Positions 1-64,000 of a stretch of DNA of 64,000 nucleotides are shown here, one piece after another; positions within the stretch are counted from its first letter, which is position 1; every line of letters begins with the position of its first letter. Where the stretch lies: NCBI GenBank assembly GCA_046485045.1, contig JAWOHT010000028.1, positions 3,195 through 67,194 of the forward strand, in the 5' to 3' direction. Below the pieces are notes generated by a model. That model had not been told where the DNA came from and ran no database searches. It was given only the letters and a program-made list of their open reading frames with translations. A program made the translations under genes and the position numbers. This DNA comes from Bacteroidales bacterium (lineage in GTDB: Bacteria > Bacteroidota > Bacteroidia > Bacteroidales > UBA10428).

Positions 1-1131
1 TAGAAAACCCAGTCCCCAGCCACCCGAGGTTCTTCCCGATATTTTCGTGGCGTTGAGCAGTTGGGTTTCTGCCGGGTTGTAATCTACTTCTTCATGCTCC
101 TTTAGGTCATCATCTGCTTTATCAGAATATTTTGGTTTTCCGCCTATGCGCCTTGAATAAAAAAGGCCTGCGCGCTGAAAAAGCTCTGTACCCTCTGTAA
201 AAAACTGTCGTCTTTCGTCATAATATATCTCATAGGGTGAAAGGTTCAGTTCTTTGTCATCTGACTGTATCTGGCCAAAATCGGGTATAAGCATCACATC
301 GAGTGTAAAACTCTCACTTAGCCCGTATTTCAGGTCCATCCCACCCTTGTATAAAAAATCAGGAGTGGCTTTTCCACCCTTTTGTTCAAGATAAGTGGCA
401 ATATAAGGAGAAAACGAAAGGCGTACCGGGGGTTTTATACTCTTAATACCGGTAATTTGCCCCTGCTGATGGATGAATCCCGATATTTTACGGTCTACCA
501 GGCTCCATGAATTGTTCGAGTTATACCTTCTTATATTCCTGAACATGTTAAGTCCCCAGACATGTTCAGTTTTTTCAGGAAACCGGATGGCAGCAAACGG
601 AATGCGCATTTCAACGATCCAGCCCTCTTCGGTAATTCTCGATTTACTCTCCCAAACAGCATTCCAACTGCTTTCTTCGTTATCGTAGTCTTTATGTATG
701 GCTTTCAGGTCGGTCTGCACACCGGCAGGGGTAACAAAAAACCCGAATGCAAGCTGTCCCTCGTTATAAGGATCAATATATACACCAAAATAATCTGATA
801 CGCCTATATTATCGCGCTCTGTTAAAAAATTAAAGATGCTGTCGGGAGATGTATCGTACAACATTGCACCAACATATATGGCATTCTGATCATAGAAAAA
901 TCTTACTTCGGTCTTCTGCAACGAAGGTTGCCCGTTGTTTGGCTGTAATTGCACAAAGTCTTTTGCTGGTGCAACCTGTTGATATACCGATTCATCAAGA
1001 ATAGCGTCAATTGTAAGTGGATCTGTGATATACAGGGTCTCGACACTTTTTTTCTGTTGGGCATTAATACCCGTAAAGATGAAAAATGCAGAAAGTGAAA
1101 TCAAAAACAAAACGGGTCTTATTCTCCTCAT
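1..1131 (-). CDS. DUF5916 / CBM9-like domain outer-membrane protein, N-terminal part (runs off the window start)
   Basis: Not in the ORF track because there is no stop in the window. Translated by hand from ATG 1131: MRRIRPVLFLISLSAFFIFTGINAQQKKS...LTIDAILDE...FVQLQPNNG...YVGAMLYD...WNAVWES...GWIVEMRIPF..IRF...WGLNMFRNIRR...DLKYGL...IPDFGQIQSD...NLSPYEIYYDERRQFFTEG...LFYSRRIG. Signal peptide ends in AQ. Confidence 0.85.
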   Translation of the reverse strand, partial: MRRIRPVLFLISLSAFFIFTGINAQQKKSVETLYITDPLTIDAILDESVYQQVAPAKDFVQLQPNNGQPSLQKTEVRFFYDQNAIYVGAMLYDTSPDSIFNFLTERDNIGVSDYFGVYIDPYNEGQLAFGFFVTPAGVQTDLKAIHKDYDNEESSWNAVWESKSRITEEGWIVEMRIPFAAIRFPEKTEHVWGLNMFRNIRRYNSNNSWSLVDRKISGFIHQQGQITGIKSIKPPVRLSFSPYIATYLEQKGGKATPDFLYKGGMDLKYGLSESFTLDVMLIPDFGQIQSDDKELNLSPYEIYYDERRQFFTEGTELFQRAGLFYSRRIGGKPKYSDKADDDLKEHEEVDYNPAETQLLNATKISGRTSGGWGLGFL

Positions 1132-1302
1132 AAATAATAATAAAACTAAACGACGAATGACGATGATAAATGCTGCATGAAGATATAATAAATTGTTATA
1201 AAAAAGATAAACCTGCCGAAACATCCATACTCAAAAAAAAATTATTAACTTTTAGAAAATTTTAAGCGGATATTGAGTGATTTGTAAAAAATTAACTAAC
1301 CA

Positions 1303-2586
1303 ATGAAATACACCTTCAATTGCCCGGCCCTGATAAAAAGCATTCTGCTTACATCAATCACTTTGATTAGTATTAATACAGGTGCACAGCACAATAATGA
1401 TACAGTGAAAGCAAAAAGCCTGTACCGCCCTCCTTCATTAACACAGCAGGATACATTACCGGTTTCTGGTTCTATGCAGCTGAGAGAACAATATATCTAC
1501 GATTCAATTCAAGCCAGGATGGCCTTTGTAAAAGATTCTATTGCTCAAAGGCAACAGTTTATCAGAGATTCAATTGCAGAAAGACAACGTATCCTCGACT
1601 CATTGAATTTTCTTAAAAAGGAATTGCCGAAGTTGCTCGATGCAGCAGTTAAAACATTTAAAGAAGATATTATTATCAACCAACAGAATATCTGTATCAT
1701 AGGAGATTCCACATTATGTAACTACACCTATGATATTTTGCCCTTTAACCTTTCGCAACCATTTACCCCGTGGAAAGGGGCAATCAACTTGTCTGATGAT
1801 CCTGTTAAGATGGAATTCAGCGCCAATAACCAGATTAAATCGTTGCAGGCGCCGGGAATAACCTGTTCTTTTGTTTATGGCAATAGTGAAAACATTTTAA
1901 GGATTAATGAAAAAGCTGTGATTCTGAATAAAAGTACCGGCAAACTCTACAAAGAGCCTTTCGACACGGTATTCTTCGACACAAGGGGCAGGGTTGCAAA
2001 AATAAAGCGCTATATCCATTTTTCCCAGGCAAGCGATAATTACAGAAAAGGAGCTTCATTGTTTATGCACCTTACCCAGGTAAAGCAATTTGATTATGGC
2101 GCAGATAACCAGGTTACCAAAATACAGGTGGTAAATTTCTGCGACAGATGGAGCGCGGGCGCAGAACATAAAATATGCAATATTGTTACCTATTCGTTTA
2201 ATAAACAATTAAATAAATATAATATCACAAGAAAAAACGATCCGGCGAACAACTATTCAGATGGTACCTTCACCCTGGAATACGATGCATCTGAAAATCT
2301 CAAAAGCCTCTCATTTATTAATTCCGGTAAATCTGAAAACTGGAAAACTCATGTGGAACTAAATAAAGAAGGTAATGTAAAAAGATACCTGTACGAGATA
2401 AACGGTAAAATAAACCAGTCCCTTGACTTTAACTATTACCTTAACGATACCAACGCCAAATACCCGGTAGAACAGATAAAATGTACTTTCGAAGATGACG
2501 GAATAAGCTATTACCAGATGAACACCACTACCGGCAAAAGCCGCACACGCGATAAAATGACAGGCGAATGGAGCCCGTGGCGGTAA
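1303..2586 (+). CDS. secreted hypothetical protein with an N-terminal 11-residue-repeat coiled coil
   Basis: 427-aa ORF with a signal peptide (..NTGAQ), four xxxDS[I/L] repeats at residues about 60-101 and a beta-rich C-terminal half. Confidence 0.75.
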   Translation: MKYTFNCPALIKSILLTSITLISINTGAQHNNDTVKAKSLYRPPSLTQQDTLPVSGSMQLREQYIYDSIQARMAFVKDSIAQRQQFIRDSIAERQRILDSLNFLKKELPKLLDAAVKTFKEDIIINQQNICIIGDSTLCNYTYDILPFNLSQPFTPWKGAINLSDDPVKMEFSANNQIKSLQAPGITCSFVYGNSENILRINEKAVILNKSTGKLYKEPFDTVFFDTRGRVAKIKRYIHFSQASDNYRKGASLFMHLTQVKQFDYGADNQVTKIQVVNFCDRWSAGAEHKICNIVTYSFNKQLNKYNITRKNDPANNYSDGTFTLEYDASENLKSLSFINSGKSENWKTHVELNKEGNVKRYLYEINGKINQSLDFNYYLNDTNAKYPVEQIKCTFEDDGISYYQMNTTTGKSRTRDKMTGEWSPWR

Positions 2587-2649
2587 GAAACCTTATACCC
2601 GGCATGAAGAAATAAAAGCAGATTAGCCTGAAAAAATCTATACAAAAGC

Positions 2650-3114
2650 ATGACATCAAGAGAACTGTCAAATCCTTATATTATTATCAACCTGACATTT
2701 ATCGTGATATTATTACTATTATTCCTCTATTTCCTTATATATTCACCAGAATCAAAGTATCCTGTAAATTCAAATTACTCGGTACTCACCGGTAAAGAAA
2801 GCATCAGCAGCGGTTTGTCACGCAGCTTTTCTTCAGCTTTAAGATTTGAATTCAAAGAAGCAAAAGACCATAACCCTTATGGAATAAGGATATTTGGTTT
2901 CTTCTTCATTCAACTCGTTCTGAGAACGATATTTGTCATTACCGCTCTTAAAACAGATAAAAATACCGGGTTAATAACACTGGCCGATGTTATAATATCA
3001 TTGTCTTTGTTTGCTGTATGTTTCAGCCCGTTTATAATCGAAGCTTTCGGCAAAATCACCGGTGCATGGTTCATCTTCATTTTTATTGAAAGGTACCCAA
3101 AAACGATTTTATAA
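2650..3114 (+). CDS. DUF2752-like membrane protein
   Basis: Three hydrophobic segments and the motif 'SSGLSRSFSSALR..F.EA...NPYGIRIF.FF.IQL', which resembles Bacteroidales DUF2752 proteins but lacks the usual Cys residues. Confidence 0.6.
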   Translation: MTSRELSNPYIIINLTFIVILLLLFLYFLIYSPESKYPVNSNYSVLTGKESISSGLSRSFSSALRFEFKEAKDHNPYGIRIFGFFFIQLVLRTIFVITALKTDKNTGLITLADVIISLSLFAVCFSPFIIEAFGKITGAWFIFIFIERYPKTIL

Positions 3115-3125
3115 CGAGGTAAACC

Positions 3126-3251
3126 TCATCTTTTAAAAATCAATGCCCCTGCACCCATGAAAATAGCGAGCCAGATAAGCCCTTTTATCAGGAAAAAAAG
3201 AAATCCGATGATTCCAAATCTTTTAAGCCACAGCAGAATTTTCTGTTTCAT
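3126..3251 (-). CDS. small 41-aa membrane protein (GFLFFLIKGLxWL family)
   Basis: Hand-translated MKQKILLWLKRFGIIGFLFFLIKGLIWLAIFMGAGALIFKR*, ATG at 3251 and TGA at 3126-3128. Below the ORF-track length cutoff. The motif is recalled as a conserved small Bacteroidota protein. Confidence 0.7.
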   Translation of the reverse strand: MKQKILLWLKRFGIIGFLFFLIKGLIWLAIFMGAGALIFKR

Positions 3252-3309
3252 TCTGTCAGAATTGTATAAGTTTTAAATAGTGATTCAAAGAAAACCCTTC
3301 TTTTTCAGA

Positions 3310-3434
3310 AGTGGCTTCTAAGAAAGCGTCAAGAACAAGGCATGCGAGCCTTGAAAGTCAGGAGTTTACTTAAGTAAGTGACCGACTTGAAAGACGAGCA
3401 TAACGCAGTAACTGGCGTTTTCTTAGAAGCCACT
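3310..3434. mobile_element. ERIC/IRU-like miniature inverted-repeat element (125 bp)
   Basis: 22-bp terminal inverted repeats with 2 mismatches (AGTGGCTTCTAAGAAAGCGTCA at 3310-3331 and TGGCGTTTTCTTAGAAGCCACT at 3413-3434), TATA on the right flank, and a central CAGGAGTTTACTTAAGTAAGTGAC (3359-3382) versus the ERIC core CAGGAGCTTACATAAGTAAGTGAC. Confidence 0.75.
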
Positions 3435-3470
3435 ATATATGCTTTTAAAACCAGTATAAATGGTTTTTGT

Positions 3471-4319
3471 TTAGAGAAGCTCATCGGGATGGTTACCTGT
3501 ATCTTTTATCCTTATCCCTTTGTCGGTAAGTTGCAAGGTACAGCATGGTGTGTAGAGGTCGTGTTCAAAAAACAGGATATAATTGTATTCAACTGCTTCA
3601 TTTAAAAACGCTTCTTTTTCATTGAAAGAAATCAACGGCCGGGTATCATAGCCACAGACCCACGACAGGGGAATATGGGCAGTCGTAGGCAATAAATCGG
3701 CGACAAAAACCACCGTACGGTTTCTGTATTTAATATATGGCACCGCCAATGCATTGGTGTGGCCATTGTACAGCCTTATTACGATATTTGGTGAAAGAGT
3801 GAAATTATTTTCAAAAAATCTGAGCTGACCCGATTCCTTTAGGGGCAAGATGTTCTCCTTAAGAAAAGATGCCGCTTCCCTGGGATTAGGGTTCATGGCC
3901 CACTCCCACTGACCCCTGCTGCACCAGTAAACAGCGTTTGGAAAGGTGGTATTGAAAGATTTTTCTTCACTGTTATATTCAACAGCTCCCCCGCAATGGT
4001 CAAAATGAAGGTGGGTTAGAATTACATCAGTGATATCCTGTCTGCCCAAACCATATTCAGTAAGAGATGTCTCAAGAGATTCGCTTCCATTAAGATAATA
4101 ATACCCGAAGAACTTCTCATCCTGTTTTTTCCCAATACCGGTATCAATTAATATCTTTCGATCATCTTCTTCTACCAGCATCGGTGTCATTGAAAGATTG
4201 CACAAGTTGTTTCCGTCGGCCGGATATTTTTTCTGCCAGAGCAACTTGGGTACCACCCCAAACATAGCGCCTCCATCGAGTTTAAAATTACCGGAAGGGA
4301 TTAAACGAATTGTCATCAT
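3471..4319 (-). CDS. MBL-fold metallo-hydrolase (YtnP-like)
   Basis: FKLDGGAMFGVVPK, LIDTG, THLHFDHCGG (HxHxDH), GHT and FEHD motifs. Confidence 0.9.
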   Translation of the reverse strand: MMTIRLIPSGNFKLDGGAMFGVVPKLLWQKKYPADGNNLCNLSMTPMLVEEDDRKILIDTGIGKKQDEKFFGYYYLNGSESLETSLTEYGLGRQDITDVILTHLHFDHCGGAVEYNSEEKSFNTTFPNAVYWCSRGQWEWAMNPNPREAASFLKENILPLKESGQLRFFENNFTLSPNIVIRLYNGHTNALAVPYIKYRNRTVVFVADLLPTTAHIPLSWVCGYDTRPLISFNEKEAFLNEAVEYNYILFFEHDLYTPCCTLQLTDKGIRIKDTGNHPDELL

Positions 4320-4490
4320 CTTTTTGCCTGCTAAAATAAGTAAAAGTCATTGATTAATGAAAGCCTTTATCGCTGCATTGATTGGTATGATTCATGCTTA
4401 GAATAAAATCGGGCTGTTTGTAACTTATTGCCTATATGTTTACTATTTCTGCCCTAATAATGTATTTTCACCGCTGCGAAATTAAAAAAT

Positions 4491-5843
4491 ATGAAATTCC
4501 ATTTTATAGCCATTGGCGGTGCTGCCATGCACAATATTGCCATTGCCCTTCATCATCAGGGACATATAGTCACCGGATCGGATGATGAAATCTATGAGCC
4601 TTCCAGATCAAGGCTTTCAGCTCATGGCCTGCTTCCAGAAAAACAGGGGTGGTACCCCGATAAGATTACTCAAAATATTGATACCGTAATACTTGGCATG
4701 CACGCAAGGACAGATAACCCCGAACTCATGCAAGCACAACAGCTTGGATTAAAAATATATTCATTTCCGGAGTTTCTTTATGAGCAGACAAAAAACAAGA
4801 AACGGGTAGTGGTTGGCGGAAGCCACGGCAAAACTACCATTACATCAATGATCATGCATGTGTTGAAAAACTGCAATGTAAAATTTGATTATATGGTTGG
4901 TTCGCAGGTACAGGGTTTCGATACCATGGCCGGAATTTCAGAAGAAACAGACATTGCAGTATTTGAAGGAGATGAATACCTTGCCTCGCCTGTTGACCCA
5001 CGGCCGAAATTCCACCTCTACAAGCCTCACATAGCAGTAATAAGCGGCATTGCCTGGGACCACATCAATGTTTTTCCAACCTTTGAAAACTATTGCGGGC
5101 AGTTTAGAATTTTCGCCGAAAAAATCGAAGAAAACGGTTCGTTGATATATTTCAACGAAGATAAGAATATTGCAAAAATTGTTGCGTCGCTCAGACCAGA
5201 TATCCAAAAGATTCCATATTCAACTCATGCTTTCGTGATTGAAGAGGGCAAAACCCATCTTTATTACAAAAAACTTAAAATTCAAACAGCTGTTTTCGGT
5301 AAACATAATATGCAAAATATTAGTGCTGCCCTGAATGTTTGCATGCAAATCGGTATTCGTGAAACTGATTTTTACAAAGCAATCAGTTCTTTCAGGGGCG
5401 CAAATAAAAGGCTTCAGTTACTTTCAGAAAAAGAAAACTGTGCGGTATTTCTTGATTTTGCCCATTCACCCTCTAAACTTAAGGCAACCATCGAAGCAGT
5501 AAAAAGCCAGTTTCCAGACCGCAAGCTGCTGGCATGCATGGAATTGCATACTTTTAGCAGTCTTACAGAGAATTTTCTTGATGAATACAAAAATTCTATG
5601 CAGCAGGCAGATGAAAAAGTAATCTTTTATAACCCTGCTACCATTGAACATAAAGGATTAAATAAATTGTCGCACGAAAAAATAAAAAGCGCTTTCGGCG
5701 ATGCCACCATCAGGGTTTTTGATGAAGATCATTTGTTGAAAGCGTTTTTATTTAGCAATAGCTGGAAAGGATACACAATTCTGCTGATGAGCTCGGGAAA
5801 TTTTTCAAATATTGACTTCCGGGAACTGATCAACAGAATATAG
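4491..5843 (+). CDS. mpl: Mur ligase, Mpl-like murein peptide ligase
   Basis: HFIAIGGAAM, GSHGKTT P-loop, EGDEY, WDH and DFAHSP motifs. Confidence 0.8.
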   Translation: MKFHFIAIGGAAMHNIAIALHHQGHIVTGSDDEIYEPSRSRLSAHGLLPEKQGWYPDKITQNIDTVILGMHARTDNPELMQAQQLGLKIYSFPEFLYEQTKNKKRVVVGGSHGKTTITSMIMHVLKNCNVKFDYMVGSQVQGFDTMAGISEETDIAVFEGDEYLASPVDPRPKFHLYKPHIAVISGIAWDHINVFPTFENYCGQFRIFAEKIEENGSLIYFNEDKNIAKIVASLRPDIQKIPYSTHAFVIEEGKTHLYYKKLKIQTAVFGKHNMQNISAALNVCMQIGIRETDFYKAISSFRGANKRLQLLSEKENCAVFLDFAHSPSKLKATIEAVKSQFPDRKLLACMELHTFSSLTENFLDEYKNSMQQADEKVIFYNPATIEHKGLNKLSHEKIKSAFGDATIRVFDEDHLLKAFLFSNSWKGYTILLMSSGNFSNIDFRELINRI

Positions 5844-5858
5844 TTAACCTTTTTTTAC

Positions 5859-5866
5859 TATATTTG
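5859..5866 (+). promoter_or_regulatory. Bacteroidota sigma-A -7 box TATATTTG
   Basis: Matches TAnnTTTG, 25 nt upstream of ATG 5892. Confidence 0.55.
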
Positions 5867-5891
5867 AAATGAATAACTAACCTGCAAGAAA

Positions 5892-6449
5892 ATGGAAATA
5901 AAAGGATCTGCTGTAAAATCAATTGTTGAATACATTAAGAAGAATCATCCTGACAGGTATCAGGAATGGATGGTAAACCTGCCGGAAAAGTCTAAAAAGA
6001 TATTCTCAGAACCTGTTTTACCATCAAACTGGTACCCGGTTGAAGAAGCCGCCGTTATTCCTACACAACATCTTGCCCATATGTTTTTTAAGAGCGATAC
6101 TGCAACAGGGGCATGGCAGGCAGGCCGTTTCAGCGCCGAATTGGCACTTACCGGTATTTATAAATTCTTTGTCATGGCAGCCTCACCACATTTCATTATC
6201 AGCAAGGCAAGCAAGATTCTTTCTACCTATTACAGGCCCGGTGACCTGCATGTTGTGCAGAAAGGGGACAAATGGGTAATGGTTCATTTCTCAAATTTTG
6301 AATCGGCCAGCAAAGTAGTCGAAAATCGCATATGCGGCTGGATAGAACGCGCACTTGAAATATCCGGGGCTAAAGAAGTACAGGTAAATATTCGTAAATC
6401 GGTAACCAAAGGCGATGAGTTAACCGAATTGTATATGACCTGGAATTAA
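5892..6449 (+). CDS. hypothetical protein, DUF2378 / V4R / H-NOX-like small-ligand-binding fold
   Basis: N-terminal 'EIKGSAV', 'WYP', 'GRFSAE.AL.GIYK.F' and 'GWIERALE.SGAK' pattern. Confidence 0.55.
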   Translation: MEIKGSAVKSIVEYIKKNHPDRYQEWMVNLPEKSKKIFSEPVLPSNWYPVEEAAVIPTQHLAHMFFKSDTATGAWQAGRFSAELALTGIYKFFVMAASPHFIISKASKILSTYYRPGDLHVVQKGDKWVMVHFSNFESASKVVENRICGWIERALEISGAKEVQVNIRKSVTKGDELTELYMTWN

Positions 6450-6453
6450 AACG

Positions 6454-7074
6454 CTAACAGATTTCTGAATAATTCAGGTTGGTCGAAGAGAATGCGATAC
6501 CAAACCGTTTTGTGACAAAATCCATCAGGGTAGGAAAGAATGCAAGAAACTCTTCCTCAATAAAATCATACTCCTCCCTGAAAATTTTAATGGCATTCTT
6601 GGTCTTATCGGGCAAAGATGTACGTTTAGACATTTTGTCAAGGACAATTTCTATGCCTTCGATAGATTTATAGGTATTAAGCCAGTTGTTATTTATAAAC
6701 GATGGAATAAACGACTGTACCTCTTCGGGGAGAATTTTAAAACTTCTCATCAATATGGCATGTATTTCATCCACAAATTGTTCAAGGTTGGCACCTGAGT
6801 ATAAATTCCATTTTAATGCCAGGTAATGATCGTACAGAATATCAATGATAATTCCGGCATATTTGCCATAAACAGATGCAAACCTTGATTTACTTGCCCG
6901 TGCAATCCTATTGGTATCGGTAAACATATCAATATTACGGTGCATAAGAATACCCTTCTTAATATTCTCGGAATAGTTATTGAAATTATGCCCCTTCACA
7001 TAATCCCCGATAAAATTTCCGATAATAACCTCTTCGTCATTCCCTGAAAGAAAAAGATGGGCAAGATAATTCAT
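6454..7074 (-). CDS. acpH: acyl carrier protein phosphodiesterase
   Basis: MNYLAHLFLS, GNFIGDYVKG, HRxID.FTD and D..YDH motifs. Confidence 0.9.
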   Translation of the reverse strand: MNYLAHLFLSGNDEEVIIGNFIGDYVKGHNFNNYSENIKKGILMHRNIDMFTDTNRIARASKSRFASVYGKYAGIIIDILYDHYLALKWNLYSGANLEQFVDEIHAILMRSFKILPEEVQSFIPSFINNNWLNTYKSIEGIEIVLDKMSKRTSLPDKTKNAIKIFREEYDFIEEEFLAFFPTLMDFVTKRFGIAFSSTNLNYSEIC

Positions 7075-7295
7075 CAGACACTGTAATTATTATAAGACTA
7101 ACGCGTAAAATTAGTTTTACTTTTTGGTTTAAAAAAATCCAATTGTCATTCAAACAATTGTTTCTTTTGCCCAAAAGACTGAATAATCACTTGTTATACT
7201 AATGACACAGGAGATATGGGGTGATGTGAATTATTTAACAATTTTTAACCAGATTGATTCAAAAAAAATTTCAACCTGCATGATGCACCGGTTTT

Positions 7296-8645
7296 TTATT
7301 GCTCTAATCTCTTTTTGATTATCGCCGAGTCTGATTCAAAACCCGGTTTATCCAGAAGTGCAAACATATTTTTCTTATAAGCTTCAACACCAGGCTGGTT
7401 AAACGGGTTTACATCAAGCAGGTAACCGCTTATACCGCAGGCTATCTCAAAAAAGTACATTAATTGCCCGATGTAATATTCGTTCAGGACCGGGATAAGA
7501 ACCTGTATGTTCGGAACACCTCCGTCAATATGGGCAAACATGGTTCCCAGCTCTGCCATCTTGTTCACCTCATCAATTCTTTTACCGGCAAGAAAATTCA
7601 GACCGTCCAGATTATCTTTATCCCCTGGTATTTCAAGTCTGTTCTTAGGCGATTTAACCGAAATAACGGTTTCCATCAAAATACGTTCTCCCTCCTGTAT
7701 GTATTGCCCCATAGAATGCAGATCGGATGTAAGGTCAATGCTTGCCGGGAAAATTCCCTTACCCTCTTTGCCTTCACTTTCACCATACAACTGTTTCCAC
7801 CACTCGGCAAGATAATGGAGCTTATTTTCAAAGTTGGCCAGTATTTCAACTTTCTTTCCTTTTCTGTAAAGCAAATATCTTGTTGCGGCATACAATGCAG
7901 CCGGATTGACCTCAAACTTAACCCCGGGCGATGTTAGCGCCTGCATATCTTTTGCGCCTTTTACCAGAGAACGGATATCAAAACCTGCGATAGCCAGCGG
8001 AACCAATCCCACCGGGGTCAAAACCGAATAACGACCGCCAATGTCATCTGGTATTATGTATGATTTGTATCCCTCATCGTCGGCCATTTTGCGAAGCGCG
8101 CCTTTCTTTTCGTCGGTGACAGCGATAATAAAGTTCCTGGCTTCATCTCTGCCCACCTTTTCTTCAAGATGTTGTTTAAGAATTCTGAAAGCAATGGCCG
8201 GCTCGGTTGTCGTGCCTGATTTTGAAATTACTACAATGGCATATCTCTTGTGATCGAGTATCTCGAGCAATTCGGTAAGATAGTCTTCACCAAGGTTATG
8301 TCCGGCATAAATAATCTGAGGATTGTTGTTTTTTTCTTTCAGAAACTCAAACGAATGTGCCAGGGCTTCTGATACAGCACGTGTTCCCAGATAAGACCCC
8401 CCGATACCGATCACAACAACAAGATCAATTCTTGTTCTTATAACCCTTGCCGTATTCTCAATATCGTTCATCTCTGCGCCGCTAATTTGCGATGGCAGGT
8501 TTACCCAGCCAAGAAAATCGTTCCCTTTACCGGATTTTTCGTATAAACTGCTGAGGCTGGCAAGGGCATTGGCCCGGAGGCTGAATATTTCTTCCTTACC
8601 CACGAAACCAAAAACTTTGTCAATTTTAATCTTAAGATTTTCCAT
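7296..8645 (-). CDS. pgi: glucose-6-phosphate isomerase
   Basis: [39 protein letters not shown] and [12 protein letters not shown] motifs. Confidence 0.97.
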
Positions 8646-8665
8646 ATGGGTTAGATTCTGGTTTG

Positions 8666-9661
8666 CTATTTTAAATTTTCCGACAGCAGTTTAATCTCCA
8701 GTGCCGGTGATATTCTGTCATTTACAATATGATATACCGCGTCAAGAATTGGCATGCGCACATTGTATACCTTATTTATCTCTTTTATGCAGGCAATGGC
8801 ATGGTAACCTTCGGCAATCATGTTCATTTCGAGTTGTGCCGATTTAACAGAATAACCCTTCCCGATCATTGTTCCAAAAGTCCTGTTTCTTGAGAATTGT
8901 GAATAGGAAGTTACCAGCAAATCGCCCAGATAAGCCGAACTGTTGACTTTTCTTTTGCTTTTATAGGTATTATCAAGAAACCTCTTGATCTCCTGGCTGG
9001 CATTTGAAATCAACACGGCAAGAAAGTTATCGCCATAGCCGAGCCCGTGGCATATGCCGGCAGCTATTGCCATAATATTTTTGAGTACGGCAGCATATTC
9101 TATCCCGTAAATATCTTTTGAACTTTTTACTTTCACATAATTACAGCGAAGCAGAATGGCAAGCTCCTCAGCCTCAGATTTTGTGGCCGAAGCAACCGTA
9201 AGGTATGAGAGGCGTTCAAGGGCAATCTCCTCTGCATGGCAAGGCCCGGAAATGATGCCTATATTTTTAAAAGGGACTCCATATACCTGGTTAAAAAATT
9301 CGGCTACAGTGAGGTTCAACTGAGGTATGATACCTTTAATGGCCGAGACAATAAACTTATTTTCAAATACCAGGCGATGCTTATCAAGAGAATCTTTTAA
9401 AAAAGGTGAAGGAACCGCGAAAACTATTACATCTGAATTTTCAATAATTTCAGGCAAGTTGTTATAAAACCTGATCTTATCTGTATTTAACCCTATCGAA
9501 CTAACGTATTTCGGATTATGATGGTATTTCTTTATGTAATCTATAGTGTCGGTGTCGCGCAGGTACCATTTGATTTCATCAAGGTTGTTAAGAAAAATTT
9601 TCATGAGTGCAGTTGCCCAGCTCCCACTTCCAATTACTGCTACTCTATGAGTTTTTTCCAT
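8666..9661 (-). CDS. gpsA: NAD(P)H-dependent glycerol-3-phosphate dehydrogenase
   Basis: GSGSWATA Rossmann loop, [17 protein letters not shown] and SRNR motifs. ATG at 9661 chosen over the upstream GTG. Confidence 0.95.
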
Positions 9662-9769
9662 CGACACAGGTTTTAAGGCAACAAAAATAGTGTTTAATTT
9701 AAGAAATAGAAAACTTATGATGCACTAACACTTATCTGCTGGCAAATACCCCTTTGCCCTTATGAAACG

Positions 9770-10528
9770 CTATTTACCACAAATAATAATAAACTCTTTT
9801 GAGTTCCGGTTAAGATCACTCTTACCATAATCACCATATATTTTCAAAAGCTTTAACTTTGATAATCTTATCAAATGCTCCAGTTCATACCTGAAATAAA
9901 AACGCATTTTAAAATTCCACGATTCGTCGTTCCATTGGTCATTCTCCTGCCATTCAAAACGCATGGTAATATCAAGCAACTGGTTTACAAGATCGGGTAC
10001 CGTGTTTGATATCCTCCTGAGCTTTTTATCTGGTTCGTACTCACCTTCAAAATCAACAAGATTGTTAACCCCCTTATGCAGCAGTTCAGGATCGGGGACA
10101 AACAGGTCGAAAATAAATGTTCCTCCGTCGTGTAAATGATCCCAAACATTATTCAAAAACTTTAGTTGATCTTTTACTTCGGTAATATGCGAAAAAACCC
10201 TGAAAGGAGCGATGATAAGGTCAAATTTCCTGTTTAGTTTCATAAAACAGGCATTGCCAATGGTTATCCTTGAATGGTGTTCGGCAGCGAGTTTTTTCTT
10301 CAACACTTCAACCATTCCCTTGCTGATGTCAATACCGTATATATCTGCACCTTGCTGAAGGGCTGTGGTAAAAAACCTGCCGGTGCCAACACCTATTTCA
10401 AGTACCGGCCCCCTTGTTTCATTGATGACATTCAGAAAAAATGCAGAATCAACATGATCTCTGATTGAATGATAGATCACATCGTAAAAGCGTGCAAAAA
10501 TTTCAGGATATTCAAATTTTTCGGCCAT
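9770..10528 (-). CDS. class I SAM-dependent methyltransferase
   Basis: VLEIGVGTGR motif I, GIDIS and L..GGTFIFD. Confidence 0.9.
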   Translation of the reverse strand: MAEKFEYPEIFARFYDVIYHSIRDHVDSAFFLNVINETRGPVLEIGVGTGRFFTTALQQGADIYGIDISKGMVEVLKKKLAAEHHSRITIGNACFMKLNRKFDLIIAPFRVFSHITEVKDQLKFLNNVWDHLHDGGTFIFDLFVPDPELLHKGVNNLVDFEGEYEPDKKLRRISNTVPDLVNQLLDITMRFEWQENDQWNDESWNFKMRFYFRYELEHLIRLSKLKLLKIYGDYGKSDLNRNSKEFIIICGK

Positions 10529-10661
10529 GAACTCTGATTTTTAATTGTTTATTTTTTATTTTGTTACGAAATATTGATCCGATATACCGGAATATCTCTT
10601 CCGGGAACAGACGATGGGGAATTGTAAAGAAATTCGGTCTGGTGTTCAATTTTTACATGAG

Positions 10662-11027
10662 TTATTCCTGTTTCAGATCTTTCTTCACCACGGCAAAGTA
10701 GTCGTTATCTATTGCAAGGTATCCCTGTTCATAGCAAAAATAGTATGTATTGCCATTTTTTGTTATATAGATGTTGGTAAAAAAATCAAACCTGAAACCA
10801 AGTTTAGCCAGATGGCTCCGATGTACTTTTGACTTGCCGTTTGGGTTCAGGTCGGTGAGTATTCTTCTGTTTTTCTTAAGTATGTTGTTTACTTTTTTAA
10901 TGTAATTATCCGTGTAGGTTCTCCACTGGTTGTTATAAAAATTCCGGCAATAGTCAGTACAAAACTTTTTATCTGTTCTTCCGGTAAGCTTTTCTCCGCA
11001 ATTCAGACATTTTCTTTCAGGCTCCAT
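10662..11027 (-). CDS. small basic C4 zinc-finger protein (CxxC...GRxDKKFC...CR), putative DNA-binding regulator
   Basis: CLNCGEKLTGRTDKKFCTDYCRNFYNN, ILKKNRRIL and Y.FCYE.GY. Conserved Bacteroidota hypothetical family. Confidence 0.8.
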   Translation of the reverse strand: MEPERKCLNCGEKLTGRTDKKFCTDYCRNFYNNQWRTYTDNYIKKVNNILKKNRRILTDLNPNGKSKVHRSHLAKLGFRFDFFTNIYITKNGNTYYFCYEQGYLAIDNDYFAVVKKDLKQE

Positions 11028-11050
11028 ATTCTATTGTTTTATTGTATTAT

Positions 11051-11109
11051 AAACGCGTACTGTCGTTTATAACCGACTAATTTCCGACAGTAAATGATTA
11101 TCAACCGAT
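11051..11109. repeat. helically phased array of six (A/T)nn(C/T)G motifs in the zinc-finger/ssb divergent intergenic region
   Basis: AAACGC, TGTCGT, AACCGA, TTCCGA, AAATGA and AACCGA, with the CG/TG at 11054, 11064, 11074, 11085, 11095 and 11106 (spacings 10, 10, 11, 10, 11). Confidence 0.6.
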
Positions 11110-11195
11110 TAACTGAATTGATTGTAAGTTACTTTGTATCGTCAACATTTACAAATTGTTTTAGAAAAAATTATTAACCATTTAAATTTATAATT

Positions 11196-11540
11196 ATGAA
11201 TAACTTAAGAAACAGAGTGCAACTCATTGGCAACCTCGGTATGAACCCCGAAGTAAAAAATCTCGAAAGTGGAAAAAAAGTAGCTAAATTTTCGATTGCA
11301 ACCACCGAAACCTATAAAGGCTCAGACGGGAAAAAGGTAAGCGAAACCCAGTGGCACAATATCGTTGCATGGGGCGGCCTTGCAGACATCGCGGAAAAAT
11401 ATCTTCAAAAAGGCAGCGAAGTGGCAGTAGAAGGAAAACTTACCCACAGAACCTATGATGACAAGAGTGGTAACAAGAAGTTCTTTACCGAAATTGTTTT
11501 GAACGATATTTTAATGCTAAGGAGCGGGAACAGCAATTAA
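11196..11540 (+). CDS. ssb: single-stranded DNA-binding protein, short form without the acidic C-terminal tail
   Basis: N.VQLIGNLG..PE, FSIAT, TQWH.IVAWG and YL.KG.EV.VEGKL OB-fold motifs. Ends at ..LRSGNSN (114 aa). Confidence 0.93.
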   Translation: MNNLRNRVQLIGNLGMNPEVKNLESGKKVAKFSIATTETYKGSDGKKVSETQWHNIVAWGGLADIAEKYLQKGSEVAVEGKLTHRTYDDKSGNKKFFTEIVLNDILMLRSGNSN

Positions 11541-11579
11541 ACACTATTGGCTCTTATATTCACGCTTAATGATTCTCTT

Positions 11580-11615
11580 CAACCCTTCAGGTTTTTACAA
11601 TCTGAGGGGTTGTTT
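11580..11615 (+). terminator. probable intrinsic terminator between convergent ssb and the Cys-rich gene
   Basis: CAACCCTTCAG...CTGAGGGGTTG stem followed by TTTAT. Confidence 0.55.
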
Positions 11616-11670
11616 ATATTACCATTTCTATCTTTAAGCGGCAAATTCCTGCAGCAGACAAAGAATTTTT

Positions 11671-12162
11671 TCAGAATCCATTTCGTAACCTGATATGCCT
11701 GATTATAGTCCCTGATTCAACAAATGCCCCATTGTTGCATCCGGTTACATTACAAAAAGTTATTGAATTATTGAAATCAAGCGCGGGGGTAAGGCCTATC
11801 ACCACCATATCTGAATCGGGCTGGCAACCACAGTTTACCAGTTTTTCAAACGCTGCTCCGCAGTGAGGGCAAAAAAGATCGTCTTTTACACCGTCTTTCA
11901 AATCGCCCGAGAGTACAATTTTTTCGAAATCGCCTTCAATGGCAGAAATAATAAACTCCCCTTCCATTCCCGGCCTTTTAAATTGAATACGTAATCCAGG
12001 ATAACCGTTTATCGGGTATTCGTTGTCAATAATACTGCATCCACTCGGGCAATATGCACTGGTTACTACATATTTAACCTTATCTTCCTTTTTTTCTGCT
12101 TTAACCTTTTCACGTTGGGTCAACGGAATAAGCAACCGCCCGTTCTTTGAATATTTGCTCAT
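11671..12162 (-). CDS. Cys-rich hypothetical protein, putative metal-binding
   Basis: YCPSGC, FCPHCG, NCGC and FCNVTGC clusters in 163 aa. Confidence 0.75.
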   Translation of the reverse strand: MSKYSKNGRLLIPLTQREKVKAEKKEDKVKYVVTSAYCPSGCSIIDNEYPINGYPGLRIQFKRPGMEGEFIISAIEGDFEKIVLSGDLKDGVKDDLFCPHCGAAFEKLVNCGCQPDSDMVVIGLTPALDFNNSITFCNVTGCNNGAFVESGTIIRHIRLRNGF

Positions 12163-12314
12163 TGGATGAAGTATTTAAAAAATTAACATTCAATACTATA
12201 AAAACTCAATAACACAAAATTAGGGATTGTTTTAAGAAAACAATACAGACAAGGGCACTTTACGTTTTTAACTTAGGTAATTTACAGAATAGTACAGAAG
12301 GATAAAACAATAAC

Positions 12315-13562
12315 TTAATAAACAGCCGCATCACCGCCAGCCAAGAACCTTTTGGTGACATATCTTACCGGGTACCAGGCTGCAAAATAACCAACCGTGA
12401 GCACTGCGGTAAAAATAACAGCAACATCTTTCCACTGCACTACTACGGGATATGAATCAATAACAAAGCTGCCACTGTTTGGCAACCCGATGATTTCAAA
12501 TTCGATTTGCAGCCAACATACAATTAATCCGGTAACAATACCGATTAGGGCACCAAGCATAACGATCAGCCATCCCTCGGCAAAAAAGATATTTTTTATC
12601 AAAGACCTGTCTGCACCCATGCTGCGCAATACACCGATATCTGCTTTCTTTTCGAGAACCAGCATCGTAAGTGAACCTATAACATTAAACGATGCAATGG
12701 TAAGTATAAAAACAAGTATAAGAAAAATCATCCATTTTTCGGTTTGCATGGTTTTGAAAAACAGCTCATTCTGCTGATAACGGTTTTTAACTTCAAAACC
12801 ATCGCCAAAAAGAGCCTGAACCTTGTCCTGTACCACACCAATAGTGGTCTTTTCGGCCAGTTTAATTTCAATTGAAGTTATTTCTTTGTCGTAAGCAAAT
12901 AACTCACGCGCAAATTCAAGGGGCACCAAAACATATTTCGAATCAAAATCCTGCTCGATAGAAAAAATCCCGTTGGGGGTGATATATCTCCGGTTAATGG
13001 CCCGCTCCTGGTCGAATGTAACCTTCTTGGTGCGCCGCGGCACATACACGGCCACCTGTTGCCGGTAATTGATTTTTGTATCTATATTGATATTTAAAAA
13101 ATAGGCTATCCCCTGCCCCACGATGGCATAAGGTTCGTAGGCGCTTTTAAGGGTAAAGCTGCCATAACGCATCATGCTGTCAATTCCCGAAATATTAATG
13201 AAATTATCCGACACGCCTTTCAGCACCGCATTGGTCTGCTTCTCATCATATCGCAGCAATACATTGTCTTCCAGAACTTCGGCATAATTCACAACTCCTT
13301 CGATACCTGAAAGCCGGGTTAATACTTCGTTGTCAGGAATGAATGTTTTTCCCTCTTTTACCACAACCAGCAGGTCGGGCTTAAAAGCATTGAACAACGA
13401 TTGCACAAGGCTGTCAAAACCGTTAAACACCGACAGAACAACAATAAGGGCCATTGTTCCCACTGCAACACCACCTGCCGAAATATAAGATATCACGTTA
13501 ATGGCATTGTGCGACTTTTTGGCAAACAGGTATCTTTTTGCTATGTAAAACGGGAAATTCAA
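12315..13562 (-). CDS. LolC/E-family ABC permease (lipoprotein release)
   Basis: FYIAKRYLFAKK, VLSVFNGF, a periplasmic domain, then three C-terminal TM helices with 'LRSMGA....I..IF..EG'. Confidence 0.9.
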   Translation of the reverse strand: MNFPFYIAKRYLFAKKSHNAINVISYISAGGVAVGTMALIVVLSVFNGFDSLVQSLFNAFKPDLLVVVKEGKTFIPDNEVLTRLSGIEGVVNYAEVLEDNVLLRYDEKQTNAVLKGVSDNFINISGIDSMMRYGSFTLKSAYEPYAIVGQGIAYFLNINIDTKINYRQQVAVYVPRRTKKVTFDQERAINRRYITPNGIFSIEQDFDSKYVLVPLEFARELFAYDKEITSIEIKLAEKTTIGVVQDKVQALFGDGFEVKNRYQQNELFFKTMQTEKWMIFLILVFILTIASFNVIGSLTMLVLEKKADIGVLRSMGADRSLIKNIFFAEGWLIVMLGALIGIVTGLIVCWLQIEFEIIGLPNSGSFVIDSYPVVVQWKDVAVIFTAVLTVGYFAAWYPVRYVTKRFLAGGDAAVY

Positions 13563-13574
13563 GCGTGTATGGTT

Positions 13575-13913
13575 TCAGGTGTTTAATAAATTATCTATCC
13601 TGTCTGCATAATCAATTGAATCATCACGGAAAAAAACCAATTCGGGAACTATACGCAGCTGATGCCTTACATTGCTCCCTAGCTGGCTGCGAATAATCTT
13701 CGATTGCTGGTTAATGTATTCAACATATTTTTCTTCTTCTTTATAAGGAAAAATACTCAAATATACCCGTGCAACACTTAAATCGGGACTGATCCTTACT
13801 GTAGTTATTGTGATGAGCTTTCCCTTAAAAAGGTTCTTCGCCTCCCTGATGAAAATGTCTGCAATTTCTTTTTGCAAAAATCTTGCTACTTTGTTTTGTC
13901 TGATTGATCCCAT
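13575..13913 (-). CDS. rbfA: ribosome-binding factor A
   Basis: RQNKVAR.LQKEIA, VRISPDLSVARVYLS and QLRIVPEL.FF.DDS. Start taken at ATG 13913. Confidence 0.95.
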   Translation of the reverse strand: MGSIRQNKVARFLQKEIADIFIREAKNLFKGKLITITTVRISPDLSVARVYLSIFPYKEEEKYVEYINQQSKIIRSQLGSNVRHQLRIVPELVFFRDDSIDYADRIDNLLNT

Positions 13914-14064
13914 GGTATTACCTCCGGCAGAATATTGCTTAACAAACTGCAAAATTCTAAATTTATCCAAGATAATTCATATAATTCGAATATTTAATTT
14001 TTTTTAAGCAACATTTTATAGATTTGTGCCTTGTAAAATTTTAAAGTCCTCATAAAACAATTCT

Positions 14065-15069
14065 ATGTCTAAAAAAAGGGTACTATCATGCATTCAGCCA
14101 ACAGGCGAAATTCATCTGGGAAATTATTTCGGAGCAGTTAAAAACTGGGCAGACATACAAGACAAGTACGATTGTGTATATGGCGTTGTTGACCTGCATG
14201 CCATGACCATGCCATACGATCCGGCCGCACTAAGAGAAAATACACTAAGAATGGCCATTGACCTAATGGTTTGCGGAGTTGATCCTGAAAAATCTGTCAT
14301 CTTTATACAATCGCTTGTACCTGAACATACTGAACTTACCTGGATATTTAATTGTATTGCTTCGTTTGGTGAACTTACCCGAATGACCCAGTTTAAGGAC
14401 AAAACCGAACAGATTGAAAGCGGGGGAAAAAACTCATTTGTCTCGGCCGGTTTATTTACTTATCCAATTCTGCAGGCCGCTGACATTCTTATCTATAGGG
14501 CCGATTTTGTACCCGTAGGGAAAGACCAGGTGCAACATCTTGAATTGTCGAGAAACATCGCGGTAAGGTTTAATAACCTTTACGGGGAATATTTTCCCGA
14601 ACCGAAACCATTACTAACAGAAATACAGAAACTCGTTTCACTTGCCGATCCGACAAAAAAAATGAGCAAAAGCCTTGGTGATAAACACTATATCGGGCTG
14701 TTTGAAGAAGAAGAATCGGTAAGAAAGAAAGTCAAAACGGCTGTAACCGATACAGGTACCACCCCAACAGGTGAAAAGAGCCCCGGCGTTGAAAACCTTT
14801 TCAACCTCATAAGAGCGTGTGGTAAAACCAATGAATACAATAGCCTGTTAAATGATTATAAAACGGGATCGCTGAAATACAAAGACCTAAAAGAAGCTAC
14901 TGCCGATGCACTGGTCGGGCTTACCTCAGGATTCAGGAAAAAGAGAGATGAACTATTTAAAGACCGTGAAAAAAACGAAAAACTTGTAAGGTTGCTTTCT
15001 GAAAAAGCCAGGGAATATGCTTCGCAAACTATAAAAGAGGTTAAAAAACTAACCGGATTGTCTTTTTAG
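14065..15069 (+). CDS. trpS: tryptophan--tRNA ligase
   Basis: QPTGEIHLGNY (HIGH), YPILQAADIL, VPVGKDQ.QHLE and KMSKS. TAGATTTG -7 box at 14019-14026. Confidence 0.97.
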   Translation: MSKKRVLSCIQPTGEIHLGNYFGAVKNWADIQDKYDCVYGVVDLHAMTMPYDPAALRENTLRMAIDLMVCGVDPEKSVIFIQSLVPEHTELTWIFNCIASFGELTRMTQFKDKTEQIESGGKNSFVSAGLFTYPILQAADILIYRADFVPVGKDQVQHLELSRNIAVRFNNLYGEYFPEPKPLLTEIQKLVSLADPTKKMSKSLGDKHYIGLFEEEESVRKKVKTAVTDTGTTPTGEKSPGVENLFNLIRACGKTNEYNSLLNDYKTGSLKYKDLKEATADALVGLTSGFRKKRDELFKDREKNEKLVRLLSEKAREYASQTIKEVKKLTGLSF

Positions 15070-15120
15070 ACCTTTCTTAGCATCACAGACAAGAGATATT
15101 GAATTGAAAAAAACATAGTA

Positions 15121-17133
15121 CTACTTATCTTTTAACAGTTTTTGGTAAGCATACATCTCGTCCCTAAGCCTTGCTGCTTCGATAAAGTTTAGCTCCGATG
15201 CTGCTTTTTCCATGGCCTTTTTAGTATTCTCAATTGCCTTTTCCAGGGCTTTACTATTCATATACTGCACAACAGGATCGGCTGCAATATCGGCTTTGGC
15301 GGGCCCGGTATATGCATGTGGCACACGGGTCTTGAGCCGTACCTCTTTCAAAATATTCGAAGCAGCCTTGACAATTTGTCTTGGCGTAATGTTGTATTTT
15401 TCGTTATAAGCCAGTTGTCTCTCGCGCCGTCTGTTTGTTTCATCAATGGTTTTTTGCATCGAACCGGTAATTTTATCGGCATACATAATCACCTTACCAT
15501 TGATATTTCTTGCCGCGCGGCCTGCAGTCTGTGTAAGCGACCGTTCAGACCGGAGAAACCCCTCCTTGTCGGCATCGAGTATAGCCACGAGCGAAACTTC
15601 AGGAAGGTCAAGCCCTTCGCGCAATAAATTAACACCAATCAGCACATCAAAAGTACCGTTTCGCAAACCTTCCATTATCTCAATGCGGTCGAGTGTATCA
15701 ACATCTGAATGAATATATCTGCACTTTACATTATATTTTACCATGTAATTAGCCAACTCTTCGGCCATGCGCTTGGTGAGGGTAGTAACAAGAACACGCT
15801 CATTGTTCGCCGTACACCGCCCTATCTCCTTTAATAGGTCATCTATCTGGTTCAGACTGGGTTTTACTTCGATAACCGGGTCGAGCAGGCCGGTAGGCCG
15901 AATAAGTTGTTCGACAATCACCCCCTCACTGCGTTCGAGCTCAAAATCGGTAGGTGTGGCGCTAACATAAACAGTTTGAACGATCTTTTCCTCAAACTCC
16001 TCAAACTTCAACGGACGGTTATCAAGGGCTGCAGGAAGCCTGAAACCAAACTCCACGAGCGTCTGTTTTCGGGAATGGTCACCTCCATACATGGCCCTTA
16101 TCTGGGGTAAAGTCACATGGCTTTCGTCAATAACCATCAGAAAGTCTTCGGGAAAATAATCAAGCAAACAGAAAGGACGGGTACCGGGCAAACGACCGTC
16201 AAAATAGCGCGAATAATTTTCAATCCCTGAACAATGGCCTAATTCCCTTATCATTTCAAGGTCGTAAGTAACCCTGTCTTCAATTCTTTTGGCTTCTGAA
16301 TGTTTGCCAATCTCCTTAAAATAGTCAACCTGCTTCACCAAATCATCTTCAATCTGCTTCATTGCATTCTGCATCCTGTATTTGGTGGTAACAAAAATAT
16401 TGGCAGGAAAAACCTGTACATGGTCAAACCTGTCAATGGCTTTACCGGTAATCGGATCAAGTGATTCGATTTCTTCTATCTCATCTCCCCAGAAGTGAAA
16501 CCTGTAAGCATAATCATTGTATGCCAGAAATACATCAACAGTATCGCCCCCCACACGAAAATTACCATGCTTAAACTCTGTTTCGTTGCGCGAATACATG
16601 CTGTCTACCAGTTTTCTGAGAAAAACATTCCGGCTTATTTTTTGTCCCTTTTCAAGCAAAATGGTATTGCTGTAAAAATCATCCGGATTACCAATGCCGT
16701 AAAGGCAGGAAACCGATGAGACCACAATAACATCTCTTCTGCCCGATAGAAGCGAAGATGTGGCACTTAGCCTTAATTTCTCAATTTCTTCATTTATTGA
16801 CAAATCTTTCTCAATATAGGTATCTGTTACCGGCAGATATGCCTCGGGCTGATAATAATCGTAATAAGACACGAAATATTCGATGGCATTTTCGGGAAAA
16901 AACTGCTTAAACTCGCCAAACAACTGGGCAGCAAGCGTTTTGTTATGGCTCAAAACAAGGGTAGGTCTTTTAACTTCGGCTATTACATTAGCAATGGTAA
17001 ATGTTTTCCCCGATCCGGTAACACCCAATAGCGTCTGAAAAGGCAACCCCCTGTTCAGACCATCGCAAAGCTGCCTTATAGCTTCGGGCTGATCTCCTGT
17101 AGGAACAAAATCTGATGTAAGTTTAAACTGCAT
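15121..17133 (-). CDS. uvrB: excinuclease ABC subunit B
   Basis: GVTGSGKT, YYDYYQPEAY, DESH, GRAARN and a C-terminal UVR domain. Confidence 0.98.
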   Translation of the reverse strand: MQFKLTSDFVPTGDQPEAIRQLCDGLNRGLPFQTLLGVTGSGKTFTIANVIAEVKRPTLVLSHNKTLAAQLFGEFKQFFPENAIEYFVSYYDYYQPEAYLPVTDTYIEKDLSINEEIEKLRLSATSSLLSGRRDVIVVSSVSCLYGIGNPDDFYSNTILLEKGQKISRNVFLRKLVDSMYSRNETEFKHGNFRVGGDTVDVFLAYNDYAYRFHFWGDEIEEIESLDPITGKAIDRFDHVQVFPANIFVTTKYRMQNAMKQIEDDLVKQVDYFKEIGKHSEAKRIEDRVTYDLEMIRELGHCSGIENYSRYFDGRLPGTRPFCLLDYFPEDFLMVIDESHVTLPQIRAMYGGDHSRKQTLVEFGFRLPAALDNRPLKFEEFEEKIVQTVYVSATPTDFELERSEGVIVEQLIRPTGLLDPVIEVKPSLNQIDDLLKEIGRCTANNERVLVTTLTKRMAEELANYMVKYNVKCRYIHSDVDTLDRIEIMEGLRNGTFDVLIGVNLLREGLDLPEVSLVAILDADKEGFLRSERSLTQTAGRAARNINGKVIMYADKITGSMQKTIDETNRRRERQLAYNEKYNITPRQIVKAASNILKEVRLKTRVPHAYTGPAKADIAADPVVQYMNSKALEKAIENTKKAMEKAASELNFIEAARLRDEMYAYQKLLKDK

Positions 17134-17289
17134 TTCAAAAATAACTTGAAGTAAAAATAAACAAAATCAAAAAGCATCACGTATGATAAGACAATTAACA
17201 ACAATGTCTGTTCAATATTTTTACAAATTACTTTCAGATTATATTCCTAATTGTTAAATTTATAGTAATAAAAGAAATCAATCCCATTC

Positions 17290-18687
17290 ATGGATAAAAA
17301 TAAAAGAAGACCCAGTTTTTTGAAGCATATTGCCCAATTGATATCAAAAAACAGGATGCTTGTTGCAGAAAATAAAAAGCTGACAAAACAAAATGAGCAA
17401 TTGTTTCAGGAAATTGAGAAATATAAGCTTATACAAGACAAGGATGAAATACAAAAAAAATTATCTTCAAATGAAAAAGTTTCCCGGATTGTAAAATATA
17501 AAATTTCAACTGTGCTGTATGCCGAAGCACAAGGCTTTTCAGAAATAGGCAAAGACATGGACTCTAAATTTCTTGTAGATAACCTTGATGAGATATTTTT
17601 GCAACTTAATACAATTATCGGAAAATACGAGATCAAAAACCCGAAAACGATAGGCGATACCATTATGTGCGTTGGGGGTATCCCGAAAAAAAATATTACC
17701 AATCCTTTAGAGGTAGTGCTTGCTGCGGTAGAAATGCAGTATTATACAAAAGACCTTCAGCGTTCATATAAAGACAGCAAAATATGGAAACTCAAAATAG
17801 GCATTCATACCGGACCGGTGGTTGCCTCCGTTACAGGCAGAAAAAAACCACATTATGAGGTAAAGGGAGATACAGTTAACCTTGCTGCACGTATCAAATC
17901 GTTCTGCAGCGATGGTGAAATACTTATATCTGCAACAACCTATGAAATTGTCAAAGACCTTTTTAATTGCGAGTATTTTGGAAAGATGCCGGTAAAATAT
18001 AAAGGCGACATACAACTATACACCGTACATGGTATCAAACCCGATTTCTCACTGCAATCAAAAGGGTTAATCCCCAATAAAAAATTCAGCATCAGGTTTG
18101 GACTTACACAATTCATGGACCTTCAGGAAATGATACTTGACAAACTGGAAAAAGAGCTGCCAAAAACGCTGTACTATCATAACGTAAAACATACGGTTGA
18201 TGTAGTTACCCAGGCAGAACTCATCGGTTTCGGAGAAGGCGTAAGCGATGAAGAGTTGCTTTTATTGAAAACTGCTGCCTTGTTTCACGATACAGGCCAT
18301 ACCATAGGTTACAATAACCATGAATATAACAGTGCTATTATGGCAAAAGATATCCTGCCAAATTATTACTACACGCAATCACAGATAGATACTATATGTG
18401 AACTCATTATGGCCACCAAACTGCCCCCGAACCCGAAAAACAAGCTCGAACAGATTATGTGCGATGCCGATCTCGATTACCTGGGCAGAAGCGATATGAT
18501 ACCTGTCTCCAATTCTTTATTTATGGAACTTAAAGAGCAGAACAAAATATCTTCGCTGAATGAATGGAACCAGCTACAGGTAAAATTTATCTCCGGACAT
18601 CAGTACTTTACCTATACCGCCCGTAATCTGCGTGAAGTAAACAAACAGAACCAGATTGAACGCATAAGCAACCTGGTAGAGGCCTAA
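17290..18687 (+). CDS. class III adenylate/guanylate cyclase-like domain fused to a C-terminal HD phosphohydrolase
   Basis: N-terminal coiled coil; KTIGD, IGIHTGPV and GDTVNLAAR; then YYHNVKHT, ALFHDTG and CDADL. Confidence 0.85.
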   Translation: MDKNKRRPSFLKHIAQLISKNRMLVAENKKLTKQNEQLFQEIEKYKLIQDKDEIQKKLSSNEKVSRIVKYKISTVLYAEAQGFSEIGKDMDSKFLVDNLDEIFLQLNTIIGKYEIKNPKTIGDTIMCVGGIPKKNITNPLEVVLAAVEMQYYTKDLQRSYKDSKIWKLKIGIHTGPVVASVTGRKKPHYEVKGDTVNLAARIKSFCSDGEILISATTYEIVKDLFNCEYFGKMPVKYKGDIQLYTVHGIKPDFSLQSKGLIPNKKFSIRFGLTQFMDLQEMILDKLEKELPKTLYYHNVKHTVDVVTQAELIGFGEGVSDEELLLLKTAALFHDTGHTIGYNNHEYNSAIMAKDILPNYYYTQSQIDTICELIMATKLPPNPKNKLEQIMCDADLDYLGRSDMIPVSNSLFMELKEQNKISSLNEWNQLQVKFISGHQYFTYTARNLREVNKQNQIERISNLVEA

Positions 18688-18755
18688 ATATTATTGAATT
18701 TCATCCTGTAAGTTTTTTTGTTATAAAATTGAAATAAATTTCATACCGGTTTTGA

Positions 18756-19151
18756 TTATCCCTGTAATTTGAAGAATAGCCCTGCCAGATCAACTATTTT
18801 TGGCAGGAATATCACGATTCCGGCAATTGCAGCTGCCCCAGCAGCTATTAACACTGCACCGGCTGCCAGGTCTTTTGCCCTTCTGGCCTTTTCGTTGTAA
18901 TTTGTGGTTGTAAGATCAACCAACAGCTCAATGGCAGAATTAAATGCTTCTGAAGCCACCACCATCGCGCTTGCCATTGCCAGGATACACCATTCTGTTT
19001 TTGAAATTTTCAAAACAATACCAAAGGCAAAGGCTATTAACATCAACACCATATGCACCAATGCATTTGGCTCCTTTTTCAGCATGTAGTACAATCCCGA
19101 AAATGCATATACGAAGCTTTGTTTTCTCTCTTTAAAATATTTCCTTTTCAT
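18756..19151 (-). CDS. dgkA: diacylglycerol/undecaprenol kinase family protein
   Basis: SF.YAF.GL, E.N...H, EAFNSAIE..VD and AKDLAAGAVL. Confidence 0.9.
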   Translation of the reverse strand: MKRKYFKERKQSFVYAFSGLYYMLKKEPNALVHMVLMLIAFAFGIVLKISKTEWCILAMASAMVVASEAFNSAIELLVDLTTTNYNEKARRAKDLAAGAVLIAAGAAAIAGIVIFLPKIVDLAGLFFKLQG

Positions 19152-19274
19152 TGTATTGTTTTATTAAACAGTCCTGAAGCAATGGCCCCTGTAGTGAAAT
19201 TAGATTTACAGAGACATAATTTTCAGAAACCCTCTGCATCAGGGCTGTTTATTTTTCTTAATGATAACATCCAA

Positions 19275-20612
19275 TTAATCAACAGTTTCGCCGTTACGAA
19301 CCGTAACACCTCCATACCAGTTAATTTTTACAGCGAAATACATCACTATGGCCAGTACAATAAACAACCCCACATTACCCAGCAACAACGAATAATCTGA
19401 AAGTTGCAGGATTGTAAACAAAAAGACATATAATGCCGTTAGTACGGCCAGAATTGACAAAGTTGTAATACGGTTACTGAAAACAGAATGTGTGAAAACT
19501 GTTACCAGAGATATCGTGGCTGCCGACGCAATAAAGAATGCAAGGTTAAAGGCAATATGTTCAGAAAGCGCTATTAACAATGAATAAAATACAACAAGTG
19601 CAACACCAACAAGGAGGTATTGGACTGCATGTATCCGTTTTTTGCTAAATACTTCTGAAAAAAAGAATACCAGAAATGTAAGAGAAATAAAAAGCAGCGA
19701 ATATTTCACCGATCGCGTAGCTTTCTGATAGGTATCTACCGGAAATAATAACCTTACCCCGAATTCAGAACCTTCTACATCAAACTCATCTCCTGTCCAC
19801 TGCTGAGGATAATTACGGTTAAGCTGTAAAATATTCCATTGTGCCACAAAACCCGTATCTGTGATTTCGTGTTTTTCGGGCAGAAACATACCATCAAAAC
19901 TCGGGGTAGCCCAAGCAGATTTTACTTTCACATTCGTTTCTTTACCTAAAGGGATAAAATTCAGATAATGGCTTCCGTTTAGATCAATATTGAAGGAAAA
20001 ATTACAGTTTTCACCAAATTTCACCGGGGTTTGTGCGGTAACACCCGATGAAACTATGTCTTTGCTTTTAAGTCCCGGACTAATGTTTACTTCTTTACCG
20101 CACCAGTCTATCAGAATATTTTTCTTAATACCCCTCATATCGGTAATGCCGATCGTAAGATAGGCTTCATCCCACAGAATATCTTTCTCTTCCACTTTCC
20201 ATTCGCTGAAATCAACCGGGTTGAAGAAACCGGCTAAATTAAGTTTGGTATTATAGGCAATTACCTTATAAATTCCTCGGTACCTGATCTCGGGTATAAG
20301 GTCTCCGTTAACAGTAAGTGCACCGGGTAAAACATGGGCAAAATTTCTGGATGCCCGTACACCCTCTTTGGTCTTAAAATAAGTAAGATAAGGTAACGTG
20401 AGTACCGGTCCACAGATGGTCTGTGCGTTGCCCCATTTAGAAGTTACCTCCTCAACTGTCTCCCTGTGCCTCATTTCGCGTTCAGCAATCAGATTATTAA
20501 TCATCCCCGAAGGGATTAATAGCAGTAGCGAAAGCAATCCGATTAAGATAAGCTTTAAGGATACCGATCCGGTTATCCGGTTTTTCTGTTTTTCTAAATA
20601 ATTCGTGTCCAT
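19275..20612 (-). CDS. creD: cell-envelope inner membrane protein CreD
   Basis: LI.ERE, W...Q.I.GPVL.LPY, R.RGIY, GI.D.RGI, W..PSF.G.FLP, Y....RSVKY, IH.VQYLLVG and LSEH. Confidence 0.93.
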   Translation of the reverse strand: MDTNYLEKQKNRITGSVSLKLILIGLLSLLLLIPSGMINNLIAEREMRHRETVEEVTSKWGNAQTICGPVLTLPYLTYFKTKEGVRASRNFAHVLPGALTVNGDLIPEIRYRGIYKVIAYNTKLNLAGFFNPVDFSEWKVEEKDILWDEAYLTIGITDMRGIKKNILIDWCGKEVNISPGLKSKDIVSSGVTAQTPVKFGENCNFSFNIDLNGSHYLNFIPLGKETNVKVKSAWATPSFDGMFLPEKHEITDTGFVAQWNILQLNRNYPQQWTGDEFDVEGSEFGVRLLFPVDTYQKATRSVKYSLLFISLTFLVFFFSEVFSKKRIHAVQYLLVGVALVVFYSLLIALSEHIAFNLAFFIASAATISLVTVFTHSVFSNRITTLSILAVLTALYVFLFTILQLSDYSLLLGNVGLFIVLAIVMYFAVKINWYGGVTVRNGETVD

Positions 20613-20629
20613 TTTTATTAAATTTGATT

Positions 20630-20653
20630 ATTAAAGTACTTTGTATTTCAAAG
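20630..20653. promoter_or_regulatory. putative operator, copy 1 (upstream of creD)
   Basis: ATTAAAGTACTTTGTATTTCAAAG contains ACTTTG-N5-CAAAG and is 22/24 identical to 21658-21681. Confidence 0.7.
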
Positions 20654-20670
20654 CATACAAACAAAAAAAA

Positions 20671-20976
20671 TTATTTCTCTTTCTGGCTTTTCAGCAACCT
20701 GTCGAGGAAATCGAGGTGTTCTTTAAACGCCTTGCACCCAATTTCGGTAGCTTCGTAGCGTGTATTTGGTTTTTTGCCTATGAATTGCTTGGTCACCTTT
20801 ATCAAATTGTTTTTTTCAAGGGCAGAAATATGACTTGAAAGATTTCCATCGGTAATGTCAAGCAGCTCTTTCAGGGTAATGAAATCTACATAATCGTTCA
20901 CCATAAGCACCGACATAATGCCCATGCGTACCCTGCTTTCAAAATTTTTATTTAAATTTGATATGATATCCTTCAT
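20671..20976 (-). CDS. winged-HTH transcriptional regulator (HTH_34 / ArsR-MarR-like)
   Basis: FESRVR.GIMS.L, F..LK.LL..TDGNL.SH...LE, K.F.GKKP.T.Y and G..AF..HL. Confidence 0.9.
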   Translation of the reverse strand: MKDIISNLNKNFESRVRMGIMSVLMVNDYVDFITLKELLDITDGNLSSHISALEKNNLIKVTKQFIGKKPNTRYEATEIGCKAFKEHLDFLDRLLKSQKEK

Positions 20977-20997
20977 CTGCTGTTTTTTACAGTCATA

Positions 20998-21648
20998 TTA
21001 TTTGTTTACGACTACTTCTCTTTCGTATTTCAAATACATTGCTGTTCCATACACAATATGCAGTGCCCCAAATCCAATAGCCCAGATAATTAACCCGTAC
21101 CCTATAAAAAAAGAACCGGCGATTCCAAGCGCTATTTCACAAATACCCAGGTAACGGATATCTGGAAGCGTATATTTACTGGCATTTAGCAGCGCCAGCC
21201 CGTAAAAAATAAGGGTGCAAGGGGCTATAAGAAAATAGATATGATGATACAAAAGGATCAGGCAAAAAAGCCCACCTGCTATCAGCGGTATAAAAAGGTT
21301 GATAAGCATTCTTTTGGCTGCACTGTTCCAAACCTGTAAGTTTTTTTTCTTTGCTTTGCGTGTTGTAAAATACACCCCAACAGTTAGGGCCAGCACAAGC
21401 ACAATAATGGCATCAAGCACCAGAAAGCCTATTTGTTGTTGTAACTTGAGATGTAACCCGTTGTAAAAATAACGGTTTATATCGAAATAACGCTGGTCAA
21501 ATTCAAGGTAAAAAAAAGCAACAGCAGCGCCAATCAGCGCAATCACACCTGCAGATACGCCCGATAATCCACTAAGTGATAAAAACCTGGAGGATTTTTC
21601 CATCAGGCTCCTTATTTCATGCAGACTTTCAAGTTGTTCCCTTTTCAT
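20998..21648 (-). CDS. conserved multi-pass membrane protein associated with wHTH-creD loci
   Basis: EIRSLMEKSSRFLSLSGLSG, FYGLAL.NASKYT and GFG.LHI.YG..MY.KYE, with about six TM helices. Confidence 0.85.
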   Translation of the reverse strand: MKREQLESLHEIRSLMEKSSRFLSLSGLSGVSAGVIALIGAAVAFFYLEFDQRYFDINRYFYNGLHLKLQQQIGFLVLDAIIVLVLALTVGVYFTTRKAKKKNLQVWNSAAKRMLINLFIPLIAGGLFCLILLYHHIYFLIAPCTLIFYGLALLNASKYTLPDIRYLGICEIALGIAGSFFIGYGLIIWAIGFGALHIVYGTAMYLKYEREVVVNK

Positions 21649-21657
21649 AATTATTTA

Positions 21658-21682
21658 ATTAAAGTACTTTGCGTTTCAAAGT
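21658..21682. promoter_or_regulatory. putative operator, copy 2 (upstream of the membrane-protein/wHTH operon)
   Basis: ATTAAAGTACTTTGCGTTTCAAAGT has a perfect ACTTTG-N5-CAAAGT dyad about 10-35 nt upstream of ATG 21648. Confidence 0.7.
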
Positions 21683-21799
21683 AACAAATTATTTTTTATA
21701 TTGCCAACTTAAATTTTAATTTTTCGGGGTATTTAACATTATTTAAGTTTTAAGGTTGGTTATATTTGAAGAGTTTTTAAATCTAACAAACCTGTAACC

Positions 21800-22645
21800 A
21801 TGAAATACATTGGTGCACATGTAAGCATATCGGGGGGCGTGGAAAATGCTCCTGTAAACGCTAAAAAAATAGGAGCCAGGGCATTCGGGCTATTTGTCAA
21901 AAACCAGCGGCAATGGGGAGCCAAGCCGTATACACAAAAAAATATTGATGATTTTAAAAATAATTGTATAAAACTCGGATATGACCCAAAGCATATCCTG
22001 CCTCACGATAGTTACCTCATTAACCTCGGCCATCCTGAAAAAGAGCCTCTGGAAAAATCGCGTGCCGCTTTTCTCGACGAAATACAGCGTTGTGAGCAAT
22101 TGGGTCTTGACCGACTGAATTTTCATCCCGGAAGCCATTTGGGCAAAATATCTGAAGAAGAGTGTCTGAAAACCATTGCCGAATCTTTAAATATGGCACT
22201 CAGCAAGACCCAATACCTTACCGCGGTAATAGAGAACACTGCCGGGCAAGGCTCAAATATGGGGCATTCCTTTGAACAGATTAAATATATTATAGACATT
22301 GTTGAAGACAAAACACGCATAGGAGTTTGCATTGACACCTGCCATTCCTATTCAGCGGGATATGATATAAAAACTGCTGAAGGATTTAAAAATACGTTTG
22401 CAAAATTCGATGAACTAATCGGGTTTAAGTACCTGAAAGGAATTCATCTTAATGACACCAAGAAAGGGTATGGTTCAAGGGTAGACCGTCACGACAGTCT
22501 CGGCAAAGGCATTCTCGGCATTGAACCTTTCAAAATGTTAATGAACGACCCCCGTTTTGACGACATACCCATTATACTGGAAACACCCAACGAAGATATC
22601 TGGCCTGAAGAGATCAAGATGTTGTATGGATTTATAAAAACCTGA
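21800..22645 (+). CDS. nfo: endonuclease IV
   Basis: [41 protein letters not shown] and ILETP. TATATTTG -7 box at 21761-21768. Confidence 0.97.
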
Positions 22646-22700
22646 TTTAGGGACCAGTCCCCTCAACCTCTTCTGAAATTTGAGTTTCACATAAATTAAT

Positions 22701-22708
22701 TATATTTG
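22701..22708 (+). promoter_or_regulatory. sigma-A promoter -7 box of araA
   Basis: TATATTTG with TTTG at 22679-22682. Its position argues for the ATG at 22745 rather than the TTG at 22706. Confidence 0.55.
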
Positions 22709-22744
22709 ATACTATTCTACCAGAAAAATTTAAAAAGTATAAAT

Positions 22745-24250
22745 ATGATAGATCTTAAAAAACTTGAAGTTTGGTTTATAATCGGAAGCCAGGATTTATA
22801 CGGGCCCGAGGTTTTAAAAACAGTTGGTGCACATTCGCAGGAAATGGCAAACTTTCTCAATCAATCGGCCAAAATTCCCGTGAGTATTGTATTCAAATCG
22901 GTAATGAGGAGCCTCGACGAAGTTACCAATATCTGCATTGAAGCCAATGCTGCCAGGCAATGTATTGGTGTAATTACCTGGTGTCACACTTTCTCGCCTT
23001 CGAAAATGTGGATTAACGGCCTGAAAATTTTAAACAAGCCGCTCCTTCAGTTACATACCCAGTATAACCGTGATCTTCCGTGGGGCGAAATAGATATGAA
23101 TTTTATGAACCTAAACCAGGCTGCTCATGGCGACCGCGAACACGGATTTATTCTAAGCCGCTTGCGCAAAAGCCGGAAAATTGTAGCCGGGTACTGGAAA
23201 GAAGAAGACGTGCAGGAACGAATAGGTATCTGGACCCGCGCTGCAGCCGCCTGGCACGACATGCAGGGTGCAAAAGTTGCACGGTTCGGAGACAATATGC
23301 GCGAGGTTGCTGTTACCGAAGGCGATAAGGTTGAAGCCCAGATTAAGCTCGGTCTTTCTGTGAATACCTGGCCGGTGGGAGATATCGTAAAAGTTGTAAA
23401 TGAAGTGAGCGAAGCTGAAATTGATAAAATCGTCCAGGAATATAATGATTTATACCTGATAGCCGATGCAGGCAAAAAAGGGGGTGCAAAATACGACAAT
23501 GTCCGCTACCAGGCACGCATTGAAGCAGGATTCAATAAATTTCTCGAAGCCGGAAATTTCAAAGCTTTTACAACTACTTTCGAAGATTTGCATGGTTTAA
23601 AACAATTGCCAGGTCTTGCTTCGCAACGATTAATGGCTGCAGGATACGGTTTCGGTGCCGAAGGTGACTGGAAACATGCAGCACTGGTTCGTGCCATTAA
23701 GGTAATGGGCATTGGTTTAAAAGGCGGATGTACCTTTATGGAAGACTATACCTATCATCTCGATCCGAAAAGCATGAAGGTACTTGGCGCGCATATGCTC
23801 GAGATATGCCCAAGCATAGCCGACGGCAAAGCCAGGCTCGAAGTGCATCCGTTGGGAATTGGAGGAAAAGATGATCCCGCAAGGCTGGTCTTTAATGTTG
23901 CAACAGGCCCGGCAACCCTAACCAGTATGATTGACATGGGAAACCGTTTCAGGATGGTGGTTCACGAAGTTGATTGCGTAGAACCCGATGCTGATCTGCC
24001 AAAATTACCTGTTGCCCGTGCCATGTGGATACCCAAACCTGATATGAATACCGGTGCAACTGCCTGGATATTAACCGGAGGCGCTCATCACAATGCATTC
24101 AGCCAGGCCACTACAGCAGAATATATCGAAGATTTCTCCGATATGGCCGGTATCGAATTTGTTCACATTAACAAAGACACAAATATTACAAACCTGAAGA
24201 AAGAGTTGCAATGGAATGAAATGTATTACATGCTGGCTAAGGGGTTGTGA
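22745..24250 (+). CDS. araA: L-arabinose isomerase
   Basis: [57 protein letters not shown] and GGAHH. Confidence 0.97.
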
Positions 24251-24326
24251 TAACGATTAAAACGCCAATGACAAGGCTTGCGCTGTTTTTGAAAACAAGG
24301 AGTCCCTCCAGGCGGGCTGGCTGTTT

Positions 24327-25706
24327 TCAGTCATCTCCTGTGGTCTCTTCTGTTGTCTCAGTTTCAATTGGTGGCGCTTCAACTACAGGCAATTCATGTA
24401 CTGATGCATACTTAAACATATCTTCAAATACCTTTCTCCATCCAATCCACATTCCCTGTTCAGAAAGCGATTCGTTATGCCACAAAGAGATAAACAATCC
24501 GTCAACAGCTTTAATCTCATCAATGACCCTGGAAATATGGCTCATTGCCTGGGTTGCACGCACCCTTAGGTAGTTATGCAATGTAACATCCATAATTTCA
24601 AACGGGTATATGGTAAGGTTTGATTCTGAGTCTTCGATGAGATCATAAAACCTGAAGGGCATGCTTGTACTGGCCCTGAAACCAAGAGCGCTTGCATAGC
24701 CCATCGAATATTCTTCGCGAATACCAAGCCTTAAGAGTTTACGATAGGTATCTGGCATCTTTAACTGAAGGTAATGCTGCCTGCTTCGCTTAACTTTTTG
24801 CCCGGTGACCTTTGTAAGCCGTTTCCATTCTTTTTCAAGCAGCTCGAAACTTTTATTTGAATTAAAAGAAGGGTGCAATCCTGTTATATGGCCGGCATTA
24901 ATACTTTTAATCAGGTTCTGGTATGCTAACTTCCTGAACGGGACACTGGTGTCATGCCTCCCGTAATCACCCACCAAAAAAAAGTAGATTGATTTGGTTT
25001 TGTATTTATGTTCAACACTGTCAATATAGTCATATGTATCAAAAGGATCTTTGGCTGTGCCCCCCAGGGTTGAAAACCTGCCAAAAAACGAATTCAGATC
25101 ACCCTTAATTAAAGCCTTTATCAATGCACCAATGGTTCTTATTAAGCCTTTGTGTTTAAAAGCAAAAGGATTATCAATATCTATGGAAGAAATAAATGAA
25201 TATTTCACAACCGGGAATTCAAAATCAGGCAACTTAGACCGAAGTTTTGATTTTAATAAAAGAATCCATTTATCAACCAATGGTTCAAGTAGAAATCCAT
25301 GCAGGTAAGCAAGGCTCTGAATGGCTTCAAACCTGTCGTACTTATCCCCCGGCATAATGAGATATTCCTCATATCTTGTTAACAGAAAGAAAGATGCAGA
25401 AAAAATATCAAAAGGTAAGTCTGCATTTTCATCGGTCCTGAAAAATATTTTAAGCCCGTCATAATCTGATACCGTAACGACATGGTCCCGTATCCCCTGC
25501 TCATGAAGCATACCATATGGCTTAATCCAGAAAGTATCACCTATACGATGCTCAGTATAACACATTCTGGGGCCTTCGTGTGCATTGTACTCATTAATGT
25601 CAACAGTAATGCCGAATTCAAGTTTCAAAACGCGGAAAAAAATCTGGGTAAAAATAAAATCTATCCGGCTGGTAAGCTGAGGAGTGTATATCAGAAATGT
25701 GTCCAT
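24327..25706 (-). CDS. polysaccharide deacetylase-family (NodB-like) protein with a Bacteroidota N-terminal domain
   Basis: DIFSASFFLLTRYEEY, DID, DPFDTY, GLHPS, SRQHYL, YSMGY...GFRA, MD.TL and LWHN. Start taken at ATG 25706. Confidence 0.8.
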   Translation of the reverse strand: MDTFLIYTPQLTSRIDFIFTQIFFRVLKLEFGITVDINEYNAHEGPRMCYTEHRIGDTFWIKPYGMLHEQGIRDHVVTVSDYDGLKIFFRTDENADLPFDIFSASFFLLTRYEEYLIMPGDKYDRFEAIQSLAYLHGFLLEPLVDKWILLLKSKLRSKLPDFEFPVVKYSFISSIDIDNPFAFKHKGLIRTIGALIKALIKGDLNSFFGRFSTLGGTAKDPFDTYDYIDSVEHKYKTKSIYFFLVGDYGRHDTSVPFRKLAYQNLIKSINAGHITGLHPSFNSNKSFELLEKEWKRLTKVTGQKVKRSRQHYLQLKMPDTYRKLLRLGIREEYSMGYASALGFRASTSMPFRFYDLIEDSESNLTIYPFEIMDVTLHNYLRVRATQAMSHISRVIDEIKAVDGLFISLWHNESLSEQGMWIGWRKVFEDMFKYASVHELPVVEAPPIETETTEETTGDD

Positions 25707-25808
25707 TAACAAAAAATTATTACAATGCAATGATAGCAAATTTCTGGAAATACTTTTTCAGGACATGGCATATTATTTCATGTCTGTACAATGTATAAAA
25801 TGTGTCAC

Positions 25809-25988
25809 TTACTCCTGATTACCGCCACATTCAACACCACTGCATGAACAACCAGTTTGATTACCGGCAGCCTTGCAACTGCCTATATTGATGCTTTGGG
25901 ACCTGCCAAGCAAGAGCTTAATGCCCAATCCTGCAAAAATGATCAACAAGAGGATAAAAGATGCTATAATAACTTTTATAAGTATCAT
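25809..25988 (-). CDS. small 59-aa single-TM protein with a Cys-rich tail
   Basis: Hand-translated MILIKVIIASFILLLIIFAGLGIKLLLGRSQSINIGSCKAAGNQTGCSCSGVECGGNQE*, ATG at 25988 and TAA at 25809-25811. Just below the ORF-track cutoff. Confidence 0.7.
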   Translation of the reverse strand: MILIKVIIASFILLLIIFAGLGIKLLLGRSQSINIGSCKAAGNQTGCSCSGVECGGNQE

Positions 25989-26038
25989 TAAAATAAATTA
26001 TGTATCAGACAATCTTAACAATTACGACAACAAATGGT

Positions 26039-26269
26039 TCAATTGATTGCCATCTTCATCTCTTTGTAATTGATCCCGGGTTTTTTCCTTATGTTTTTAT
26101 GGTTTGACAATTCTTCACACCTTACGCATTTAATTCCCATAGCTTTCATGTTTTTATTGTGGCCAACAGATGTTTCGGGAAATTTTTTTTTCAGAAAAAA
26201 AATATTAAAGCCAATCAAAATGAATGCCATTGAAATAAAAACAAGCGATATCAAAAATAACTTCAGCAT
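26039..26269 (-). CDS. small single-TM conserved Bacteroidales protein
   Basis: N-terminal TM helix followed by KFPETSVGHNK.MK.MGI.C..CEE. Start taken at ATG 26269. Confidence 0.75.
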   Translation of the reverse strand: MLKLFLISLVFISMAFILIGFNIFFLKKKFPETSVGHNKNMKAMGIKCVRCEELSNHKNIRKKPGINYKEMKMAIN

Positions 26270-26417
26270 ATAACAAGTTTTATGCAAAATTAAAACAATT
26301 ATATTTGTTGAGGTGGATGAATATTCTTTTTTCAGAAATTTAAAATATTTTCACACTCCAAAGCAACCATTATCACAACTTTTCATCTTGCTTAATAAAG
26401 TACTAAAACTATATTGA

Positions 26418-26870
26418 ATGAAAACATTAACAATTTGTCTGGTTGCCGCTATTTTATTGTTTGCCTGTGATAAAGAATGCGATCTGTGTTTTACACCTCC
26501 TCCTGATTTTGCATTTAAAATTGTAGACCGGCAATCTGGTGCCAACCTGTTAGATAATGAAGTTTATTGCCCTGATTCAATAAGTCTCTGTTATTTTGAG
26601 AATGAGATTGAAAAAGATATAACACTGGAATTTGCTATCAACCAGTATGACGAAAAACTTATCTATACCAATCAGCTTGGGTGGATTGCCATAAAAGGGA
26701 TAACCGGGTTTTACCTCAGACTTGGGCATTTAGATACAGACACCATGTACCTTGATATAAGTGAAATGTCGGACAAGTGTTGTACATGGTTTGAAACAAG
26801 ACACTTCCTGATTAACTCCAAAGCACCTCAATATGACCAGAACACATATGCATACCTCATAGAAAAATAG
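26418..26870 (+). CDS. hypothetical lipoprotein
   Basis: Lipobox LLFAC followed by C-D-L-C-F-T-P-P, and a CC pair near the C-terminus. Confidence 0.75.
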   Translation: MKTLTICLVAAILLFACDKECDLCFTPPPDFAFKIVDRQSGANLLDNEVYCPDSISLCYFENEIEKDITLEFAINQYDEKLIYTNQLGWIAIKGITGFYLRLGHLDTDTMYLDISEMSDKCCTWFETRHFLINSKAPQYDQNTYAYLIEK

Positions 26871-27038
26871 GCGGTACCGCAACAGCAAACATTGCTGTTA
26901 TTCCCGACAATAACATATTGGTATTTCAGAGGGCATTTTAATACTCGCCTAAATTACCTGCATTGTCAGAAAGGTTTGAAATACCGGCAAATTCATTTAA
27001 TTTTGAGGTTTATTAAACCGTCTCAAAACTTAATCTTT

Positions 27039-27593
27039 TTGAAAGAAAACAGGATAATTTTAGGAATTGACCCCGGGACAACCATTACAGGTTATGGTAT
27101 TATTAAAGTGATTGCCAAAAAGCCAGCGCTTGTTACATTAGGTTACCTTGAACTTCAGAAAATTAAAGACCACTTCGAAAAACTGAAGCTCATTTTTTCG
27201 CGCACCCTGATGCTTATAGATGAATACAAACCCGATGAATTGGCTATAGAATCACCGTTTTACGCAAATAATGTCCAGTCGATGCTAAAGCTTGGCAGGG
27301 CACAGGGAATTGCAATATCTGCCGCACTCTACAGAAATCTCCCGATATTTGAATATGCCCCCCGGAGAGTCAAACAGGCCATTACCGGACAAGGTGGCGC
27401 CTCAAAAGAGCAGGTAGCAAACATGTTGCAAAAGATGCTTTTGATTAAAGATATGCCTGGAAAACTTGACGCCACTGATGGGCTCGCGGTTGCCATGTGC
27501 CATTTTTATCAAAAGATACCTGCTTTGGAGAATAAAAATTTTAAAAACTGGAGCGATTTCGCGAAAAAAAACCCTGACCGTATTACAGGATAG
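27039..27593 (+). CDS. ruvC: Holliday junction resolvase RuvC
   Basis: ILGIDPGT..TGYG, AIE.PF, KLGRAQG, EYAP..VK.AITG.G.ASKEQV and DATDGLA. Likely TTG start at 27039. Confidence 0.95.
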   Translation: MKENRIILGIDPGTTITGYGIIKVIAKKPALVTLGYLELQKIKDHFEKLKLIFSRTLMLIDEYKPDELAIESPFYANNVQSMLKLGRAQGIAISAALYRNLPIFEYAPRRVKQAITGQGGASKEQVANMLQKMLLIKDMPGKLDATDGLAVAMCHFYQKIPALENKNFKNWSDFAKKNPDRITG

Positions 27594-27618
27594 TAAGCAA
27601 ATAAAAGGAAAACAACAA

Positions 27619-28011
27619 TTACAAAGCCTTCTTAATCTTTTCCAGAATCTCTTCCATTTCTGCGGCCATGAGCTTTAGTTTAGGTTTCATAAAGTTAGTG
27701 GCGCTTAAATCGTTCATGGGAATAAGATGAATATGTGCATGCGGCACCTCAAGACCAAGCACGGCAATAGCAATTCTCTTGCATGGAACGGCTTTTTGAA
27801 GGGCTTTTGCTACCTTCTTCGAAAAAAGGTGCAAACCGGCAAATATATCATCTTCAATATCGAAGATATAATCAGTTTCTTTTTTGGGTATTACCAATGT
27901 ATGTCCTTTTTCAAGGGGATTGATATCCAGAAAAGCAAGAAAATTCGCATCTTCAGCAATCTTATAGCAGGGTATCTCCCCATTCACAATTTTCGTAAAA
28001 ATTGAAGCCAT
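27619..28011 (-). CDS. HIT family protein
   Basis: SIFTKIV.GEIP, FLDI.P...GHTLVIPK and HAHIH. Confidence 0.93.
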   Translation of the reverse strand: MASIFTKIVNGEIPCYKIAEDANFLAFLDINPLEKGHTLVIPKKETDYIFDIEDDIFAGLHLFSKKVAKALQKAVPCKRIAIAVLGLEVPHAHIHLIPMNDLSATNFMKPKLKLMAAEMEEILEKIKKAL

Positions 28012-28020
28012 ACTAAGGGA

Positions 28021-28488
28021 TTAGGTAGATATATCAATTATTTCAAAGGGAATAACGCCTGAAGGCACCTTTATATCAACCACATCACCAACTTTTTTTC
28101 CCAGCAATCCCTGGGCTATGGGTGTCTTAACAGAGATTTTGCCTCTTTTTATGTCAGCCTCACTCTCCGACACGATAATATATTCCATTGTGATATTGTT
28201 GCTCTTGTTCTTAATCTTCACCCTGTTCATGATCTGTATAACCGAGGTGTCAATTCTCGATTTATCAATAATCCTGGCATTTGCCACCTCCTCTTTCAAC
28301 TTTGAAATTTTAAGCTCAAGCATGCCCTGTGCATCTTTGGCAGCGTCGTACTCTGCATTCTCAGAAAGATCACCTTTATCCCTGGCTTCGGCAATGAGCT
28401 TTGAAATAGCCGGACGTTCAACATTCAAAAGGTTATCGAGTTCTTCTTTTAGTTTATGTAAACCCTCTTCTGTAATATAATTAACCAT
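28021..28488 (-). CDS. greA: transcription elongation factor GreA
   Basis: ARDKGDLSENAEYDAAK and IS..TPIA.GLLGK. Confidence 0.96.
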   Translation of the reverse strand: MVNYITEEGLHKLKEELDNLLNVERPAISKLIAEARDKGDLSENAEYDAAKDAQGMLELKISKLKEEVANARIIDKSRIDTSVIQIMNRVKIKNKSNNITMEYIIVSESEADIKRGKISVKTPIAQGLLGKKVGDVVDIKVPSGVIPFEIIDIST

Positions 28489-28508
28489 AACTATATCTCC
28501 CTTTTTAG

Positions 28509-28549
28509 AAAAAACAAAACGAAAAGAATTCCGTAATAACGGAACTCTT
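28509..28549 (-). terminator. intrinsic terminator directly upstream of greA
   Basis: Minus-strand RNA AAGAGUUCCGU-UAUU-ACGGAAUUCUU forms an 11-bp stem (one G-U pair, valid only on this strand), followed by UUCGUUUUGUUUUUU. Confidence 0.7.
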
Positions 28550-28632
28550 CATAATTAAATATTAGTGAATTAATACTTTAAATGCTTAAATAATACTTTT
28601 TAGGATTGTTATAAAATTTGCGACTAATTTAA

Positions 28633-29175
28633 CTAAAATTGTTTTCTTTTCAAAATCTCTGAATAAATAATGCCGAGTTTAATGTCTTCTGAAAAGTTAA
28701 AAATATTCTCATATTTCATATCCTCATCTGCAATTGCATCAGTTATCTCCGTTAAGCTAATGGAATTATCCTGTGTAAAATACGCCTGTTTATGCAAATC
28801 TTCATTTGCAGAAATTTCAGAGGAGACTTCTTCTTCAGGGCTGGTGACAATACTATCAAGGGTTACTATCTCCGGACGATAGTCTTCCAATACACCCGAA
28901 GCTTCTTCAACTTCATATAGAGGTTCATCCACTTCTTCAAACTGGTTCTCCTCCAATAATACTTCCTCATGCCTGTTCTCTTCATCAAGTTTTTTTAAGA
29001 ACTCTTCGAAAGGGTTATAACCGTTAGGGGCTGACTCTCCAAAATCGGGCATAGCCTGTGGTTGTCCTACAGGCCCGGAAAGTGTTTTTCTTTTATTCCT
29101 GTTCCTGGCCACACTTGCTATTCCTCCAATGACCAAAATCACGATGTATATTATTATTTCAAAAAGATCGTCCAT
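28633..29175 (-). CDS. hypothetical protein with an N-terminal TM anchor and an acidic disordered body
   Basis: TM at residues about 5-22, a Glu-rich region and a conserved-looking C-terminal 'GIIYSEIL.RK'. Confidence 0.75.
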   Translation of the reverse strand: MDDLFEIIIYIVILVIGGIASVARNRNKRKTLSGPVGQPQAMPDFGESAPNGYNPFEEFLKKLDEENRHEEVLLEENQFEEVDEPLYEVEEASGVLEDYRPEIVTLDSIVTSPEEEVSSEISANEDLHKQAYFTQDNSISLTEITDAIADEDMKYENIFNFSEDIKLGIIYSEILKRKQF

Positions 29176-29176
29176 T

Positions 29177-29485
29177 CTAATTATGTTTAGGTTTACTTTT
29201 TCTGTTTAAAAGCCTTTGCCAAAAAGGTCTGTTATTAGCATTGATGTTCTGTCTTGCCCTTTTATGGCTCTCTTTCATTTTTTTTTGAGTTTCTTTGGTT
29301 TGCACTTCGAATTTGTCTTTGGCAGACTTTTCCCTTGCTTTCTGATAGGCCTTTTTCTGCCGTAATTCAATTTTCTGCTTTTTCTTTTCTGCCAGCCTTA
29401 CCGTCTTTGTCTGCGGATAAACCAAATGTGTAGAAACAAATGCAGCAACAAATAACATTATCCTGAATTTTGCTTTAAAATTCAC
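29177..29485 (-). CDS. small basic secreted hypothetical protein
   Basis: TAACTTTG -7 box at 29494-29501 (minus strand), GTG at 29485 or ATG at 29458, a signal-like segment, then a K/R-rich helix 'QTKETQKKMKES'. Confidence 0.6.
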   Translation of the reverse strand: MNFKAKFRIMLFVAAFVSTHLVYPQTKTVRLAEKKKQKIELRQKKAYQKAREKSAKDKFEVQTKETQKKMKESHKRARQNINANNRPFWQRLLNRKSKPKHN

Positions 29486-29513
29486 TATTTTTACAAAGTT
29501 AACAGTATTTAAA

Positions 29514-29975
29514 ATGAAAAACCATAAAACAAATTTACGTTTTTTTTTCATTTTCATAGCAGCAATTGTAATACAATCTTGCGCGAGGGAACTTGATGAA
29601 GCAATACCCGAGACATATGTGAATGTCAATATGAGCCTAAGCCATTACAACCTGGGTATAAACCAATCGGTTGTACTTACAAATACAATGGTTAATGTAA
29701 GCAGCCTTGGTTATGATAATAACGGGATTATTCTCTTCCGATACAGTCAGGATGAGTTTTATGCATACGACTGCACCTGTCCTTATCATGTGGAAGAAAG
29801 CATTTCTGTAGAACTTGATGTAAACCAGATGTTTGCCAAATGTCCGGTGTGCAACAGCAAATACCAGTTATATTATTACGGTATCCCTACAGATGCAGGG
29901 CCTTCAAGAAACCCACTCAAACAATACAAGGTTTACTACAATCCGAATACATTTGAAATAATCATATCAAATTAA
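29514..29975 (+). CDS. Rieske-fold lipoprotein with non-canonical ligands
   Basis: Lipobox IQSC, GIILFR, AYDCTCPYH, CPVCNSKY and G.P..GP...PLKQY. Confidence 0.75.
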   Translation: MKNHKTNLRFFFIFIAAIVIQSCARELDEAIPETYVNVNMSLSHYNLGINQSVVLTNTMVNVSSLGYDNNGIILFRYSQDEFYAYDCTCPYHVEESISVELDVNQMFAKCPVCNSKYQLYYYGIPTDAGPSRNPLKQYKVYYNPNTFEIIISN

Positions 29976-30014
29976 TAATACTGAAGGTTTCCGGCTTATA
30001 TAATCCATTGTAAA

Positions 30015-32300
30015 TTAAAAATTTATTATTTCTTTGTTATACGTTTGAGCGTCAATTGATGAAATTGCCGCCATATTAACAATTTCCCTAACTGAGCTCT
30101 CCATCTGCAGCACATGCACAGGCTTGTTCATGCCTACAAGTATAGGCCCTATCACCTCTGCTTCGCCCAGTTCCTGCATCATTTTGTATGCGATGTTACC
30201 CGAACTGAGGTTAGGGAAGATCGCCGTGTTGACTTCGTAATCTTTAAGCTTTGAAAACGGGAAAACCCTGTTTCTAAGTTTGGAATTGAACGCATAATTT
30301 GCCTGCATTTCGCCATCAACAATCAGATCGGGATGTTCTTTGTGAAGCATTTCCACAGCTTCTCTAACACGTGTGGGGCTCCCGTTTCTGCTTGAGCCAA
30401 AATTGGAATATGACAAGAGCGCAATTCTGGGTTCAATATTGAATTTTCGCACCTCGTTGGCGATGAGTATTGCAGTGTCGGCCAATACCCTGGCAGAAGG
30501 TTTGATATTTACCGTAGTATCTGCAAAGAAAAAGGGCCCTTTTTTGGTGATAAGAATATACATACCGGCAATATGGTTCAGGCTATTACTTGCACCAACA
30601 ATCTGCAATGCCGGTCTTATGGTATCGGCATACTTGTTTGAAAATCCTGAAAGAAAGCCATCTACCTCTTCCTGTTCTAACATCATCACCCCAAAGTAGT
30701 TTTTATCATACATTTTCTCGTTGGCCTCGTCAAATGTCATACCCTTTCTCCGGCGCTTTTCAAAAAGAATGCCTGCAAATTTCTTTCGGCGTTCTTCTTC
30801 TGTATTGCTTCTGAAGTCAACAATCGAAATGCCGTTAATATCAATGCCGTTTTCAGCCGCCACTCTTTTAATCTCACCCTCCGGACCAAGCAATATGGGC
30901 ACTGCAATACCTTCGTTCACTACCTGTTGAACCGCCTTTAATACCTTATAATTTTGGGCATCGCCGAATAGAATACGTTTGGGGTTGTTTCTGGCACGTG
31001 TTTGTATCTCATCTATCAACTTATTATGCAAGCCCATACGTTTCATCAAATCCAGTTCATAAGCCTTCCAGTCAGTAATTGTTGCCTGCGCCACCCCCGA
31101 TTCTATGGCTGCCCTGGCAACTGCAGGGGCTACCCTGGTAATCAAACGCGGATCGAGGGGTTTGGGGATAATATAGTCTCTGCCAAAAAAAAGATTTGTG
31201 GTCTTATAGGCCATATTCACGGCTTCGGGTACAGCCTCCTTCGCTAATCTGGCAAGCGCATATACCGCGGCAATTTTCATCTCTTCGTTGATGGTTTTTG
31301 CCCTTACATCTAACGCTCCCCTGAATATGAAAGGAAAACCCAGCACATTATTTATCTGGTTGGGATAATCCGAACGGCCGGTAGCCATAATAATATCGTC
31401 GCGCACTGCCACGGCCTCATCGTATGAAATTTCCGGGTTAGGATTTGCCATGGCAAAAACAACAGGGTCTTTGGCCATTGACCTGAGCATATCGGGTTTC
31501 ACCACATCACCGGTTGACAGCCCCAGGAAGAAATCTGCACCAACCATAGCCTCCTGTAAAGTAGTAATTGAAAGGTCTCTGGCAAACTGCTGTTTGTATT
31601 TGTTCAGATCGGTCCGACTTGTGCTTATCACCCCTTTGGTATCGAGCATGATTACATTTTCGGGCCTTACCCCAAGTGCAATGTATAGTTTGGTACATGA
31701 GACCGCCGAAGCACCTGCGCCATTTACAACAACCTTAATTTCATCTATCTTTTTGCCTGTAATCTCGAGTGCATTTAACATACCGGCAGAAGAAATAATT
31801 GCTGTTCCATGCTGGTCGTCATGAAAAACAGGAATATCAAGCTCTTGTTTCAACCGTTCTTCAACTTCAAAACACTCAGGAGCTTTAATGTCTTCAAGGT
31901 TAATGCCTCCAAAGGTAGGCGATATGGCTTTAATGTGGGCGATGAGCTTTTCGGTGTCTTTTTCATTTATCTCAATATCAAAAACATCAACATCAGCAAA
32001 CACTTTAAAAAGCAGACCTTTGCCTTCCATAACCGGTTTCCCTGCAAGCGCGCCAATGTCGCCAAGTCCCAATACTGCCGTACCATTTGAGATCACAGCT
32101 ACAAGGTTTCCCCGTGCAGTATAATTGTATGCATTGGCAGGGTCTTTTTGAATTTCAAGACATGGTTCGGCCACACCGGGGGTATATGCCAGCGATAAAT
32201 CATACTGCGTACGGTATGGTTTGGTCGGAATTACTTCAATTTTTCCGGGTTTTCCGCAGGAATGATATCTAAGTGCCTCTTCTCTATTTATTTTAGCCAT
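30015..32300 (-). CDS. maeB: NADP-dependent malic enzyme with a C-terminal PTA-like domain
   Basis: AYTPGVAEPC, GKPVMEGKG, EDIKAPECF, HDDQHGT, GAGAS and TGRSDYPNQ, with a C-terminal FFADT and DGEMQ. Confidence 0.96.
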   Translation of the reverse strand: MAKINREEALRYHSCGKPGKIEVIPTKPYRTQYDLSLAYTPGVAEPCLEIQKDPANAYNYTARGNLVAVISNGTAVLGLGDIGALAGKPVMEGKGLLFKVFADVDVFDIEINEKDTEKLIAHIKAISPTFGGINLEDIKAPECFEVEERLKQELDIPVFHDDQHGTAIISSAGMLNALEITGKKIDEIKVVVNGAGASAVSCTKLYIALGVRPENVIMLDTKGVISTSRTDLNKYKQQFARDLSITTLQEAMVGADFFLGLSTGDVVKPDMLRSMAKDPVVFAMANPNPEISYDEAVAVRDDIIMATGRSDYPNQINNVLGFPFIFRGALDVRAKTINEEMKIAAVYALARLAKEAVPEAVNMAYKTTNLFFGRDYIIPKPLDPRLITRVAPAVARAAIESGVAQATITDWKAYELDLMKRMGLHNKLIDEIQTRARNNPKRILFGDAQNYKVLKAVQQVVNEGIAVPILLGPEGEIKRVAAENGIDINGISIVDFRSNTEEERRKKFAGILFEKRRRKGMTFDEANEKMYDKNYFGVMMLEQEEVDGFLSGFSNKYADTIRPALQIVGASNSLNHIAGMYILITKKGPFFFADTTVNIKPSARVLADTAILIANEVRKFNIEPRIALLSYSNFGSSRNGSPTRVREAVEMLHKEHPDLIVDGEMQANYAFNSKLRNRVFPFSKLKDYEVNTAIFPNLSSGNIAYKMMQELGEAEVIGPILVGMNKPVHVLQMESSVREIVNMAAISSIDAQTYNKEIINF

Positions 32301-32698
32301 TATATTTGTGTTTTTTTAGTATCAGGTTTTCGGATATTGTTTACCCTAATGTCAGAAGATTACAAAATTATAATCTGCCTGATGCATTTACGGGTTTTTA
32401 AGTATCTATTTTTGTTTAAGTTAAAAATCAATACTCGGGATTTTTAAGAAACCAGCGAATTTAGTTTTATTTTCTTTAAAAAAAGATGAGAAATGCCATT
32501 TCGGGCAACCTTTTACAATTATAAAAAACTGTAAGACCTTTTTCTGCTCCTCGGCTAAATAATCTTTCCAGTCTCTTAAAATAAAATACATTAATATCTT
32601 TAGAGGTATAATAATTTATCTTAAATTTGCAAACCAATTGGATATAATTACGTATTGGCAGTTATAAACATATACTTACAGGATAGACGATTCAAATA

Positions 32699-33160
32699 AT
32701 GGCATTACAGAAAAAATTTCTGAAGAAGATTGTATACTCCCTCAGAAAAGGTATTACCCCGCACAAACTGGCTCTTTCGGTTTCTATAGGCATAACCATC
32801 GGCATTCTGCCCATTTATGGTATTACATCTATTTTAATCACACTTATTGCACTGGTATTCAGGTTGAATTTCACTGCTTCGCAAGTTGCACATTATGCGG
32901 TATTTCCCTTGCAGTTACTTCTGATTTTTCCTTTTCTTAAACTGGGAAACATGATCTTTGGCCATGCACTTCTGCCACGGACTTTAGACCATTTTCTACT
33001 TCTGATGAAAACCGATTTTTGGGGAACAATGCATAATTTCTGGATTGCCTACCTTACAGTAGCTGCCTTCTGGTTTATATTATCCATTCCATTGTCAGTT
33101 GTTTTGTACAAATTGTTGTTTTTCTATTTCAAACGTCTCGTGCCTGTGGCTGTGAAATAA
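32699..33160 (+). CDS. DUF2062 membrane protein
   Basis: GITPHKLALS...G...GI.P..G, RLN and PLQ...I.PF..LG. TAAATTTG box at 32622-32629. Confidence 0.8.
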   Translation: MALQKKFLKKIVYSLRKGITPHKLALSVSIGITIGILPIYGITSILITLIALVFRLNFTASQVAHYAVFPLQLLLIFPFLKLGNMIFGHALLPRTLDHFLLLMKTDFWGTMHNFWIAYLTVAAFWFILSIPLSVVLYKLLFFYFKRLVPVAVK

Positions 33161-34253
33161 CCTTTCGATAAAAGTCCAGCAGTTTTAACTCTTCACTATT
33201 CCATGTAAACTCCTGTGCAGCTTTTATAAGGTTTTTTTTCCAAAGACTTATCCTGTCTTTGTCTTTCAGTATATCCATAATCAAATCTGCTATTTTCAAC
33301 GGGTTTCTTTCGGCAGTTGCCACTCCGATATTATAGCGGGCAACCAGCCCACCCATTTCAGGAAAATCTGAAACCATCACAGGAACATTAGCCTGGATAT
33401 AATCAAATAACTTATTGGGCAACGCATAGTAATAGTTCAGCCCCAGGTTTTCTTCGAGCGAAATTCCAATATCTGCCTGAACAGTATATGAGAGAAGCTC
33501 TTCGGGGATGACACGCCCCAAAAAAACAACTTTTCCGGTCAATCCGTATCCTGCTACCATCTTTTCAAGGTTGTTTTTAATATCGCCGTTGCCAATGATG
33601 ACAAATTTTACCCCATTAAGGTGCCTCATTGCCTGAATTACCATTTCCAATCCCCTGGCTTTGTTTACCGATCCCTGATAGAGGATGATATGTTCATCAC
33701 CATCACGGAGCTCTTTGTGAACAACTGGTTGCCCCTTCTTCACAGGAAGGTTTCTTATCACCTGCATATCAATATGATACATGCTATTGTAAATATCTGC
33801 CAACGAACCGCAAACCGTATAAGAATAAATAATATGAGGCAGTATAAGACCTTCAATCAATTCCCATATTCTCTTAACCCTTTTTCGCCCTATAAGCTCA
33901 GGAACCTCGGTAAAATATTCATGACTATCGTAAACCAATTTAATTTTTTTAAGCCTTGAAATAAGATAATTGGCAGGTAATGTATCAAGATCGTTGGCTA
34001 CCAGCACATCAAAACGATGAAAGTACAGGTAGAAAAACAAGCGGATATTGTAACAGATATAAAAAAAAGGCCCTTTGTTGAATAACAACTTAAATCTTTT
34101 GAATTTAATTTCTGAAGGCTGAAGCCCCAAACTTGTTTCTCTTATTCTACCCACTATGGTTACAGAGGTATTGAGTTTAAGAAGCGAAGCAGCTATACGG
34201 TTCACCCGCTGATCGGTGACAATGTCGTTGGTAACTGAAAGACAAATTTTCAC
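33129..34253 (-). CDS. GT4 family glycosyltransferase
   Basis: VTND..TDQRV, ANDLDTL, YDSHEYFTE, YQG.....RGLE and PNKLFDY. Probable GTG start at 34253. The 3' end overlaps DUF2062 by 32 nt. Confidence 0.9.
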   Translation of the reverse strand: MKICLSVTNDIVTDQRVNRIAASLLKLNTSVTIVGRIRETSLGLQPSEIKFKRFKLLFNKGPFFYICYNIRLFFYLYFHRFDVLVANDLDTLPANYLISRLKKIKLVYDSHEYFTEVPELIGRKRVKRIWELIEGLILPHIIYSYTVCGSLADIYNSMYHIDMQVIRNLPVKKGQPVVHKELRDGDEHIILYQGSVNKARGLEMVIQAMRHLNGVKFVIIGNGDIKNNLEKMVAGYGLTGKVVFLGRVIPEELLSYTVQADIGISLEENLGLNYYYALPNKLFDYIQANVPVMVSDFPEMGGLVARYNIGVATAERNPLKIADLIMDILKDKDRISLWKKNLIKAAQEFTWNSEELKLLDFYRKVISQPQARDV

Positions 34254-34444
34254 AGTAATATCTAATAAAAAGCTAATGTATATATTTTTAGACACAACCT
34301 GTAAACCTTAATTCCATATTTGTTTAAAATACCTTTGTTAACATAACATTTTAGCCTTAAGGACAGGAATGTTGAAAAATTGATTTCTGAACAATAAAAT
34401 AAAAGCTTTGTGGTGCTATCTTTGCTTGGCGTTGAATCTGAATT

Positions 34445-35458
34445 ATGAACATAATAAAGGAAAATATTTCGTTAAAAAGCTATAACACGTTCGGTCTGGA
34501 GGCACATGCAAGATATTTTGCCAATACTTGTACCGAAGCTGAAATAAAGGAAATATTACAATCGAAATATAAAGACATTCAGCCCAGGCTTATATTGGGA
34601 GAAGGGAGCAATATTCTGTTCAACGGCGATTTCAACGGATTGATCATTAAACCATCGATAAAGGGAATTGAGGTTGTTAAGGATACCGCAAAACAGGTTT
34701 ACATTAAAGCCGCTGCCGGTGAAAACTGGGACAATTTTGTACAATATTGCGTTGAAAACAATTATGGAGGCATTGAGAACCTCTCGCTCATCCCGGGCAC
34801 ATTAGGGGCAAGCCCTGTGCAAAATATCGGCGCTTACGGTGTAGAAGTAAAAGATGTGATAGACAATGTTGAAGCGATAGATATTGAAACCGCTGAATTA
34901 AAGGTTTTTCAGGCCTCTGAGTGCCATTTTGGCTACCGCACAAGCATCTTTAAAGAAAAACTTAAAAACAGGTTTATTATCACTTCGGTGGTATTCAGGC
35001 TGGAGAAAGAGCCCCGTTTTGTAACACATTACGGAAATATCGAACAAGAGCTTGACAAATACCCTGAAATCAACATAAGAAATATTCGTGAAGTAATTAT
35101 AGAAACAAGAAGACACAAACTTCCCGACCCGAAAGAACTGGGAAACGCCGGCAGTTTTTTCAAAAATCCCGTTGTAAGTTTAGAAACCCTTGAATATATT
35201 AAAAAATTCTACCCGAAAATTCCACACTGGGAATCAGGACAGGAGAGGGTAAAATTATCAGCTGCCTGGCTTATTGAAACATGCCAGTGGAAGAGCAAAA
35301 AAATTGGCGATGCCGGTACCTACCGTAAGCAACCGTTGGTGATTGTAAACTACGGCCATGCGACAGCCAAAGATATTATAACACTCGCGGGTAAAATTCA
35401 AAAAGCAGTTAAAAACCATTTTGCCATTCAACTCGAACCGGAAGTTATTATCGTGTGA
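34445..35458 (+). CDS. murB: UDP-N-acetylmuramate dehydrogenase
   Basis: YNTFG, LG.GSN, ENLSLIPG..GASPVQNIGAYG, FGYR.SIFK, GNAGSFFKNP and LEPEV. TATCTTTG box at 34417-34424. Confidence 0.97.
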   Translation: MNIIKENISLKSYNTFGLEAHARYFANTCTEAEIKEILQSKYKDIQPRLILGEGSNILFNGDFNGLIIKPSIKGIEVVKDTAKQVYIKAAAGENWDNFVQYCVENNYGGIENLSLIPGTLGASPVQNIGAYGVEVKDVIDNVEAIDIETAELKVFQASECHFGYRTSIFKEKLKNRFIITSVVFRLEKEPRFVTHYGNIEQELDKYPEINIRNIREVIIETRRHKLPDPKELGNAGSFFKNPVVSLETLEYIKKFYPKIPHWESGQERVKLSAAWLIETCQWKSKKIGDAGTYRKQPLVIVNYGHATAKDIITLAGKIQKAVKNHFAIQLEPEVIIV

Positions 35459-35516
35459 TTTTATTAAACTCGTTTCCGGAAAAACAACAGCCATTTTTCA
35501 CTTAACCCCTTTATCT

Positions 35517-37514
35517 CTAATCTGCCACACCATCGTGGTATTCTCGTGATTCGATGAGATTACCCTTTTCGTCATATAGTTTCCAAGTACCGTCCATCAC
35601 GTCTTGTTTATATTTGCCCCTCAACCGAAGCTTGCCGGTTTGATAATACTCCCTGAAATTACCATCCATTAATCCGTTTTTTAACCCGACAGATAGTCTC
35701 AGGTTACCGTCTTCAAAAAACTCTTCATGCTTTGAGGCATCAAGTTCATTAATAATGATAACCGGTTCAAAATCATCTCTTGCTTTCTCACCCTCTACAG
35801 TTTTGAACGCTGTAGAATCCTGCAACATGAACGACATAGGATCGAAAAGATACTTTACCGGAGTAAACTCATCTGGTTGAGGATTAAATTCTGCCGACAG
35901 GTTGAGCTTTATCAACTCTTTATCGTTACGAACACTAAGCCCGATATTTGGGAAACAGACAAAATACTGCTTGTTTTTCTGCATAGTTGTCCAGGTTTGA
36001 GGAGAAACAAACTCCTTTACATTGGAAAAAAGCACAGGCACCTGAAAATAGGCCATCACCATAGACCTGTAGTCAAAGTGAGACAAGAATTCATTGCGGT
36101 TTTCGTCACTTTTAAGTGTATTTCCTGATTCAAGGTCATCCACGATGCTTTTCAGCGTCTGAGGATGATTGCTGAACACGACATATTCATCAATAATGGT
36201 ATAATAAGGTTTTTCAAGACGCTTAATCAGGTTCCCGAAGAGCATCTTAAAGATTCCCGGTATATAAAGATAATTGATCGTATATCCCTTATAAATAATA
36301 GCTTTAAACTTAACCGGAGAATTCTTCTTTACCTGTGCTGCGAGGTAAGACAGGCTCTCGGTTGCCTGCTTGTTACTCCCGGCCCTGAAGGCCACAGCAA
36401 ACTCATTCATTCTGCCCAGATTTGAAGGCTGTGTCTGTATTAGCGTTATTTCATCCTGCATCCAGCCAAGAATGTCTTTCTCGATATTAATTTTCAACAT
36501 CTTCTCTGTTTTGCCCATTACCGATTCAAGGTTTGCCAGGGAAGCATTGTCAAGGGTGCTTTTAATATTTCTGTACAATGTCAAAGTCTGGTCAGATCCG
36601 ATATTTACAAAAGTGGCTGTACGTGAAGGAGCATATCCTGCAAAACCATACCCGCCTTGCCCGGACTTCATCAATGCCCTGAACAAAGATTTCGTGGTGT
36701 CTTTTACACTGGTATAACCTGTAACCTGCAACATTCCCTTTTCATCTAACTGAACATATGCTGATGTATAATAAAGGTTATCGGAAAGCATTTTCAAAAA
36801 ATCATTTGGTTTGCCCATGATCAAGGCAATATAATCTTTAAAGTAAAGATAATTGATGCAAATTGAGAACAGCCCCTTCCCTTCGGTATGCCTTGTTACT
36901 TCAATAAAATTAAGGTCCCTGCCCAAGGTCAGTTTATCAAGCTGGTCAATGGAAGCCTCGATTAGCGTGTAGACTTTCGAAAAGATAAGCTGGTTCTTAA
37001 TAAGTGAAAAATAGTAGAGATCGCCGGACTTCTTATCAAACAACTCCATTATTTCGTAATCTTTATAGGTTCTGTACGTTAGCCGTAAATCATCATCTGT
37101 TATCTTACCGAGATGACTTTTCAGATTCTTTAGCTTTGATATGCTTTTCAGGTCAACTACGAAAAGAAACTCATACCTGCCCGGTTTGTATCTGTGCGAT
37201 GATATGAGGATTTTTCGGTTCCCAAACAGGTTTACCAACATACGGTTGGAAGAGATCAGCGAGTCGGCGCCCACAATATCTTTATTAATATCCGACATCA
37301 AATCATTGGTTTTAAGGTAAGCCCACACATTGGTGTGAATGATCTTATCCCAGGCGCCAAAAGGGTCTTCGGTTTCAATGATATATGCCGCATCGTGCGG
37401 TACAAGGTAAACTGACTGAAATTTGTCATCGGGTGACAGTATAAAAAGATAAATGAACCCTGAAATAACTGCAAAGACAGTTAAAACAGCCAGAAACTGA
37501 AATATTTTTTTCAT
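35517..37514 (-). CDS. DUF3352-like membrane-anchored protein with C-terminal MORN2-type repeats
   Basis: N-terminal TM, 'LVP.DA.YIIE', 'KPYYT....YVVFSN' and C-terminal G.F.EYY..G...G.W..YD..G repeats. Confidence 0.75.
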   Translation of the reverse strand: MKKIFQFLAVLTVFAVISGFIYLFILSPDDKFQSVYLVPHDAAYIIETEDPFGAWDKIIHTNVWAYLKTNDLMSDINKDIVGADSLISSNRMLVNLFGNRKILISSHRYKPGRYEFLFVVDLKSISKLKNLKSHLGKITDDDLRLTYRTYKDYEIMELFDKKSGDLYYFSLIKNQLIFSKVYTLIEASIDQLDKLTLGRDLNFIEVTRHTEGKGLFSICINYLYFKDYIALIMGKPNDFLKMLSDNLYYTSAYVQLDEKGMLQVTGYTSVKDTTKSLFRALMKSGQGGYGFAGYAPSRTATFVNIGSDQTLTLYRNIKSTLDNASLANLESVMGKTEKMLKINIEKDILGWMQDEITLIQTQPSNLGRMNEFAVAFRAGSNKQATESLSYLAAQVKKNSPVKFKAIIYKGYTINYLYIPGIFKMLFGNLIKRLEKPYYTIIDEYVVFSNHPQTLKSIVDDLESGNTLKSDENRNEFLSHFDYRSMVMAYFQVPVLFSNVKEFVSPQTWTTMQKNKQYFVCFPNIGLSVRNDKELIKLNLSAEFNPQPDEFTPVKYLFDPMSFMLQDSTAFKTVEGEKARDDFEPVIIINELDASKHEEFFEDGNLRLSVGLKNGLMDGNFREYYQTGKLRLRGKYKQDVMDGTWKLYDEKGNLIESREYHDGVAD

Positions 37515-37531
37515 ATTGTTACGAATTAGTC

Positions 37532-38188
37532 TTACACTTCCTTTATGTAGTCAATATATGCAATTGCCCTTACCGGGGAACCATCACCATTGGTAATCTT
37601 CAGAGGAAAACAACTAAAATAGAAATTACATTCGGGCAGACTATCAAGGGCAGTAAGATTTTCAATAATCACCATGTTTCGCCCCAGGACAGCCCGATGA
37701 ACGGGGTAGTTTTCCGATATGGTCCTGTCAGCTGAAATGGTATCGAAACCAATCCCCTTTAAACTGAAGGACAATAAATATTCAACGGCCTCTGCATCGA
37801 GTACCGGGTAACCCGTAAAATAATCCTGACTGCACCAGAGCCTGTCGTATCCGGTATAAAACAGTACAAAATCAGTATTTAACAGATTTTTTTCGTTTTT
37901 TTGGAGTACCTCCTTCGAAATCAAATCTCCTACATCACCTACATCTATTTTTACGGCCCTGCCAAAAAATGCCGCAACAGGCATTGAACCTGTACTTTCA
38001 CGATCTTTAAAAAAATGCTGAGGGCAGTCAATATGCGTTCCGGTATGCGAGGATATATTCAGTAAAGATTCCTGATATCCGTCAATATTGTGATTGCGAA
38101 TTGTAATAACCTGTGGTTTTACATCACCCGGGTAAACCGTCATTATGTCAATGATTTGATGTGTCAGATCTGTTAACTTAAAATTCAT
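37532..38188 (-). CDS. cyclase family metal hydrolase (KynB / kynurenine formamidase-like)
   Basis: DLTH, YPGD, HTGTHIDCP.H, G.D..S.D, H..L.....IIENL and DGSPVRA. Confidence 0.9.
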   Translation of the reverse strand: MNFKLTDLTHQIIDIMTVYPGDVKPQVITIRNHNIDGYQESLLNISSHTGTHIDCPQHFFKDRESTGSMPVAAFFGRAVKIDVGDVGDLISKEVLQKNEKNLLNTDFVLFYTGYDRLWCSQDYFTGYPVLDAEAVEYLLSFSLKGIGFDTISADRTISENYPVHRAVLGRNMVIIENLTALDSLPECNFYFSCFPLKITNGDGSPVRAIAYIDYIKEV

Positions 38189-38630
38189 TGTAAAACCATG
38201 CTTGAATTGTGACATCCTTTCAAAAATAAAGATTTTCTTCAACAGTTGAAATTATTTTAGTGTCTTATTCCCTTTTAACGTCAAAATAAAAATGTAATAT
38301 TCATACTAAATCAAACTATACGGCCTATGATTGTTATGGAATATTAAGCAAACCTGTTCTTCATTTATAACGGAATTGCCTCATCATATAATTTGCATGA
38401 TTGATGGAAAAAAAATTTAATTCTCCACACTTTTTTTTATTTTTAACCCGAAATATTCCATAGAATAATTCCAATTTTGATCGGGTTGCCTGCATTTTGA
38501 TCCATACCAAAGAAAGGGTATGAATAATGCAGGTAAAGACGTAAATTCATCAGCATCTATCCTGTAAATGAAGAACACTGTGTTGATCAACAATAAATTA
38601 CTGAAGTCAGTATCCTGCGGGACAAGGTAT

Positions 38631-39422
38631 ATGATCACAAAAAAAATGATATACGCCCTGATATTTTTCCTTTTTCATTTGCCCCCGGATCTGCTGGAGG
38701 CACAGGAAATCATAAATAATGAGTTGACCGACAGGTTTGTGAATTCCGGTGATACAGAAAAAAAACCTTTTAAAAAAGAGATTCAGGCTAAAGACAGTTT
38801 TATCCCCGACAGCTCTGCTTACGCAAGAGCAGCAGCAGTAGCTGATAATCTGTTGCATAGCAACTTCGAAAAGCTGTCTATCCTTTCAAATGATGACAAA
38901 GAAGGCACTGCCTTAAAATACTTCGATAAAATCATAACTTTTGATAATGAAGTGCTTATTGGCAAAGTTCAACATATCACATTCACGGAGGTTAGGTTTC
39001 TATACCCTTTCAACACAAAGGTTGAGTCAATTAACCGTTATAAAGTAAGCCAGATACTTTATGCCGACAACCGTATTGACCTGTTTACACCATACGATGA
39101 AGAAAAAAAAGAACTACTGCCTGTACAGGAGGACCGGTTAATCGTGTATCGCCGCGAAATCTGGGAAAAGATCGTTATTACAGAAGATGAATATGAGGTG
39201 GCAGGTTTCACTTTATTAGGGCCTGTTTCGGCCGCGTATGATGCTGACCAGGTAAAATGCAGCAACGATTACCTTGAAAAAAATGTGATGATCATCCTGA
39301 AAAAAAGAGCTGCCAGGCTTGAGGCAGATTACATCTTAATTACAAATAAATCGTTCCATAAAGGCTATGGCGACCCTCCCTCCGTAAAGATTGAGGGAGT
39401 GGCCTATAAAAAGAGTGAATAG
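38631..39422 (+). CDS. secreted hypothetical protein
   Basis: Signal peptide ending in EAQ and a C-terminal 'LKKRAA.L.AD.ILI...IEGVAY' resembling YbjQ/DUF4156-type domains. Confidence 0.65.
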   Translation: MITKKMIYALIFFLFHLPPDLLEAQEIINNELTDRFVNSGDTEKKPFKKEIQAKDSFIPDSSAYARAAAVADNLLHSNFEKLSILSNDDKEGTALKYFDKIITFDNEVLIGKVQHITFTEVRFLYPFNTKVESINRYKVSQILYADNRIDLFTPYDEEKKELLPVQEDRLIVYRREIWEKIVITEDEYEVAGFTLLGPVSAAYDADQVKCSNDYLEKNVMIILKKRAARLEADYILITNKSFHKGYGDPPSVKIEGVAYKKSE

Positions 39423-39617
39423 GATATACAAGGTTTATACACAATTAACTCTGCCAGAATTACTTGGATGTAATCGTTGACGGCACACAAAATAAAAAGA
39501 ATAAAGAAAAAAAAACATACACTGTTGCCAAGGGTGTCAGTGATACAATAAGAAACCTCAAGGTGCGCCTTCTGGCAGTATGTAAGGTGAAACAGTAAAT
39601 GAGTAATTCATATTTTT

Positions 39618-39632
39618 TGGCACACTATTTGT
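39618..39632 (+). promoter_or_regulatory. putative sigma-54 (-24/-12) promoter
   Basis: TGGCAC-ACTAT-TTGT has exact -24/-12 spacing and one deviation from TGGCAC-N5-TTGC. Confidence 0.6.
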
Positions 39633-39643
39633 TTTATTATTAT

Positions 39644-39711
39644 CAGCAGTTCATCTACAATATATCTGGGGCAACCCAGGACAATCCCGGCCCGGTGCCG
39701 GGATTTTATTT
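39644..39711 (+). ncRNA. candidate small RNA of about 65 nt
   Basis: Lies between the sigma-54-like promoter and a terminator, contains the hairpin CUGGG-GCAA-CCCAG and has no start codon. Confidence 0.45.
39683..39711 (+). terminator. intrinsic terminator
   Basis: AATCCCGGC-CCGGT-GCCGGGATT followed by TTATTT. Confidence 0.7.
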
Positions 39712-39877
39712 AGTTCTATTTGGCCAATATCAGGATTTATACATTTAAAACTATATCCTATTGAAAATCAGATTAAGTTTTTTCCTCATTTCCTGTTTTT
39801 AAAATCAAAAATAGAAGTTACCTGAAATTTCTTGCAATAAAGTGGTAAATTTGTTCAATTATTTAATCCATATCAAA

Positions 39878-41512
39878 ATGAGCAAAACTTTATTGATAAC
39901 CGCGATAATTGCAGGAATTATATCAATATCCTGCAAAAACAAAGTAAAAAACAGTACAGAGATGACCGATGAAATGAGCAAAAAAATAGCGGCATTTGCA
40001 CCAATCACCCTTACAACAGATATCACAAAACTAAGTGATAAAGAAAAAGAAATGATTCCGATACTAATCGAAGCCGCGAAACTGATGGATGATATCTTCT
40101 GGCAGGAGGCTTATGGTGATAAGGAAGAATTGCTGTCAAAACTCACTGTTGAAAATGAAAAAAAGTTTGTAATAATCAATTACGGGCCATGGGAAAGGCT
40201 AAACGACAACAAACCGTTTATAAAAGGTTATGGGGAAAAACCCCTTGGCGCAAACTTTTACCCGTCTGATATGACCAAAGAGGAATTCGAAGCATTTGAT
40301 TCCCCCGACAAAAACAGTTTATATACCCTTATCAGGAGGGATGAAAATAACAAGCTAAAAACAATACCGTACCATGTGGCATTTAACGACAAAATTCAAC
40401 AGGCTTCTTCTCTGATAAAGTCTGCTGCAGAGTTTGCCGAAGATGCGGGACTGAAAAAATACCTTCTGCTGAGGGCCGAAGCGCTTCTCAGCGACGAATA
40501 TTATCCCAGCGACATTGCCTGGATGGAAATGAAAAACAATCACATTGATTTCGTCGTTGGACCTATTGAAACATACGAAGACCAGCTTTTTGGGTACAAG
40601 GCCGCACATGAAGCGTACATACTCGTTAAAGATATGGAATGGAGCAACCGGCTGGCCAGGTATGCCACCCTGCTTCCCGCATTACAAAAACAACTTCCTG
40701 TAGCAGATAAATACAAACAGGAGACGCCCGGCACCGACAGCGACCTAAACGCTTATGATGTGATTTACTATGCAGGCGATTGCAATGCAGGGAGCAAGAC
40801 CATTGCCATTAACCTGCCCAACGATGAAAAAGTAAACCAGGCAAAAGGCAGCCGGCGGTTACAGCTTAAAAACAGCATGCAAGCCAAATTCGACAAAATA
40901 CTCATTCCTATTGCCGAAGTTTTGATACATCCATCACAATTTAAACACATTCAGTTCGATGCATTTTTTGCCAACACCATGTTTCATGAAGTGGCACACG
41001 GCTTGGGCATGTCCAATACCATTTCCGGGAAAGGCACAGTACGTGAAGCCCTGAAAGACAATTACACCACAATCGAGGAAGGCAAAGCTGATATACTGGG
41101 ACTATTTCTGGTAACTAAGCTCAAAGAGATGAATGAAATTGAAACCGATCTGATGAACAATTATACGACCTTTCTGGCAGGTATTTTCAGGTCTATCCGT
41201 TTTGGCGCATCAAGCGCGCATGGCAGAGCTAATCTTATAAGATACAACTATTTTAAAGAGAAAGAAGCTTTCACAATTGATGAAAATGGCATGTACACTG
41301 TCAATTTTAATAATATGCAGGAGGCTGTAATCAGCTTGTCTGAAAAGGTACTGGCACTGCAGGGCGACGGTGACTATGAAAAAGCATCTGCCTTTATCGG
41401 GAAATACGGTATTGAAGATACCGACCTTAAAACTGCCCTCGAAAAAATAGCTTCGAAAGAGATACCTGTTGATATTGTTTTCAACCAGGGAACTGAGGTT
41501 CTTGGCCTCTAA
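39878..41512 (+). CDS. peptidase M49 (dipeptidyl peptidase III-like) lipoprotein
   Basis: Lipobox ISISC, INYGPW.RL, GANFYP.DM, GPIETYED, AINLPNDE, HEVAHGLG and EEGKAD. Confidence 0.9.
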   Translation: MSKTLLITAIIAGIISISCKNKVKNSTEMTDEMSKKIAAFAPITLTTDITKLSDKEKEMIPILIEAAKLMDDIFWQEAYGDKEELLSKLTVENEKKFVIINYGPWERLNDNKPFIKGYGEKPLGANFYPSDMTKEEFEAFDSPDKNSLYTLIRRDENNKLKTIPYHVAFNDKIQQASSLIKSAAEFAEDAGLKKYLLLRAEALLSDEYYPSDIAWMEMKNNHIDFVVGPIETYEDQLFGYKAAHEAYILVKDMEWSNRLARYATLLPALQKQLPVADKYKQETPGTDSDLNAYDVIYYAGDCNAGSKTIAINLPNDEKVNQAKGSRRLQLKNSMQAKFDKILIPIAEVLIHPSQFKHIQFDAFFANTMFHEVAHGLGMSNTISGKGTVREALKDNYTTIEEGKADILGLFLVTKLKEMNEIETDLMNNYTTFLAGIFRSIRFGASSAHGRANLIRYNYFKEKEAFTIDENGMYTVNFNNMQEAVISLSEKVLALQGDGDYEKASAFIGKYGIEDTDLKTALEKIASKEIPVDIVFNQGTEVLGL

Positions 41513-41545
41513 GATTGACTTTCACGCCGAAAAATTGTGCATAAA

Positions 41546-42343
41546 ATGGCAAAAGCCCTGGTTTTCATTATCATCCTGTTTCAAGGTGCCTATATATGTG
41601 CACAAGAAGAACTTGTGATATCAAATAACCAGCTTCCCGGGAACGATACGGTTTGGGTATATACACCATCTGGTTACAATGTATCACAAAAATATCCTGC
41701 AGTGTACATGTTACATGGCATTAACGGCAATTACAGTTCATGGGGCCGTTTGGTCAACCTGCAGCACTATGCCGATAAATATGGCTTTATTATTGTGTGC
41801 CCCGATGGTTTCAAAGACTCGTTTTATTTTAATAGTCCGCGTATTAAGAATTCACAATACGAGCTTTTTTTTGTCAACTCGCTTTACACGACAATACTTG
41901 ATAGATATGCCATAGACAGTTCAAAAGTTTTTATAACCGGGTTGAGTATGGGCGGGGCAGGCGCCATGTACCTTTTTTTAAGAAACCCCCAACTATTTTT
42001 AAGCGCTGCAAGCACAAGCGGTGTGCTTGACCTGAGTTGTTCAAACAGCAAAAGCAGTCTGAAAAGGTTGTTGGGCGATGATTATACCGAAGGCATAAAA
42101 TACAGTAAATTTTCGGCAATAAGTTATCTGGAAAACATTTCAAACACCGGAAAACAAATATTATTCGATTGCGGAACAGAAGACCATCTATACGAATGCA
42201 ATAATATGTTCAGAAAAAGATGTGATGTGCTAAAATTAAAAGCAACCTACATCTCCCAACCCGGCGCTCACTGCAGCAGTTACTGGGCCAAATCAATAAG
42301 ATACCACTTTGATTTTTTTAATTCACTCATCAGCCAACCATAA
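41546..42343 (+). CDS. secreted esterase, alpha/beta hydrolase (CE1-like)
   Basis: YPAVY.LHG, GLSMGG nucleophile elbow, DCGTED and PGAH...YW. Confidence 0.88.
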   Translation: MAKALVFIIILFQGAYICAQEELVISNNQLPGNDTVWVYTPSGYNVSQKYPAVYMLHGINGNYSSWGRLVNLQHYADKYGFIIVCPDGFKDSFYFNSPRIKNSQYELFFVNSLYTTILDRYAIDSSKVFITGLSMGGAGAMYLFLRNPQLFLSAASTSGVLDLSCSNSKSSLKRLLGDDYTEGIKYSKFSAISYLENISNTGKQILFDCGTEDHLYECNNMFRKRCDVLKLKATYISQPGAHCSSYWAKSIRYHFDFFNSLISQP

Positions 42344-42354
42344 AAGACCAATAG

Positions 42355-42810
42355 CTATTGGACTTTTCTGAATTGTACCACCAGCCCGAGACAACCGGTA
42401 TCTTTTGATTCACGCGATGCAGCATCTGCTGAGGATAATTCTATGACAAGGTTTGATGTTGCCTCATTGACAAAAGAAATCGAAGATTGATAATCATTCT
42501 CTGCATTATCGAAAAGCACCGTTCTTTCATTATCGTCACTCAGAATCCTGAACCTGATGGTGCCTAACTTTCTCGCACCACAAACCGACAGGTAATACTC
42601 TTCCCCGGCATACGCCACAATCTGAACCTCCGCAGTCTGCCCCTTACGGAATAAAAAGCTTTTTGACTGGCGGCTATAGAAAAAAGTATAATCTGAATAA
42701 GCACAATGGAACTTATGGAAATCTGTACAGTCCTGTGCAAAAGAGACAGCAGTAAGGGTAAAAACCAGTATTCCGAAAAAAGCAATCTTAATTGTATAAA
42801 AACTTCTCAT
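42355..42810 (-). CDS. secreted hypothetical beta-sandwich protein
   Basis: Signal peptide ending in SFAQ, Cys residues (DCTDFHKFHC, VCG, GCLG) and LFDN. Confidence 0.75.
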   Translation of the reverse strand: MRSFYTIKIAFFGILVFTLTAVSFAQDCTDFHKFHCAYSDYTFFYSRQSKSFLFRKGQTAEVQIVAYAGEEYYLSVCGARKLGTIRFRILSDDNERTVLFDNAENDYQSSISFVNEATSNLVIELSSADAASRESKDTGCLGLVVQFRKVQ

Positions 42811-42815
42811 GGTAA

Positions 42816-43706
42816 TTAGTTTGCCGAGGTTATTTTTAAGCGGATATCTGAGATAATAATTTTCAACTCGTTAAAATCGTTTTCAGAGAGCCGGGTTTTC
42901 TTTTTACCCCCGAAAACGAGTTTGCCTTCAGATGATTTTGTAACAGTGGCTTTACCTGTATCTTCCTGCGCCCTCTCATAAAACAGTATTAAGGGCTCTG
43001 CCAGTTTCATTAATTTTTGAATATTTCTTTCTGTGCTGTATTGATGGGTAAATTTCATAATGTTGTCGAACACCAGTTTCTGATCGGTAATTTTCCCGAT
43101 CACTTTGTTTTCTGCAGAATAATCCCCGCATAATGAAAGCGAAAGGTGCATGAACTCAATAAATCCCCCCATGGATATAAGCGCAAACACATCTTCTTTT
43201 TTATTACCCGATAAAAAATTAATGATCCCGTTGAATGCATCATCAGAAATTACCTCAAGTGAATCATGGTTTCTAATATTGTTCTCTATTCTGAAAATAA
43301 GGTTTTTATCAAAGGCTTCCAAAATCCTAAGCCTTTCGCTAAGAATATAAATGGTCTGCAGATAATCCATTGACTCTTTATATCGTTGAAAAAGCGAGAT
43401 ATAGGCCAGATCGGCATTGTAGATGCCCAGGTTCAATGCCTGGTAAAATGTTTCAATGTAGGTATCAATATTTGCATACGGATTTAACAAGCCTTTGTTA
43501 AATTGCAGGCCTGTGCTGTCAAGGTAAGAAAACATTTCCTCTGGCGATGGAAACCTGTAATACACATCTTTGAAATCCTGCTTTAAAGAATCAACTGCTG
43601 CTGTTTCAAAGTCATCACTGGCGCTTTTCCTTGAAGCAGGGTCGCTTTTACATCCTCCCGAAAACACAAGCACCAGAAGTATCAACAGATATTTAGTTTT
43701 GGCCAT
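42816..43706 (-). CDS. alpha-helical lipoprotein of unknown function
   Basis: Lipobox SGGC (Cys19), 'Y.FPSP.E', 'ALNLGIY.ADL.Y' and 'GG.IE..HL'. Confidence 0.8.
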   Translation of the reverse strand: MAKTKYLLILLVLVFSGGCKSDPASRKSASDDFETAAVDSLKQDFKDVYYRFPSPEEMFSYLDSTGLQFNKGLLNPYANIDTYIETFYQALNLGIYNADLAYISLFQRYKESMDYLQTIYILSERLRILEAFDKNLIFRIENNIRNHDSLEVISDDAFNGIINFLSGNKKEDVFALISMGGFIEFMHLSLSLCGDYSAENKVIGKITDQKLVFDNIMKFTHQYSTERNIQKLMKLAEPLILFYERAQEDTGKATVTKSSEGKLVFGGKKKTRLSENDFNELKIIISDIRLKITSAN

Positions 43707-43778
43707 CGTTATTGTTTTTTCAAAAGTTAATATTGATTTAACGCAGTATAAATAATTCTATGTGTAGAATATAGTTAC

Positions 43779-46700
43779 TTAAATATACACTTTTTTATTA
43801 AAAACTGAAAAATATCTTCGCTTAAAAAACAGATTTTCCGAAAATGCCACAGATTTTCTAACAATCCCAAAATGAAGAAACAGGAAAAAGACAATATTCA
43901 GAAACCATAGCGCAAGTACATTAAACCAAATGGTATCAATCATCAGGTTTCCCACGCACTTCACCGGCGAATAAAAATGCGCCCTGCCAGATTTTGGCCT
44001 TGGAACTGCAAAAACAGGCTCGGCCTTACGCACAAGTCGGTTTTTATACCTGATTATTTTCTCATTGTCCCTTTTGTTCATTACCAGTTCAGCAAGACTT
44101 TCGTTATAATACCTTTGTTTCATTTCAATAACTTTATCTTTTCCTCCCAATTCACCAGCCAGGTTTTCTATTATTTTATCCCTGCTGTCAAGCGCTTCAT
44201 CAAGTTTTCTTAAGTATACATCCCTAACCTTTTGCAGGTAGTTGCGTAATTCCATTTCCTCCTTAATGCTAAAACTGTTTTCATTAAGCAGTGCGATACT
44301 TTTAAAGACAGGGATATTTTCATAGGCCAGAAATTCAAGTTCATTGCGAAGAATTTTAAAATTTTTTCTCATCAACTGCTTATCCGCGTTTACATTATTC
44401 ACAGAAACTTCATCAAGTATAAGCTGTAACTCGGGCAACAGGTAATTCAATTTGTATGAAGATTCACTTTCTACTTTATCGGTCGGGTAGAAGTACTTCT
44501 CGTACTTGTTGTTTTTAAACTGGTGCACAGCGAGCGCTTCATAAGCCCATCTCGAAGCCATGAGATCGCCTATTACCGGCACCACCTCCTGCGAAGTCAC
44601 CTGCCTGTTCAGCCTGTCAAACCTTACCATGGCTCCTCCAAGCAAAATCTGAGGCACTAACAGCAAAGGGATCAGAATATAGATCGACACTACTGATTTG
44701 ATACTGTCTGAGATATTCAGGCCCAAAAGGTTAGAGACTGCCGAGACTGTAAACAATACCATCCAGTAAGGTAAGACCATGCCCTTTATTCCCATAATCC
44801 AGTTTCCGACAAGCACAAAAGAAAGTGTTTGAATTGCAGATAAGGCCAGCAAAAACAGCACTTTTGAATTATAATAACTATACCTGCTTAAGTTTAAAAA
44901 AGTCTCGCGTTGAATGATCTTACGGTCGCGAATTATTTCCTCTGCGCTTACCATCATACCAAGGAAAAGGGCCACAATAACCCCCATAAAAATATAGACC
45001 GGTAAATTAATATTGGCAGAAAAAATATAAGCATATTCAGAAGTTGACGAACCGGCATTATACCTTGTAAATACTCCCAGTATCAAAGCCAGTAGCGGCG
45101 CTTCAAGCAGGTTGATAAGCAGGTATTGACGATCGGCTATCTTGGCAAGCAGGTTTCGCTGCAGAAAGATTTTGAACTGCTTGTATTTTGAAGGAATATT
45201 GAGAAGGCTCCAGGGCAATCCGGATTTCTTTTTACCAAGCGGTAAGGGTTTTATCTCTAAATTTTTCTTATACAGGTTATACCATTCATCAGGCGAAAAA
45301 ATACGCTTGCCAGTGTGTTTCCCAAACTCGTTTATCTCCTGTGCCTCAATAATCTGCAATATCTGTTCAGGGTTCAGGTTTCCGCAGGTGATACACTCGC
45401 TGTCTTCGGCATTGATTAATTGCCGTGCCGATTTAAAATACAGAGGTGCATCAACAGGGTTTCCGAAAAAAACGGCCTTTCCTCCTTTATCGAGTACAAG
45501 CAACTTGTCGAACAACTTAAAAATATCAGAAGATGGCTGATGGATGTTTATCACCACGAGTTTTCCTTTAAGGGTTTGCTCCTTCAAAAGGTCCATCACT
45601 GTTTCTGAATCGGTTGATGACAGTCCCGAAGTAGGTTCATCAACAAATAACAGGTAGGGTTCGCGAATAAGCTCGAGCGAAATGTTTAACCGTTTGCGCT
45701 GGCCTCCGCTGATGAATTTTTTTAATACACTGCCAACCTTCAGGTCTTTAATTTCAAAAAGGTCAAGGTCTGTAAGCAGGGTATTTACCATCTCTTCTAA
45801 TTCATGCTCTAAGAGGCTTCCAAAACAAAGCCTGGCATTGAAATATAAATTCTGGTATACGGTAAGTTCCTCTATAAGCAAATCTTCCTGGGGGATATAA
45901 CCGATTATTCCGTGAAGTTCTTTTTTTTCGGAATGTACATTAAAACCATTAATAGTAACCTTTCCGCTGGTAGGTTTAAGGTTGCCATTCAGTAGGTTTA
46001 ACAATGTTGATTTGCCTACTCCACTACCTCCCATAATACCAATCAATTGACCAGATTCGACTGAAATAGAAAGGGGATGGATGGCTTTTTTACTGCGGCT
46101 AAAACGGTATTCGATTTCTGAAGCTTCAAGACTGAAAGCAGAATCAGGGCTCAGATTAGAATAGAACTTTAACACATCGCTATAATGAATGGCACCTATA
46201 ATTAAGCTTCTCAGCACCGATCCTTTCTCAAAATAATATGTGCGGCCGGGAATGGTATTCCTCGCTCTTAAAACCAGTTGGTCGTCGGTAACTGTATGCC
46301 TGAAAAAAAAAGTATTTGTTTCTTTAACATTTAAAAACACAATATCACCACGAAGATTTGCTACCTGCCAGTGTTGAATTGCAGAATCACTGTAACGGGC
46401 AGCATTGCTGAGTACCAATACCGACCTTTTATCAGGTATTTCGGTCAAGGGGTCAAAAATAAAAGCCCTGCAGTTATTATACACGTCAAGTGAAAAATTC
46501 AACGAGAGGGCAATAGTTCTAATGTAATCGTTTTCCTGTTCAGATAAATTGCTCTTACAATGCACAATATCAAGTATCTGAAAAAACATCAGTGTTTTCT
46601 GGTTTTGCAGCAGGTTCATATTGATTTGTTCACATATCAGCAGCGATTTGACCGAAAAAAAGCGATTATACATCTCTGATTTTTTATGTGCCCGCTCCTT

Positions 46701-46877
46701 AAAATCATTACAGTAAAATCTGTATATAGAAATAAATTGTTTATATTTCCTTTGGTTAACCAATTGCAACAGATACGATTTTATAATCTCCTCTGCATAC
46801 AATTGCTTATCATCGGGTAAAAGCAATGTGACAATTGCAAAAAGCCTTAGTATAGCCTTTAATATAGATTCACTCAT
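43779..46877 (-). CDS. ABCG/White-type fused ABC transporter (N-terminal extension - NBD - ABC2 TMD)
   Basis: Walker A GGSGVGKS, Q-loop GYIPQED, signature ISGGQRKR, Walker B LFVDEPTSGL and H-loop IHQPS. The NBD precedes the TMD. Start taken at ATG 46877. Confidence 0.9.
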   Translation of the reverse strand: MSESILKAILRLFAIVTLLLPDDKQLYAEEIIKSYLLQLVNQRKYKQFISIYRFYCNDFKERAHKKSEMYNRFFSVKSLLICEQINMNLLQNQKTLMFFQILDIVHCKSNLSEQENDYIRTIALSLNFSLDVYNNCRAFIFDPLTEIPDKRSVLVLSNAARYSDSAIQHWQVANLRGDIVFLNVKETNTFFFRHTVTDDQLVLRARNTIPGRTYYFEKGSVLRSLIIGAIHYSDVLKFYSNLSPDSAFSLEASEIEYRFSRSKKAIHPLSISVESGQLIGIMGGSGVGKSTLLNLLNGNLKPTSGKVTINGFNVHSEKKELHGIIGYIPQEDLLIEELTVYQNLYFNARLCFGSLLEHELEEMVNTLLTDLDLFEIKDLKVGSVLKKFISGGQRKRLNISLELIREPYLLFVDEPTSGLSSTDSETVMDLLKEQTLKGKLVVINIHQPSSDIFKLFDKLLVLDKGGKAVFFGNPVDAPLYFKSARQLINAEDSECITCGNLNPEQILQIIEAQEINEFGKHTGKRIFSPDEWYNLYKKNLEIKPLPLGKKKSGLPWSLLNIPSKYKQFKIFLQRNLLAKIADRQYLLINLLEAPLLALILGVFTRYNAGSSTSEYAYIFSANINLPVYIFMGVIVALFLGMMVSAEEIIRDRKIIQRETFLNLSRYSYYNSKVLFLLALSAIQTLSFVLVGNWIMGIKGMVLPYWMVLFTVSAVSNLLGLNISDSIKSVVSIYILIPLLLVPQILLGGAMVRFDRLNRQVTSQEVVPVIGDLMASRWAYEALAVHQFKNNKYEKYFYPTDKVESESSYKLNYLLPELQLILDEVSVNNVNADKQLMRKNFKILRNELEFLAYENIPVFKSIALLNENSFSIKEEMELRNYLQKVRDVYLRKLDEALDSRDKIIENLAGELGGKDKVIEMKQRYYNESLAELVMNKRDNEKIIRYKNRLVRKAEPVFAVPRPKSGRAHFYSPVKCVGNLMIDTIWFNVLALWFLNIVFFLFLHFGIVRKSVAFSENLFFKRRYFSVFNKKVYI

Positions 46878-47034
46878 ACATGGCGGGGATTTTAAATACA
46901 CCCGGTTATAAAATTAATTTTTTATGCTGAATAATAAAATTCAATTACTTTAAAATAATTGTTCAACAAGCATAAAATGATAAATTTGTAATTAAATCCA
47001 GAATAATATTTGTGAAAATATTATTAACTTACGA

Positions 47035-48228
47035 GTGACAACTAAATCGCTTTCAGTGACCACACAAAGTAAACTCCTTATTGTAGATGATGAACCTGTT
47101 GGCAGACAGCTTCTTGAAGCAATCTTTTTATCAGATAACTACCAGATTGATTTTGCCGAAAATGGCTTAAAAACTTTGCATTATTTAGAAACCAACACTC
47201 CCGATCTGGTACTGATGGATGTGATGATGCCCGAGATGGATGGTTTTGAGGTATGCAAAAGAATGCGCAGTAATGAGACGCTAAAAAGCATTCCCATTAT
47301 TCTTATCACTGCTTTGGATGACCGCGATTCAAGAAAACGCGGACTTGAAGCAGGCGCCAATGATTATATTTCAAAACCATTTGACAGGATTGAAATCGAA
47401 GCCAAGGTAAAAAATCTTTTGCAACTCGGCATTACTGAAGTTATTTCGATAAAACCTTTAGCAGATAAAGCCGGAAAAGAAGAGGATGATGAAATCTCGT
47501 ACCTTACAAACCTGATACTTGAAGCGCAAAGACCCTTGAAACAGCAACTAAAGCAATCGCTTGGTGATTATTTTCACATTACAGGGGATCCCGAATACAG
47601 CGCCAAAAATTTTTTCTGGCTTACAGAATGTAAAAGAAAAATTTTCATTCTTTATATCGAAAACCAATCAGAACAGGTGCAATACAAGCTGATGAATATA
47701 ATGATGTCATCATTCCTTAACCGAACCATTCAATCGGAACAATTTAAAGACGCCCCTGACCTGTTAAAACAGTTAAATAACTTTTTGTCCGAAAAAATCA
47801 TCCTTTCCGATGCAACTTCATTTAAAAATCTTGAAGTAAATATTTCTCTTTCGGTTATTGATAAAAATTCCGGCCAGATGCATTTTTCAGGTTTTAACCA
47901 GGATATTCTGCTATATACCGACGCTGATTTTAAACAGATTATACTGAACCGGATTGCCACATTCCCCGAAATTGGAAACCAGTTTAATTCAATATCTTAC
48001 AATTATTTGCCCGATTCCACCATATATCTCTATAACCGAAAGTTAGCAGAACTCTTTAAAAAACACCAGTATTATGAAAACAACTGCCGGTTATTGTTGT
48101 TGCTTTTGTCTGGTAAAAGACCAAACAATATGAATGAACAGGAAATCATGTTCAGGGGCTTGTTTGAGAACACTTTTAAAACTACCGGAATAACCAATGA
48201 TATTGAATTGATTGGCATTAAAATATAG
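47035..48228 (+). CDS. response regulator receiver fused to a degenerate SpoIIE/PP2C-like domain
   Basis: IVDD, PDLVLMDVMMP.MDG, ITA and DYISKPF. The C-terminal region follows the PP2C layout but lacks the acidic motifs. TAAATTTG box at 46981-46988. Confidence 0.8.
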   Translation: MTTKSLSVTTQSKLLIVDDEPVGRQLLEAIFLSDNYQIDFAENGLKTLHYLETNTPDLVLMDVMMPEMDGFEVCKRMRSNETLKSIPIILITALDDRDSRKRGLEAGANDYISKPFDRIEIEAKVKNLLQLGITEVISIKPLADKAGKEEDDEISYLTNLILEAQRPLKQQLKQSLGDYFHITGDPEYSAKNFFWLTECKRKIFILYIENQSEQVQYKLMNIMMSSFLNRTIQSEQFKDAPDLLKQLNNFLSEKIILSDATSFKNLEVNISLSVIDKNSGQMHFSGFNQDILLYTDADFKQIILNRIATFPEIGNQFNSISYNYLPDSTIYLYNRKLAELFKKHQYYENNCRLLLLLLSGKRPNNMNEQEIMFRGLFENTFKTTGITNDIELIGIKI

Positions 48229-48239
48229 AAACCCAGGCG

Positions 48240-50198
48240 GTGGCTGAATTATTAAAGATATCCCGTTTCTTAACATTTTTGCTGGTATTTGGTTTTTTAT
48301 TCGGACAACTGCTATCCGGAAAGGAACCATTAAGGTTTCTATATAACAGGACTACTCCCGTTATTCCTACAGATTCAATAAACACAACCCTTTCTGATAC
48401 TGCTTTATACGTTCATTGTTTTAAAGAATTGTTTTTCGAGCCAGACGACAGTCTCAAAGCCCGGACAGATAGTTTTTATGATACATTAAAAAACAGGGCC
48501 GGACAAAGAAGAATTACCCGTGAGATATTCGACCTGATTATAATTACACCCTCTGAAGATAAAGAATCACATGCTGTCGAAAGTGTAGTGCCGTTTATTG
48601 AGTATAATAATAAGGTTATACGTAGCATAAGTTTTAAACAATTGCCTGTTTTTGGGCCCACAGTAAATGATACCACCATTCAGGCCGACCGGTTTTATGA
48701 GAAAGCCGGGAATAAATTACATATCAATACTTCTAAAAGAATTTTAGACAGGAGCCTGCTCATAAAAACAGGCGACAGGCTTGATGCATATAAACTTGCT
48801 GACAATGAGCGAATCATAAGGTCGCTACCCTATATTCATGATATAAAATTCTATGTAAAGCAAACCCATCCGCTCTCAGACTCGGTAGATATTATCGCCT
48901 TTATTAAAGACCTTTGGTCGCTCGGGTTTAGCATGGAATTGTCGGGGGCTGAGAAAGGCAACTTCAACATATGGCACAAAAACCTTTTTGGCCTTGGAAA
49001 CGAAGAACATAATAGTATTTACTGGGACACTGATCAGAAAAATTTGCTGGGATACGAAGGAACATACAGGGTTCCAAATCTTGCAGGAACTTTTATTAAC
49101 AGCGAGTTCAGGTATGCCGGATATTTTGGCACCAGGCATTTGTATGCCGATTTTCAGAGAAAGTTCTTCACCCCCGAAATTAAATATGCCGGAGGTCTAA
49201 GACTGGAAACTAAAAAAAAAGTTGAGGATATTATTCTGATTGACACAACTCTTTTCGAAACACGATATAGTTTTTCAAGCTATGATGTTTGGGCCGGAAG
49301 AGCTTTCCCTTTAAAAAAACAAAATCTCTTATCGCGAAAAAGATCGAATATTATGTTTGCAGGCAGAATATTCAACATACATTATCACGAGCGCCCGCAA
49401 ACAGATGAAAAATACCTTTACACTTTTCACAACCGCCTGCAAATACTTACCACAGCAGCCCTTTCAATACAGGGATTTTATAAAAGTCACCTCGTTTATG
49501 GTTTCGGGAAAACCGAAGATATCCCGTATGGATACCTCTTTCAGTTAATAGGCGGATATGAGTTCAATGAGTTTTCTCACCGGCCATACCTTGGATTAAA
49601 CTTATCGCAAGGAACCTACCTTTGGCAAAATGGCGGATACCTCTATAACCGGCTCGAAACAGGTGGTTATATTGCCGGCAATGCCATAGAACAGGGATTG
49701 TTCGGAATAACAACAACCTATTTCACACCACTTGTTTCATGGAACAGGTACAAATTAAGGTATTTTTTAACGTTTAAATATAAAACCGGTATCCAACGCT
49801 TCAGAGAAGAATATTTAAGTATTGAAAACAACCATGGTCTAACAGGTCTTCACAGCCCAAACCTGAAAGGCATTCAAAAAATGACCCTGAACCTCGAGAT
49901 GGTAACATTTACCCCTTATTACCTGCTTGGTTTCAGGTTTGTTTTCTTTAGCTTTGCCAATATAGGCATGATTGGCCCCGGCGGAAAGCCAGTTTTCAAT
50001 AACGATTTATATAGCGGACTCGGTTTTGGTTTACGTATAAGAAATGAACGACTGGTTTTTAACACCCTGCAGCTTAAATTTGTTTTTTATCCGTTAAGCC
50101 CAGATAATGCTGAATGGAATTATATTCAAATTTCGGGTGAACAAAAACTTCAGATGGAAAATTTCTACATATCCGATCCAAGAATAATTGAGTACTGA
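48240..50198 (+). CDS. outer-membrane protein, POTRA plus Omp85/BamA-like barrel
   Basis: 'NKLHINT....L...LL.K.GD.LD...L.DNER..RSLP' (POTRA), 'KDLWS', 'NLFGLG' and a C-terminal 'G.G.GLRI.N'. Confidence 0.75.
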   Translation: MAELLKISRFLTFLLVFGFLFGQLLSGKEPLRFLYNRTTPVIPTDSINTTLSDTALYVHCFKELFFEPDDSLKARTDSFYDTLKNRAGQRRITREIFDLIIITPSEDKESHAVESVVPFIEYNNKVIRSISFKQLPVFGPTVNDTTIQADRFYEKAGNKLHINTSKRILDRSLLIKTGDRLDAYKLADNERIIRSLPYIHDIKFYVKQTHPLSDSVDIIAFIKDLWSLGFSMELSGAEKGNFNIWHKNLFGLGNEEHNSIYWDTDQKNLLGYEGTYRVPNLAGTFINSEFRYAGYFGTRHLYADFQRKFFTPEIKYAGGLRLETKKKVEDIILIDTTLFETRYSFSSYDVWAGRAFPLKKQNLLSRKRSNIMFAGRIFNIHYHERPQTDEKYLYTFHNRLQILTTAALSIQGFYKSHLVYGFGKTEDIPYGYLFQLIGGYEFNEFSHRPYLGLNLSQGTYLWQNGGYLYNRLETGGYIAGNAIEQGLFGITTTYFTPLVSWNRYKLRYFLTFKYKTGIQRFREEYLSIENNHGLTGLHSPNLKGIQKMTLNLEMVTFTPYYLLGFRFVFFSFANIGMIGPGGKPVFNNDLYSGLGFGLRIRNERLVFNTLQLKFVFYPLSPDNAEWNYIQISGEQKLQMENFYISDPRIIEY

Positions 50199-50225
50199 TC
50201 TGGTTCTGCCTTATTGATGCTGATA

Positions 50226-51545
50226 ATGAGAACAACAAAAATATTCCGGGTAAAAGATATCTCCTCTTTTAAAGACCAGCTGGCTAAATGGTGCAGCAGG
50301 CACGAAGTATTTGCTTTTCACTGCAGCAACAATTATCATCTCAGGCAAACCCGGGCATCATTATTCCCCCCTTACGACATTCTCGCGGCTACCGGGGCAC
50401 AGGAAATGCTCGCATGCAAACAAGGGTCGGCCTTCGGGGCATTAAGGTCGTTTATTTCAGAAAAAAAAGACTGGTATTTTGGTATAATGGCCTATGATCT
50501 GAAAAATGAAACAGAAAAACTTTCCTCCTCAAATGCCGATTTCCTGGGTTTTAAGGATATGTATTTTTTCAGGCCCGAAATTGTTTTCAGGTTAATTCAT
50601 TCGGAGCTTGAAATATGCTATAACAATAAGTATACTGAAAATGAAATTGATAAAATTTATGATGAAATAATTAACCTCAAAACAGCATTTGAGTCTGTAC
50701 CGTGCAACAATATTGTAATGTCGCAAAGAATAAGTAAAGAGGAGTATTTCTCCAGGTTCAGCAAAATAAAAGATCATATTGCCAGGGGAGATATTTTTGA
50801 GATGAACTTTTGCATTGAGTCTTATGCCGGAAATGCCCCGATTAATCCATTGCAGGTTTACCTAAAGCTTACCGAAATTTCTCCTTCACCATACTCCTGC
50901 TTCTATCGTTTCAACGATAAGTATGTGATTTCGTCAAGCCCCGAAAGGTATCTTGCCAAAACAGGCGATAAAATAATCTCACAACCCATGAAAGGCACTG
51001 TAAAACGAGGGGCATCTGCTTTGCTTGACCAAAAACAGGTGCAATTATTAAAAAACAGCAAAAAAGAGCAGTCAGAAAACATTATGATCGTTGACCTCGT
51101 AAGAAACGACCTGTCGAAGATAGCAGTAAAAGACAGTGTAACAGTAGAAGAACTTTGCGGCATCTATACCTATGCCACTGTTCACCAAATGGTCTCGACC
51201 GTTATGTGCAGGCTGTCACCCGAATTCGATGCAATAGATGCTATAACCTCTTCCTTTCCCATGGGTTCAATGACCGGGGCCCCTAAAGTCAGGGCCATGC
51301 AGTTAATCGAAGAGTACGAAGAAACTAAACGGGGCGTATATTCAGGCGCTGCAGGTTATTTCACTCCCGAATCGGATTTTGATTTTAATGTACTTATCAG
51401 AACCCTTTTGTACAACCAATCTAACCAATACCTGTCGTTTACCACAGGTGGCGCCATCACAGCCTCATCCGAAGCGGTTTCTGAATATGAGGAGTGTATG
51501 TTGAAGGCCGCTGCACTCAAAAAAGCCGTAAACCTAAGTATATGA
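50226..51545 (+). CDS. pabB: aminodeoxychorismate synthase component I (anthranilate synthase component I family)
   Basis: GDI.E.N, SPERY, PMKGT, ENIMIVDLVRNDL, FPMGSMTGAPK, RG.YSG and IRT. Confidence 0.85.
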   Translation: MRTTKIFRVKDISSFKDQLAKWCSRHEVFAFHCSNNYHLRQTRASLFPPYDILAATGAQEMLACKQGSAFGALRSFISEKKDWYFGIMAYDLKNETEKLSSSNADFLGFKDMYFFRPEIVFRLIHSELEICYNNKYTENEIDKIYDEIINLKTAFESVPCNNIVMSQRISKEEYFSRFSKIKDHIARGDIFEMNFCIESYAGNAPINPLQVYLKLTEISPSPYSCFYRFNDKYVISSSPERYLAKTGDKIISQPMKGTVKRGASALLDQKQVQLLKNSKKEQSENIMIVDLVRNDLSKIAVKDSVTVEELCGIYTYATVHQMVSTVMCRLSPEFDAIDAITSSFPMGSMTGAPKVRAMQLIEEYEETKRGVYSGAAGYFTPESDFDFNVLIRTLLYNQSNQYLSFTTGGAITASSEAVSEYEECMLKAAALKKAVNLSI

Positions 51546-51548
51546 AAA

Positions 51549-52880
51549 ATGATCAGACAATTTGAATCTTATATTGCTTCAGAAAAACTCTTTAACCCGA
51601 AAGACAAAATAGTGGCTGCCGTGAGTGGAGGTATTGATTCAATGGTAATGCTACACCTGTTAATAAAACTGAATTACAAACCGGCCGTCGCGCACTGCAA
51701 TTTTCATCTCAGGGGACAGGAATCTGACGGAGATGAAAATTTTGTAAAGCAGTATGCCGAAAAAAACAAATTGCATTTTCACAATGTCTCTTTCGATACC
51801 AAAAAATATGCCGAAGAAAAAAAATTGTCTATTCAGATGGCCGCCAGGGAACTGCGATATGAATGGCTGAACAAAACTGCTCTTGAAAACAGGTATGACT
51901 ACATTGCCGTAGGCCATAACAGCGACGACTCGATAGAAACTTTCTTTATTAACCTCACAAGAAACGCAGGTATTCACGGGCTAACGGGCATTAAACCCAA
52001 AAACAACCGCATTGTAAGACCTCTGATGTTTGCTTCGCGAAAAGAAATTACCGTCTATGCACAAAACAACGATGTTTTATTTCGTGAAGATTCGTCGAAT
52101 TCAGAAACAAAATACCTGCGCAACAAATTAAGAAATAACGTTATACCCGAAATTGAAAAAATCAATCCCGCTTTCAGGCAAAACATACATGAGGTGATTG
52201 AAAAAATGAAGGAAGCGGAAAAGCTGCTTGATGAAGTAACTGAGCAATACCGTAAAGATCTGGTGACTCATTCAGGTGAAAAAATCTGTATAAATTTCAG
52301 AAAATTGCCAGGTACCGAAATTGCCCGTACCATATTGTTTGAGTTGTTAAAGGTGTATGGCTTTAACGGCAGCCAGGCAGCAGAAATTGCCGTTTCGCTC
52401 AACAACCAGCCCGGCAGCCAATTCTTTTCACCTACACATTGGCTGGTAAAAGACCGCGATCATTTAATAATTAGTGTCATAAAACCCATAACCTTGCAAG
52501 AAGTGTTCATCGGCCCTGGTCCCGGCGATATCTGTTCCCCCATAAAACTTTCATTCAGAGTGGTTAAAAAACCTGATGATTTTGTGATTCCCCGAAGAAA
52601 AAATTCTGTAGCCCTTGATGCCGATAAACTTGTATTTCCTTTAAAATTAAGAAGATGGGAAAAAGGAGACAGGTTTATGCCTTTTGGCATGTACCATTTT
52701 AAAAAACTCAGCGATTTTTTTGTTGACAATAAACTTTCACTTGCAGATAAAGAACAGGTTTGGGTAATTGAATCTGACGAAGAAATTGTTTGGATCGTTA
52801 ATTACAGGCCAGACAACCGTTTCAGGATACAACCGTCAACAAAAAACATTTTTTTGCTTGAAACAGATAATAACGGGTAA
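51549..52880 (+). CDS. tilS: tRNA(Ile)-lysidine synthetase
   Basis: AVSGGIDS PP-loop, H.NFHLRG, ARELRY, H..DD.IET, RP, EDSSN and RN..R, plus the C-terminal TilS domain. Confidence 0.96.
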   Translation: MIRQFESYIASEKLFNPKDKIVAAVSGGIDSMVMLHLLIKLNYKPAVAHCNFHLRGQESDGDENFVKQYAEKNKLHFHNVSFDTKKYAEEKKLSIQMAARELRYEWLNKTALENRYDYIAVGHNSDDSIETFFINLTRNAGIHGLTGIKPKNNRIVRPLMFASRKEITVYAQNNDVLFREDSSNSETKYLRNKLRNNVIPEIEKINPAFRQNIHEVIEKMKEAEKLLDEVTEQYRKDLVTHSGEKICINFRKLPGTEIARTILFELLKVYGFNGSQAAEIAVSLNNQPGSQFFSPTHWLVKDRDHLIISVIKPITLQEVFIGPGPGDICSPIKLSFRVVKKPDDFVIPRRKNSVALDADKLVFPLKLRRWEKGDRFMPFGMYHFKKLSDFFVDNKLSLADKEQVWVIESDEEIVWIVNYRPDNRFRIQPSTKNIFLLETDNNG

Positions 52881-52926
52881 ACAAAATAAAAAAACGTAGC
52901 TATTTTTGCCTTTCAACCAATATAAA

Positions 52927-53463
52927 ATGATGAAAATATCCAAAACAGATAAGGAGATGGTTACCAAGCTGCAATCTGGCAACTTGAGTCTGATTGCAGA
53001 TGCTTTAAAAGATTTTCGCACCAGCGGATCGGTGGCGCTTATCCCATATCTTTTTGAAATAATCTCCTCGGGCGAATTCGCTGCATTAGAAGAGGAGATA
53101 CTTGGGCTTATAAGCGACATAAAAGATAAAAAAGCGGCAGGTGTCATCGCCGATGCACTGCAAAATAAAGACTATAAAAACAAAACATCCTCTATTGTTG
53201 CAGCATGCTGGCAGTCGAGCCTCGATTTTAGCCCGCATATGCACGTATTTGCCGAATATTTCTTTACCAACGATTATCAGACTGCCATTGAGGTGTTTAC
53301 GGTAATAGAGGAATCTTTGTACAATGCCTCGGTTGCACAAAGAAAAGCCTGCCTTACTGTGCTCGAAAATAAAAGATCAAATGTGCAGCAAGAACTCAAA
53401 CCATTATATCAAGAACTTATTAAGATGGTTGAAAGCTCCCTTGATTTTACTCTTGATAATTAG
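52927..53463 (+). CDS. HEAT-repeat-like helical hypothetical protein
   Basis: All-helical pattern with 'ACWQS.LDFS' and 'AIE.FTVIE'. Confidence 0.7.
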   Translation: MMKISKTDKEMVTKLQSGNLSLIADALKDFRTSGSVALIPYLFEIISSGEFAALEEEILGLISDIKDKKAAGVIADALQNKDYKNKTSSIVAACWQSSLDFSPHMHVFAEYFFTNDYQTAIEVFTVIEESLYNASVAQRKACLTVLENKRSNVQQELKPLYQELIKMVESSLDFTLDN

Positions 53464-54427
53464 AGAAGTATTTCATAAACTGGGCCCTTTCGTAGATTGC
53501 AGGATCTGATATCCGCCTGTAACTTAACATGCCCCGTATCTCATCAAGATTTTTATAGTTTTTTGACTCCATCCAGGTTTTTACGAACTCTATTACCTGC
53601 GTGAGGTACTCTGTACCTTGTTTGTAGAGTGCAGAACACATTTGAACGGTTCTGGCCCCGGCAAGTATCTGCTTGATAACCGCGGCGCCATCGTGTATTC
53701 CGGTTGAAGCCGAAATATCAACCTTCATGTCTTTTCCGGCAATGATACCAACCCAGCGCAAAGAGTTCCTGATATCTGATGGTGAACTGAACACCTCTGC
53801 AGCGGTAAATTTCATGGTATTAATGTCAATATCGGGGGCATAAAACCTGTTGAAAAGTACAACTCCCGATGCGCCCCTGTAATAAATATTGCTTACAAGA
53901 TTTAAAAGATTGGTATGATGAAGGCCGATTTTTACGGCAACCGGCAATTGGGTTTTAGATTTAACCTTTTCAATAATATCGTAATAGAGGGCTTCGTATT
54001 TTTCTGAACTCTTTTTTTCGTCGACAGGTACAACAAAAATGTTCAGTTCAAGTGCATCGGCGCCTGCAGACGCTATGTTTTTGGAATAATCTACCCATTC
54101 GCTGCCCGAAACACAATTTATACTGGCAATAACCGGTATCTTTACCTTTTTCTTAGATTCTTCAATCAGTTTTAAATACTCCTCAACCGAATTGTTTTTC
54201 AAATAACCCTGAATGTAATCCTGCGCTTCAGGATAATCGCTCTTTTCAATAAGGTTGCCGGCTTCAAAACTAATCTGCTCTTCAAACAAAGATTTTAATA
54301 CAACAGCTCCCGCACCGCATTCTTCGAGTTTTACGACTTTATCAACCGAATTGGTGAGACCCGAACTGCTTACAATTACTGGGTTTTTCAAATCTAATCC
54401 GAGATACCTGGTGTTAAGGTTTACCAT
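53447..54427 (-). CDS. dihydroorotate dehydrogenase-like flavoprotein
   Basis: YLGL.LKNP, GAVVLKSLFEEQI, ASIN, ELNI, VK, FNRF and GA..VQ.CS. Confidence 0.88.
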   Translation of the reverse strand: MVNLNTRYLGLDLKNPVIVSSSGLTNSVDKVVKLEECGAGAVVLKSLFEEQISFEAGNLIEKSDYPEAQDYIQGYLKNNSVEEYLKLIEESKKKVKIPVIASINCVSGSEWVDYSKNIASAGADALELNIFVVPVDEKKSSEKYEALYYDIIEKVKSKTQLPVAVKIGLHHTNLLNLVSNIYYRGASGVVLFNRFYAPDIDINTMKFTAAEVFSSPSDIRNSLRWVGIIAGKDMKVDISASTGIHDGAAVIKQILAGARTVQMCSALYKQGTEYLTQVIEFVKTWMESKNYKNLDEIRGMLSYRRISDPAIYERAQFMKYFSNYQE

Positions 54428-54438
54428 AAAAAGTAGAT

Positions 54439-55110
54439 TTATTTATAATTTCTTTCTCCAAAAATAAGGCTGCCGATCCGCACCATGGTCGAACCGGCTT
54501 CAATAGCCAGTTTATAGTCGCCCGACATGCCTATGGACAATTCACAAAAATAAGGTTTTTCAGCGAAATATTGCTCCTTCAGCTCATTGAAGCATTTGGT
54601 AAGATATTCAAACTCCTGACGTACAATACCTTCATCATCGCTAAAAGTGGCCATGCCCATCAATCCAAGTATTTTGATATTATTGAACTGATGAAATAAT
54701 TGCGATTGAAGCAAAGCCGTAATGTCTTTGTATTGAAGGCCATATTTGGTTTCTTCACGGGCAATTCTTAATTGCAACAGGCAGTCAATAACCCTGTTAT
54801 TTTTTATGGCTTCTTTATTGATAACTTCAAGCAAACCGGCACTGTCAACAGAATGAATAAGGGAAACAAAAGGTGCGATTTGTTTTACCTTATTGCTTTG
54901 CAAATGACCAATCATGTGCCATTGAATATCTTTCGGAAGATTTTGATATTTACCCACCAATTCCTGCACCTTATTTTCGCCATATATCTTATGTCCAAAA
55001 CGGTACAACTCCATAATCATCTCTTCGGGATGGGTCTTTGTTACAGCAACCAGTTTAACACGATCTGGCAATGCAGCTTTTAATAATTCCAGGTTGTTAG
55101 CAATGCACAT
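54439..55110 (-). CDS. yggS: YggS/PLPBP pyridoxal-phosphate homeostasis protein
   Basis: LVAVTK, GENKVQE, WHMIGHLQSNK, GLMGM, S.GMSGDY and GSTMVRIGS.IFG. Confidence 0.95.
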   Translation of the reverse strand: MCIANNLELLKAALPDRVKLVAVTKTHPEEMIMELYRFGHKIYGENKVQELVGKYQNLPKDIQWHMIGHLQSNKVKQIAPFVSLIHSVDSAGLLEVINKEAIKNNRVIDCLLQLRIAREETKYGLQYKDITALLQSQLFHQFNNIKILGLMGMATFSDDEGIVRQEFEYLTKCFNELKEQYFAEKPYFCELSIGMSGDYKLAIEAGSTMVRIGSLIFGERNYK

Positions 55111-55335
55111 GTTTGTTTAAAACAGATTTTATGTTCAAATGTAATAAAAAGAATTTGTGGTTGCGATGAAAATTATACGAAATGTAATGGTTTCAGAAAC
55201 CTGACTGGTTTGAAGAAAATATCATGCTGTTTATTATTAAACCAAAATTGTTAATACTCGTGTCTTGAAAATGATTTGATGCAATGTAAATATGTTATAC
55301 ATTGCAGCATGGTATTGACAAAAGCATTCATTGCT

Positions 55336-56577
55336 ATGAAAAACACAACCTGTCTGCACATGTTTTTTCTTCCCATATTTTTTTTCAATATGTTTTTACT
55401 TACTGCACAGGATACAGTTTTTGTAAGAAGTCCCGTATTTTTTGTTGAGCCCGAATACCTTATGGGTACGGTTTACCCTAACCACTCCGATTTTCCGGAA
55501 ACAGGCAGCACTCATACCATGTCTTTACATTTGGGATGGTTTCAAACATCTGCCGATAAAAAATGGGCTTCATTTTACAACTTCCCGTTCACCGGCATTA
55601 CGCTCAGCAGAGCTAATCCCGGCAACCGAAATGTTTTCGGCAACCAATATTCTGTATTGCCATATATCGCGTTTAATGTTTTTAACAGAATAAAACACTC
55701 TATTTTTTTTAAAATAGCTTTGGGGGGATCTTATTTTACAAGGTTTTACGATGTATCTGAGAATCCTGACAACCTTGTGATAGGTTCACACTTTACATGG
55801 TCGTTTCAGTCGTTTATGTATTATTCGGTTTATACAAGCCGCCATTTATCATTTAATTTGGGGGCCGGCTACCTGCATAGTTCCAACGGTCACCTGCAAC
55901 TCCCAAATGTTGGTTTAAACCAGGCCGCCATAGGCATTTCGGTAAAATACTTTACACATCCTGTTCATCCTGATTTTCGGCCCAGGCAATACCGCATAGC
56001 GGTAAACAGAGAGAAACACTATTATGCCATGATAAGAACCGGTATCGGAATGCATGAGTATGGCAGTGCTACGGGACCTGTGGGAGGTGACAAAAGAACC
56101 GTAAATTCGGTAACTGTTTCTGCCGGCATGCTTTTAAAAGAACATATACGGGTTGGCGCCGGACTGGCAGGAAGGTATTATCATCATTACCAATACCATA
56201 TTCTTAACCCTGTTGATACTTTATACACTGACAAACCATGGCTCAACGCCTCAAATCTCTACTTCTTTATTAATTGTGAATTTCTTACCGGGCACATAGG
56301 TATGGACATTGCAGGCGGACTAAACCTCCACAAGCCTTATTTTATCAAACAATACAATTCGCACGAGGGAGAAGCTGATTTTGATTACTGGCTGAAAAAG
56401 CTTTTCAACACAAGAATTGCACTTAATTATTACCTGATAAATACACAAAAGAAACCACGCAATAATTTCTTTGTCGGGGCAAGCATCAACGCCAACTTTG
56501 GGCAGGCCGATTTCAGCGGGATTTGTATCGGGTTTACACATCATTTTTTAAGTGTACGAGAAAAAACATCCTTTTAA
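55336..56577 (+). CDS. acyloxyacyl hydrolase / PagL-like outer-membrane protein
   Basis: W...YN.P..G, N.DN..IGS and H.SNG....PN.GLN motifs. Signal peptide ends in TAQ. Confidence 0.75.
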   Translation: MKNTTCLHMFFLPIFFFNMFLLTAQDTVFVRSPVFFVEPEYLMGTVYPNHSDFPETGSTHTMSLHLGWFQTSADKKWASFYNFPFTGITLSRANPGNRNVFGNQYSVLPYIAFNVFNRIKHSIFFKIALGGSYFTRFYDVSENPDNLVIGSHFTWSFQSFMYYSVYTSRHLSFNLGAGYLHSSNGHLQLPNVGLNQAAIGISVKYFTHPVHPDFRPRQYRIAVNREKHYYAMIRTGIGMHEYGSATGPVGGDKRTVNSVTVSAGMLLKEHIRVGAGLAGRYYHHYQYHILNPVDTLYTDKPWLNASNLYFFINCEFLTGHIGMDIAGGLNLHKPYFIKQYNSHEGEADFDYWLKKLFNTRIALNYYLINTQKKPRNNFFVGASINANFGQADFSGICIGFTHHFLSVREKTSF

Positions 56578-56591
56578 TAAATTAAAATATT

Positions 56592-57269
56592 ATGAACACC
56601 AAAATCCTTTTCCAAGCAACGTTATTATTAATGGCTCTTGCCTGTATAATTTCCTGTGCCCCGGCATATGTCCCGAATGTAATCAACAGCCCTATGCTTG
56701 ACCATGAGAATGAGTTCCAGATTAGCCTGAACACTGGCACAGCCGGAATTGACCCTCAGATAGCCTATACAGTGACTGACCACTTCGGATTAATGGCCAA
56801 TGGGAGTTTTGCCAACAAAACCTCGGATTCAACTGATAGTTTTCATAAACACTATTTCATAGAATTAGGGGCAGGTTACTATACAAAAGTTGTTGAAAAT
56901 GTGCTTTTTGAGTTTTATGGCGGCTTTGGTACCGGAAGACTGAAATCTAAATTTGACAGCGAAATATGGACCTCTTTCGCAAATGTAGAATCCAGACGTA
57001 TTTTCATTCAACCCTCAATAGGCGTTACCACAGAAATTTTCGATGCAAACCTGGCATCGCGGTTTACAATGGTAAACCTCAATCAACACAGCAGTAGCAA
57101 TACCGGATATATGTGGGAACCTGCTGTTACTTTTAAGGCAGGGTACAAACATATTAAAACAATACTTCAGTTTGGCTTTGCATTACCTATTAACGAACAA
57201 TCCCTTGAATTCAATTACCAGCTATTTATCATATCATTTGGGGTGCAGGCAACCCTTGGAAAGTATTAA
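56592..57269 (+). CDS. lipoprotein with a beta-barrel-like body
   Basis: Lipobox IISC, 'P.Y.PN..N.P', 'E.GAGYY', 'F.QPSIG' and 'EPA.T...G'. Confidence 0.7.
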   Translation: MNTKILFQATLLLMALACIISCAPAYVPNVINSPMLDHENEFQISLNTGTAGIDPQIAYTVTDHFGLMANGSFANKTSDSTDSFHKHYFIELGAGYYTKVVENVLFEFYGGFGTGRLKSKFDSEIWTSFANVESRRIFIQPSIGVTTEIFDANLASRFTMVNLNQHSSSNTGYMWEPAVTFKAGYKHIKTILQFGFALPINEQSLEFNYQLFIISFGVQATLGKY

Positions 57270-57310
57270 CGGTTGAAAACATCTATTAAAAGATTTATGC
57301 TGAAATAGAT

Positions 57311-57979
57311 TTATGCTGATTGTCTCATTCGTTCGGCTTCCCTCCTGCGCTTGCTCATAAGGAACAAAGCCTTGTTTTCTTCGTTTCTCAGAAGCCTTTC
57401 GATATTTTTTTGATGTGTAAACAAAAGAAGTACCGAGACTATAAGAGAGAATAACACGAGTGACGGTGTAGTGGTTTTAAATACAAAAATCAGAATTATC
57501 GGAAACGAAAACCCGGCTATCATAGAACTCAACGATACATACTTGGTAATAACAAGAGTAAGGATAAACACGCCAATACAAATCAATGTAGTGTATGGGT
57601 CAATTGCCAGCACAAAACCAAGTAATGTAGCAACTCCCTTGCCACCTTTAAAACCCACATAAATGGGGAAAATATGCCCCATGATTGCAGCAATTCCCAA
57701 TAACAGCTGAAAATTTATATAATCGCCTGTTTCAGGAATATAGTAACTTGTAAGTCGAATAAGATTAACAGCCAGCCATCCTTTAAACACATCAAATATC
57801 AAAACAGTCAGACCGGTTTTCCATCCCAATATCCTGATAGCATTTGTAGATCCGGCATTTTTACTGCCATGTTCCCTGATATCCACCCTGAAAAGTTTCT
57901 TTCCAAGCCAGACAGATGTAGGAATTGATCCCAATAAATATGCCAATATCAGGATTGAAGCATTAAATAATATAGCCAT
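57311..57979 (-). CDS. plsY: glycerol-3-phosphate acyltransferase PlsY
   Basis: YLLGSIP, DIR..GS.NAGSTN..R, D..KG, GH.FP...FKGGKGVAT and H..NI.RL....E. Confidence 0.95.
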   Translation of the reverse strand: MAILFNASILILAYLLGSIPTSVWLGKKLFRVDIREHGSKNAGSTNAIRILGWKTGLTVLIFDVFKGWLAVNLIRLTSYYIPETGDYINFQLLLGIAAIMGHIFPIYVGFKGGKGVATLLGFVLAIDPYTTLICIGVFILTLVITKYVSLSSMIAGFSFPIILIFVFKTTTPSLVLFSLIVSVLLLFTHQKNIERLLRNEENKALFLMSKRRREAERMRQSA

Positions 57980-58114
57980 ATAAAAGAACTATGTTTATAA
58001 TGGGTTGCAAATATAGCAATATTTTAATTGCACACAATTTTATACCTCAATAAATACTTAAAGTCAAAATCTTTTATACATATATACAATTAACCAACAA
58101 GCCTTTACGCAGTC

Positions 58115-59716
58115 TTAATCCACCTGTGGGCCGACAGGTATCAGTGCTTTTCCGGCAGGTGTGTCAGAGTATTGGTTAAAGTATTTAATGTATCTCGATG
58201 CGAGGTCTCTGGCTTTTCTTTCCCACTCTGCTTTATCGGCGTAGGTATCACGCGGATCGAGAATCCCTTCGCTTACATTATGCAGTTTAACCGGAACAGT
58301 CAGGTTTAGTATAGGAATATGCTTTGTAGGTGCATCTTCAATGGTGCCATCCAAAATAGCATCTATGATAGCCCTTGTATCTTTTATCGAGATTCGTTTT
58401 CCGGTACCGTTCCAGCCTGTATTTACGAGATAAGCCTTTGCACCATTGGCATCCATTTTTCTTACCAGCTCTTTTGCATAAATGGTAGGATGCACAGTTA
58501 AAAATGCCTCACCGAATGCAGGCGAAAATGAAGGCACAGGTTCGGTGATGCCTCTTTCTGTCCCGGCCAGTTTGGAGGTATATCCACATAAGAAATGATA
58601 TTGTGCCTGGTCTCTGTCAAGAACAGAAACGGGGGGTAAAACACCAAAAGCATCGGCTGAAAGGTAAATAACCTTGGTAGCATGGCCTGCTTTCGAGGGC
58701 AGTACAATTTTATTAATATAATAAATCGGATATGATACCCGGGTATTTTCAGTTAGGGAAGAATCACTGAAATCAATCGAACCGTCTTCACGCACAGTAA
58801 CATTTTCAAGCAAGGCATCGCGCCTGATAGCTTTCCAGATATCAGGTTCGTTTTCTTTGCTAAGGTTAATGGTTTTTGCATAACATCCACCTTCAAAGTT
58901 AAACACCCCGTGGTCGTCCCAACCGTGCTCATCATCTCCAATTAAATATCTCTTCGGGTCGGCAGAAAGGGTGGTCTTACCTGTGCCGGAAAGACCGAAA
59001 AAGATCGCTACATCTCCTTTTTCACCAACGTTTGCTGAGCAATGCATAGAGGCAATACCACGCAGCGGCAGATAATAATTCATTATAGAGAAAATTCCTT
59101 TTTTCATTTCACCACCATACCAGCTTCCTCCTACAACAGCCATTTTCTCTGTAAGGTTAAACAGTACAAATACTTCTGAGTTAAGACCATGTTCTTTCCA
59201 TCGCGGATTGGTTATCTTTGAACCGTTTATCATAACAAAATCAGGTTCACCAAAGTTTTCCAATTCGTAATCCGATGGGCGGATAAACATATTCAAAACG
59301 AAATGAGCCTGCCATGCAACTTCAACAATCACACGCACTTTCAACCTGGTATCGGGATTTGTACCGCAAAATACATCCACTACATAGATTTTCTCTATTT
59401 CCGAAAAACGTTTCGTTACCAATCCTTTCAACTCGCTCCAAACTTCGGTAGTAACCGACTTATTGATTACACCGTCCCACCACATTGAGTTCTCGGTGGT
59501 AGCGTCTCTGACAAAATACTTATCTTTTGGAGAACGACCTGTGAAAATACCTGTCTTTACTGCAACAGCACCTGTGTTTGTTAAAACTCCTCTCTCAAAA
59601 CCTTCGTTTTTGGGATCCATTTCTGCATCAAACAATTCCTGATATGTAGGATTATAAATAATCTTTTTTTCTCCGGCAATTCCGTATTTTTTTAAGTCAG
59701 AAGCGCTAATACTCAT
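58115..59716 (-). CDS. pckA: phosphoenolpyruvate carboxykinase (ATP)
   Basis: [42 protein letters not shown] and [10 protein letters not shown]. Confidence 0.98.
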
Positions 59717-59866
59717 TTTTATTTTTTTTTAATTATTACTTCATTTTTTAATTGGTTGTAAATATAGAAAAATTTGGATTAATGAACATTATTTTCTGTT
59801 TAGTTAAATTTGTCTGTTTAACATAAACATAATCAATATTATATCTCAAAAAAAACATCTCTTCAT

Positions 59867-59899
59867 AAAAAAAGGACTGTAAAAATACAGTCCTTTTTT
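59867..59899 (-). terminator. intrinsic terminator downstream of ppdK (A/T tracts on both sides)
   Basis: AAAAAAAGGACTGTA-AAAA-TACAGTCCTTTTTTT. Confidence 0.85.
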
Positions 59900-59919
59900 T
59901 ATTTCATGCGAAACTCATT

Positions 59920-62637
59920 TTATCTTAAAGCAGCCTGGGCAGCAGCCAACCTTGCGATTGGTATACGGAAAGGAGAACAGCTTACGTAGGTAAGTCCTGT
60001 TTTATAACAGAACTCAACAGAAGCAGGGTCGCCTCCCTGTTCACCGCAAATACCCACTTTGAGGTCAGAGCGTTGGCCACGTCCTTTTTCCACAGCCATT
60101 TTAATCAGCTGTCCGACACCATCCTGGTCAATGGTCTGGAATGGATCGGCAGACAATAATTTATTATCGAGATAATCATGAAGAAATCCTCCTGTATCAT
60201 CGCGGCTGAAACCAAAGGTCATTTGTGTAAGGTCGTTGGTTCCAAAAGAGAAGAAATCAGCAGATTTGGCCATACGGTCAGCCAGTAAACAAGCACGGGG
60301 AATCTCTATCATAGTTCCGTATTTGTATTTAATTTCCTTAATTCCAAATTTAGCACACACTTCAGCATATACTTTGTCTGTAATTACTTTGGTAAAATCA
60401 AGTTCAGATACATCACAAGTAACAGGAACCATTATTTCCGGCTGTGGATCTTTACCTTCTTTTTTCAGTTCAGCTGCCGCCTCAAATATTGAACGAATCT
60501 GCATCTCTGAAACTTCGGGATAGGTAACGCCCAGACGAACACCACGGTGTCCCATCATAGGATTAGATTCATGTAAAGCTTCTCCGCGTTTTGCAATTGC
60601 TTCAGTTGAAATACCAAGAGCTTTTGCCAGTTCGGCCTGTTTGTCGGCCTTTTGTGGCACAAACTCGTGCAAAGGCGGATCAAGCAGACGAAATGTAACC
60701 GGCAGGCCATTCATCGCTTCCAGTGTAGCTTTAATGTCTTTTTTCACATAAACAGACAATTCATCAAGAGCCTGACGACGTTCTTCAACAGTAGCACTGA
60801 GTATCATTTTACGAAGTAAAAACAGTGGCTGGTCAGAACCCTCTCCGTAAAACATATGTTCAGTACGGAAAAGTCCAATACCTTCAGCGCCATAATCGCG
60901 GGCTATCTTAGCATCGGCAGGGGTATCAGCATTGGTACGCACACCCATTTTGCGATATTTATCAACTATTTTCATAAAATCCTTGAAACGGGGATTTTCC
61001 GTAGCATCCATCAGGTCAATAGAACCAATGTAAACATTACCCTTAGTACCGTTAAGTGTAACCGTATCACCTTCTTTGATCACAATGTCAGAACCAGATA
61101 CTTTTGCTTTTTTTCCTTTTGCATCCACATGAAGCTGTCCGGCGCCTACAATACAGCATTTGCCCCAACCGCGGGCTACCAGGGCTGCATGTGAAGTCAT
61201 ACCGCCACGGGCAGTAAGAATACCTTCGGCTGCACGCATGCCTTCAACATCTTCAGGATTTGTTTCTTCACGCAGAAGAATTACTTTTTCGCCTTTACGA
61301 TGCCATGCTACAGCATCTTCGGCAGTAAAAACTATTTTTCCGACAGCAGCACCCGGCCCTGCAGGTAAACCTTTTACAACAGGGGTCTCCTTCTTTTCGG
61401 CAGCAGGATCGCAAATCGGGTGAAGTAGTTCGTCAAGCTGAGCAGGATCTACACGCATTACAGCCTTCTTTTCGTCAATCAAGCCTTCATGCAACATATC
61501 CATAGCCATATTGAGAGCGGCTGTACCAGTACGTTTACCGGCACGGCATTGCAACATATATAATATATCCTCCTGAATGGTAAATTCAATATCCAACATA
61601 TCTTTGAAAGATTTTTCAAGGGTATTACGTATTTCAACCAGTTCAGTATATGTCTCAGGCATGGCTTCCTGCATGCTCTTCAAATGATTATTCTGTTCAT
61701 TTTTAGTATCATTGTTAAGCGGACTTGGTGTGCGGATACCAGCCACTACATCTTCTCCCTGAGCATTAACAAGCCATTCACCATAGAACAGATTTTCACC
61801 TGTTGCCGGATTACGTGTAAATGCCACCCCGGTAGCTGAACTATCACCCATATTGCCAAATACCATTGCCTGTACGTTTACCGCGGTTCCCCATTCATCA
61901 GGTATACCTTCGATTCGGCGATAAGAAATAGCTTTTTTTCCATTCCAGCTTTTGAATACTGCCTTAATACTGCCTTCAAGCTGTAGTTTAGCATCATCCG
62001 GAAATGATTGTCCGAGTGATTCCCTGACACGTTTTTTAAATTCTTCAGCCAGGTATTTGAGGTCATCGGCACTCAGATCGGTATCTGATGAAAAGCCTTT
62101 TTTATGCTTGAACTCATCAAGCATCTCATCAAGTTGTTTACGAATTCCTTTACCATCAGACGGTTCAAGTCCTTCGGATTTTTCCATGACCACATCGGCA
62201 TACATCATGATGAGGCGACGGTAAGAATCGTATACAAAACGAGGATTGTTGGTTTTTTTGATAAATCCGGGAATAGTAGCAGAACACAGACCAATATTTA
62301 ATACAGTATCCATCATTCCCGGCATCGAACTGCGGGCGCCTGAACGACATGAGACAAGCAAAGCATTTTCAGCATCACCGTATTTCATGCCCATTGCCTC
62401 TTCAGTCTTTTTCATAGCTTCCCAAACTTCCGGCATTAATTCTGCAGGCAGCTGGCAGTTGTTAGCATAATACTCGGTGCATACTTCTGTTGTAATGGTG
62501 AAACCGGCAGGTACCGGGAGACCTAACAGACACATTTCAGCAAGATTTGCTCCTTTACCGCCAAGCAGGTTTTTCATATCAGCTCTTCCTTCAGCAGCTT
62601 TATTACCAAATGAATAAACACGTTTAACTTTTGACAT
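59920..62637 (-). CDS. ppdK: pyruvate, phosphate dikinase
   Basis: LGGKGANLAEM, RSGA..SMPGMMDT, GEDVVAG.RTP, GGMTSHAA (phospho-His), RTEHMF, SFGTNDLTQ and GICGE. TACCTTTG -7 box at 62706-62713. Confidence 0.98.
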   Translation of the reverse strand: MSKVKRVYSFGNKAAEGRADMKNLLGGKGANLAEMCLLGLPVPAGFTITTEVCTEYYANNCQLPAELMPEVWEAMKKTEEAMGMKYGDAENALLVSCRSGARSSMPGMMDTVLNIGLCSATIPGFIKKTNNPRFVYDSYRRLIMMYADVVMEKSEGLEPSDGKGIRKQLDEMLDEFKHKKGFSSDTDLSADDLKYLAEEFKKRVRESLGQSFPDDAKLQLEGSIKAVFKSWNGKKAISYRRIEGIPDEWGTAVNVQAMVFGNMGDSSATGVAFTRNPATGENLFYGEWLVNAQGEDVVAGIRTPSPLNNDTKNEQNNHLKSMQEAMPETYTELVEIRNTLEKSFKDMLDIEFTIQEDILYMLQCRAGKRTGTAALNMAMDMLHEGLIDEKKAVMRVDPAQLDELLHPICDPAAEKKETPVVKGLPAGPGAAVGKIVFTAEDAVAWHRKGEKVILLREETNPEDVEGMRAAEGILTARGGMTSHAALVARGWGKCCIVGAGQLHVDAKGKKAKVSGSDIVIKEGDTVTLNGTKGNVYIGSIDLMDATENPRFKDFMKIVDKYRKMGVRTNADTPADAKIARDYGAEGIGLFRTEHMFYGEGSDQPLFLLRKMILSATVEERRQALDELSVYVKKDIKATLEAMNGLPVTFRLLDPPLHEFVPQKADKQAELAKALGISTEAIAKRGEALHESNPMMGHRGVRLGVTYPEVSEMQIRSIFEAAAELKKEGKDPQPEIMVPVTCDVSELDFTKVITDKVYAEVCAKFGIKEIKYKYGTMIEIPRACLLADRMAKSADFFSFGTNDLTQMTFGFSRDDTGGFLHDYLDNKLLSADPFQTIDQDGVGQLIKMAVEKGRGQRSDLKVGICGEQGGDPASVEFCYKTGLTYVSCSPFRIPIARLAAAQAALR

Positions 62638-62867
62638 AATAATTACTTTTTATTGTACAATGAATTGTTATTTAATATTTTAATAAGCATATTTTTCAAA
62701 AAGCACAAAGGTATTTAAAAAAATCCAAAAAGTTATTAAGAATAACAAGATTTTTAACCGGGTATCAGGTTATGATTTTGAGCCACATGATCAACCAGAA
62801 TTTCTTAATAGAGGGCTCCAGCCGTAAAACTGTATTCAGGATGCTGCTTTATCTTCGATGACAAAGC

Positions 62868-63779
62868 CTAATAATTAACCCCTGCCCGGGGATGATACCT
62901 CAGAATGCTGTTTCGCAGATATTCCCGGTCAAGGTGTGTATATATTTCGGTTGTTATTATTGATTCATGACCGAGCATTTCCTGCACAGCCCGAAGGTCT
63001 GCACCACCATCAATGAGATGGGTGGCAAAAGAATGTCTGAAAGTATGCGGACTTATATTCTTCTTAATGCCTGCTTTCTTTGCAAGCTCCTTTACAATGG
63101 TGAATATCATCACCCTGGTCAGCTTATTGCCCCTGCGGTTCAAAAAAACAATATCTTCGGCTTCTTTCGATAACTGTAAATGATTTCTGTATCTTTCAAA
63201 ATAGTAAGTAATTTCGTCTATTGCCTTTCGGCCTATTGGTATCAGTCTTTCTTTGCGGCCTTTTCCGGTAACGCGTATATATTCATCGTTTATATAAAGA
63301 TTTGAAACTTTAAGGTTTACCAGTTCGCTAACCCTTAAACCACAACCATAAATCGTTTCAATAATTGCTTTGTTCCTGTGTCCTTCCGGCTTACTCAGGT
63401 CAATAACTGCAACCATTGCGTCTATTTCCTGAACTGTAAGCACCTCGGGCAGTTTGCGGCCTATTTTTGGCGATTCGATCAAATCGGTCGGGTCGGTTTG
63501 GATTACATCTTCAAGCAGTAAAAACGAATAAAACGATTTTAGCCCTGAGATAACACGCGACTGCGACCTGGAACCCAGACCCAGCTCATTTAAATAGTTT
63601 ATAAAATCCTGAAGGTCATTATATGTAAGATTATCCGGATTGACATCTTCACCCTTTAACCTGCAAAATGAAATCAACTTTAAAACATCCGAAACATATG
63701 CTTCGACAGAGTTGTCTGTAAGAGATTTCTCAAGCTTCAGAAACAATTCATAATCTTTTAAATAATTTGGTTGTTTCAA
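62868..63779 (-). CDS. xerD: site-specific tyrosine recombinase XerD
   Basis: LP.VL, YG.GLRVSEL, GKG.KER, SPHTFRHSFATHL, DLR.VQEMLGH.SI.TTEIYTH. Confidence 0.9.
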   Translation of the reverse strand: MKQPNYLKDYELFLKLEKSLTDNSVEAYVSDVLKLISFCRLKGEDVNPDNLTYNDLQDFINYLNELGLGSRSQSRVISGLKSFYSFLLLEDVIQTDPTDLIESPKIGRKLPEVLTVQEIDAMVAVIDLSKPEGHRNKAIIETIYGCGLRVSELVNLKVSNLYINDEYIRVTGKGRKERLIPIGRKAIDEITYYFERYRNHLQLSKEAEDIVFLNRRGNKLTRVMIFTIVKELAKKAGIKKNISPHTFRHSFATHLIDGGADLRAVQEMLGHESIITTEIYTHLDREYLRNSILRYHPRAGVNY

Positions 63780-63827
63780 CTGCTAAATTATTAATGAAAC
63801 ATCTTTTTTGAATAAGGTTAGAATTTC

Positions 63828-63835
63828 TATCTTTG
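63828..63835 (+). promoter_or_regulatory. sigma-A promoter -7 box of pyk
   Basis: TATCTTTG with TTTG at 63807-63810. Confidence 0.6.
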
Positions 63836-63895
63836 CAAACTTTTTAATACATCAGGTTACCTGGCAACAAGTATCTGATTAAGATATATGCAAAT

Positions 63896-64000
63896 ATGAT
63901 AAAAAAAACAAAAATAGTAGCAACTGTTTCTGACCTTAGATGCGACACAAAGTTTATTGAAAAATTATTTCGGGCAGGCATGAATGTTGTAAGGCTGAAC
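63896..64000 (+). CDS. pyk: pyruvate kinase, 5' end (runs off the window end)
   Basis: Hand-translated MIKKTKIVATVSDLRCDTKFIEKLFRAGMNVVRLN, which carries the KTKIVAT...AGMNVVRLN signature. Confidence 0.9.
   Translation, partial: MIKKTKIVATVSDLRCDTKFIEKLFRAGMNVVRLN

Follow-up and report, generated by a model that had tools for sequence, protein, structure and literature searches.

A locus in the 64-kb stretch of Bacteroidales DNA analysed here (the window) raises the question of whether a small zinc-ribbon protein reads the repeat array next to its own gene and controls the short ssb gene on the other side. The ZnF gene (10662..11027, minus strand) is an ORF for a basic C4 zinc-ribbon protein of 121 aa, and an ORF on the plus strand (11196..11540) encodes a tail-less SSB paralog of 114 aa with a single OB domain (PF00436 / TIGR00621). 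The two genes diverge across an intergenic gap of 168 bp (11028-11195), in which repeat finding, anchored alignment and profile matches delimited a phased array of six repeats (11051..11112, plus strand). An intrinsic-terminator-like hairpin was found 3' of ssb (11580..11622, plus strand), consisting of a 14-pair stem (11580-11612) with 6 GC pairs that is followed by TTTATATT / TTTATATTAC. A sequence-only reading had described the two genes, the gap, the array and the terminator, and all five were confirmed in place. An Rfam scan of 10400-11800 gave no family at E≤1.

The accessory SSB and the array at its putative promoter

Canonical bacterial SSBs have a disordered linker and an acidic C-terminal tip of the D-D-[DI]-[IL]-P-F type. 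The window SSB matches both PF00436 (E 5.8e-33; 113.5 bits against a cut-off of 26) and TIGR00621 (E 1.5e-36; 126.2 bits against a cut-off of 53.95), and it ends with ...MLRSGNSN at residue 114; it has no acidic tip and so falls outside the canonical type. Three SSB genes are present in its own genome: the window copy, a short copy on contig C269 (62% identical), and a copy on contig C14 with a long tail ending in ...GTDDLPF, to which the window SSB is 55% identical. The window SSB is a recent offshoot of the Bacteroidota SSB. Some array-bearing ssb orthologues retain a short tail ending in LPF (L015 and L049). A role of the short SSB in DNA uptake, in repair, under replication stress or in defence is conceivable. 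We also observed comM-like genes 3' of ssb in locus L099 and 3' of one array copy in L112; these neighbours are two weak hints, and the sole link of the short SSB to competence.

The array in the window consists of six CG-centred repeats at a spacing of 10-11 bp, with CG (once TG) at 11054, 11064, 11074, 11085, 11095 and 11106, and it terminates in AACCGATTAA (11103-11112). The consensus unit of the array family is CGnTTACAAA. Arrays were aligned over 25 anchored gaps, alignment A2 comprised 46 arrays, and model R1 matched the window array (G000:C18:14245-14306, corresponding to 11051-11112 of the window) with an E of 1.6e-9. An independent profile was built from 22 other loci, with the window and its near twin L007 excluded. 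In a search of the whole 4.59-Mb genome with this profile, the top two matches were the window gap (E 1.5e-5) and the region upstream of the C269 short ssb (E 6.1e-5), and no further copy had an E < 1. Since a profile derived from other loci ranks these two sites best and gives no other match at that level, the window array exceeds chance. As the genome scan matched just the two short-ssb promoters, the array is no general SOS box, in line with the earlier expectation.

Bacteroidota promoters have the -7 consensus TAnnTTTG. The alignment of gaps revealed a putative ssb promoter core (11129..11145, plus strand) composed of a -7-box-like TTACTTTG and a conserved TATCGTCAA block, with the TTTG of the putative -7 box at 11133-11136 and CTTTGc.t.gTcaA as the conserved columns of the promoter region. 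The TATCGTCAA block putatively sits around the expected ssb transcription start. Exactly 30 bp separate the last repeat from the Bacteroidota-type -7 box downstream of it, and the distance from AACCGA to TTTG was exactly 30 bp in 19 of the 25 gaps. A -33 TTG was missing at the expected place of the ssb promoter in the aligned gaps. For the ZnF promoter, no TAnnTTTG was found between the array and the ZnF ATG, which are 23 bp apart in the window. A 5' hairpin at the beginning of the ssb leader (mean z -1.56, with z<-1 in 13 of 24 gaps) was absent from the window (z +0.88) and is not claimed.

A-tracts repeated every 10-11 bp are a classic source of DNA curvature, and each unit of the array contributes an AAA tract at this spacing. 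Together with the missing -33 TTG, this would fit an intrinsically curved, UP-like upstream element in which phased A-tracts stimulate the ssb promoter with no dedicated protein, the ZnF gene being a mere neighbour. We regard this explanation as quite improbable, however. The near-invariant CG, the TTAC and the terminal AACCGA are conserved across orders although curvature does not need them, the whole array occurs at no other promoter of its own genome, and it vanishes in ZnF-less genomes that keep ssb and the -7 box.

Conservation of the gene pair and restriction of the array to ssb paralogs

The short ssb was divergent from a ZnF gene in 47 of 80 related loci, with a gap of 150-221 bp in 24 of those, and 44 of these 47 loci have an array at E≤1e-4, which lies on the ssb side in every case. 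The pair is kept with its array across many environmental Bacteroidota and many Bacteroidia. Synteny and array conservation had been set beforehand as the refuting test for the sequence-only reading, and both were found to be conserved. In Flavobacterium-type loci, a GNAT/nitrilase gene overlaps the ZnF start and forms an operon with it, which is divergent from ssb across the array. The ZnF gene was present in 28 of 151 genomes of a phylum sample, the array in 27 and both in 24; in a class sample, the corresponding counts were 93, 58 and 55 of 151, and because the genomes in both samples are related and not independent, no P-value is attached to this co-occurrence.

Twenty further array sites were fetched in other genomes. 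A short ssb lay downstream of 13 of these, which took the first 13 places when all were ranked by profile E-value, while the remaining seven were partial arrays or were missed by the profile on re-search. With all 13 strong extra sites upstream of a short ssb, the wider repair or recombination regulon suggested previously is unsupported. Two array-only matches were rejected, one located inside a 401-aa ORF (G149) and one representing a different repeat of the TACAACCGTA type with no ssb (G278); those in G101, G129 and G173 were weak.

The ZnF gene was unlinked from the array and ssb in 18 genomes, where the two sat on separate contigs or at a distance of more than 0.9 Mb. Upstream of unlinked ssb-type ZnF genes, the array was seen in none of the five cases inspected. 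The array follows ssb and not ZnF, which weakens the idea that ZnF is universally autoregulated. In the class sample, the array was missing at E≤1e-3 from 38 of the 93 ZnF-bearing genomes; in 18 of the 38, the sequence upstream of ssb was read, and phased CG units were still present in most, with none in G172. Diverged ZnF proteins accompany diverged, still phased arrays, as illustrated by the TTGAAACG or CGTTTCAAAA units in G087 and G167, and a CG recurs every 10 bp in the diverged arrays of G059, G139, G245 and G168.

Reading of the class sample showed that short ssb is present in 72 of 93 genomes with the ZnF gene versus 3 of 58 without it. As short ssb is nearly confined to ZnF genomes, much of the co-occurrence is equally predicted by two proteins working together. 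ZnF might be a protein-level partner of the tail-less SSB, serving as an adaptor that replaces the C-terminal tip or as an aid to ssDNA handling, to recombination or to DNA uptake, with some other factor reading the array. This would be consistent with the co-occurrence of short ssb and ZnF even when unlinked, with an array that accompanies ssb but is never found at an unlinked ZnF gene, and with a ribbon that weakly resembles YacG, a protein-binding gyrase inhibitor (NCBIfam E 0.0058; VIA Z 3.8). It would also fit G270, which retains two intact array and ssb units with no detectable ZnF gene beyond a weak ribbon-only match (E 0.0016) in a 410-contig assembly of 98% completeness. Nevertheless, we consider such a partnership unlikely. 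Among five genomes that lack ZnF and retain the short ssb, two (G214 and G079) have lost the array, and only a decayed (G043) or largely decayed (G171) version is left in two others; the -7 box is retained in G043, G171 and G214. No other conserved regulator gene lies beside the array, including that of the unlinked array and ssb units. Moreover, the partners of the ZnF paralogs are integrases, not SSBs, and palindromes separate the paired genes. Regulators and their targets are over-represented among conserved divergent gene pairs, and they typically share a control region in this layout, whereas subunits are usually encoded co-directionally.

The zinc-ribbon family and its integrase-linked paralogs

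The ZnF protein has the cysteine pattern C7-x2-C10-x12-C23-x3-C27 with GRTDKKFC, a pI of 9.43, and 23 K+R versus 13 D+E residues. Its N-terminal CxxC-x12-CxxxC ribbon (approximately residues 5-27) is followed by a long basic helix (residues 25-60) and a small alpha/beta domain (residues 66-115), and its AlphaFold model has a pLDDT of 89.4. Homologues numbered 113 at E≤1e-3, and C7, C10, G16, R17, D19, K20, C23, C27, R28 and N53 were invariant in their alignment. The search patterns used here match an estimated 7,400 stretches in a species-representative genome collection. Three matches in a search for longer, fused forms have sequences that look chimeric or disrupted and are uninformative.

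Pfam and NCBIfam searches returned sub-threshold matches to DUF2116 (PF09889; 17.3 bits against a cut-off of 26.8, residues 2-35 only) and YacG (equivalog NF002362; 16.3 against 79 bits, E 0.0058), and neither an ATP-cone nor NrdR was matched at E≤1. A precomputed PF09889 match was available for 10 of the 113 homologues. The ZnF model compared weakly with 4tma_I (YacG) in VIA (Z 3.8); the best VIA match had a Z of 4.2, and the top 50 were rich in winged-helix chains at Z 3.3-4.2, which is within noise. Foldseek gave no PDB match at E<0.1 and none in PDB/BFVD at E≤0.001. The PDB sequence profile search produced syntaxin as its sole match (E 0.5), the Atlas search produced nothing but clusters that were unnamed or DUF2116-labelled, and PHROGs matches were at the ribbon level only. 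No recognised DNA-binding fold was found for ZnF by Foldseek, VIA, PDB sequence search or Atlas, and a limited literature search gave no description of the family or the array. ZnF is best placed in an uncharacterised family of small proteins of the class Bacteroidia, for which we infer DNA binding.

In six of six cases examined, including the window genome's own paralog on C227, ZnF paralogs were divergent from tyrosine integrases. The integrase-paired paralogs reside on chromosomes and on two Cytophagales plasmids, and each of the intervening gaps contains an inverted repeat, in several cases with a central CG. This layout is usual for a small regulator or DNA-architectural protein, and in it the paralogs resemble local regulators; it suggests that recombinases of mobile elements are under the control of proteins with this fold. 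A dispersed repeat has carried the array to further sites in G213, G260 and G279. Head-to-tail direct repeats are the binding sites of lambda Xis-type proteins, and the family could consist of architectural or recombination-accessory (excisionase-like) proteins of mobile elements. The ssb array would then be a relic or working recombination or replication site, iteron-like, and not an operator. The paralogs beside integrases and the dispersed array copies speak for this view, to which we nevertheless give little credence: the constant 30-bp distance between the array and the ssb -7 box in different orders points to a function in transcription, no integrase or replication gene adjoins the ssb-type loci inspected, and no ZnF homologue was present in the 50,697 phage records searched.

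A candidate switch for the accessory ssb and its relation to known systems

The reading that we favour, with slightly better than even confidence, is that ZnF represents a new zinc-ribbon DNA-binding family, of which the ssb-linked branch would bind the array and control the accessory ssb. Several ZnF copies probably sit side by side on one DNA face along the six 10-bp-phased CG-centred repeats, which would span about the -90 to -33 region of the short-ssb promoter, and this binding may be cooperative. It would set the expression of the accessory SSB and of every extra genomic copy. Where the genes are adjacent, binding would also act on the divergent ZnF transcript, whose start would have to be inside or beyond the array. 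Since the array covers -33 and ZnF-less genomes keep an intact short ssb, we lean mildly towards repression over activation.

A broader and more tentative view, which we hold to be doubtful, is that these proteins form a new class of bacterial DNA-binding proteins that assemble as a short filament on CG-centred once-per-turn sites. One branch would be a dedicated LexA-independent switch for the accessory tail-less SSB in Bacteroidia, perhaps sensing ssDNA load, free SSB, or redox or zinc via its Cys4, and other branches would be integrase-linked control or directionality factors. A small repeat would have carried copies of the operator and promoter module around the chromosome of a few genomes and brought many genes under this one factor. 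Little of the regulation in Bacteroidota has been mapped; the phylum has unusual promoters and few characterised regulators. A conserved candidate operator with a strong candidate binder amounts to a testable new transcription-factor family, and the finding flags the tail-less SSB as specially controlled.

DUF2116 and YacG share the CxxC...CxxxC treble-clef ribbon with ZnF, as reflected by weak profile matches to residues 2-36, but they are approximately 60 aa long and are devoid of the long basic helix and C-terminal domain conserved in the ZnF family. OmpR/PhoB-type and Xis-type proteins recognise successive sites on the same side of the helix, at intervals of about 10-11 bp, beside or replacing the -35 element. 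Such winged-helix domains, in which a helix-turn-helix carries a beta-hairpin wing and to which RepE also belongs, dominate the weak structural matches to ZnF residues ~47-118 (Z≤4.2, within noise), whereas the ZnF model has no clear recognition helix and ZnF has no receiver domain. The SsbB-type accessory SSBs of Firmicutes are competence-induced and short or tail-less. The window locus resembles these in having a second short SSB beside a tailed housekeeping SSB and a putative dedicated promoter-proximal control element; it differs in that its SSB is a recent Bacteroidota offshoot, 55% identical to the tailed copy.

Bacteroidota can no longer be assumed to lack an SOS regulator. According to PMC8565304, an S24 peptidase-family repressor binds the non-canonical LexA boxes of Bacteroidetes, which are the palindromes GGA-N5-TCC and CTAA-N5-TTAG, and ssb is among the predicted SOS-regulated genes in several species of the phylum. 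The ssb target is shared with our locus, but the array differs from these palindromic operators in sequence and architecture. CTAA-N5-TTAG has no site in the 64-kb window, GGA-N5-TCC was not seen by eye in the 168-bp gap, and the array falls outside the Bacteroidetes SOS (non-canonical LexA) regulon.

The small bacterial regulator NrdR represses ribonucleotide reductase genes; PMC12051234 describes an N-terminal zinc ribbon that reads DNA, palindromic boxes whose separation must be an integer number of helix turns, and targets among DNA-metabolism genes. ZnF is likewise a small protein with an N-terminal zinc ribbon that would bind helically phased sites. It differs from NrdR in having no ATP-cone and another C-terminal domain, in the array of six 10-bp units instead of two 16-bp boxes, and in its putative target, which is an ssb paralog. 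The evidence that ZnF and its array may be a local transcription factor and its operator is comparative.

The gene pair and its phased array

The divergent pair described in the sequence-only reading was recovered in the window with all of its elements. The zinc-ribbon gene (10662-11027, minus strand, 121 aa; ORF call) lies 168 bp from a short ssb (11196-11540, plus strand, 114 aa; ORF call and SSB profile matches), which is followed by a terminator hairpin with a 14-pair stem (11580-11612). The short SSB is a clear SSB (Pfam PF00436, E 5.8e-33; NCBIfam TIGR00621, E 1.5e-36) that ends directly after the OB domain. The same genome encodes two further SSBs, a short copy on contig C269 (62% identity to the window copy) and a tailed copy on contig C14 with the C-terminus DDLPF. 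Array-associated short SSBs at two other loci (L015 and L049) have a brief tail ending in LPF, and tail loss is thus not universal in this ssb lineage. Convergent with ssb is a 163-aa cysteine-rich ORF (11671-12162, minus strand), which had weak zinc-ribbon-type matches in Pfam and matched no NCBIfam family.

The zinc-ribbon protein is basic (pI 9.43) and carries the cysteine motif C7-x2-C10-x12-C23-x3-C27. Its first ~35 residues gave the only matches found in Pfam and NCBIfam, both sub-threshold (DUF2116, 17.3 versus 26.8 bits; YacG, 16.3 versus 79 bits), and membership in DUF2116, YacG and NrdR was rejected because the family thresholds were not reached. A word-indexed search retrieved 113 homologues at E ≤ 1e-3, labelled 'hypothetical', 'DUF2116 Zn-ribbon' or 'predicted nucleic acid-binding Zn ribbon', and every one with a named source was from Bacteroidota. 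Alignment of 25 homologues delineated three conserved parts: the ribbon with GRxDKKFC..CR, a basic helix with NNILRKNRRIL in which N53 is invariant, and a C-terminal block, GFxFxYFTNIY.TK.GNTYYFCYEQGY. An AlphaFold model (pLDDT 89.4) consists of the ribbon, a helix (residues 25-60) and a small alpha/beta domain, and had no convincing match among solved and viral structures. In the weak VIA comparisons (Z ≤ 4.2), the list for residues ~47-118 was rich in winged-helix DNA-binding domains and that for the ribbon included YacG; at such scores this modelled likeness is only a lead. Searches of PDB sequences, Atlas and PHROGs added nothing.

CG dinucleotides (one of them replaced by TG) are spaced one helix turn apart within the gap, at 11054, 11064, 11074, 11085, 11095 and 11106. 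When 25 short gaps were anchored at the TTTG within a motif resembling a -7 box, the gapless alignment yielded a unit of approximately CGnTTACAAA, repeated every 10 bp in five to six copies and closing with AACCGAATAA; ~25 variable bp, [T/C]AnCTTTG and a conserved CATCGTCAA follow on the 3' side. The distance from AACCGA to TTTG was exactly 30 bp in 19 of these gaps. Bacteroidota promoters have the -7 consensus TAnnTTTG and a TTG at -33. By this consensus the array spans about -90 to -30 and covers -33, a position at which the alignment contained no conserved TTG. The palindrome AAACGTTT arises at the junction of two units, and this accounts for array hits in both orientations. We regard it as improbable that the array is a site of mobile origin serving recombination or replication, given its constant position relative to the promoter and the absence of mobile genes in its vicinity.

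Two further features were seen in the ssb leader. A TTAACCATTTAAATTT-like block directly 5' of the start codon (11174-11189) is shared by the genome's two short-ssb copies and by distant relatives; it may function in translation initiation or in autoregulation. Just 3' of the -7 box, many of 24 related gaps carry a hairpin (z < -1 in 13) whose arms co-vary among loci (GTCAA/TTGAC, GTCGA/TCGAC, CCAA/TTGG); there is none at the equivalent place in the window (11137-11176).

Conservation and co-occurrence

With one genome scanned per species, at least 601 stretches matched the search patterns; a relative was encoded in 588 of the 601 listed, and the estimated total of such stretches for the complete collection is ~7,400. 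Among the best 80 loci of these at least 601 stretches, 47 had a short ssb upstream on the opposite strand within the 3-kb flank, which bears out the proposed pairing. The gap was window-like (150-221 bp) in 24 of them, and 1.0-2.7 kb lay between the genes in the remaining 23. In the Flavobacterium locus L038 the intervening gene encodes GNAT plus CN-hydrolase and its stop overlaps the zinc-ribbon start; the zinc-ribbon gene is therefore the second gene of an operon that is still divergent from ssb. The array proved to be conserved as well: of the 47 loci with ssb, its profile matched 44 at E ≤ 1e-4 and the other three at 3e-4, 0.012 and 0.052, always just upstream of ssb. Among the 33 loci that lack ssb it had a single match, which lies at a contig edge.

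We then counted gene and array in two samples of 151 genomes each, in which related genomes are not independent and relatedness confounds the co-occurrence. In the phylum sample, which includes the genome of the window (zinc-ribbon E ≤ 1e-5, array E ≤ 0.01), the gene was found in 28 genomes (27 in the window's class), the array in 27 and both in 24. The gene occurred alone in G059, G087, G143 and G104 (N-terminus only), and the array alone in G101 and G129 (weak) and in G149, where the match is false, being located within a 401-aa ORF. In the class sample (array E ≤ 1e-3; G233, flagged unpublished, enters the tallies only) the corresponding numbers were 93, 58 and 55. Its three array-only genomes were G278, G173 (weak) and G270. 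G278 was rejected, as its repeat differs and has no ssb; this distinct dense array (contig C80, L110:1440-1640; TACAACCGTA/TACGGTTGTA-type repeats), not adjoining ssb, may serve a different regulator as its operator. A genuine exception is G270, with two intact array-ssb units and a ribbon-only zinc-ribbon match (E 0.0016).

Gene and array are often neighbours, so their loss together is in part trivial. More informative are the 18 genomes in which the array-ssb unit and the zinc-ribbon gene(s) lie on different contigs or >0.9 Mb apart (G107, G115, G131, G067, G283, G252, G226, G180, G255, G251, G218, G178, G174, G158, G275, G238, G282 and G184). The short ssb itself (matches from model position ≤3, E ≤ 1.2e-43) is nearly confined to zinc-ribbon genomes (72/93 versus 3/58 of the genomes without the gene in the class sample, manual count). 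Five genomes have a short ssb and no zinc-ribbon gene; the array is missing from G214 and G079, decayed in G043, largely decayed in G171 and intact only in G270, and the -7 box is retained in G043, G171 and G214. That the array is lost without the zinc-ribbon gene, and that CG, TTAC and AACCGA are conserved, makes it very unlikely that the array is merely an element of intrinsic curvature. In G247 (contig C224), a short-ssb remnant with an internal stop (36647-36916) adjoins the zinc-ribbon gene, and an intact array-ssb unit lies 15 kb away on the same contig, which looks like relocation of the regulated gene in progress.

At the threshold used, 38 zinc-ribbon-positive genomes had no canonical array. 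We read the ssb upstream regions of 18 such genomes from the class sample (gene and ssb adjacent in 8) and of the zinc-ribbon-negative G171 and G214. Most of the 18 kept the phased CG, a terminal ACCGA-like unit and the 30-bp register with changed unit sequences (for example G245, G168, G153, G162, G201 and G215). G087 and G167 had TTGAAACG or CGTTTCAAAA units, and their zinc-ribbon proteins are ~36% identical to that of the window; G172 had no array in its 93-bp gap. These diverged arrays look like a protein and its site drifting together. A crude phase statistic was the number of CGs in six positions spaced by 10 bp; among the 88 regions upstream of short ssb in zinc-ribbon-positive genomes, 52 scored at least 3, versus 56 of 1,880 shuffles.

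Putative array targets and integrase-linked paralogs

A profile built without the window and its near twin L007 matched the window's own genome twice, in the window gap (E 1.5e-5) and 5' of the other short ssb, that on C269 (E 6.1e-5), whose neighbour is deoC rather than a zinc-ribbon gene. We fetched 20 further matches in other genomes; the best 13 by E-value all lay 5' of a short ssb, three of them tandem pairs; the other seven were partial arrays or were not re-found by the profile. Since all these strongest sites precede a short ssb, the array 'regulon' would in most genomes comprise the accessory ssb gene(s) only, and the wider DNA-repair or recombination regulon once envisaged is not supported. 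The view that the array is not a general SOS box stands. It is unrelated to the non-canonical Bacteroidetes LexA boxes GGA-N5-TCC and CTAA-N5-TTAG, as given in PMC8565304, and CTAA-N5-TTAG has 0 sites in the 64-kb window.

In three genomes the array lies inside a dispersed composite repeat: G213 (32 matches, ~18 sites; L112-L121), G260 (16 matches; L122-L126) and G279 (two sites, promoter-proximal array end only; L141, L142). The G213 repeat has CGTTTATAAA units, outward-facing -7-box-like motifs on both sides at the usual ~30 bp, and then GC-rich hairpins. It adjoins unrelated genes; one copy lies immediately 5' of a comM/yifB-like gene (L112) and another ~800 bp from recA (L114). The repeat might represent a mobile module of promoter and operator, or else a small RNA gene family.

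On C227 of the window's genome (region L002:1426-3315), a second zinc-ribbon gene, 40% identical to the first, diverges from the gene of a tyrosine recombinase of 445 aa (Phage_integrase, E 6e-42). A tyrosine integrase is likewise divergent from the paralogs in G107, G143 and G131 and from those on two plasmids (Chondrinema, Pontibacter), making 6/6 examined (L002, L089, L104, L091, L131, L133). Every gap contains an inverted repeat, with 13-15-nt arms in three and a central CG flanked by A/T in several; that of C227 (L002:1846-1877) has 13-nt arms and a AAACGTTT-like core. No zinc-ribbon homologue was found in 50,697 phage records.

Proposed control of ssb and known systems

In the best-supported reading of these sequence comparisons, the accessory ssb would be controlled by the zinc-ribbon protein through binding to the array, with several copies probably bound cooperatively on one DNA face. 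The co-occurrence of gene and ssb would be predicted equally well if the protein were a partner of the tail-less SSB and another factor read the array, but the decay of the array, the paralogs paired with integrases and the divergent gene order make this unlikely. For control by the zinc-ribbon protein we lean slightly to repression, because the array covers -33 and the short ssb stays intact in zinc-ribbon-negative genomes; activation of a promoter that lacks a -33 element is a serious alternative. Autoregulation, also proposed earlier, would be expected in the adjacent layout and is impossible where the gene is unlinked. In the former the zinc-ribbon start codon lies 15-95 bp from the array, and its promoter therefore overlaps the array or is beyond it, where bound protein could act on its own gene.

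We found no description of the zinc-ribbon family or the array in a literature search. By function the closest known system would be NrdR, a zinc-ribbon repressor whose boxes need integer helix-turn spacing (PMC12051234); unlike NrdR, the protein described here has no ATP-cone or any NrdR signature. In concept, the window SSB resembles the SsbB-type accessory SSBs. In kind, the system would be a familiar one, a local regulator acting through a phased operator; what sets it apart is the uncharacterised, putatively DNA-binding family and the unusual operator of six units.
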